A stretch of 62,997 bases of DNA, counting the filler, from Reclinomonas americana ATCC 50394 (lineage: Eukaryota): assembly GCA_048213135.1 (NCBI GenBank). It is 14 parts of 14 records of this genome, joined end to end, with 100 filler letters (N's around TTAATTAATTAA, not from the genome) between each part and the next. Parts side by side here need not be neighbours in the genome. Positions count along the whole stretch, not along the records: positions 12,906 to 18,781 come from AFZH01020210.1; positions 18,882 to 24,623 come from AFZH01020211.1; 12 more parts are not named here. One strand, 5' to 3'. Shown here piece by piece: positions 1 through 62,997 of this stretch (the first letter of the stretch is position 1; each line of letters opens with the position of its first letter). The notes beneath the pieces are model-generated. The model was given only the letters and a program-made list of their open reading frames with translations, did not search any database and was not told the origin of the DNA. A program made the position numbers and the translations under genes.

Positions 1-16573: not shown

Positions 16574-17317
16574 ATGCCTCTCACCAACACACCCGCCCAG
16601 CACTCTCCACTCCTCGAGATCTGCGTCTTCTCCCTCGCCGCCGCTCACGCCGTTCTCTCGCGCGCACACGCACTTGTCACGCGACTTGAGTTGTGCGCAG
16701 GCGAGCCTTGCGACGGCGGCCTCTCGCCTCCGCTAGACACCTACGTGCGCCCACTCCTCGAGGCATACCCGCACATGCACTTTTCCGTCATGGTGCGCCC
16801 GCGCAAAGGCGACTTTGTGTACTCTCGCGAAGAGATCGATGCGGCAGTGGCGCAGGTGGAGGCACTGACAGGAGAAGAGCGCGTGGGAGTGGTGTTTGGT
16901 GCGTTGGATGCGCATGGGCGATTGGATGACGTGGCGTGTCGACGCGTCTGTGAGGCCGCAGTGAAGGCCGGTCTGCGGGATGTGACACTGCACAAGGCCT
17001 TTGATGCTGTCGAGGGAGAGGAGCCAGTGAGCACGCTGCGTGGTGCGGCTGACCTCGGCTTTCGGCGAGTGTTGACCTCGGGAGGGCGTGTGGGTCGCGC
17101 GGTGGACAACCTGGCAGTGCTGCGCGAGTTGGTGGCGGAGGGGCGCAGGGTGGGGGTGACGGTGATGCCGGGTGGTGGTGTGAGGGAGGACTGTGTGCGG
17201 CGGGTGGTGGAGGAGACGCGGTGTGTGGAGGTGCATAGTGCGGCGTTGGGTGATGGCGGCATGCCGAATGTGCTGTGTGTGGAGCGCATGGTGAGGGAGT
17301 TGTCTGAGCAGGGATGA
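16574..17317 (+). CDS. cutC: Copper homeostasis protein CutC (intronless, 247 aa)
   Basis: LEICVFS, RLELC..DGGLSP, VMVRPRKGDFVYS, GVVFGALD, TLHKAFD, RVLTSGG, MPGGGV and EVHS motifs. Confidence 0.95.
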   Translation: MPLTNTPAQHSPLLEICVFSLAAAHAVLSRAHALVTRLELCAGEPCDGGLSPPLDTYVRPLLEAYPHMHFSVMVRPRKGDFVYSREEIDAAVAQVEALTGEERVGVVFGALDAHGRLDDVACRRVCEAAVKAGLRDVTLHKAFDAVEGEEPVSTLRGAADLGFRRVLTSGGRVGRAVDNLAVLRELVAEGRRVGVTVMPGGGVREDCVRRVVEETRCVEVHSAALGDGGMPNVLCVERMVRELSEQG

Positions 17318-17339
17318 GTGAAAGAGGAGGGAAGTGCGA

Positions 17340-17715
17340 GGGGGAAGGAGAAGGCGGGAGGGAGGGAGGGAGGGAGGAAAATGGAGATGCAGCAGCGGGT
17401 GCACACCTGCTACGGCGACAATAACAACAACAACAACAACAGCAACGGAAGGAGGAAGAGGAGAAGGAGGAGGTGAAAGAGGAGCGGGAGGAGGAGGAGG
17501 AGGAGGAGGAGGAGGAGGAGGAGAAGGAGGAGAGGAGGAGGAGGAAGAGGAGGAGGAGGAGGAGGAAGATGACGAGGAGAAGAAGAAGAAGAAGAAGAAG
17601 GAAGAGGAAGAGGAAGAGGAGGAGAGGGAGAGAGAGGAGGAAGAGAATGAGAAGCAGAAGAACAAGACCAAGAACAAGACCAGGAAGAAGCAGAAGACGA
17701 AGACGAAGGAGAGAA
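17340..17715. repeat. GGA/GAA/CAA trinucleotide tracts, intergenic
   Basis: Direct reading of the simple repeats. Confidence 0.9.
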
Positions 17716-18135
17716 GGCAACGAAATGCTGCAACTGTGCAACTCGCACACACCGTGCACGATATGCGAATGCTTCACAAAACGCTGCACCGGGCTGTGCT
17801 GTGCTCCAATTGCCTGCTCGACCACAGAAATCGTCAAGCAAACACTGGTTGTGCAGTGCAGTTGCGGTGGTCTCCAGAATCCCTTGAGGAGGAAGGAGGG
17901 AGAGGAAGGAAAGCAAACAGCAAGAAAGAGGCATTTCGAGCGGGTGCAAACTCCGTTTACGTTGCAAGCTGAAGATTGAATGCTCTCTTTCCTTGCGACT
18001 TCCAACTCCATACTTGCACAAACACCATTCACCCTTCCCACTTTCTACAGGGCGAATACAACTGAATCGCCATGTCATCGGAAAAACAAAAAGGCAATTT
18101 CCTTTCTCAAAACACCTTCTCTCTCACACGCCACC

Positions 18136-18602
18136 ATGCGAGCCAACACTGCTCTCCTCCTCGCACTCTGCTGCATCGCCACTCTCGCACTGTGCTCCTC
18201 ACGCGCACAAGCAGCCATCGGAGGCGCAGGTAACACACACACACACTCTCTCTCTCATTGCGTCACTCTCTCACACTCTTTCACATACACACAGCTTGCG
18301 CAAACGATCGTGACTGCAATGGACCAATGGCCGCACCCAACAGTGGCATCTACAATGGACAGTGCAAGAGTTACCTCTTAAACACACACACGCACACACA
18401 CACACTCTCTTTCTCACACATGCTGTTACACAGATGGCTTCTGCCAGTGCTTTGCGGGCATCACTGGCGCCAACTGCGGTCTGTCTGTCTGTGTGAGAGT
18501 GTGTGAGAGTGTGTGTGCGTGTGAGGACTCACTCGTTTGTGTGTGTGTCTCTCACATAGGGTGCAACTCGAGTGTCTCGTGCAGTGGACGGGTGAGTTGC
18601 AC

Positions 18603-18635
<33 letters not shown>

Positions 18636-18916
18636 GCAGTGTGTGAGTGTGTGCTATGTGCTTTTGTATTTTTCCGAGGAGTCGCGAGGTGACGCGTTTT
18701 CCATTGCTGACAACATGGTCTTCGGAATTATTCTCTTTTTCTCTTTATTGTTTGTTAGGGCGTGTGCAATGGAAATGGATTNNNNNNNNNNNNNNNNNNN
18801 NNNNNNNNNNNNNNNNNNNNNNNNNTTAATTAATTAANNNNNNNNNNNNNNNNNNNNNNNNNNNNNNNNNNNNNNNNNNNNTCGCTCTCTACGCTCCACT
18901 CACTTCCTTCCCTCAC

Positions 18917-18962
<46 letters not shown>

Positions 18963-21900
18963 TTTGTGTTGTCTCCCACTCTGCTGAGTTTGCGAAAATA
19001 TGCGCATCTTTCGCGCTCTCCTTCTCTCGTTCACTCGAGGCGCTCTGTCTCCATCTCTCTCTTGGTCTGCTGCCTTCTCGTGTCCTTGCTCTCTGGCTTG
19101 TTCGATGGGCGAATGCTTTCACTGTCAAGATTTTTTCGTCATGTCCGGAGTCCGGTCTTTCTCTCACACACACTCCACTGCTATCCTTTTTGTGAGGGAT
19201 TCAGAGCTCCTGTTGGATATGATCATTCTCCTGAAGCCTGGGCTCATTTGTCTGAGGTTTTTCTTCTCTCTGTTTTTCCTGTATCTCCGCAAAACTGCCC
19301 AGCATAGCGTATTCTTCTTCTCTGTCGTGCTCCTCCCCTGTTCCTTGCCCCTTTTCCTTCCCCCTTTCCCCCTTCTCTTCCCCCTTCTCCTTCTCCCTTC
19401 CCCTTCTCCCTTACCCTTCTCCCTTCCCCTTCTCCCTTCTCCCTCTCCCTCCCCCTAACCCTTCCCCTTCTCCTACCCCCTCGTCCTCCCCCTCACCCTT
19501 CCCTCTTCACCTTCCCCCTCATCCCCCCTCCCTACAGACCTGCAACGGCAACGGCACCTGCTCCGCCGACGGCACCTGCCTCTGCAACTTTGGCTTCGCG
19601 GCTCCCAACTGCGCCGGCACGGCGCGCTCGCCGCTTGTCGAGGTTTGTCACGAAACCCCACTCTCTGCGCCCCACTTTGCGCCTCAAACCCACTCTCCTC
19701 TTGCACAGGCTCAGCAGCAGCTGGCGACCACCGGCATCTTCTTCAACAACTACTGGCGCGGATCGACGGCTGCACAGAGTTCCGTCTCCATCACTCTTTC
19801 CTGTCGTGTGTACTACGTTTACTCAAAACGCTTTCTTCGCGCAGTCTGCCTGTGGGGCCAGAAGCCCGACACCAGCGTCTGCACTCAGCGCGCCTTTAAT
19901 CCAACTGTGCGCGAGCCGTCGGTGCCCCTCTCGATTGCCGGCCTGCCTTCAATCTATGGTATGCGTCTGGCCATGGTGTGCGTTTTGCTGTCACCGCATT
20001 TCTCACTCTGTGCGCGCGCGCAGGACTCGGACTGACACTGGGCGATCCGTCGTTCTCGGACGAGAACATGGCCGAGGTGTTTGTCGAGTACACGACGGCG
20101 GCCAACGTCCGCATTGCGAGCGCTGTGGCGCCGGCACTGACCACGATTTGGACCGTCGGCAGTTGCGTCTGCGAGTGCACAAGAGATGGATTTTGCGCGG
20201 CTCACTTCGTGCCCCAGACACGTCTCTGCCGTCGGGTGTGTGGATGTACCTCTCCCACCTGAGCCAGACCACCGGCCAGTACAACTTTGATGGGTTGCCA
20301 GATGTGCCGCTCACCAACCCGGCGGACTTGCTCGGCATCTTCACGCCGGCGGAGCTCGTTGCGTCATCTCTATTTCCCCCATTCCATGGGAGACAGGTAG
20401 ACTTACGTTTTTCTGTTGCTGGTTTTTTGCAGGCTCTGGATCCGCGCCTCGCCTGGTGGGTGCACAGTGAGGCTTCCTTGTGCGCCTCGCTGTCATTTTC
20501 TTATCTTGTCGCGCAGGGTCCAGCAGCTGTTCGCCTCGCCCACGGTCATGGAGCAGCGCCTGTTCGACGTGCTCACGTTCGGTCAGACCGCCTTGCTCAC
20601 CTCACTGAAGGGCGTCAATGCCGCCACGCTTCCCTACCTCAGCTACCTCATGGTTTGTTCAGACGGGATTACTTCACAATTGTGACTCCTTTTCTCTCTC
20701 ACTCGAGAATCAATCTCGCAGACCGGCAGCACCACCTTCCAGACGCTTGCCGCCGACAATTCGCTGAAGCTGTTCTTCCTCGACCTCAGCTTCCTCAGCG
20801 GCATGCGCGCCGGCGTGCCGTCCGCGAACTACATTGCCGACCCGGTGGTGGTGTTTGGCCGCGATGCTGCCAACGTGAATGCGCCGTACATTCCCTACAT
20901 TATTCGCCTCAGCAGCACGTCCACCAACACACCGACCTTCTACGAGCGTGGCGTGGCGACGCCGTCGGCGATGCAGCTGGCCAGCGGACTGGTGATCTCC
21001 GGCGCCGCGTACCACCTCACGCACAACCTGCATCTGCAGCGTGAGCACTCGTTCCTCGCCGCCGTGCGTCTGTCCCTCAACAACAGTGCGTGCTGCCTGA
21101 CGTCTCTTCTCTTCTCTCCTCGAGATGCCTCGGCTCACCTGTTCCTCACAGCGTCTTCGAGCGTCCTGTCTGCCTCGCACCCGCTCCGCCGCCTGCTCAA
21201 CCAGCACGTCCGCTGGTCGACCGAGGTTTGCAGCAGGATGAGGCATGGCATGATTGTATCCACGTTGGCTCACTCCTTGTGCGTCGCAGCTGCTCGATGC
21301 GACAGTGACGCTGGGAAGCACGTCGTCTGTGGTGCCGCGCGGTGAGTTCGTCTTCCTGGTGATGTCGCACTTGTTGATTCTCACCTCGATTGTAGTGGGC
21401 CGGTGGTTCGATGGCACGCCGCTGGCGTTCATCGGTTGGGAGGTGAGAAAGTGTCTCCTGTGCTCTCTTTACCTCGCTTGACTGCTGAACTCCCGGAACC
21501 TCGATTTCCACAGGCCTTTGCGCAGCTGAACCCCAGCAGCGCCCTCTTCCGCCCGTACGTGTGGAATGCGGCGTTTGGACTCAACGCGGCCGACTTTACT
21601 GGTTTGCGAGTGCTTGTTTCTTTTTATTTTTTGCTGTGTGCATCTCTTCTTCGCTGATATTCTGCCTTTCCGCGCAGCAACGACCGCGTGGGACCGCTAC
21701 CCGGCCATGCAGGTGCGCGCCGCAGACTTGCGTTCTACAGGCGATGCTCTCGTTCTGACACGCAACGTGCTTTCCACAGGGTGCTCTCGGCGCGTGGGAC
21801 ATTGCCGCTGCGTACGTGCAGGTATGCTTCTCGTCGGCATGCAGAGAGTGTCTGCGTGTGCAGTGCGATAATCCGTACTTTGTAACAGGCTTCGCTCGGA

Positions 21901-22656
21901 CCTCTGTACCCCACTGACGCCAGTGTGACCGGCGACGCTGGACTGCAAGGTTTTGTTACCGTTATCTGCTCACTCTGTTCCCAACTGCGCTGACACGGCG
22001 TTTTGCAGCCCTCGCCGCTCTCCTCACCGATCCGAACCAGGGCAACCTGAAGGTTTCGTCGCCTCGTCCGCGCGCATACTTTTTCACAAAACCTGTTCTC
22101 ATCACTTTTTTTCACTGCAGGCCCAGTTCGCCACGCCTGGCGTCATTGCCACCCGCGCCGAGCTGTTTGACTTTGCCACGCAAGTCATCTGGAGCATGCT
22201 GGTGCACAACTACCAGTCGATCAATGCGCTGGCCATGCCCACTCTGGTGCTCTCGCCGTTCCTGCGTGCCAACTCCGCCGCCATCACCGACGCCCCGCCG
22301 TCGCCGTCGGGCACCTACTCGACCACCGATTTGTTGGTCTTCTTCACCTCTGTGCGGTGAGTGTCTGCAGCGTTCGCCCTTTGTCCCCTCGCCGTCTCTC
22401 TCTCACCACTACGACACACGCACACAGTGAGTTGGCGCGCACCAACTTTGCCGTGCGCCTGGTGCCCAACATTCCGATCGGACGTCCCTTCTTCGTCAAC
22501 GCCGACCTCGACAGCTCCGTTCCCAACCTCACCGCCCTCAATGCTCTGCGCGCCAGCGTGCGCGATCTGTTGCGTCGTCTGGCTCCCGCGTCGTACGCGG
22601 CGCAGCTGTCCGACGCCTACCTCAACTCGGTGTTCGCGACCAACGCCGAGTGGTAA
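18136..22656 (+). CDS. Secreted protein with tenascin-type EGF repeats fused to a divergent lipoxygenase domain
   Basis: Signal peptide MRANTALLLALCCIATLALCSSRAQA. EGF repeats such as CNGNGTCSADGTCLCNFGFAAPNC. LOX motifs FFLDLSFL, HLTHNLHLQREH...SHPLRRLLNQH, YP, LYPTDASVTGDAGLQA, IATRAELFDFATQVIWSMLVHNYQS. Ends TNAEW*. Confidence 0.82.
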
Positions 22657-22781
22657 ATTTTGCGGGCTTGTCGGCTTTTTGTTTGTTTTTTCCCTCGTTT
22701 CATCACCGCCGCGCGAGTAGAGAATGAATGCACCGCACGGTTGTTGTCTCTACGTACACGGTGCGATACATTTCTTGCTCA

Positions 22782-24349
22782 TCATGAGGGGTGGTAGAAC
22801 ATGTGGCCGGGTCTGGGTGGTGGTGGTGGTGGCGACATGAGCGACAGGCGACCGGCATATGGCGGCGGCGGTGGTGGATGGTACACGTGTACAAACACGG
22901 GCCGGTATCCGCCGCCACCGTGCAAATCGGGGCCGCCAGCATAGTACGCATGCGATGGTGCCGGTCCATAGTACGGATAGTGGGCGTGACCGGCGGCGGG
23001 GGGCGGAACCGACGACGCGGCAGAGGCGGCAGAAGAAGGCGCAGCATCGCCGGCGGCAGCCAGCTGGTACGCCGCGTACCGTCCGTCACTACTGGCGCCA
23101 GTGGTGGCGGTGATCGGTTGTCTGCGCGGACCCTGTGTGTGTGTGTGTGTGTGAGGAGAGATCGACCGACGAGAGCTGGGTGGGTGGACAACGCAGACCT
23201 TAATCATGCGCACCAGCACGCCGGCCACGACCAGTGCCAGCAGGCCCTTGCGGGACCACACCAACAAATGATTGGTGGAGGTGAAGACCGAGCGCAGCAC
23301 ACGCTCCGAGGCCATGGCCAGGTGCTCGGCCACGGTCTGGTGCAGGCCGCGGTACAGCATGTCGCGGTAGGAGAGGGTGACAAAGTCGAAGGCGTCCCTG
23401 GGGCGAGGTGGGGAAGGGAGGGAGGGATGAGGGAAAGGAGGGAGGGGGAGCGAGGCAAGGAAGGACTCGGAGTGAAGCGAAAGAGAGAGGGGATTACGAT
23501 CGCCAGTTGCCTCGTGCAGAGTGGAGACGTGGAGCACGGAACAAGTGGCGAGGGAACGAAGAGAGGTCAACAGAAAGGGTTGCGATTGTGAGAAGAGAAG
23601 AAAGGTGACAAGCGAGCAAGGATAAGACTCGGAGTGAAGCGAAAGAGTGAAAGAGAGAGAGGGGATTACAATCACCGGCAGAGCGGAGTCAGAGAGTCAG
23701 TGGAGCACGGAACAAGCGGCGAGGGAGCGAAGGGAGGTCAACAGAAAGGGTTGCGATCGTGACAAGAGAAGAAGGGTGACAAGCGAACAAGTAAGGACTC
23801 GGAGTGAAGCGAAAGAGTGAAAGAGAGAGGGGATTACGATGGCCTGCAGAGTGGAGTCAGGGAGTCAGTGGAGCACAGAACAAGGCGACGAGATGGCGAG
23901 GGAGCTCAACAGAGAGGGTTGCGATCGTGCGACAAGCAGAAGAGCGAGGCAAGGAGAGGCTCGGAGTGAAGAACAAGGTGGAGAGAGAGAGAGAGAGAAG
24001 AGGGAAGAGATAGCAACACAAAAAGGACTGAAACAAGAGCATCAAAGGATCAATTCACACGCGACAAGTGACAGTTCACGAAGTGGGAGTGGACGGCAGT
24101 GTTCGCACTCAAGCTGGACTCACCACACCACCGTCAACAGCGAATGCCGACTGGTCAGAGAGCGCATAAAGTGACGCAAACGATCGCCCACTGGTGGTGG
24201 AGAAGCATCATAGTGTGGCTGCTGGTGTTGTTGTTGTTGCGGAGGACGCGGAGGTGGAGGAGGAGGAGGATCAGCGTGTGCAGGGAACATGCGATGTGGC
24301 TGGCGAGCATTGGAGGAGGAGGAGGAGGAGCCCTGTTCGCGAATGACAA
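22782..24349 (-). CDS. Uncharacterised protein with one predicted TM helix and a Pro/His/Tyr-rich tail
   Basis: GC3-rich exons ~23201-23397 (…GLLALVVAGVLVRMIK|) and ~22782-23132 with GT-AG borders. The putative first exon MSFANRAPPPP is less certain. Confidence 0.55.
23440..23990. repeat. ~170-190 bp intronic tandem repeat, about 3 copies
   Basis: GACTCGGAGTGAAGCGAAAGAG…GGGATTAC…GTGGAGCAC…GGGTTGCGAT repeated. Confidence 0.85.
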
Positions 24350-24555
24350 GTGAGTGATCAGACGTGAGAAATGATCAATGGAGTGCGTGCGATTGAGAGA
24401 CAGTGAGTGAAAGGGAGGGAGAGGGTGCGGAGAGAGAGGAGAGAGAGAGTGAGAAAGAGGGCGGAGAGAAGAGAGACAAGTGAGCGCAGAGTGTGATCAA
24501 TCAATGAGTGATGAGTGAGATGGATCTTTCTCTCTGTGTTCTGTGTCAGTGAGAG

Positions 24556-24596
<41 letters not shown>

Positions 24597-24853
24597 AGAG
24601 GTGAAGGAGTAAGGGACGGTAAGNNNNNNNNNNNNNNNNNNNNNNNNNNNNNNNNNNNNNNNNNNNNTTAATTAATTAANNNNNNNNNNNNNNNNNNNNN
24701 NNNNNNNNNNNNNNNNNNNNNNNCAGGAGGAGCAGAAAAGACAACGAGGCCAACGAACAAGACACCGGTACTGTTTCCCTTCTGCTGTACCGTACATCCG
24801 CCTTCGGTCCGTACGAGCAGAGGTCCCCTTTTGTACACCTAACTACTCTATCA

Positions 24854-24884
<31 letters not shown>

Positions 24885-25019
24885 TGTGCGTGCCCAAGTG
24901 AACACTGACCTCATCATACACCTCCTCGATCTTCATCACTGTTGCTCTCTCTCTCTCTCTCTCTCTCTCCAGTGTGTGCGTCGTCCTGCATGCACGCTGT
25001 CCTTTTGTTTGCATTCGAA

Positions 25020-26590
25020 ATGTTCCTGCTTCTGTCGAGAGCATCGTCGCTTTCATCGCATTTTGGTGCGGTTTCGTCGCGTTTTGGTGCTGCTTTGGTC
25101 GCCGCCACGAGAGGCTTCGCAGTGGCGGCGACTGATGCGAAGACGAACAGCAGTGATGTTTCGTACACTGAGTGATCACTGGTCTCCTGTCTCTCACACA
25201 TTCACTGACAACATGCACTGTCTTCTCACTCATTCTCACACTCTTTTCAATCACAGCGTTTGCTTCACTGATTGCAATCAGTCTCACTCATCGTTCTTCA
25301 CCCTTCCACTCGCACTGTTTGGCACTCACCCACTGCACTGTTGCACTCATCCTATATCCCTTCCCCTCACTCCCTTCCAACTCTTTCACGCACAGTCTTC
25401 AATCTCAGCACTGTTTGCAATCACTCGGCCTTTACTCTTTGCACTGTTGCCCTCATCCATTCCCTTCCACTGTCAAACACAGCCTTCATTCTCTCCACTG
25501 TTTGCCCTCTCCCTTCCACTCATTCACTCTTTCAAACACAGTCTTCATTCTTTCCCTTCCACTCACTCACTCGTTCAAGCGCAACCTTTTCTCGTTGCGC
25601 TCTTGCCCTCATCCATTTCTTCATTTGTCAAACGCAGCCTTCATTCTCTCCACTGTTTGCTCACTCGCTCACTCTTTCAAACACAGTCTTCACTCGCCAC
25701 ATTTTCTTCCATCCCCTTTCCCTTCCACTCACTGACTCACTCACTCGTTCAAACGCAGCCTTTGCTCTTTGCACTGGTGCCCTCATCCATTCCTTCCACT
25801 GTCAAGCGCAGCTTCACTCTGTCCATCTCACTCCCTTCCACTCATTCACTCTTTCAAACACAGTCTTATCTCCCTACTTTATGCAGTCATCCTTTCCCTT
25901 CCGCTCACTCACCATGTCAAACGCAGCCTTTGTTCGATGCACTGTTGCCCTCATCCATTCCTTCCACTGTCAAATGCAGCCTTCACTCTCTCCACTGTTT
26001 TTCTCACTCACTCTTGCCCTTACCCTCCTTTCCTTTCCCTTCCCCTCTTTCCCTTCCCCCCTTCATCCCTCTCCCAGGCCACCCCCCGTCGCGCCATCAA
26101 CATTGGCGACTACGCCGAGCTGCGCCGCACATACACCGAGGAGGACCTCGTGCGCTTCGCCGACCTGTCGCTCGACACCAACCCGGCGCACTTTGACGAC
26201 GAGTTTGCGCGACAGCTGATGCCCGCGGCGCCGTTCAAGAGTCGCCTCGTGCACGGCGTGCTCACTCTGTCGCTGGTGTCGGGTGTGCTGGGGAGGTGCT
26301 TGCCCGGCGCCGGCGCCATTCTCATGAACATGGACATCAAGTTCTCGCGACCCGTCTACCTGAATGAGCAGGTGGTGGCGCGCGCCGAGGTCGCCAGCAT
26401 TCGCGACGATAAGAAGCTGGTGACTATGGCGGTGTCGGCACGCAATCCACAGTCGGAGGTGGTGCTGTCGGGCACCGTCCTCGTCAAGTATCTGTGGCTG
26501 CATGAGGCGGTGCCGCCAGTGGCCGCATCGACGGAGCTCGGCAGCAGCGCGCAGCAGCGTTCTGACCCGGCCATCAAGTGGGACAAGTAG
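25020..26590 (+). CDS. MaoC/hot-dog fold dehydratase (HTD2/PhaJ-like) with a predicted mitochondrial presequence
   Basis: Exon 1 MFLLLSRASSLSSHFGAVSSRFGAALVAATRGF is Arg/Ser-rich with no acidic residues. Exon 2 from 26078 has FADLSLDTNPAHFD, LVHGVL, LPGAGAI and FSRPVY. Confidence 0.88.
25280..26010. repeat. Intronic degenerate minisatellite
   Basis: GCACTGTTGCCCTCATCCATTCC…TCAAACRCAGCCTT recurs many times. Confidence 0.85.
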
Positions 26591-26731
26591 TAAGGCCCAG
26601 ATAAGTGAGAGGGTGAATACGTAATAAAAGCTGCGCAAGCCTCAACAAGTACATGGCGGGTGGTTGGAGGGTGAAGAATGGTAAAAAAGGGAAAGCAGAG
26701 TGAAAGGAAAAGAGAGAAGGGAAAGCGGTTT

Positions 26732-29700
26732 TTAGCGGCTGCCACTGGCGCTGCCGACCTGCACCTGGTTGCGCTCGCACAGCATCCTGTGCAGTGGGGG
26801 AAGGGGTGAGGGAATGATTGGGAACAAAGAGAAGTGTGAGGGAGAGGCGACGCAACAGTGTGGCGATGAAGCACACAATCATCTTGGTGTTGACCTGTCG
26901 GACGCAAACGAATGTAAGAAACGAGAACGGGAACGGTGTTTGCCATTGCCGCGACTCACCTCCACCAAGTCCTCCCACCTGTGAGATGCAAAGTCGGTGA
27001 GCAATTCGATCAACAGACAGGAGGAGCAGAAAAGCAACGAGGCCAAGAACAAGCACCGGTACTGTTTCCCTCGTGAACACTCGCTGTTGCTTGCTTTCTC
27101 TCTCCGAGCACTCATCCTCTCTCTCTCACTCACTCCCTCTTTCTCCTTCCCACTCACTCCCTCATGCTCTGTGCACGAATGAGTGCATGGTCAAGAACCA
27201 CGAAAAAGGTCTTCTCCGCTTTGACACGGCCAATCGGTGCAACTCCTTGTTCTCTCTCTTTCTCCCTCTCTCCCTTTCCCTAACTGCACTCAATGCGACT
27301 ACATTGAGCTCCGTTCTCGAAAGCATTCGGAGGACTCAAGCAATCTGTCTGCAGAGGCACCCGACTGTACCTCTGACAGCTCTTCTAACGCTTGCTCGAT
27401 CTGGCGCAGTTCCGCAGAGTTTCCTATCTCTCCTTCTTCTCCTCCTCCCTCTCCTCTCCCCTCTCCTCCTCCGTCTCCCCCATTCCCTCCCTCTCTCTTC
27501 CTCTCCCTCCCTCTCCCTCCCTCTCTCTTCTCTCTCACTGCACTCGATGCGACTGCAATGAGCTCAATTCTCGAAAGCATTCGGAGGTCTTTCACAATCT
27601 GCTTGCAGCGGCATTCGATTGTGTCTCTCCTAGCTCTTCACCTGTCTCTCTCCACTCTTCCTTCTCTCTCTCTCTTCCTCTTCCTCTCCTTCGCCCTTTC
27701 CCTTCTCCACTCTCCCTCTCCCTCTCCCTCTCCCTCTCCCTCTCCTTCCATCTCCCACTTCACTCCCAAACGCAACAGGCAGAAAAGCGTGCCACCAATG
27801 GCACGAGCCACCGACAAGGCGTACTTGGCGTTGAGCTCCTTCTCCTCGGCTGTCCCCCCCAAATGAGTGACGAGAAAAAATTACAGAAACTCCCATTCCT
27901 CCAATCACGCACCACTGACGCCCGGAGTCACCATGTCGTAATTGACGACACCTGGTCGCACGGCGTTGCACAGATCGAGAAGGAAGGCGCCGGTGGAGAT
28001 GGTCGGGTCGTTGGTGTCGCTGATCGACGACGACTTGCCGGAGGCGGCGACCTTGTTGTTGGCCCACGCCACCAGCTCCTTGTCGGTAATGTCGCGGCCG
28101 CCTTGCGACAACTTGCGAATGGTGGCCACCAGGTTGTAGCGCATCATTTGCCATATCAGAGCTGAAGCAACGATGTCAACGACAACAAAAACGTGGAGTC
28201 AACAGAGAAGCAGATCCAGCTTACCGAGAATGAGCTTCTTGTTCTTCTGCACAATGTCGGTGCCGTCGATGCCGACCAACGAGAACTTGTGCTGATGACC
28301 AATGGCCACGACGTAGTTGCAGTTCTCGCCTTTTTGGTACACGTTTCGCGGATTCATCTTGGCCTTCTTCCAGTCCACACAGCCAGCGTCAATCACATCC
28401 CAGGTCTGCCACGAGAAAAACGAAGTGAAACGATTGAAAAGATAAGCACAGGCAACGCGGCAAGAGGTTGACGCGCACCTGCAGCAGCGCAATGCCGTCA
28501 TTGACGTCCTCGAACAGGTTGTTGACGTCGACGCCCAAACTGCGCAGCCAGAAGCGGAAGGCTACAGAGGCGGCAAGGTGAGCAACATTGTGCACGACAT
28601 CGCACTCCCCTCCGCATGTGCCACTCACCGCGCTCCTCACGCGTGCCCTCCTCGTCGAACGCCATCAGCGCATTCACGCCCTGCTTTTCGGCGTCACTCA
28701 GCTTCGCCATCGCACCGTCGGTCTTGTTGAAGAGATCGGCGATGAACGCAAGGTTGAGGCGACCAAATCCCTGTTGGGGAGGGAGCGTGATGAGCTTTGG
28801 CCATGCACTGCCGCTGCATACTCGAACGCAACTCCCAAAATCGACTGCGGGCTGATGAACTTGGAGCAGTGGACCTTCTCGCTCTCAATGTCCACGGACT
28901 TGGCGCGCTCCTCCAACGACGGGTCGCTGAGGATGTCCAGCGATGTGCGGCCGCCGGTGGCGATGTGCAGGAGGTGCTGTGGTTGGGGGTAAGGAGGGTG
29001 AGGAGGGGAAAAAGGGAAAGGGAGAGCGCGAGAGATGCAAGATCGGCAGAGTCGGTATTCACTTGCATCTGGAAAGGAAGACGAAAAGAGAGGCGGAGGG
29101 AGAGAAAGAGCGCATGAGGAGACAGGAGAGGATGTGAAAGACAGGGGAGGTGTGCGGCAAAGGTGCATCCTGCCAGAGAAGAGAAAGCAAAGGCGTGTGG
29201 GGCAGCACGAAGCGGAGATGCTGAGAGTGTCTGAAGCGGATGTGAGGGACAGGCACCTAACGAGAGCGAGTGTAAAGAAAGCGAAGACAGCATGAGAGAG
29301 AGAGAGAGAGAGAAACGGAGATGTGAGGGATAGGCACGGAAACATAGACAGCGCCGAAGGAAGCCAAGAGGACGTGAGAGAGGGCAAAGAGACAGCGAGG
29401 GCGTGAGAGGCAGCACAAAGAGAGAGGAGTGGAGACACTGAGCGTCCGCAGAAGATGTGTTGTGTGAAAGCAAGCGAGGACGGCATGTGAGAGAAGAGAA
29501 ATGACTGACAGAGATGAGAGAGCGACGAGCAGGACAGGTTAAGAGAGCAACTTGTCGCTTCACCAACTCGCTCGCCCATCCGACTCACCAAAATACTTGG
29601 ACACGCACAGACACGTAGATAGCGCGAAAGGNNNNNNNNNNNNNNNNNNNNNNNNNNNNNNNNNNNNNNNNNNNNTTAATTAATTAANNNNNNNNNNNNN

Positions 29701-32004
29701 NNNNNNNNNNNNNNNNNNNNNNNNNNNNNNNAAGCGAGGAGCGCATGAGAGAGAGAGAGAGAGAAGGAGAAGAGAATGAATGGAACTAATAGAGATAAGA
29801 GAGCGACGACCAGAACAAGAGCAAGCAACAACCCACTCGCTTCTACTTCCCACTCACCAAAAACACCTCCGAGTCCCGCAGATCCTCGCGGAAGTTGGTA
29901 ATCTGACGAGTGGTGGCGCCGCTGGTCTGCAGCTGCCAGTTGACCCATCGCAGCAGGAACTCCTCCGGTGACAGCTTCAGCAAGTCGGCGGCCTCCTCAG
30001 TTCCGTGCACGAGACGGACCTGCGAGCATCGATTGAGTGACTGCACAAAGGTGGTGCATGTGGGAATCAACGTGAGACTCACCAACTCCGGGTGCGTACG
30101 CAGCGACACATTCGCCAGCAGGCCCATGCGAATCGCACTCCAGGCGGCGTTGAGGCACGGCGCCGCATCGGCGTTCAGCACACCTTCGACCTGCACATCG
30201 CGCACATCGGCACCCACGCCCTTGGCCGAGTTGAGGAACAGATTGAGGTTCTGCACACGCGCCGTGTCGTCGGCCAGCGGCGCACGCAGCACCACACGCT
30301 CGTCGAGTGCGTTCGGCACCGAGTCGTTGAGCAGCAGTGACAACACCACGCCATCCGGCATGCACGCAAAGAAGCCGTTGCCGATCGGCGACAGTGGGAG
30401 GTAGTCGCGCACGGCGGCGCGACCAGTGAGGCGCTCGTTGATGTGCGCCACGAACGCGGCCTTCTCCTCCGCTTGCTCGGGAGTGAGATCGTACTCGCGC
30501 TCCTTGTGCGCCGCGGCCACCTCCTGAGGGGGAGGAGAAGAGGGAGAAGAAGGGTGACAAGAGGAGAGGGAGAAAGAAAGGGAAGGGAGCGAGGGAGGGA
30601 GAAAGGGAGTGAGTGAGTGAGAAGGGAGGGAGCGCGGCGGAGATGCACATGTTCTCTTCGCTGCTGCGTGCATGTGTGTGCTTGTGTGTGTGCGTTCTTG
30701 TGTGTCAAATTCACACACCAACAGGCGCTCCTGGTCCTGACGAGCCGCCTGCAGTGCCTCCTGCGACTCAGCAAGCGCACGCTGCGTCTCCTCCAGCTGG
30801 CGCGCCTTCTCCGCGTTCGCCTGCTGCAGTGCCTCCATCTGTTCTCCAACAAACAGTATGAGTGAGAGGCGAGAAGATATCAATGGAGGGGAGTACAGGC
30901 AACATACCTGCTGCTGCATTTGTCGACGCTGCTCGGCAAAGGCGCGGCTCAACTGGACATGCGAGTGGGAGGGAGGGAGGGAGTGAGTGAGTGAGTGGGG
31001 AGGAGTGAGGGAGTGAGTGAGAGGGAGAGAGAGAGAGTGAGTGAGTGAGTGAGTGAGTGAGTGAGTGAGTGAGTGAGTGAGTGAGTGAGTGAGTGAGTGT
31101 GAGTGAGTGTGAGTGTGTGAGTGTGCGAGTGGGTGAGTGAGTCAGTGAGTAGGTGAGGGAAGGAGGGAGTGAGAGAAGGAGTGGGAGTGAGGGAGTGAGT
31201 GAGAAAGAGTGAGCGATCATGATTGGAAGGAGAGACTCTCTCCCTCTGTCTGTGCATGTTCACTCCCTCTGTGTGTGTGTGTGTGTGTGTGCGAGCTTAC
31301 CTCTTCCAAGTCTTGCTGCGCGCGCTGACGATCCTCCAGCAGACGACGCTCAGTGTCGATACGGAGTGCCTCCAGACGGTGCTCAAGCTCGCTGGTCTTG
31401 GCCTGTATGGTGGAGGAAGAGAGAGAGGAAGAGAGAGGAGGAGTGAGAAAAACACAATCACTTCTCTTTCTCTTCTCACTCACTCACTCACTCATTCACT
31501 CTCTCTCTCTCACTCACTCACTCATTCACTCACTCACTCACTCACTCACTCACTCACTCACTCACACACACACACACACACTCACANNNNNNNNNNNNNN
31601 NNNNNNNNNNNNNNNNNNNNNNNNNNNNNNTTAATTAATTAANNNNNNNNNNNNNNNNNNNNNNNNNNNNNNNNNNNNNNNNNNNNCACTCACTCTCTCA
31701 CTCACACACACACACACTCACACACTCACTCACTCTCTCTCCCTCTCACTCCCTCTCTCCCTCTCTCCCTCTCTCTTACCTTGTGTCGCTCACAATCCTC
31801 CTTCAGCGCACTGAACTCTGCCTCCACGCGCTCACTGCGCTCCTTCTGCGTCTGAGAGTCGCCATGCAGACGACGAAGAGAGTTTTCGAGTCCACTCGAG
31901 TTGATCTGCTCACAGTCAGTGAGTGAGTGAGTGGAGAGGAGGAGAGAGAAGGAGAAGGGGAGGAAACGCACTTGCAGCAGGTTGCCCAAAGAAAAGTCCG
32001 CCAT
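26732..32004 (-). CDS. Fimbrin/plastin (4 CH domains) with an N-terminal coiled coil
   Basis: EEKAAFVAHINERL, DGVVLSLLLNDSVPNALDER, NLNLFLNSAKGVG, LSPEEFLLRWVNWQL, NFREDLRDSE, EGTREER|AFRFWLRSLGV, VNNLFEDVNDG, ENCNYVV, FSLVGIDGTDI, NAKYALSVARAIG and WEDLVE|VNTKMI. Confidence 0.93.
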
Positions 32005-32536
32005 CTTTCTTCTCGCGTTGAAAAGTGATCGTGTCCGCCTTCAGTCCTGTATCTTGTGTACGTACGTACTTCCGTCGACGATCTTTCCAACTCGCCCACC
32101 TTCGCCTCACATCTGTTGCTAGTCAGGCGGCCGTGGACGCTCGTCGTGAAGCTGAAATGCACAGGAGTTGGTCGCTTGTCTGTGACCCTTGCATCCCCCC
32201 TTTCCGGGCTGTGCGATTCGTTGACCTGATAGGGGACTACTCTCCTCCCATGCATCCCATACTAGGCGAGCGCATGCTTTGGTAACGACTGGACTTGATC
32301 GTCAAGCACGCAGTGATTGTTGGTGATTATGACGTGCATGCAGTTACCTGCTGCATGCTGGCCGTATTGATACCACGCAGCCGCGCCACCTTCCCTCAAC
32401 CCTCAACCCTTGAACACATGACCTTTCTCACTGCATCAGCATTCCTCTCTTCTTATCTCCTCACTATTCTCTTCTCTCTCTCCCTCCCTCCCTCCTTCTG
32501 CTGAACATCGACTCAAATCTTCATTACCCTTCCCTC

Positions 32537-35500
32537 TCACTGCACCACGTCCATCACCGACGCCGGCCAGCACCCTTGCTCAACGCACCTGGCCACGCGC
32601 TGCTTGGCCAACTCGCGCTCACTCTCCGGCAACTCGCTGCTCGCCGCCTGCTGCAGCCACGACTCGCGGTTGCGCTCGAGCGAGCAGCCGAGGCCGAGAA
32701 GACCGCACTTGTCGGCACCACTGCGAGAGGACGGTGAGGAGGTGAAGGGAGCAAAAGAGAGGGCGGGGAGAAGAAGAGAGTCACCTGGCCTCGGGAGCCG
32801 AGTCGTAGTACCTGTGGTGGCGTGAGAGAGTTAGTGAGCCAGAGGGCGAGTGAGGGAGGGAGGGAGAGGGAAAGGAGTGAGTGAGCGAATGACGGAGAGT
32901 GTGAGAGAGTCAAAGGGCGAGTGCGGAGAGAGAGGGAGTGAGTGAGTGACGGACGGAGGGAGAGGAGAGGGACAGGAGAGTCAGTGAGTCAGAGGGCGAG
33001 TTAGGTCAGTGAAAAGGAGAGAGGGCGTCAGTGAGCGAGTGAGTGAATAAGCGAAGGACTGAGTGAGGAAGGAGAGGGCGTGTGTGCGACTGTGTGCGCC
33101 ACTGTGAGTGTGTGTGTGTGTGTGTGTGTATGGTGGGAGGGGGTGAGAGTGAGTGAGTGAGTGAGTGAGTGAGTGAGTGAGTGAGTGAGTGAGTGAGTGA
33201 GTGAGTGAGTGAGTGAGTGAGTGAGTGAGTGAGTGAGTGAGTGAGTGAGTGAGGGAAGGAGGGAGTGAGTGAGTGAGTGAGGGAGGGAGTGAAAGAGGAA
33301 TGAGTGAGAGTGTGTGAGTGTGAAGAAGAAGAAGAAGAAGAAGAAGAAGAAGAAGAAGAAGAAGAAGAAGAAGAAGAAGAAGAANNNNNNNNNNNNNNNN
33401 NNNNNNNNNNNNNNNNNNNNNNNNNNNNTTAATTAATTAANNNNNNNNNNNNNNNNNNNNNNNNNNNNNNNNNNNNNNNNNNNNAGCTGACGCGGAGCAC
33501 AGTGGACTGAGCGCGACGAGCGGCAATGACTTTCATCACCGTCGCTGCATGCAGGCAAGAGTCAGGCGAGCAATGAAGTAAAGGAGACAGGAAGTACAAG
33601 AACAAGAGCGAAAGATCAGCAACAGGAATGGAGAAGCACAAGGAGAAGAGGAACAACAAAAAATAATAAGAAGAACACCAACAAAAAGACGAAAGACAGG
33701 AACAGCAGGAAGGAGAGAAGCACAAGGACAAGAAGAACAACAGGAAAACAATAATAGGAAGAACAACAACAACAAAAAAGACGAAAGACAGGAACCTCCA
33801 AAGAGAATGAAGTAGAACAACAAGGCGAAGAACGCTAAGGTGGGGACGAAGAACAAAGAACAAGAAGGAAGAATATCGAATAAGGGGAACAAGCACAAAA
33901 GGACGGAGAAGAGGAATGAGGAAGGAGGAACCGAAGGGAAAGAAACGTCAGAAACGAGATAAAGACTGACACAGCGAGAAGAAGAACTGCAACGATGAAG
34001 GAAGAGGAGGAGAAGAAGATCAAGTAGAATCACAACAACAACAACAGGAATAGCAGCAGCAACAACAACAGGAATAGCAGCAGCAAACTACAACTACAAC
34101 AACAACAACAACAACAACAACAACGACAAAACAAGAAGAAGAAAGATCAACATGAACAAAAACGCGAAGGAGGGGAACAGGAAGAAGCAGATGAAGATGG
34201 AGAGGAATAAGTGCAGAACACGAACAAGAAGAACACCGAGACAGAACAAGGTCAAGAATAAAAGAGGAAGATCAACCACTGTGACAAGAGAGCACAAAAA
34301 ACAAGAAGTCACTCCTCTCTCTCTCTCTTTTTCCCTCACTCTCTTCCCCTCACCCTCCCCCTTCCCTCCCCCCTCCCGTCCCCCTTCCTCCTTCCCCCCT
34401 CCTTCCTTCTCTCCTCTCCGCCACACCTCGGAACCTATCAATCACTCGCAGATGATGCAGAACAGCCGCCCGCACATGCAACGCGGCCTTGTTGGATCCA
34501 TCGACAGACGAACTTTTCTTGACCGGTGCGTGATCAAAGAACTGCAAGGATGTGGACTCGGTCATCGATGCCGACACGGGCCTCGATTCTCCGGGCACCA
34601 AGAACCCAGCGGCGTACTCGGCATCAGTTGCCACCGCACCAGCCATGACTGCTCAGCGTGTGAGAAGGTGCGCTATTAAAGATAAGAGTCACATGCAGTA
34701 CCTTGCGGAACGGGAAGCCTCGATGGTCCGTGCTCGACGCGCGTAAGTTCGGCAAACTGGCACCACACCGAAGCGCGCTGTGCGCCTACGTTCGTTGAAG
34801 TGCCGCCCTCCGCCTCTGCCTGCTGCTCCTTTCTGGCCTGTGAATTCCGCTGGCGCTTGACCACCAGTGCTCGAATGTCGGCCAACGTCAAGTGCGATTT
34901 GTGGGCCTGCACATCGGTGCAGGGTGAGCGTGTGCGCCAGCAAAAACACTCAGTCTGTCTGTCTATCTGCCTGTTTCTTTCTCTGTACTTCTGCGTGTCT
35001 CACTCTCTTTCTCTCTCGCTGTCTGTTTATCTGTCTCTGTCTGCATGTCTCTTTCCCTGTACTCCTGCCTGTCTGTCTATTGTCTCTTTCTCTGTACCTC
35101 TGCCTGTCTCCCTCTCTTTCTCTCTCTGTCTGTATATCTGTCTTTTTTTGTCCTCACTCTCTCATCTTCGTCGTCTCTTTCTTTCTCTCTCTCTCTCTCT
35201 TCTTCTTGGCCTCTCTGTCTCTCTCCTCTCTCTTTCTCTCCCTCTTCTCTCTCTCTCCCCCTTCCGTACACACCCCGGTGACAAACGCCTGCAGCTTTCC
35301 AGTGAGACTGTTCATCGGCGCCACCTTTTTCGACTTTTTCGCACGCGACCCAAAGTGATCGGCGTCCACCACATCCTGCACCACCATGGGCGAGTCCAAA
35401 TGCGCCGCGTGTCGCTTGCTTGGCGATGTCACTGCGCGCACATGGCTACTTGAGAGCAGCGACAAGATGAATAGTGACGGCACGGCGTGTGCCTCACCAG

Positions 35501-38500
35501 CGTGCCAGTCATTCATGGTGTTTACCATGGAACTCCGGTGCTTGCGAAGCTGGACCATCGTCTCCGGTTCGTGACTGCCATAGGTGTTGGTAATGAAGAG
35601 GGGACACACGTGCGCGACAAGAACGAGTGCCATACCTCCACACAAAGCCTTTTGGCAGCAGAACATCGTCCACCAGAGTGCTGGTTGCCGACTCGTGATG
35701 CACAGCCCGCAGCACATGCTGTACCACATCGCGGAAGCGAAACACACCAGAGAGCACCGGAATACCAGCATCCTGCGGCATGCACGGGACACTGAGATTC
35801 AGAGCGGCGATCCCCAACTTCCGGCAGCACCCACACAAACCTCTTGTTCGCGTGCGAGTAAGCGCAGCATATTGCGCCGACGCACAATGAAATCACGTTT
35901 CGCATCCAGAATAAACAGCACCGTGAAGACGATCAAGTAGAATCCATTGAACGCTGAGCGCACAGGTGGCAGTCAGCAATAAGTGGCCAGCGAGCCTGCT
36001 ATTGCCTCTTTCCTCACCACACAGTGCCATGAACGTGTACGAGCGCAGGAAGTGGAGAGTGATGGAAAACTTGGCCGGGCTGCACAGGAGTAAAACACGG
36101 TCAACACTTCTTGCAGAAGCCCACTTGTTGGTACGCGTGCGCGCACCTCACAAAGAAAAAGTTGAGCGAAAAAGCAGCTTGCACATCCACACTAAAGGCC
36201 GTCAAATGATTACATCGGCACACCACCGACGTCGCGATCCCGTCGACAGTCTGCAGATGAAAGCACACAAATACATGACTGATATGCAAAGAGACAAAAA
36301 AGAGGAGTACAGCAACCGACCTTGATAAAGGACTCACAGCCGTCGGTTCCCCACTCGCTGCGACTTGTGTTCCAAAACACGCACAGGTTGAACGAGGCTT
36401 TGCAAACAAAAGCGAAAAGCATACAGTGAGTTGAAGCAAGAAAGCACATCTCATATATCTATACAGCATCACGCGCAACTTTGTGACGTAAACGGCAATG
36501 ACCTGGACGAGGTGCTGTTGCCATACGAGGCAGTGGCCAACGCCTCCGGGCACATACCGATCGTGGACACGACACGCACACGTGGTTCCGCTGTCGCGCC
36601 AGTGGCGGTGGTTGAATTCGAGGCATACAACACGGACCTGGCGGAGCAACTGGTGGCCACGGCGGCAGCAAGTTGCGTGAGCGCCGTCACCGTGGCGTTG
36701 CTCGACGTGATCGGCAACTCAATCATGAAGGGTTCGCGCCAGTCGCGAATAGTACGCACGGAGCCCGTGCTGTCCAGCAACTCCAACCGCTGAATCGTCG
36801 ATCCCAACTTCACGGTGGAATTCTTGGCCTCCATGTCCAGCGCGAACGGATTCACATGCTCGTTGTAGGCCAGAGACAGGAAGGACTCACGATTCGTGCC
36901 GTTTGTCGTCGTCGTGTACGAAGAAGGGAACGAGAAGAGCGACTGCGTGGCAGCCTGTGCCTGAAAGATTGCCGAACCAGTGTCGCTCACGACGACGCCG
37001 TCGGAGGTGCTCGACGAGCTCAGCAATTGTGAGGACACACGCATCGCAGAACCAGTGAAGCTGGCCGCGGGGGCGCCACGGTCCTGCAAGGGAATGTTCG
37101 TGAGCGCAGCTGCAGAGGAAGGGAACACTCTCTCCCTTCAACACACACCTTTTCCCGATTGTACTTGGAGACAGTGAGGCGCACCAGGTCAACCACATCG
37201 TCATGCAGATCGCCCAGCGCAGCCGGCTCTTGTGTGGTGGTGAGCAGCACTTTGTCGGGAATGGAGAGAATGGTCTGCGCATGCGATCGATCAGTTGCAG
37301 CACACACCATACTCTCCGTACAACTACAGGGTATGTGCGCACCGCCAAGTTGCCTTGCTTGGTGGCCGCCACACTGTTGGTAGACACGAGCGCTACCGTG
37401 GACATGATGTACCCAAGCACAGACGGCTTTGCGGCATTCGACAAGCCGCTCGCAGTGCTGCAAAAGGAAGTGGGTCAGAGAGACAGCGTTGAGGGGTAAC
37501 GCATCGCAAAAAAGGCGTTGGATGTAACTTGGTCATGNNNNNNNNNNNNNNNNNNNNNNNNNNNNNNNNNNNNNNNNNNNNTTAATTAATTAANNNNNNN
37601 NNNNNNNNNNNNNNNNNNNNNNNNNNNNNNNNNNNNNGTGCCTTGCATGGACGACACGAAATCGGCAGCATTCAGCGAGGTGGAAAACTCCCAGGAGCCC
37701 AGCTTGGACGACTGGTCCACGAAGCGCTGCACGATAGAGGTGGAATTTGTTGTCGCACCCGGCGCCACAGTTACCGTGGTGGAAAACGGACCGCTGCGCA
37801 AAGAGGTGAGAAAGTGACAAAGAGAGCAGGAGAAGAAAGAGAGAAGGAAGTTTTGCCGGCACAAGAGATGCTCAACTGGCGCTGCAAAAGTCCGTCCTGC
37901 ACAGCCACCTCGAGCTTGATCTCTGTGCTTGCGGTGACCACGCACGGTAGTGTGGCTTGGATGGAGGAGAGAGACGACGTGGAGAGCATCACCTGATGGC
38001 ATTGCCAGTAATGAGACACAGTTTTGACTCCCACAGCAGTCATCACACACGCACCGACTTGCTTGCCAGCGGATCAAAGAAGAAGTAGTAGTATAGCAAC
38101 GGAGGCTCGGCAGAAGTAACGTTGGGTGCGGTTATGGTGAACGCAGTCTCCAGAGCGATGCCGACCAGCGGCGACACAGTCATCGCCCCAACAATCTTGG
38201 TGGCTCGGAGTGCATTGACGTTTAGCGTGGCGTCGTCTGACGAATAAACGTTGAGCATCGGAATGATTCCTATCTACGTGAGATGCACGCAACAACGCTC
38301 GCCACTGGCAGTCGTGGAGGCAGCAATCGTGTATCGAGAGCCGCCCTTCAGCGTGTTCTCCGGCACTTGAATCTTGGACGGAGAGAGCAGCGAGAAAGAA
38401 CTCGACGGAAGTGCCGACGACGATCCCGTTTCTGTGACAGTCACCAATGTGGGCAAACGCGGACTGCAGCTCACGACGACACACAGAGGAGGTGCGTACC

Positions 38501-41500
38501 GGTGATTCGCCAGTCGACAGTGGAATTCGTGGTGCCGGTAATTGTGGCACTGACGGTGAACATCACGTCCACACGCACGTTGCCATCCAGGGCGCGGCTC
38601 TCTACTTGCTCCTGTCACGACCACACACACACGCACAATGGTAAGCCACTATTAGGGCTCACCATACACATGGGGATCGCTCCGCAACAAGTGCAAGCGC
38701 AATGTTGACCGGCGCCCCATACACAAGAACAGTGGAGCTCGAGACAGAACGCGCACCTCGCGAGGACACAACTGCAATATTGTACCTGCGTGCGAGAGTG
38801 AGAGTGAGTGAGAGAGCAAAGCGGCAGCGGGAGTGGCGGGAGTCGACAAACCTGCCAGGCAAAATCGCACTCGCCGGCACAGACACAGAAGACGTGGTGG
38901 AGGTCGACAACAGGTCCGGACATGTACCAGTAACTGCGGAGCACTGCCATCGGTACGACATGATCATGTTCTATCGTCTCTTAAGATGAGCCAGCTGAAG
39001 ATGCGATTGTGAGCAGTAAAAACACTCCATTGTGGCAGACCTGCAACGCCACCGCGTCCTTGTCGCGATCCATCACAGCTAGAGATAGCACGACTGGCAG
39101 GGTCGATGCACCCATACTCCCACCTGCACATTGAAAATGAGACGTTCACGAAACGCAACTCAAAGTGGCCAAGCACGAACAACAAAAATACACAGACCAC
39201 CAGTGAGCTGCGCCGTCAATGGATTCGTCACTGTGCAACAGTCCCGCTCAGTTACAGTAACGCCTTCACCAGCATGAAATCGCGGCACGTACCGTACACG
39301 ACCACCTTCCAGCCGCCATAATTGACGGCCTCGTTCGTGTCAAACGCCAGGGTGATGGTGGAAACTATGTATGCAGCACAACCATCAGTGAATACCACAC
39401 TCGTGAAATCTCTCTTTCTCGCAGTCACATGCACACCTCCAGTGACCTCCGCTAGCGTGTCGGCCGCAACAGCTGGTAGCGACGTGCCTGACCACTGGCG
39501 CAGCAGCGAGTCCGCAGAGACAGTCGAGCCACGGTACACGGACAGCACGTCGCTGCCAGCTTCAGTGCTCAGCTGCAGCAAGCGAATCACAATGCTCGAG
39601 TAGGCCGACGACAGAGACGACACCTGACACCGCAGCATCAGCGAGTGACGGGGAGGCGGTCTTACTGTAATGACAAACAACTGACCGAGATGGACCATCG
39701 ACACGCGAGTGATTCAGTGTAGATTGAACCGACGAGGCGATCCACCACGACCTGATCAACACCTGGAGCGACCGTCATCGTGGTGGGCGTGGAAGGACAC
39801 GAGCTAGGCAGCAGGGCTACGCAAACATCAGTGCACGTCAGTATACCCCCAGCGATGCACGGAAAAATAAACATTGACGTACTGATGGTGGCCGGAGTGC
39901 TCCACGGACCCGTCGACGCACTGGTTTGTACGCGTGCCACCAGCGAAATCGAGTTGGTCTGCTGCGACAAGTTGACCACGGTGCATGAGACGGCATTGGT
40001 ACTGGACCAGGGGCAGGGTGACGGACGTGTCTCCAATGGCTGCATCAAGTTGGTGCTGAGTGCAACCACGAGCTGCGCGGCCGTGGCACCATTCGGTGCA
40101 GTCGCCGTCGGCGTCAGCGACAATACCACGGATCGACTGCCGACCTGGCCCACCGTGATGTGGACCTTGATAGCCGTCGGTGTATTGACTGCGAGGAGTG
40201 GCAAATATGAGTAACATCGCTGGTCACAAGCGGCAAGCACAGTGACAAAGTACCGGTCAGAGGCGCAGACCAAGCACCAACATAGGAGGCTGTCTCCAAT
40301 CGAACGACAATCTGATACGATAGCGCCTCGTTGAGTCCAATGGCTGTGCACGCAATCGTTCCCGCCGCATCCGTCCACGCGCACGATGCCGGCGACGTCG
40401 TGTACAGGTTGCGCGGAGCGGCGGTGTCAGCCAGCTGCACGCGGCCCGATAGACCATCGGCTGTCGACCACGGTCGGGACGGTGTGACGGTGAGAGTGAC
40501 GCGGTTGTATTCGACAGTGGTGGCGACGGCGGTCGCGGTGGCGGTGAGCAATGTGCGCACTTGTGCAGACGCTGGACCACGAGGTCCATAGCCGAGATCG
40601 CTCTGCGCGCACGCGGCAAAGACATACGTAGTTCCTGGCGCCAGGCCCTGCACGGTGCAGACGACGGGGGCGACGCCAGCCAGCTCCCACACACACGGCG
40701 AAGGCGCTGTGGTGAACGTGAATTGCCCCGTGGCCGAATCCACAATCGCGAACCGTGGCGTCGCTCCGTCGGCCGAGGTGGCCGCCCGTGCCGGCGTCAA
40801 TGACAGGACGGCGGTGGTCGTGTCCACGGCACCCAATGATATGGTGACCACAAGGTCCAACGCAGCTGGTACGGAAAATGCACACAGTTGTGGTTGGCTC
40901 ACGAACAAGTGTAACAATCAAGACAAACGAAACTGATTACGCGGACAGTCGTCGAGCCGACCTGATTCAGTCGTGGCGTGTACTCGCTGGGCGCCCAGCA
41001 CACTGTATACACCAGGTTGCTGTCGAGTACCGCCAGATTGGTTGCGACAAACGTAGAAGCGTTGCTGACGACAGACATGGGCACGGAGGTGCCGGCGACT
41101 GCGTATGTCGGACAAGACGTGCCCGGGTGCAACCACGCAGCAATCGGAACCGAGAAGAACGAGCCTGACACAGTCAGCGTGAGGCCAGTGACCCCACTGC
41201 GTAGCACTGTCGGAGTGAACGTGCTGGCGGAGGTGCCTGCGGGGAAAACAACATACGTGAGAGGACACTACAAGCGCGCAGTCAGATTGGTCATCAGGAA
41301 TACCGCACGCACCGAGCAGCAGCATGCCGATCGACTCGTATGGACCCGCAGCCGTCCATCGCATGCACATGCGGTACGAGCCTCCAGAGGTAGAAACACC
41401 TGTCAGCACACTGAATAACATTTGCGACGTGCTCTGCACAGTGATGGATGCCACACTGGCAGTGGCCACGGGCGTTGGCGATCCGTCGCAGGAGTATGAT

Positions 41501-44500
41501 GCAGTGATGAGGGCCGCTGCAGTGTCGCCCGACACATCGACAAAGCCGGCGCCGACCACAGTGACGCTGGTGGGTGTGGCACTCAGCGGTAGCATATTCG
41601 GCGTCATGTAGATGACGGAACCTGGCGTGCGACGGGGCAATGTTGGTGACAAAATCATCATTCAGCGGCACATCAAATTGAAGGAGATCACTCGCACCTC
41701 CACTCGAGGATGCAGCAAAGATGGCCGACGACGTCGAACTGGTGAGCAGCAGCGTCCGATTGTTCCCGAGCGACATGTTGGAGATGGTTGACGATGCTAC
41801 CGTCGTAAGTGCGCCAATGCCACCTGCGCAGCCAAATCCCCAACAATCAATCCATTGTTACATCCATCTCTTCCCTCCAGTGAGCACAAGACGGGGATGA
41901 CACACCGTGGTGAGCGAGCAGCCGAATTGAGCCCTGTGGGAGCACAATAGAGCGGATCAATGGGAGTGCAAAAAGCAAGTGGCTGCATCAGGAGATGAGC
42001 ACGAAACGGCGTTCACAAAGTACAGATTGCCACCAATGTCGGGGCCTGCAATTGCGCTGAGGTTGGACAGCGACACACCACTCGCGTATGTGGTGACAAA
42101 GCCAGCTGCGACATGCACACACACGCCAGTGAGCTACGACGGCATGGAGAAAGTGTGTCACGCACGATCCAACAACGAAACAGTCCACCGATACAGCACG
42201 AAGGCTAGAATTGCCGCGATCGGCAACATACGCCACCTCGTCACGTATCGCAACACCCACAACATTGCTGAATTTTGCGACACTGGGAAACAAGTCAACA
42301 TTGCCTCCGACAAAAGGCGGCGATGCCGGTGCTTTGTTGGTCACGGCGCCTGTTGTTGGATTGATCTCACGAATTGCCAGACCCGACTGCAGCAGCTACG
42401 TGGTCAGCAACAAACTCCTTGACGAATCAAACGACGGAAAGTAACACGCACCTGATCGACAACCATTACGGAAGTCGCGCTCTGGTAAAAGAGGTGCGTG
42501 GGTGTGTTCAGCACATTCGTTGTGCCATCGCCGCACACCGTGCTGACAGCACTGGTGGACACTCGTCGAATACGGTGATTGCCGGCATCGGCTACCAACA
42601 CGTTGCCGCTGCCGTCCACTGCCAGGCCACGCGGCCCGGACAGGAGGGCCGCTGCCAGCGTGCCGTCCAGGAATCCGGCCACACCGGTGCCAACATAGTC
42701 GACAACCTCTCCTGTACCGACCAAGGTGAGCAGTTATTCGTGGATACACATCACGGTCGCTCGCATTCACACACCATCGCGGTACATCTTGCGCAATGCA
42801 TGTCGATCTGACTCGGCCACGACCAACTCTCCCGACAGCAGCTGAACGATGCCTTGCAGCGCGCCGAAAACGGCAGCAGATCCCAGTCGCCCATTGGCGT
42901 ACCCACTCGACGCGCCACCGCCCAGCAAGCTGGCCGCCGACGCACCCATGACAGTGAAGTTGCCAACCTCGATATACGCACTGCCGGCACTCGTCCGCAT
43001 GCACATACTGTACGTGCCGACAGCGGTTGCACTCAGATCCAAGGCCGCCGAAATGTAAATTGTGTTGGCGAGGCGCACAGTGGCAATTGTCATTGCAGTG
43101 GACACTGTTCCACACCCACCACTACCGTAGCCAATAGCGCCTGCGATTCCGTTCACATCGGGCAGACCAACACCATAGATGCGAAATGATACGGGCGCAA
43201 TTGGTGGAACGTAGGAGGGCCTTACAACCGTGGCGCTCACTAGCGGGCAGCTTATTTGTTGAGAAGGTGCTGTGTGACGACGACGATGTAATCAAGAATT
43301 ATTGACGCAACTAATGTATACGGCGGCGACTTGAACCCGAGCGTACGAAGTACGCCACCGCGCGCACAGCTTGTACGCTCCCGGTGCTACGCTGGTGGCA
43401 TCCATCACCAGCGACAGCATGGTGGACGACACGGATGAGACGCTCACAGTGACCGAGGCGGGTGCCTCGCATGAACCCGCAGCCACCACCATGGGCGTAC
43501 TGTCGCCTGCCACGGTGTCCAGATTGCAGCCAGTCATCGTGAAAGCCTGTGCGCTAGCCGCCGCAAACAAGGTGCGAGAAACAACGGTGACAGAGCCGGA
43601 GATGGCCAACTTGCGGATACGCTGATTGCCCTGCGCGCGCGTCATATTTCAGAAAACAGTGCCATCGAGCTTGAACACTGCCGTACGGTGGCGGACTGAC
43701 CGTGTCTAGGATCACCGAGTCATCAAAGTACATCGAAACGCCCGTGATGGAGCCAAACATAACGTCGAGACCACCGCCGTCGGCGAACCCCGCCGCCCCA
43801 GTCGACCCGGCAAGGGTAGACACGTATGCTGCAGAGTGCGCCATGAGAAAAGAGAAAAAGGGCAGGAACAAGAAATAACCATACGGGAGCCATCTTTGAC
43901 TCACAGTTGCCCAACCAGACCACGCGCAACAGTTGCGAGTGCGCTGTTATCAAGCCATTGGGCACACTTGAGCTGAGACCGAGACCATACAGCGGACCGA
44001 ATGTGCTGGACGTGCCGCTGCCGTTGGCGGTGCCAGTCACGCCCACACTTCCGGCAACCGTCTCCACCAGACCTGCGGTGATCGCGAGATGAGATCAGTG
44101 AAAGAAAGCGGGCTGGCAGTCTTGGTCGACCCGACCTGAGCCAAGATCCACGCGTCGTATCAAAAAATTGCCCGAGTCGGCCACCAACAGTTTGTTGTTG
44201 GCGCTATCGAGGGCCAGGCCGCGGGGACTGCTGAATCGAGCAGCCGAGCCAGCAGCATCAGCGTAGCCGCTGCTGCCGTCGGTGCTACCAACGAGTACCG
44301 TCACCGTTCCTGTCGACGATTATGCATGTGTACGTGTAAGTGAGTGGATGACATTAATAGGGAGGAAATTGAGTGCGACACTGACCTGTGCTAGTGTCCA
44401 CGAGGCGAACCGCGTGATTGCCCTGTTGTGGAGTGAGGTCAATCAACAGCAAAACGCAGGTACGATGGCAAGCGAGGGTAGCAAAACTGTGTCGGCCACG

Positions 44501-47500
44501 TAGAGACTGTTCGAGTTGTTGGCGGAGCTTGCGACGAGATACGTGGGACCCTGGAAGCGTGCACTGATGCCCGTAGTCGCGTCGGCCGTGGGAGCGCCAG
44601 CTACCGCAGTTGGAGAACCGACAAAGGTGGAAACCGCGTTGCTGGAAAACGAGAACCGACGCAAACGGTGGCCCTCCTGTGGTCGCCACGTGAGAATGCA
44701 CGTGACAATGAAGACCACAAGAATGAACGCACCTCCTCGCCGATGAACAGCAGCGATCGAGCGACATCCAGCCATAGGCCCGACGGTGCCCGAAAGGTTG
44801 CCGCTGTTGCGAGTCCATCTACGTCGCCAGGCGTGCCCGCAGTTCCCAGATACGTGGTCACGGCGCCGGAGAGCGACACCAGCAGAACTCGATGGTTTGT
44901 CTAGGTTTTTTTCATCGTACAGCGCGTGAGAAAGCTGACAGAGGCACACCAACGGTGACAGAAAAAGCAGCACCTTGTCCGACACTAACATGTCTCCTGT
45001 AGCGAGAGTGACGGCGCTCATCATTCCATTGCTGTACTGCGCAGCCGTGGGCAGCGAGCACACCGTGGCCTTGACTGCACGCGATTTCCAGGTGAGAGGT
45101 GGAGAAAACAGCGAGAGAGACAGACATCGAGCTCGTGTGAAGCAAGCGTGCACACCGATGCTCAGAAGCGCAACAGGTCCGTACAGACCCGTCGTGCCAA
45201 ATCTGGCACACACCGCATACTCGCCGACGGTGGCGGAAGCGGCCAGAACACGGAAAATAAGTGACCACGACGCAGAAGTATCCTGCAGAGCAAAGTCGAG
45301 GCCTGTGCCCGCCAGCAGTGTCTGGCTGGTACACGAAGCCGTGTCGGCAGCCACGGCAAACATGGCTGGATCGTCGAGACGCGGCACAAGGTTTGCTCCA
45401 CTGACGGTGATAACGTAGCCGTCGACTTGCGGAAGCACGGTTGGCGTTGTGGAAACGGTGACCGCGGCTGCAGCACTGATGTCACAAACAGAAGATTGCA
45501 ATCATGATCGGAGTGTGCAAGACACTCACCGACGTAGAAGGATCCCAGATTTTCATAACTGAATTGGCTGCCGTACCAAGCTGCGCACAATTGATACTCT
45601 GCAAAGGATACACATGCATACACACACAGAGCGTCAGAAAGACTTCATCACGCCGGTGCGTGAGGCATCGGAGTCGCAACTGCCGGTGCTGAGTGAGGGA
45701 GAGGCGTTGATTTGCAGCACCATTTGCGTCGACTGCACTGTGCCCGACACGGCAACAGTGATGCCCGCCGTCGCAGTCGTGTAATTGGAACAGTCACCGC
45801 GGATTGCCAGGGCGGCTGGTGTCTGCAGCTGTGTGCCAGTTACCGTGACGAGAGAGTTGGGCTGCGGCCAGATGGCTGGAGGGTCTAGAAAGCGAGCCGA
45901 GCCTGTGCACAGAAGAAGTTGGTGAGTGGACAGAAAGAGAGCGCGCGCAAAAATGAGAGAGTGAAAACGCGAACGCACTTCCTTTGGAGATCAAACGAAT
46001 GGTGCCCTGGTCGGTGCGAGAGTGCGGTCAGAATAAAAACACAGAAATCCACAGAGAGGGCAGGAAAAAACGCACAGCATCGTTCACAGCGAATACGCGA
46101 GTCGACAACCGAGACATGGACATGGGACTCGTGAGGTACGTTACTATTAACAGGACAACACGGGTAAGTGCTGGTTCAATCGTTCGCAACAGAAAACACG
46201 CACACACTTACCGTCGGTGAGCTGATTGAATTCCCCAACACCGCTCAGTGACAATAATCGCAGGACCTTGGTGGTGCGCTGTAGTTAAAAGAGAGAGCAC
46301 ACGCTGAGCGAGAACAATAGCAGCGAGGAAAGTGGGACCACGCGACACGCACCTGCAGCACCAGCACGTCACTGCCATGCAGAGATAGAAGCATGGCATC
46401 AGTAAGGGCGGCAACAGCCGAGTCACCCGCGTCGGTCTGCGACGTGTGTGTGACGATGAGCACGGCAACATGCAAGCTACCATACACTACTTGCAACCGA
46501 AAACGCAACAAAAGTGGCGGCACCGGATACGCTGGCCGAGTTCGTGCCGGCCACAGTCGTGACCATGCCTGAAGCACGACGATGAGGACAAAACGAGCGA
46601 GAGAAAAGATGGGAGATAGAGGAGATATTGGAGAGGTACCAGAAAGAAAACTGACGCGCCGCAGCAGGGGTGGCGTTTGCATGACGACCAGCATGGCCTT
46701 GGGCGAAGACACGCCCAGCCGATCGACAAATGCCAATGAAGAAATGTCGCGAAATGTTGCAACAGCCAGTCGCCCATCCGCATCACCCGAGACCCCCGGC
46801 ACGCCGGTCAGTGTTTTCATGGTGTCTGTGACGTACAGAGACACAGTAAATACAGCCACTTCCTTTCATGCATTCGCAAGGAACACAAAAGTAAGCTGCA
46901 CCAGAATCAACCGACGTGTATCGGATCCGATCAACCTGCGCACACCTCGACAGTGAGACGCAATACGGCACAACGCGCAAACACATGCACGTGTAAGGCC
47001 TCGCAACTCCACTGTCGACCACAAACAGCTGATCGGCGTAGTAGGGTGAGCTGCCGAGATACACCCACTGTGGGGAGGTGAGGGTCGATCCGTTGCCCCC
47101 ACTCTGATCTGCCGATCCAGCCGCATTACTCCGACCGGCAAGTGTGGAGACAATTTCTGCAACAACAGGCCAAGGATTGGTTGCGATGAAGCACATAGAG
47201 AGCCAAGCAACGCGGGAGACACGCACTGGTGTCGAGATTGATGCTGCGGATGGTGTGGTTGCCCGTGTCGGCCACCAACAACTTGCGCTTCGAATCGTGA
47301 ACGCGCAGCCCACTTGGGGTATTGAATCGAGCCTCAGGCACGCACTTGCCGTCGACCGCTCCACTGGAGTTGACCACACCGGCAAACACAGAAACGTAGC
47401 CAAATGTCGAAATGGTGCGCACGGCATGTCCCTCGGTGAAATACATCTCTCCGGTCTGCACCATCCGAATGAGCGTCACCTAATACACACGCCAGTTCGT

Positions 47501-47890
47501 GCAGGGACACGCAACAGCTGCCACTACAACGTCTCTCGCCTGGAGGGCACTCGCACTTGCTGGACCACTGGACGAGGAACCATTCGTGTCGCCAACAGAA
47601 CTGTAATCCCGATTGTCTGTGTGGACAAGCGGTGAGACGGGAATCCATGTTTTTTTCTGTCGCCTTCAAAAACCTCACAACTCACCAATGGCAACAACGG
47701 AGTTGAGGTATTGCCAGTCGATANNNNNNNNNNNNNNNNNNNNNNNNNNNNNNNNNNNNNNNNNNNNTTAATTAATTAANNNNNNNNNNNNNNNNNNNNN
47801 NNNNNNNNNNNNNNNNNNNNNNNCAAGCACCGCCGACCCCGCCACCGCGTGATTAAAGGGCGAGGAGAGGGTCATGACTTCGTCTGGTAC

Positions 47891-47930
<40 letters not shown>

Positions 47931-49765
47931 AGTGAGATACGAAAGGCAGGAATGGGAAGGCAGCAGTAGGGATAAAAGAACGCACTGGTCAGCAGATCGA
48001 TGCGGCGGAACGTGTTGCTGCGCTGTGAGTTGCATCGCAGCAGTGTGAGCAAAGTAGAGGGGAAAGACGAAGGGTGATCTCACTCAACAGCTTCCATGAT
48101 CGTCACATCCCCGTTCCTGTCGACGACAAGGGCTTGCGGGGTAGTGAAGCGCGCGGACGCGGGTGGACCATCTGCTGTTCCTGCGCCTGCCATGCTGCTG
48201 CCGTACACGGTCGTTGCACCTAGGAGAGCACAGAGAGAGGCGCACACACAAAGAGAGGGTGTGAGACTATGCATGAAGAGAAGAAGAGACACGTGCATTT
48301 GTCGGCAAACCTGACGATAATGTGACGCGGAAGATGACATGCTGCACACTGTCGCTGACATAGAGCAGCTGCCCGTCGGCAGAGAGGGCGAGGGAGTGTG
48401 GGTATTGCAGGCCGGTGGAGAGCACAGTCGAGGTGGTGCTGGAGGCGGAGGAGGCTGGGGAAGGGAGAGGGGCAAATGAACAACTCGCGCACGCACACCC
48501 TTTCTCTCTCTTTGTGCAGCTACGCAACTGGATATCTTCCTCACTCGACTGTTTCCGCGGTCGGCAAAGTACAGCGTGTTGCCGTCCGGCGCCATCACCA
48601 GGGCACCGGGACAACTGACCGCGGCCTGCACTGCGGTGCCGTCGGTGAATCCACTCGCTCCCGTGCCGAGATAGGGCACGACAAAGGAGTCCTCGGCATT
48701 GTAGAGACGATAGATGCGATTGCTGGTGCACACGGAGGCGTAGAGGGGGCCGGCAGAGGAAATCGCCAGTCCAGTAACCCCACTGATATCGACGTAGTGA
48801 GAGGAGGATGGTGAGCAAGGAGTTTCTTTCGAAGCGAGAGAGTGAGAAGCGTGCACTGTAACCTGGCGAGTTGCGCGTCGCTGGCGTACACTGCGGACGT
48901 GCCGGAGAGGTGCAGCGCCCGAATCGTGCCGTCGTCGAATGCCGCATACAGCAGATTGGCGGAGGCCGCCATCATGACCGTCGGAGCAGCGGTGAGCGAC
49001 ACTGGTGTTGCGCCCGCTCCCCACCCCTGCACCTCCAGCGTTCCAGCTGCCGCGTACGATGCCGAGGAGGTCCATCGGATCTGCACCTCATAGTTGCCAA
49101 CTGCGAAAAAGTGTGAGAACGAAGACGAGCACCTGCGAGTGGCTTGCGCAGGAGCGTCGACTGACCAGGCAACGCGGTGGCGATAGACGCCACCACGGTG
49201 GTGGATGTGCTTGTCAGCACGGAGCCATTCGTCACGGCCGACGACTGCTGATTGACCACTCGCACGGCTGCCGTGGCGTCGGCAGTGACCTGAAGAGAAG
49301 AAGGAAGAGTGAGCGAGGAGAGAGAGAGAGAGAGATGAACAGAGTGGAGAGGCGCGTGTAAGAGAGAGAAGAGAGCTCTAGAGTCCAGCGAACGATGCAA
49401 CAAAACCAATGCCATACGCAGCATCGACAAAGTTCGTTCCCGAAATCGTCACTTGTCGTCGCTCCAATGACAGCACATACACAGGCGTCACTGCACTGAT
49501 CGCAGGCGGAGGTGGAGGTGGCGGGTTGCCAGCAACAAGCACAGTGGCCAGCTGCAAGAACAACAATGCAGCTGCGACTGGATCCGGAATACAATAAGAC
49601 AAGTCACACACACTCTCTCATGAGTACGAACAAAAGGAGGGAATTTGGACGGTGGGGGCATAAGGAGCATGTAAGGCAAATCTTACCTAAGCATCGTGGT
49701 GCTCGTCGACGTTTGGTTTTGTGAACCAATGGCGCGAAAATTGGCAGTGTATCGTTTACGCGCAT
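32537..49765 (-). CDS. Giant cell-surface receptor: signal-IPT/TIG-NHL repeats-FN3-CUB-REJ-GPS-TM-cytoplasmic tail
   Basis: Many NHL repeats (ARFSSPRGLALD..LLVADSGN..IRRVD), FN3 (GYGPRG, GPWS) and CUB (CRWSI…LSTEAGSDVLSVY…YGGWK). REJ-like segments (VSPLVGIALETAFTITA..PLLYYY). GPS CVFWNTSRSEWGTDGC..|..VVCRCNHLTAF. TM segment ~35915-36060. Joining across gaps and the last exon are inferred. Confidence 0.78.
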
Positions 49766-51516
49766 CTGCGTGCGAGTCACCACCATCTCTCTCTTTCTCT
49801 CTTTCTCTCTCTATGTGTGGGGGTATGTGTGTGTGTGTGTGTGTCTATGNNNNNNNNNNNNNNNNNNNNNNNNNNNNNNNNNNNNNNNNNNNNTTAATTA
49901 ATTAANNNNNNNNNNNNNNNNNNNNNNNNNNNNNNNNNNNNNNNNNNNNTGTGTGTGTGTGTGTGGTGGTGATGCGCAAGAGAGTGCAGTGAGTGAGAGA
50001 GGAGAGTGTCTGGCGCGCAGGCAGAGTGGGTGTGTGCGCGCGCGAGTGAGTCACTGTGACTGTGCGACTGACGTGTATCAGCACGCACGTCTCTCTTCTC
50101 TCGCTCTCTCGCTCTCTCTTTGCCTCACAACGTTTATATTGCACACAAATTGGTATCTCGAAATGGCAGTCAGGTGCATCTCTCTCAACTTTTCACTCCG
50201 TACGGTGCGCTCTGTACACCATCCAAGGAAACGGAAAGAGAAAAAGAGACGCACGCGAGTGCGTTATTCGTCGCGGATGTTCACAACTTCGATTCGACCA
50301 CGGTGATTTTGAAGGAGCCTGCGCGCGCACAAGGAGAGGAGAGTCGTGAGGCCACGCGTTTTGTGAACAAGCTGGGAATTATGCGCCCCGTGTGTGACGG
50401 AGTGTGCTTGCGTGTTTGTATGAGCTTGGCACTCGGTGTTAAGCATGCTCTCCAGTGGTGTGTGTAAAGGGAGAGAAGAGAGGGAGAGTGAAGAAGATCT
50501 GGCGGGAAGAAACGGTCGTGTTTTCGGACGAGACTGAGTGAGAGAAGGAGGGCGGAGAAGGAAGAGAGGGAGGGGGAGGGAGGGAGGGAGAGAGGCGGAA
50601 AGTGAAGGGGAAGAGAGAGATGGAGAAGAAATCTTGCGCGCAAGACACATGAGAGTGATCAAATGTGGAAAACGTGATGAGACACTGCATGTCGCGCCAC
50701 GCTCACGAAGAGCAGAGAGAGGGAGAGAAGCAGTGGGGGGCAAGAAGGAAAGAGGGGAAGGGGGGAGAAGGCGAGCAAATGAAGGGGGAAGGAAGAGGGA
50801 GAGGGGAGGGTAAGAGGGAAAGGGAGAACTTTATGAAGAGTGAGATGAGCGTTGAGGGAAGGAGGGATGAGCACTGGGGGAAAGAGAGAGGGAGCACTGG
50901 GGGCAGCAGTGGTCTGGAGCACAGGATGCGCAAGCGGGAAGAAACGCCATTCGCGACAAGAAACGCATTTCAGAAAACGCAATTCAAAACACGCTGCTGG
51001 AGTCACTCACACAAACAAAGAGGAGATAACACACTGGGTGCACTCTAACCGCTGGCCTCAATCTTGCGTGAAGAGTGCGTCTGCTTCTAACACCACTGAT
51101 GCATGATTCAGCTGCCGGTTTTGAGAACTGCATCATATTCTTTCACCACCCGCACAATTCTTCTCTCCCTCATCTCAAATACGAAGAACCCAGCTCACGC
51201 ATACAAGACACAATGCCTTCTCCACAAAGGTGCCTTTGTGCTGCCTCTGCTCACATCGAACACAGGAGGGCCATTGTCAACTCCCCGTTGTCTCATCTTC
51301 TTGGTTTCCCTATCTCCCACTCTCCCTCCCTCCCCTCCCTCTTTCGCGAGCGCTGTCGAGAATGCCATGCGCGTCTGTTCTCAGTAATGACGACGACTCT
51401 CACAAGCTAAACTCAGCGCCGGTATTGATAATGATCACTCAGAACGCACGGCATCTATCTTCTCACACGTCAAGGCCCTCTCTCTCACTTCTCCCTCTCC
51501 TCGCCCCCCAACTCAC

Positions 51517-52711
51517 ATGATGGCAAATCGTGGACCTCCGGCTGCACCGTGGCCTTGATTCCCAGCGACGACAGAATGCCGCCAATCATGCCCGCCGGGT
51601 ACTGGAGAAACTCGACCGCTCGTCGCTTGGCCGCCTCCGACGAGGCGGCGGAGAGGCGTCGCAGCCACGGGAACTTGTGGTCGGAGAGCACAAAGACGTC
51701 CTTGCTGGTGTTCGTTTTCAAATTGTCGGCGTGCTTGTGGAACAGTTGCGACCAGCACTCGATGCACAGGAACTTGAACACATCCAAAATGTCGCCCGTG
51801 GCCGGCGGTGCAGCGTGCGGGTGATTCGGCGATGTCGACGTGGCTGGAGCGTGTGGACGAGAGTAGCCGAGTCGCTGCCCTAGCCGCTCACCGGCCTCAC
51901 GACCAATGGCCTCCAGGCTGCGCTCCAGCACACCTCGGTCACCCCCCGCCGCCGCCGCCACCGCAACCGAGGATGCAGGTCCCGACGCGCCACCGCCGGC
52001 CGCGGCCAGCGCGCGTGAAGACGACCACCGTGATTTTGAGCGGCCATCGTCGCTCGGGCTGGCCGTCGCCGCCGCCGCCGCCGAGGACGATGACGGAGCT
52101 GGGGGCGCATCCGCCGCCGCCGCCGCCTTGGCACGATAGTGATTCACAATAGCAATGTGCAGCGCCTCCAGCAGCGACAGCGACACCTTTTTGGCGACGT
52201 GAGCCACACCTCTGGCGGGAGCAACAATGTACGGTGGAGCACAAACCTCTCGTCGAGTCTTGAACCGCGACGCGCCACTCGCACTCATACTGCCAGCACC
52301 CACACCACCCGCCTTGCCCGACGCGCCTCCCAGCCCTCCACTGCCACCACCCAGTCCACCACCGCCAATCCCAACTCCTCCGCTCGCCGTCAGCGGCATC
52401 GAGGCCATGGAGAGCGCAGGGATGCCGGCCGCCGAGAACGCCGCATTCCCACTGGAGGCGACAACTGCGGCGGTGAGGGAGGAGAGCGGGGCGGGCACGT
52501 AGCCGACTCCGCTGACACTGCTCAGGCCGGGAGAGGCGGCGGCCGTGCCTGCGGTGGCGGAGGAGGAGGGGCCGCCGGGAGAGGACGCAGCAGCAGCAGC
52601 TGCAGCGGCGGCGGTGCCGGGGGCGGAGGATTCGCCGAGAAGAGCGGCGGCCGAGGCCATCATTGCCGCGGCGGAGGAGGATTGTTGGCGGTAGCCGCTG
52701 CCCGAGGCCAT
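51517..52711 (-). CDS. TRAPPC6: TRAPP complex subunit 6 (Trs33), last exon not located
   Basis: VSLSLLEALH, LEAIGREAGERLGQRL, LDVFKFLCIECWSQLFHKHADNLKTN..VFVLSD..FPWL and YPAGMIGGILSSLGI. Confidence 0.92.
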
Positions 52712-52809
52712 TCTGAAGGGGGAGAAGGAGAGAAGGGATGAAGGGTAAGGGAGGGAAAGGGAAGAGTGAGGGGAAGGGTGAGGGGAAGGGTGAGGGGAAG
52801 GAGGGAAGG

Positions 52810-53215
52810 GTGAGAGTGTGAGAGTGTGCAAGTGCAAGAGCGTGAGAGAGTGTCAGAGTGAGAGTGTAAGTGCAAGTGTGCAAGTGCAAGAGCGTGACAG
52901 TGAGTGAGCGTGAGTGAGACTGTGTGCGAGAGAGGGAGAAAGTTTTAGAGGACAAGAAATGAAGAAAGAGTGTGTGAAAGTGTGCGAAAGTGTGCGAGAG
53001 TGAGTGTGTAAGTGCAAGTGTGCAAGTGCAAGAGCGTGACAGTGAGTGAGAGTGAGTAAGCGCGCGTGAGAGAGGGAGAGAGAGTTTGAGAGGACAAGAA
53101 CTGAAGAAAAAGTGTGCGAGAGTGTGCGAGAGTGTGCGAGAGTGTGTGAGAGTGAGTGTATGAGTGCAAGTGTGCAAGTGCAAGAGCGTGAGTGTAAGCG
53201 AGAGTGAGTGAGAGT
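52810..53215. repeat. Degenerate tandem repeat
   Basis: GTGCAAGTGTGCAAGTGCAAGAGCGTGA occurs about 4 times. Confidence 0.8.
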
Positions 53216-53578
53216 GAGAGGAAGCAAAGGAGAGAAAGATATTTGTGATTCAGGCGACACCTACTGACGCCTAATCCCTCGTGTTGTCAGCCTCTGAGCA
53301 CAGGTTGCGTCTCTGACAGATGCTCACCTCGTTACACTGACGCACACTGAGAAGAACAACAACGAAGACAGACAGAGAGAAGAAAGGCGAGGAGAGAACA
53401 TGTGAAGATATTTGAGAATAGGTGAGCGCCTTCTGACGCCTAATCCCTCTCTGAGCACACGCTGCCTCTCTGACAGATGCTCACCTCGTTACACTGACAC
53501 ACTGAAGAAGCACAACAATAAAGACAGAGAACGAAAAGGCGAGCTGATTTGTCTCTCTTCTCTCTCCCTCTCGCTCTT

Positions 53579-55592
53579 ATGCGCGCACTGCTTGTGGCCA
53601 GCGCGCAGCTTGCGCTCCTGCTCGCGCTCTCTCCGCTGGTGATTGCACTGGTGATTGTACCGGCGGCGGTGGTGTTTGCGCTGGGAGATGCGTGGCGTGC
53701 GGTGCGACAAGGGCGATGGAGGTGGTGGCAGCAACAGCAAAAGGAGAAGAAGAGCGGGAATGGGGGAGAGTATGATGCGGTGTTGATCACGGGAGCGACG
53801 GGAGGCATTGGTGAGGGGAATGCGAGGAGAATGTGGGGAAAAGGGGAGGAGAAAGCATGATGAATGCATGCTGGGGACTGGAGAAGAGAACCTTGCTTGC
53901 TTGCGGTGTACAGTGGGAAAGAGGTACAGCGACGTACAGTGCATACAGAAAGAGGAAGAGCAAGAATCTGCAGAGTGCAGGAGAAGAACTTCTGAGTGAG
54001 ACAAGGGCGATGGAGGTGGTGGCAGCAACAAAAGGAGAAGAAGAGCGGGAATGGAGGAGAGTATGATGCGGTGTTGATTACGGGAGCGACGGGAGGCATT
54101 GGTGAGGAGAATGGGAGGAGAATGGGGGGAAAAGGGGAGGAGAATGGTAGGAGAACAAGAAGAGAGAACCTTGCTTGCTTGCGGTGTACAGTGAGTGGGA
54201 AAAGGGGTACAGCTGGACGTACAGTGCATACAGAAAGAGGAAGAGCAAGAATCTGCAGAGTGTAGGTTCTGAGTGAGACAAGGGCGATGGAGGTGGTGGC
54301 AACATAAGGAGAAGAAGAGCGGGAATGGAAGAGAGTATGATGCGGTGTTGATTACGGGAGCGACGGGAGGCATTGGTGAGGGGAATGCGAGGAGAATGTG
54401 GGGAAAAGGGGAGGAGAATGGTAGGAGAACAAGAAGTGAAAGAGCTTGCTTGTGAGAGGTACACGAGCTGGAGAATGCAACAGGAAGCAGAGAATCTGCA
54501 GATGTGTCCATGGCGACAACAGAAGGACGAGAACAGCGAAGCTGGCGGTGTTGATTACGGGAGCATTGAGGAAAAGGGTAGGAGAAAGCATGAAGAATGG
54601 GAGCTGAATGCTGGTGAGAAAGAGAGCCACAGCTGGAGACCACTATCATGCAAGAATGAGATATGTCAGCACCTGCGAAGTTCAGTGGAATGTAGCAGGA
54701 ACGAGAGTGCTGCGGGAGGCGCAATACTCACGCCGGAAGTTACAATTCCTTTCTGACAACTTTCTCTCTCAAAGGCGAGGCCCTTGCCCTGGAATACGCC
54801 GCCGCCGGCGTGTTTCTGGCGCTGACGGGGCGCGACGAATCGCGTTTGGAGACGGTGGCGCAGGCGTGTCGCGACAAGGGAGCGACGGTGGTGACGCGCA
54901 CGCTGGATGTGACGTCGCGCGCCGACATGGAGCAGTGGGTGCGTGATGTCGATGCGCAGCGCAAGCTGAAGCTGGTGATCGCCAATGCCGGAGTGTCGGC
55001 GAGTACGCTGGGAGCGGGAGTGGCGCCCGAGGAGGCCACCAACGCCATCTGGGAGACCAATGTGCTCGGCTGCGTCAACACCATCATGCCGGTGCTGCCG
55101 CGCATGGAGGCCGACGGGTGCGGTCATCTGGTGGCTGTGTCGTCGCTGGCCTCGTACTTCCCCACCGACATGTCGCCGGCGTATGCGGCCAGCAAGGCCG
55201 GCGTGCGCATGCTGTTCGAGTGCATGCGACTCAAGCACCGCGGCCGCGTCAACTTTTCCGTGGTGTGCCCCGGATTCGTGCGCACGAAAATGTCCGAGTC
55301 ACTGAAACTGGTGCGTCCCGCAGCATCCATCTGCTTCCCATCGCCTCACTCCTCATTCGCTCCGCAGAAGTCGATGCCGTTCGAGATGACGCCGGCCGAC
55401 GCCGCCATCCGCATCCGTCGCGGCATCGAGGCCAACGAGGCCGTCATTGCGTTCCCGTGGCTGGCGCACTTTGTGGTGTGGACGCTCAGCACGCTGCCGC
55501 CGGCCATTCAAGATGCGCTGCACGCCAGTGTGCGCACCGTGATGTCGTGCCTGAATAGATTCCGCAAGGCGCCGAAGCAGCGCGATAGTTGA
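53579..55592 (+). CDS. Membrane-anchored classical short-chain dehydrogenase/reductase
   Basis: Hydrophobic N-terminus, VLITGATGGIG|EALA, ANAG, VSS, catalytic YAASK and CPGFVRT. Confidence 0.93.
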
Positions 55593-55802
55593 GAGGGAGT
55601 CGTGTGAACCCGAGAGTCCGACTGATTAAAAAAGAATGGAACGTTTGATGGTGGAGCACAACTGGCCGCACAAAGCAATCGTCTGTACAATAAATAGCCG
55701 GCATCGCTAACCTGAAGCAAAAAAAGGAAACACACATAGAGCTCATTATAAATACACAATGTCCGTCAACAAAAACAAACAAAGGAAAACTCTGCCGACA
55801 GC

Positions 55803-58142
55803 TCAGTGCGCTGCAACGGCATCAGGTACGGCATCGGTGGCAGCCACCTCCTGCACAGACTTCTTGGCGACAGGGCGACTGAGAATTGAGTAGCCTTGCA
55901 TGACAGCCAGTGCGAGACCGCTGGCCAGGCCCAGCGGGCCGCGAGGATCGTACATGTAGATCGGCAGAAGCACCCACCACCACCAGCGGCCGACAATGGT
56001 GCGGGTGAGACCGCACCTCTTGGCCAGTGCGTCCATCGAGAGGGCGTGGTTCTGTGAGAAGCGAAGGGGAAGGGGAAAGGGAAGAAAATGTAAAAACAAA
56101 GGGAGCGACAAGCGAGAGCGACAAGCGAGAGCGACAAGCGAGAGCGACAAGCGAGAGCGACAAGCGAGAGCGACAAGCGAGAGCGACAAGCGAGAGCGAC
56201 AAGCGAGAGCGACAAGCGAGAGCGACAAGCGAGAGCGACAAGCGAGAGCGACAAGCGAGAGCGACAAGCGAGAGCGACAAGCGAGAGCGACAAGCGAGGA
56301 GAGAGTGAGCGACAGCGAGGAGAGACACAACGAGGAGAGAGAGCGACATAGCGAGGAGAGAGAGCGACACAGCGACGAGAGAGAGCGACACAGCGACGAG
56401 AGAGAGCGACCAGCGAGGAACAGCGACAAGCGAGGAGAGCGACAAAGCGAGGAGAGAGCGAGACAGCGAGCAGAGAGCGACACAGCGAGGAAGAGCGACA
56501 CAACGAGGAAGAGCGACAGCGAGGAAGAGCGACAGCGAGGAAGAGCGACACAACGAGGAAGAGCGACAGCGAGGGAGAGCGACAGCAGGGGAAGAAGACG
56601 GAGCTATCGACCTACTCGTTACCCTTGCTGCTTAACATACATACGCACCACCAGCAAATGCGCAAACATGCTCGTCGGATTCAGCGGGTCGCACAGGGGA
56701 CCGGCACTGATAAAGAAGATCGCCGCGAGGAACTCGAACGACAGCGTGTGCGGCTTGGAGAGCATGTTGACAATGGTGCCGATGCCAGCCGCCGCCGTGA
56801 TGCCAATCAGCACAGCCTGAGCCACCAGTCGCAGCTCGGTGACGCCCAGCGGCAGCAGCAGCGTGGCGTACGCCGGCAACAGCACGTCCTCCGCGCAGAA
56901 AATGAAAAACGTCAGGTGTGGCCGATATGCCAACTGACACACACACCAAACAAGGCATATGAGTCGCGACTGAAGCACCAACACTCACACTCACAAGGCG
57001 CGACGACAAAACCTTGCCAGAAGCATACGCAGCCGGCGGCGGACCCAGTGCATCATCGAAAATACCGAAGAAATCGGCCATGCACCACACGCGGAAAGCG
57101 TACACATTGAAGCTCTCCAATCCGACGCCGTGGAACAAAATGTACCACTGCAGCGGCTGATACAAGCAATCCCTGACACCCGCGCGCAGAAGCGACAAGG
57201 GTGAGTGCGTCTGTGAGCGCGTAGAATCCCCCAAGGCAGACTCACATGGCGTGATCCAGGTACTCGCCCAGAATGCTCGTGCGCTTGGTCAGACGCGCGT
57301 GCACGCCATCAAGCGCATCAAAGCCCCAGTAGAGCGAGCTGAGGAGGAGCAACGCAGAGTGAGGGCAAAGAGATAGAAGGGAAGGGAGGGGAAGCGGAGA
57401 AGAGAGGACAAAGAGAGATAGAACATTTTACAAGTGATCGCCAACAAGTATCCTTGTGCTGATCAAAGAGTATATGTACAGAAGGTGCTAGTGTACAGCT
57501 AATGCCCTTCAGGTGCACGGCTAAAGCGTCGCAAATCTATATGTAATCGACACGCTGTGCTGTATCACTCGGACATGCGCATCTTTGTGTGCGGCTCCTC
57601 ACACAAGCACCCACACAACTCGCTCACTTGCTCCTCACATGAGTGCCTTTGAGAGGGGGAGGAGGAGGAGTGTGGAAGAGGAAGATCGCCAAGAAAGAGA
57701 GGACACAGAGTGATCCTCTCTGAGCAAGAGAGTGTGTGTGTAAGTGTGTGAGGGAGAGTGCGTGTGTAAGTGTGTGAGAGAGAGAGAGTGTGTGTGTGTG
57801 TGTGTGTAAGAGAGAGGCACGCAACAGCGCCACAAAGGTGACCCAACGAGGTGGAGTCGACCAGTCCGTTACGCTCTTGGAGGCCAGCAGCTCATGCGGA
57901 GGCCACAAGTGATCATCAAGAGCAGCAGCAGAAGCAGAAGAGGAGGCTGTCACTGGCATCGCCGAGGCGGTGGACGAGAGGGAGTGGGAGGTAAAGTAGG
58001 AGAGCCACCAGAGACAGTGCACGGCCTGAATGACAATGTTGGTGAGGGTGATGTGGTTCGGAGTCACCCAGTGGGGGAGTGCGGCCGAGGTGGCGCGGGT
58101 GATGGCGTCCCACAGCTCCCAGGTTGCTCGTGGGAAGCGCAT
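55803..58142 (-). CDS. CDP-alcohol phosphatidyltransferase (choline/ethanolamine phosphotransferase type)
   Basis: LPHWVTPNHITL and the signature FDALDGVHARLTKRTSILGEYLDHAM|D (DxxDGxxAR-x8-GxxxDxxxD), plus multiple TM segments. Confidence 0.93.
56104..56590. repeat. Intronic perfect 13-mer array (AGCGACAAGCGAG) decaying into a degenerate array
   Basis: Perfect copies 56104-56298, then GAGCGACA-based variants. Confidence 0.95.
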
Positions 58143-58787
58143 GGCGAGAGGGAAAGAAGAAAGCCCAACGATCGCAAACCCGAACGAACGGGTGTCCAAA
58201 AAGATTTGTCCAACAACAATTGGAGTTTGAAAAGAACAAACATGCGACAAACAGCTTTACTAATCCCAACAGCAACACAGCTGCATGATTAATACTATCA
58301 TGAGTGAGCACCAGAAACTGAGATATTACGGAAACGGCGACAAAGAAAATTCGAGATTCCAAAATGCTGGTGTTCATGCACGAGCACTTGCAAAAAAGGG
58401 AATGTCGAAGCGTGTGCTATTGGTGCGGAGTTCCACAGAGGTTTGATCGGAAGTTCGAATTCGTCATGTGAATTATCGATCGCGATCGATATCGGTATCG
58501 CGATGGATTTGGAGAGGGCTTGCTCGTGGATTTCGAGCCGACCACCCGCTGAAGCCACCACCGATATGAGCCTCACCAACAACATGACAAGCTCTCTCCT
58601 GTTTCAACCACGCCACCAACGTACGATCGCGACACCACCACTGTCTGTTTTTGCTTTGCCTGCTTCTCGGATCCGGACCCGGCTTTGCTTTGTTTGCCCG
58701 TCTTATGGCCTTTTCCCGAATTCGATATGCCGACAACAACAAATTCATTCACCAAAACAATCAGCCCAAAATATAGCTTGTTTGCAG

Positions 58788-59273
58788 GTGTCGAAGTCTG
58801 AAGTTGTTTATGTAAACGTGAAACTTGTTGCGCGCGTGCTACCGGAGTATCACCTGATCGATCCAATCAGATTTGTGAAGGAAAATGTGCCCAGCCATAC
58901 ACTTTTTGAGCAGTCACTGGGTGTCAGCCAAGTAAACTGTGACATATCACCGTGACCGGCGTCGACTGGCGAGTATGATGCTGTGTTCAGCGCACTACGG
59001 AGAGCTCTCCTTGACGCACAATCCCTGCGAGACCGCACCTGTCCCGCAACGGGTATGAGTCACCGTTGCAACGGTTTCTTTGCGTCGAGCGAGAGAAGTC
59101 ATGGCTGCGGTGCGTGAGCTGCCGGAGGAGACACAAGCGCTGCTACAGCCATGGACTAACGGTCACGCGAAGGCGTGTAAGCTGCTGAATGACTTGGTCC
59201 CTGAGGACGCAGTCGCTCTACTGAGCCTCGATGCCAAAGAGTGCAAAGCTGCTGCCAGTCTCCTCCTTGCGCC
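58788..59273 (+). CDS. Possible uncharacterised gene fragment(s), truncated by a gap
   Basis: Non-repetitive open stretches VSKSEVVYV…FEQSL and MAAVRELPEETQ…ASLLLA. No recognisable motif. Confidence 0.3.
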
Positions 59274-59373
59274 NNNNNNNNNNNNNNNNNNNNNNNNNNN
59301 NNNNNNNNNNNNNNNNNTTAATTAATTAANNNNNNNNNNNNNNNNNNNNNNNNNNNNNNNNNNNNNNNNNNNN

Positions 59374-59828
59374 AGGACATGGGCGACGACCGCAATGATG
59401 CCGACGACCTCATTGACTGCGACGGTGCCGACGACGACGATGACTGCGGTAACGGCAAGGGCGACGACGACGACGACGGTAAGGAAGAGGCGTACCGCCG
59501 CCTGCGTGGGAGTGGCGGCGGCGACTTGGACGACGACGACTCCGACTCGACAATGGTCAGCAAGAACGCACTGCGCCGCAACCACGATCGCCGCGTGCTA
59601 CTGGACGGCATCTCGCTGGTGGCCGACGACGACCGCCGCAGGAGGAAAACGAGTTTCGACGGCTACGGTCAACACCAACAACAACAGCAGCAGCATCAGC
59701 AGCAGCGCATGGGCTGGCGTGGCGGCAATGCCGCCATGTCGCACACGCATGCCATGCACAGTCACAGCAGCGTCGGCAGCTTCGACGGTCTGGCCTACAC
59801 GAGTGGCCTGGCCGACATTACGCGATGA
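59374..59828 (+). CDS. Low-complexity (Asp/Gln-rich) 3' end of an unknown gene
   Basis: GC3-rich open frame from the contig start to TGA at 59826-59828. Confidence 0.5.
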
Positions 59829-61006
59829 GAGAGAGTGTGTGAGAGAGAGAGGGATGGTGATAGAACGCGGTTTATTATTGACTAATCAGTGACGGCAGGC
59901 CCGTCTTTTTATTGAGTGGGGTGGTGTGGTAGACATGTGAATGCATATCTGTTATTTGCGTACCCGCGAGGCGGGGGGTCCACGAGTGGTTGACCGGGAG
60001 TCGCAGTGCGATATCGTGCTCGGACAAGTGAGTGAGGGTCTCGTGCTCCCGTCGCGTTCGTTTTTCGGGTTGGCCCTCGCTGCTGTGACGACCGTGACTG
60101 TTCGCGTATGCAACAGCGCGATTATGACTGGGCCGTGCTCGGGCTCTCGAAAATGGTCCCGTCGCGTTCGTGCTTCGGCTTGGCCTTCGCTGCGATTGAC
60201 GAGCTCTGACTTGCGAGGCTCTCGCTCATCACGGAACACCCTTCGACCGCTGTGCGTACCATGCTCTGATACTGACTCGCCCACGAGGCTCTCTTACAGG
60301 CGACGGAGAAAAGACCAGTCGCCTGCTGATATCGCGATCGACTTGGCCCTCGCTGCGGTTGTCGAGCTCAGACCTGCGAGACTCTCATGGTTGCCCATGA
60401 AGCATCCCTCGACCGCATTGACTTGGCGCACGAGCGCCGAGCACAACATACGTGTCCACATGGTTGACGATTGCTCTCCGATCGCGACCTCTCCCACGAG
60501 ATGTTCGCCTGTTCAAGCCCTCGTCGATGACCGCGGGTACCACTCCTCATGCCGCCTTCCGATCCACGAGTGCAAGGAACGTCGCGTTCCGATGTCGACT
60601 TCTCATCAATCGCTCGTCGCGCATCCCACTCCCCAATTGCAGCACTGTACTCTCTCTATCCTCACCTCTGCCTTCACAAACACAACGACGAGCCAGAGAG
60701 AGAGCTGTCAGACGCGCGCTGCGTGTTGTCCTGTCGTGTTCTCATTCCGCAAAAAAACAACAAAGATCATCCGCGTGGACACACACACACACACAGATCT
60801 CGCTTTCACCAGCAAGCAAGCAGCAAGCAAGCAGGACACACACAAACAGAGAGAAAAAGAGAGACAGGAGACTAGTGAGAGGTTTGTTCACATCTGACGA
60901 CACACAGCTTTTGTGTGTGTGTGTGTGTGTGTGGACAGCTTCCTCCTGTGCTCAGTGCGTGCGTGTGTTCACTCATTGTGTCTATGTGCGCGCACACACA
61001 CAGACA

Positions 61007-61100
61007 ATGGCACTCAGACTCGACACAGAGGCCGATGCCAGTGCCAATCTCTTGTTCTTGGGATGGAATCAGGTGTGTGTCTCTCTCATTCATTGAGAGA

Positions 61101-61131
<31 letters not shown>

Positions 61132-62200
61132 CTGAGTGTGTGCGTGTGTGTTGTGTAAGAGTGATTTTTGCAGCAGTGGAGAATCGCAGTGCCTGTTCGG
61201 CGTTGTTTATTTCGCGCGCGCGTTGTGTTGTGTGTGTTCCATGTTGTCTTGTCTCCTCTCTGTCTCTCTGTGTGTGTATGTGTGAGCGCGTTGTGTGCGC
61301 GCGCATTGTCAGATCCATTTCTGGCGAGATGATGATTGAATTTGCGTGGCGACCCGTGTCACTCTCTCTCTCTCTCTCTCACACACACTCACTGTTATGT
61401 GTGAGTCTGCTCCTTTGTGTGTCTCTCTCTCCTTTGTGGGGTTCTCCGAGTGAGCGTGGTCTGTTTCATTTTCGTCTCCGAGAAAAACGCGCATTCGCTC
61501 GGACGACAAGTGCACACTCTTTTGCAGAGAGAGAGAGAGAGAGAGAGAGGGAGTGGGAGAGGGAGAGAGTGTGTGTGAGTGTGCCGCACTCTCAGACGCG
61601 AGAGAGGGATCCACAATTCACACATTCATGAACGCACACACGCACACACACACGCACAGACACACACACACGCACACACTCACTCACACACACACGCACT
61701 TCCTCTCTCAAACGTTTCCGTCAGCATGATGATCATCATCAGCACCTGTTATGCAGAGACGTAGTTCGAGTGGCGATTGGTTATTCTGTCTCACCTTCAC
61801 GTTCTCTCTCACTCTTTCTCTCTCTCCCTCTCTTTCTCTCTCTCTCTCTCTCTCTCGCACACACATACACCCTTTAGCATCTCCTTCAACATCGATGATC
61901 ATCAGCACTTTAGCTCAAGTCGCGATTGGTTATTCTCCTCTCCCCCCTCCTCTCTCTCTCCCTCCCTCCCCCTTTCCCTCCCTCATCCCTCCCTCATCAC
62001 CCCTCATCTCCTTACAGGACGCTGGCTGCTTGGCCATTGGACACAGCGGCGGGTTGAAGATCATGAACACGGCACCGTTCAAGGAGACCTTCTCGCGTGA
62101 CTTCCCCAGCGGCGGTCTCGGCTACGTGGAGATGCTATTCCGCTGCAACATTTTGGCGTTGGTGGGCGGCGGACGGTACCCGTGCTTCTTGCCAGGGAAG
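61007..62200 (+). CDS. PROPPIN autophagy protein WIPI3/WIPI4 (Atg18/Hsv2 family), 5' exons
   Basis: LLFLGWNQ|DAGCLAIG…NTAPFKE…GGLGYVEMLFRCNILALVGGG matches the WDR45/WDR45B N-terminus. Confidence 0.93.
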
Positions 62201-62254
62201 GTGGGTGTTACTGGAAGGAGGATGTGCATGCCAAGGAAGCAGATTTATCTCCTC

Positions 62255-62985
62255 CCCGCTCGCCTCGTCTCTGCTCGCCTCGTCTCTGCTCGCCTTGTCC
62301 CTGCTCGTCTCTTCTCTCCTCGTCTCTTCACCGCTCGCCTCATCTCTTCTCGCCTCTTCTCTGCACTCGTCTCCGCTCACCTCGTCTCTTGCTCACCTCG
62401 TCTCTTGCTCGCCTCGTCTCTGCTCATCTCGTCTCTTGCTCACCTCTTCTCTGCTCGCCCCTTCTCTGCTCTCTCTTCTCGCCTCGTCTCTTCTCGCCTC
62501 GTCCTTGTCACCTCGTCTCTTCTCGCTTCGTCCCTGCCCGCCTCGTCTCTTCTCGCTTCGTCCCTGCTCGCCTCGTCGCTACTTGCCACGTCTCTTCTCG
62601 CCTCGTCTCTGCTCGCCTTGTCTCTGCTCGCCTTGTCCCTGCTCCCCCCTTCTCTGCTCACCTCGTCTCTGCTCGCCTCATCTCTGCTCGCCTCGTCTCT
62701 GCTCGCCTCGTCTCTGCTCGCCTCGTCTCTGCTCGCCTCGTCTCTGCTCGCCTCGTCTCTGCTCGCCTCGTCCCTGCTCGCCTCGTCGCTACTTGCCTCG
62801 TCTCTCCTCGCCTCGTCTCTCCTCGCCTCGTCCCCACTCGCCTCGTCTCTGCCTACCTTGTCTTGCTTACCTCGTCTCTGCTCGCCTCTTCTTTGCTCGC
62901 CTCGCCTCTGCTCACCTCGTCTCTTGCTCACCTCGTCTCTGCGCACCTCGTCTCTTGCTCACCTCTTCTCTGCTCACCTCGTCTC
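62255..62985. repeat. Intronic 15-mer minisatellite CTCGCCTCGTCTCTG
   Basis: Dozens of near-perfect copies after the donor at 62201. Confidence 0.95.
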
Positions 62986-62997
62986 TCACTCTCTTTA

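What the first reader, a model, noticed from the sequence alone, without database searches (positions are those of the whole stretch)
18136..22656. Secreted EGF-repeat-lipoxygenase fusion
Seen: a signal peptide, at least 3 tenascin-like EGF modules (more may lie in the gap), then a lipoxygenase-like domain with HLQREH, HPLRRLLNQH, YPTDASVTGDAGLQA and VIWSMLVH. No PLAT domain was recognised. Known: animal and plant LOXs are mostly cytosolic with an N-terminal PLAT domain, and described fusions involve catalase-like allene oxide synthase. I know of no EGF-LOX architecture. Inference: an extracellular or surface-tethered oxylipin-generating enzyme in a protist.
Basis: partly seen in the sequence, partly recalled or inferred. 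Interest (0 to 1): 0.8.

Follow-up and report, generated by a model that had tools for sequence, protein, structure and literature searches.

The report
Secreted EGF-stalked lipoxygenase-like protein
An intron-rich eukaryotic gene encodes a probably secreted protein in which EGF modules are followed by a very divergent, bacterial-type lipoxygenase domain whose metal-binding site is only partly canonical, so the architecture looks new but enzyme activity is unproven.

Summary
Window 18136-22656 (+) gives one coherent gene model: 22 exons, all GT-AG, 18 of 20 introns 54-81 nt, exon GC3 84% against intron GC 53%. It encodes a signal-peptide-like N-terminus and one complete and two gap-truncated EGF modules; one exon passes Pfam EGF_Teneurin and EGF_2 narrowly. 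About 110 unassigned residues and a ~510-residue C-terminal domain follow.

Single exons hit nothing in Pfam, PDB, 1.84 billion representative proteins or the ESM Atlas. The spliced product does match lipoxygenase profiles built here: 66.3 bits, against at most 2.8 bits for 201 shuffled or reversed controls, and hhalign 98% over residues 149-631. It scores far better against bacterial PLAT-less LOXs than against plant LOXs.

The H-x4-H metal ligands are kept. The third and fourth ligands are ambiguous, and the protein does not end at the canonical C-terminal ligand position. An assembly linker lies inside the gene. No RNA data and no orthologues were found. I found no EGF-LOX architecture in print. 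Verdict: a new variant of a known kind, of moderate interest.

The parts
18136..18229 (+). Exon 1: start codon and signal-peptide-like segment (predicted cleavage after about residue 26).
   Evidence: Read directly. Spliced translation. Hydropathy peak 2.85. Pfam finds nothing, as expected for a signal peptide.
18295..18478 (+). Exons 2 and 3 (18295-18369, 18434-18478): EGF module 1, with all six Cys.
   Evidence: GT-AG introns of 65 and 64 nt. The Cys pattern C-x5-C-x15-C-x4-C-x-C-x8-C was read from the output. Each exon is too short for Pfam: one search found nothing on exon 2, and exon 3 (14 aa) could not be submitted.
18560..18781 (+). Exons 4 and 5 (18560-18591, 18759-18781): EGF module 2, cut off by the end of the contig.
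   Evidence: Three Cys are seen before the linker.
18782..18881 (.). Assembly linker (44 N, TTAATTAATTAA, 44 N). An unknown amount of sequence is missing, possibly including more EGF modules.
   Evidence: 13 such linkers in the window, 0 expected by chance.
18882..19537 (+). Post-gap part of the interrupted intron. It is CT-rich and no exon was recognised in it.
   Evidence: Three-frame reading. GC 53.6%, like the introns.
19538..19642 (+). EGF module exon (five Cys; the first Cys of the module lies in the missing sequence).
   Evidence: Pfam EGF_Teneurin 3e-5 (24.4 bits, cut-off 24.3) and EGF_2 1.7e-4 (22.3 bits, cut-off 22.1). GC3 0.91.
19709..20161 (+). Three exons (19709-19778, 19845-19958, 20024-20161): about 110 residues of unassigned region with two Cys, between the EGF and LOX parts.
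   Evidence: GT-AG introns of 66, 66 and 65 nt. GC3 0.76-0.83. No Pfam hit on the pieces. No match to a 5-plant PLAT HMM.
20218..22656 (+). Thirteen exons encoding the lipoxygenase-like catalytic domain (post-gap residues about 149-659) and the stop codon. Exons: 20218-20362 (alternative model: 20218-20396 plus 20433-20455), 20517-20652, 20722-21085, 21152-21225, 21290-21341, 21396-21442, 21514-21601, 21678-21712, 21780-21821, 21889-21949, 22009-22052, 22121-22356, 22428-22656.
   Evidence: Gene model. LOX HMMs give 64.1 and 66.3 bits. hhalign 98%. The HMM alignment runs without gaps across five consecutive exon junctions (domain 2).
21031..21048 (+). H-x4-H motif (His340 and His345 of the post-gap model), aligned to the two invariant His of the first metal-ligand helix.
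22205..22225 (+). Region of the third and fourth metal ligands: His534-x3-Ser538 overlapping Tyr536-x3-Asn540.
   Evidence: hhalign and MAFFT L-INS-i both put Tyr536 and Asn540 on the reference H-x3-N. 2 of 36 reference LOXs carry H-x3-S. This exon alone aligns only up to just before His534.
22591..22656 (+). C-terminal segment. In the global alignment Ala654 falls on the reference C-terminal residue; five more residues and TAA follow.
   Evidence: Global hhalign. 34 of 36 reference LOXs have Ser at position -4, and here the candidate Ser is at -9. The last exon alone gives no significant profile match (E 0.65).

Best explanation
This is one gene for a secreted, soluble, modular protein. It has a cleavable signal peptide and a short stalk of at least three teneurin/tenascin-type EGF modules. 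About 110 residues of unassigned sequence follow. The C-terminal 'head' is a PLAT-less, bacterial-type lipoxygenase-family catalytic domain that has diverged very far (about 20-23% identity to reference LOXs).

Shown: the gene model is internally consistent, one EGF module passes Pfam, and the head is homologous to lipoxygenases.

Inferred: the protein leaves the cell, the EGF modules act as a disulfide-bonded spacer or binding stalk, and the head still binds a metal through His340 and His345 and accommodates a fatty-acyl chain.

The remaining ligand positions are remodelled: His534/Ser538 or Tyr536/Asn540, and a chain that runs five residues past the usual C-terminal carboxylate ligand. I therefore think the head most likely no longer works as a canonical iron lipoxygenase. 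More likely it works as an extracellular lipid-binding module, or as an oxygenase with altered metal coordination. I put textbook hydroperoxide-forming activity at about one in three.
For: Gene model: 22 exons, every intron GT-AG. Of 20 introns, 18 are 54-81 nt; the others are 154 and 167 nt. Post-gap exons have GC 64.7% and GC3 84.2%, against intron GC 52.9%. Each of the 17 post-gap exons has GC3 of 0.60-0.92.

EGF: Pfam EGF_Teneurin and EGF_2 pass their cut-offs on exon 19538-19642. Module 1 has a full six-Cys pattern.

LOX homology: an 8-sequence Planctomycetota LOX HMM gives 64.1 bits, colinear over HMM positions 251-532 and protein residues 250-551. A 36-sequence HMM gives 66.3 bits. 201 shuffled or reversed controls reach at most 2.8 bits. 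hhalign gives 98.4% in global mode and 98.1% in local mode, over query 149-631.

Bacterial type: a 31-sequence bacterial HMM scores 63.7 bits and a 5-plant HMM 16.8 bits.

Conserved sites: 14 of the 30 aligned columns that are at least 90% conserved are kept, including His334, His340, His345, His367-Pro368 and His376.

Extracellular signs: hydrophobic N-terminus; no transmembrane-like stretch later (maximum 19-residue hydropathy 1.35); zero Cys in residues 149-659, against a median of 4 in the last 510 residues of the 36 reference LOXs, of which 1 has none.

Non-canonical metal site.
Against: No transcript evidence; no RNA run was listed.

The signal peptide and the first two EGF modules sit on a different contig from the rest, joined only by an assembly linker.

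Pfam's own Lipoxygenase model did not hit any single exon, nor a 169-residue read-through piece. PDB sequences, 1.84 billion representative proteins, the ESM Atlas and metagenome contigs also gave nothing for single exons.

No structure could be predicted for the spliced product, so 'LOX fold' rests on profile homology alone.

The statements about the third and fourth ligands and the C-terminus rest on low-confidence ends of alignments. Exon 22121-22356 alone aligns only up to just before His534. The last exon alone has no significant match.

Retention of both H-x4-H histidines after such divergence argues for a still-functional metal site, which fits an active enzyme as well as my reading.

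The EGF Pfam scores pass their cut-offs by only 0.1-0.2 bits.
Confidence: 0.5

Rival explanations
1. One reading: a catalytically competent secreted lipoxygenase on an EGF stalk that makes fatty-acid hydroperoxides outside the cell. It might act on free PUFA or on the membrane lipids of prey, host or neighbours, as the secreted Pseudomonas aeruginosa LOX does.
For: Both H-x4-H histidines and several other invariant residues survive at about 20% overall identity. That suggests selection on the metal site. A His (534) and an Asn (540) lie in the second ligand helix. H-x3-S occurs in 2 of 36 reference LOXs. The identity of the C-terminal residue varies among the references (I, V, T, A, M). Secreted LOXs exist: PA-LOX is called secreted in the abstract of PMC5764228 as seen in the listing, and some brown-alga prokaryote-like LOXs have predicted signal peptides (PMC5712309, passages).
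Against: 16 of the 30 aligned conserved columns are lost. Two aligners place Tyr, not His, on the third ligand. The chain runs five residues past the aligned C-terminal ligand position, whereas 34 of 36 references end with Ser at -4. From memory only, not from any call: C-terminal extensions or tags inactivate characterised LOXs.
Confidence: 0.3
2. The model merges what are really two units. Either the pre-gap contig (signal peptide, EGF modules 1-2) belongs to a different gene or locus, or the EGF exon at 19538-19642 ends a separate upstream gene and the LOX gene starts at an internal Met.
For: The linker at 18782-18881 is one of 13 joining 14 contigs, and I have no independent proof of their order. 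Residues 36-148 have no homologue to anchor the splicing. Frame 2 is open from 19502 to 20032 even without splicing. There is no RNA evidence.
Against: Both contig ends carry the same kind of EGF module on the same strand. The pre-gap contig ends inside an exon, and the post-gap EGF exon begins at an acceptor site and lacks its first Cys. Each side therefore needs what the other offers. The four introns between the EGF exon and the first LOX-homologous exon are GT-AG, 56-66 nt and phase-consistent, and their exons have GC3 0.76-0.85. Even if the pre-gap part were foreign, an EGF module would still sit directly upstream of the LOX domain.
Confidence: 0.12
3. The LOX resemblance is a chance collection of motifs and the C-terminal domain is an unrelated orphan domain.
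For: No hit for any single exon in Pfam, PDB, 1.84 billion representative proteins or the ESM Atlas. No pairwise similarity to six Bacteroidota LOX-like ORFs.
Against: 66.3 bits against at most 2.8 bits for 201 controls. The alignment is colinear over about 480 residues, and hhalign gives 98%.
Confidence: 0.03

Closest known systems
Bacterial PLAT-less lipoxygenases (Pfam PF00305 alone), such as the Planctomycetota ORFs fetched here and the secreted Pseudomonas aeruginosa PA-LOX
   Same: The catalytic domain is homologous, with the best profile scores against bacterial sequences (63.7 bits against 16.8 for plants). No PLAT domain was recognised. PA-LOX is also exported (abstract of PMC5764228, seen in the listing).
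   Different: This gene is eukaryotic, with 20 or more spliceosomal introns, and carries EGF modules upstream. Only 14 of 30 aligned conserved columns are kept. The second ligand helix and the C-terminus are non-canonical.
Prokaryote-like lipoxygenases of brown algae (PMC5712309; passages read)
   Same: These are eukaryotic LOXs that group with prokaryotic ones. Some have predicted signal peptides. Two Saccharina sequences have a ligand-region His replaced by Tyr.
   Different: That paper mentions no EGF modules (0 occurrences of 'EGF'). I did not compare sequences with them.
Natural LOX fusion proteins: catalase-related allene oxide synthase-LOX of corals and cyanobacteria (recalled, not from a call)
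   Same: A LOX domain fused to another domain in one polypeptide.
   Different: In those fusions the partner is a second enzyme acting on the LOX product and the proteins are intracellular. Here the partner is an extracellular EGF array.
Secreted fungal manganese lipoxygenases (recalled, not from a call)
   Same: Extracellular LOX-family enzymes with signal peptides and a modified metal centre.
   Different: They keep the canonical ligand set and a terminal carboxylate ligand, and they have no EGF modules. No sequence comparison was made here.
Protist secreted EGF-array proteins with a foreign globular head (earlier notes e1-609694 and e1-609764, Naegleria)
   Same: The same design logic: signal peptide, then EGF modules, then a head domain borrowed from another family.
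   Different: The heads there are fibrinogen-like or ice-binding-like, not LOX, and the organism is different. These are unchecked AI notes.

Membership tests
Lipoxygenase catalytic domain (Pfam PF00305) | Significant profile similarity along the catalytic domain | tested here: met
   HMMs built here from LOXs that Pfam PF00305 itself identified and their relatives give 64.1 and 66.3 bits. hhalign gives 98% over residues 149-631. Controls reach at most 2.8 bits. Pfam's own model found nothing on single exons, and the spliced product could not be submitted to it.
Lipoxygenase catalytic domain (Pfam PF00305) | First ligand helix: two His spaced H-x4-H | tested here: met
   His340 and His345 fall on columns that are invariant in 36 of 36 references.
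Lipoxygenase catalytic domain (Pfam PF00305) | Second ligand helix: His followed four residues later by Asn, His or Ser | tested here: inconclusive
   34 of 36 references have H-x3-N and 2 of 36 have H-x3-S. The query offers His534-x3-Ser538 or Tyr536-x3-Asn540. hhalign and L-INS-i choose the Tyr/Asn register. This exon alone aligns only up to just before His534.
Lipoxygenase catalytic domain (Pfam PF00305) | Chain ends at the residue whose carboxylate is the fifth ligand (references end S-x-x-x-COOH) | tested here: not met
   34 of 36 references have Ser at -4. The query's last ten residues do not fit this. In the global alignment the reference terminus falls on Ala654 and five residues follow. 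Caveat: the last exon alone gives no significant alignment.
Lipoxygenase catalytic domain (Pfam PF00305) | Lipoxygenase three-dimensional fold | not testable with these tools
The spliced product could not be submitted.
Lipoxygenase catalytic domain (Pfam PF00305) | PUFA dioxygenase activity with bound Fe or Mn | not testable with these tools
   Needs recombinant protein.
EGF-like domain, teneurin/tenascin type (Pfam PF23106, PF07974) | Profile match over the curated cut-off | tested here: met
   Exon 19538-19642: EGF_Teneurin 24.4 bits (cut-off 24.3) and EGF_2 22.3 bits (cut-off 22.1), so marginal. The other modules are split over exons too short to test.
EGF-like domain, teneurin/tenascin type (Pfam PF23106, PF07974) | Six-cysteine pattern ending C-x-C-x8-C | tested here: met
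   Module 1 has all six Cys. The post-gap module has five, with C-x-C-x8-C. Module 2 is cut by the gap. Read from the outputs.
PLAT/LH2 domain (Pfam PF01477) | Beta-sandwich domain N-terminal to the LOX catalytic domain | tested here: inconclusive
   No Pfam hit on the three exons of residues 36-143, but they are only 23-46 residues each. A 5-plant PLAT HMM finds nothing in the spliced model. The unassigned region is about 110 residues, which is PLAT-sized.
Secretory signal peptide | n-, h- and c-regions with small residues at -3 and -1 | tested here: inconclusive
   The pattern is present by eye and by hydropathy. No dedicated predictor was available. An in-frame upstream ATG at 17980 exists but has a poorer context than gccaccATG at 18136.

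The most novel reading that the evidence does not exclude
A eukaryotic microbe displays an active lipoxygenase-family oxygenase outside the cell on an EGF stalk. Its metal centre uses a tyrosine or a shifted histidine and lacks the universal C-terminal carboxylate ligand. That would be a new coordination chemistry for the family and a new extracellular route to oxidised lipids acting on prey, host or neighbouring cells.
Probability: 0.15. Interest if true: 0.8.

Novelty: new variant of a known kind. Interest (0 to 1): 0.5.

Why it matters
Lipoxygenases are mostly studied as PLAT-bearing intracellular enzymes of plants and animals, or as stand-alone bacterial enzymes.

An EGF-stalked, secreted, bacterial-type LOX homologue in a eukaryote would add a new architecture to the family. 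It would show that this head domain, like others, has been recruited into protist extracellular modular proteins.

The partly remodelled metal site makes it a natural test of which ligands the fold really needs. If the protein is active, it defines a new coordination variant. If it is inactive, it is a clear example of a lipoxygenase-fold pseudoenzyme reused as a binding module.

The case also shows that intron-fragmented, fast-evolving domains escape exon-by-exon searches entirely.

Tried and rejected
- **Single-exon searches, all blank.** Pfam on 13 exon or read-through pieces gave only the EGF hit. PDB sequence search of two exons gave only a chance proteinase K match at E 0.6. The search for homologous proteins with lengths 'longer' found none. 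The all-against-1.84-billion phmmer search returned one low-complexity repeat protein, P0001, judged spurious. The ESM Atlas gave no usable hit. In metagenome contigs, 187 pattern matches included no relative. Earlier-findings look-ups by place and by sequence gave nothing.
- **RNA evidence.** No RNA holder was listed.
- **Whole genome.** None is held for this window.
- **Lineage.** A search with the neighbouring 633-aa TPR protein returned only generic bacterial and eukaryotic TPR proteins. Rfam and tRNA scans of the window were empty. A literature search for the linker sequence was uninformative.
- **Bacteroidota LOX-like ORFs.** L008-L012 and L014 gave no pairwise similarity to the query. 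They were used only as extra targets.
- **Paralogues.** tblastn found none in the window.
- **Per-exon profile comparisons.** These are weak: E 1.1e-4, 0.0037 and 0.65. Only the spliced product gives a decisive score.
- **Downstream exon restoring a canonical C-terminus.** I considered a GTAAAT donor overlapping the stop codon. The candidate acceptors about 68 nt downstream give an immediate stop or three extra residues, so I rejected it (read).
- **Exon 20218-20362.** Two models (A: one 154-nt intron; B: an extra 23-nt micro-exon with 36- and 61-nt introns) score the same against the LOX HMM, 64.1 and 64.0 bits. This is left open.
- **Structure.** No prediction or fold search was run, because the spliced protein is not an accepted input.
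Full report
**What is in the sequence**

The window is eukaryotic DNA with GC about 55%. It is built from 14 contigs joined by 13 identical linkers of 44 N, TTAATTAATTAA and 44 N. One linker, at 18782-18881, lies inside the reported feature.

Reading the three forward frames and choosing GT-AG introns, I built a gene model in scripts.

- Before the gap there are five exons: 18136-18229, 18295-18369, 18434-18478, 18560-18591 and 18759-18781. The last is cut by the end of the contig.
- After the gap there are 17 exons, from 19538 to the TAA at 22654-22656.
- All 20 introns are GT-AG with CAG or TAG acceptors. Eighteen are 54-81 nt and the other two are 154 and 167 nt.
- Post-gap exons have GC 64.7% and GC3 84.2%, against 52.9% GC in the introns. 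Every one of the 17 exons has GC3 between 0.60 and 0.92.
- One junction is ambiguous (model A or B for 20218-20362). It does not affect the conclusions.

**N-terminal part**

The start codon sits in the context gccaccATG. The first 26 residues have one Arg, a 15-residue hydrophobic core and an A-x-A site, with a hydropathy peak of 2.85. No signal-peptide predictor was available, so this is a reading and not a test.

EGF module 1 is complete, with six Cys ending C-x-C-x8-C. Module 2 is cut by the gap. The first post-gap exon (19538-19642) is an EGF module that lacks only its first Cys. It passes Pfam EGF_Teneurin (24.4 bits, cut-off 24.3) and EGF_2 (22.3 bits, cut-off 22.1), so only narrowly.

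The pre-gap contig ends inside an exon. The post-gap EGF exon starts at an acceptor site and needs an upstream Cys. Both parts are on the same strand. The two contigs therefore fit as one gene, but nothing independent proves they are adjacent.

**The C-terminal domain: is it a lipoxygenase?**

Exon by exon, the answer looked negative.

- Pfam found no hit on any LOX-region exon, nor on a 169-residue read-through piece holding two of the quoted motifs.
- PDB sequences gave nothing.
- 5.8 billion clustered proteins gave nothing.
- 1.84 billion representatives read in full by HMMER gave only a spurious repeat protein.
- The ESM Atlas and the metagenome contigs gave nothing.

I then collected true lipoxygenases. 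Pfam PF00305 searched over 351 Planctomycetota genomes gave 8 matches in 6 genomes, at 145-248 bits. A profile of six of them, aligned with four of the window's exon pieces as extra rows, retrieved 28 further LOXs including five plant enzymes with PLAT domains.

HMMs built from these sequences in the Python box were run against the spliced 659-residue post-gap product.

- The 8-sequence HMM gave 64.1 bits, colinear over HMM 251-532 and protein 250-551.
- The 36-sequence HMM gave 66.3 bits.
- 201 shuffled or reversed versions of the query reached at most 2.8 bits.
- hhalign gave 98.4% probability in global mode and 98.1% in local mode, with 439 aligned columns over query 149-631.

The second HMMER domain runs without a gap across five consecutive predicted exon junctions (residues 450-530). 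This independently supports the splicing model there.

Homology to the lipoxygenase catalytic domain is therefore established at profile level. The fold itself could not be checked, because the structure tool does not accept spliced products.

**What kind of LOX**

The query scores 63.7 bits against a bacteria-only HMM of 31 sequences and 16.8 bits against the five plant LOXs. The set sizes are unequal, so this is indicative only.

The LOX homology starts at about residue 149. That is where the shortest bacterial LOXs begin.

Residues 36-148 have no assignment. They are PLAT-sized, but neither Pfam on their short exons nor a small plant PLAT HMM matched.

**State of the catalytic site**

The five canonical ligands (two His, a third His, an Asn/His/Ser, and the C-terminal carboxylate) are textbook knowledge that I recall. 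The columns themselves come from my alignments.

Of the 52 columns that are at least 90% conserved in the 36 references, 30 were aligned to the query. Of those 30, 14 are kept, including His334, His340, His345, His367-Pro368 and His376. Thus the H-x4-H pair is intact.

In the second ligand helix, 34 of 36 references read H-x3-N and 2 of 36 read H-x3-S. The query has His534-x3-Ser538 overlapping Tyr536-x3-Asn540. Both hhalign and MAFFT L-INS-i place Tyr536 and Asn540 on the reference His and Asn. The spacing to two downstream prolines agrees with that register.

This part of the alignment has low confidence. The exon alone aligns only up to just before His534 (E 0.0037).

At the C-terminus, 34 of 36 references end S-x-x-x-COOH. 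The query does not. In the global alignment the reference terminus falls on Ala654 and five residues follow. The last exon alone gives no significant match, so the exact register is uncertain. What is certain is that the canonical ending is absent. I found no alternative downstream exon that would restore it (read).

**Extracellular signs**

After the signal peptide there is no transmembrane-like stretch; the maximum 19-residue hydropathy is 1.35.

Residues 149-659 contain no cysteine at all. The reference LOXs have a median of 4 in their last 510 residues, and 1 of 36 has none.

The only two Cys outside the EGF modules lie 11 residues apart in the unassigned region.

**Interpretation**

The functional claim is weaker. 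Keeping both H-x4-H histidines at about 20% identity suggests that a metal site is still under selection. However, more than half of the aligned conserved positions are lost, the second ligand helix is shifted, and the C-terminal ligand position is not terminal.

My estimates:
- 0.5 for a secreted EGF-stalked LOX-fold head with a remodelled metal centre, acting as a lipid binder or a non-canonical oxygenase.
- 0.3 for a fully competent extracellular lipoxygenase.
- 0.12 for a merged or mis-joined gene model.
- 0.03 for chance resemblance.

**Comparison with what is known**

- Secreted LOXs exist. PA-LOX is described as secreted in the abstract of PMC5764228, seen in the listing.
- Eukaryotic 'prokaryote-like' LOXs occur in brown algae. 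Some have predicted signal peptides and two have a His-to-Tyr replacement (PMC5712309, passages).
- LOX fusions with catalase-related allene oxide synthase, and secreted fungal Mn-LOXs, are recalled and not from a call.
- Two full-text searches combining lipoxygenase with EGF terms returned no paper describing an EGF-LOX protein. A third search, on LOX evolution in protists, added nothing. This covers only the held library. InterPro-style architecture queries were not possible.
- Earlier notes of this scan describe Naegleria EGF arrays carrying other foreign heads (e1-609694, e1-609764) and a bacterial LOX-like clade with odd metal-site residues (e1-3571595). These are unchecked leads that fit the general pattern.

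**Limits**

- There is no RNA evidence.
- No whole genome is held.
- No orthologue or paralogue was found.
- The lineage is undetermined.
- An unknown amount of sequence is missing in the gap.

Noticed in passing
window 2800, 4747, 7911, 12850, 18826, 24668, 29676, 31631, 33429, 37582, 47768, 49894, 59318: Thirteen identical linkers (44 N, TTAATTAATTAA, 44 N) divide the window into 14 contigs of roughly 1.7-10 kb. Adjacency across any of them is an assembly claim, not sequence evidence.
   Followed up: partly
window 9140-11044 (-) and 12858-15065 (-): Two long intron-free ORFs encode near-identical N-terminal halves followed by TPR repeats. They are tandem paralogues or duplicated contigs. The second runs through a run of roughly 60 glutamines into a linker. 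A database search with the first gave only generic TPR or kinase-TPR proteins, with 34% as the top identity.
   Followed up: partly
window 16574-17317 (+): An intron-free 247-aa ORF is related to bacterial proteins at 32-40% identity in 7 genome loci. By my recollection of the motifs it looks like a CutC-type copper homeostasis protein. No family scan was run.
   Followed up: partly
window 17330-17760: A purine/pyrimidine-skewed low-complexity tract lies between the upstream gene and the LOX gene. It reads as poly-E/K on one strand and poly-S/P/L on the other. CT-rich tracts recur in intergenic and intron DNA across the window.
   Followed up: no
L017 and L021 (Planctomycetota genomes G477 and G550): Two bacterial lipoxygenase matches lie in open frames of 1405 and 1415 residues, about twice the usual length. 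Large N-terminal fusions to LOX therefore exist in bacteria. The extra part was not analysed.
   Followed up: no
L008-L012 (Bacteroidota genomes): ORFs of 726-757 residues match Pfam Lipoxygenase only over profile positions about 278-408, at 25-44 bits. They match my Planctomycetota LOX HMM at 38-53 bits.
   Followed up: partly
window 39662-45501 (-): Several long T/S/A/V-rich ORFs on the minus strand look like pieces of one large repetitive surface-type protein.
   Followed up: no
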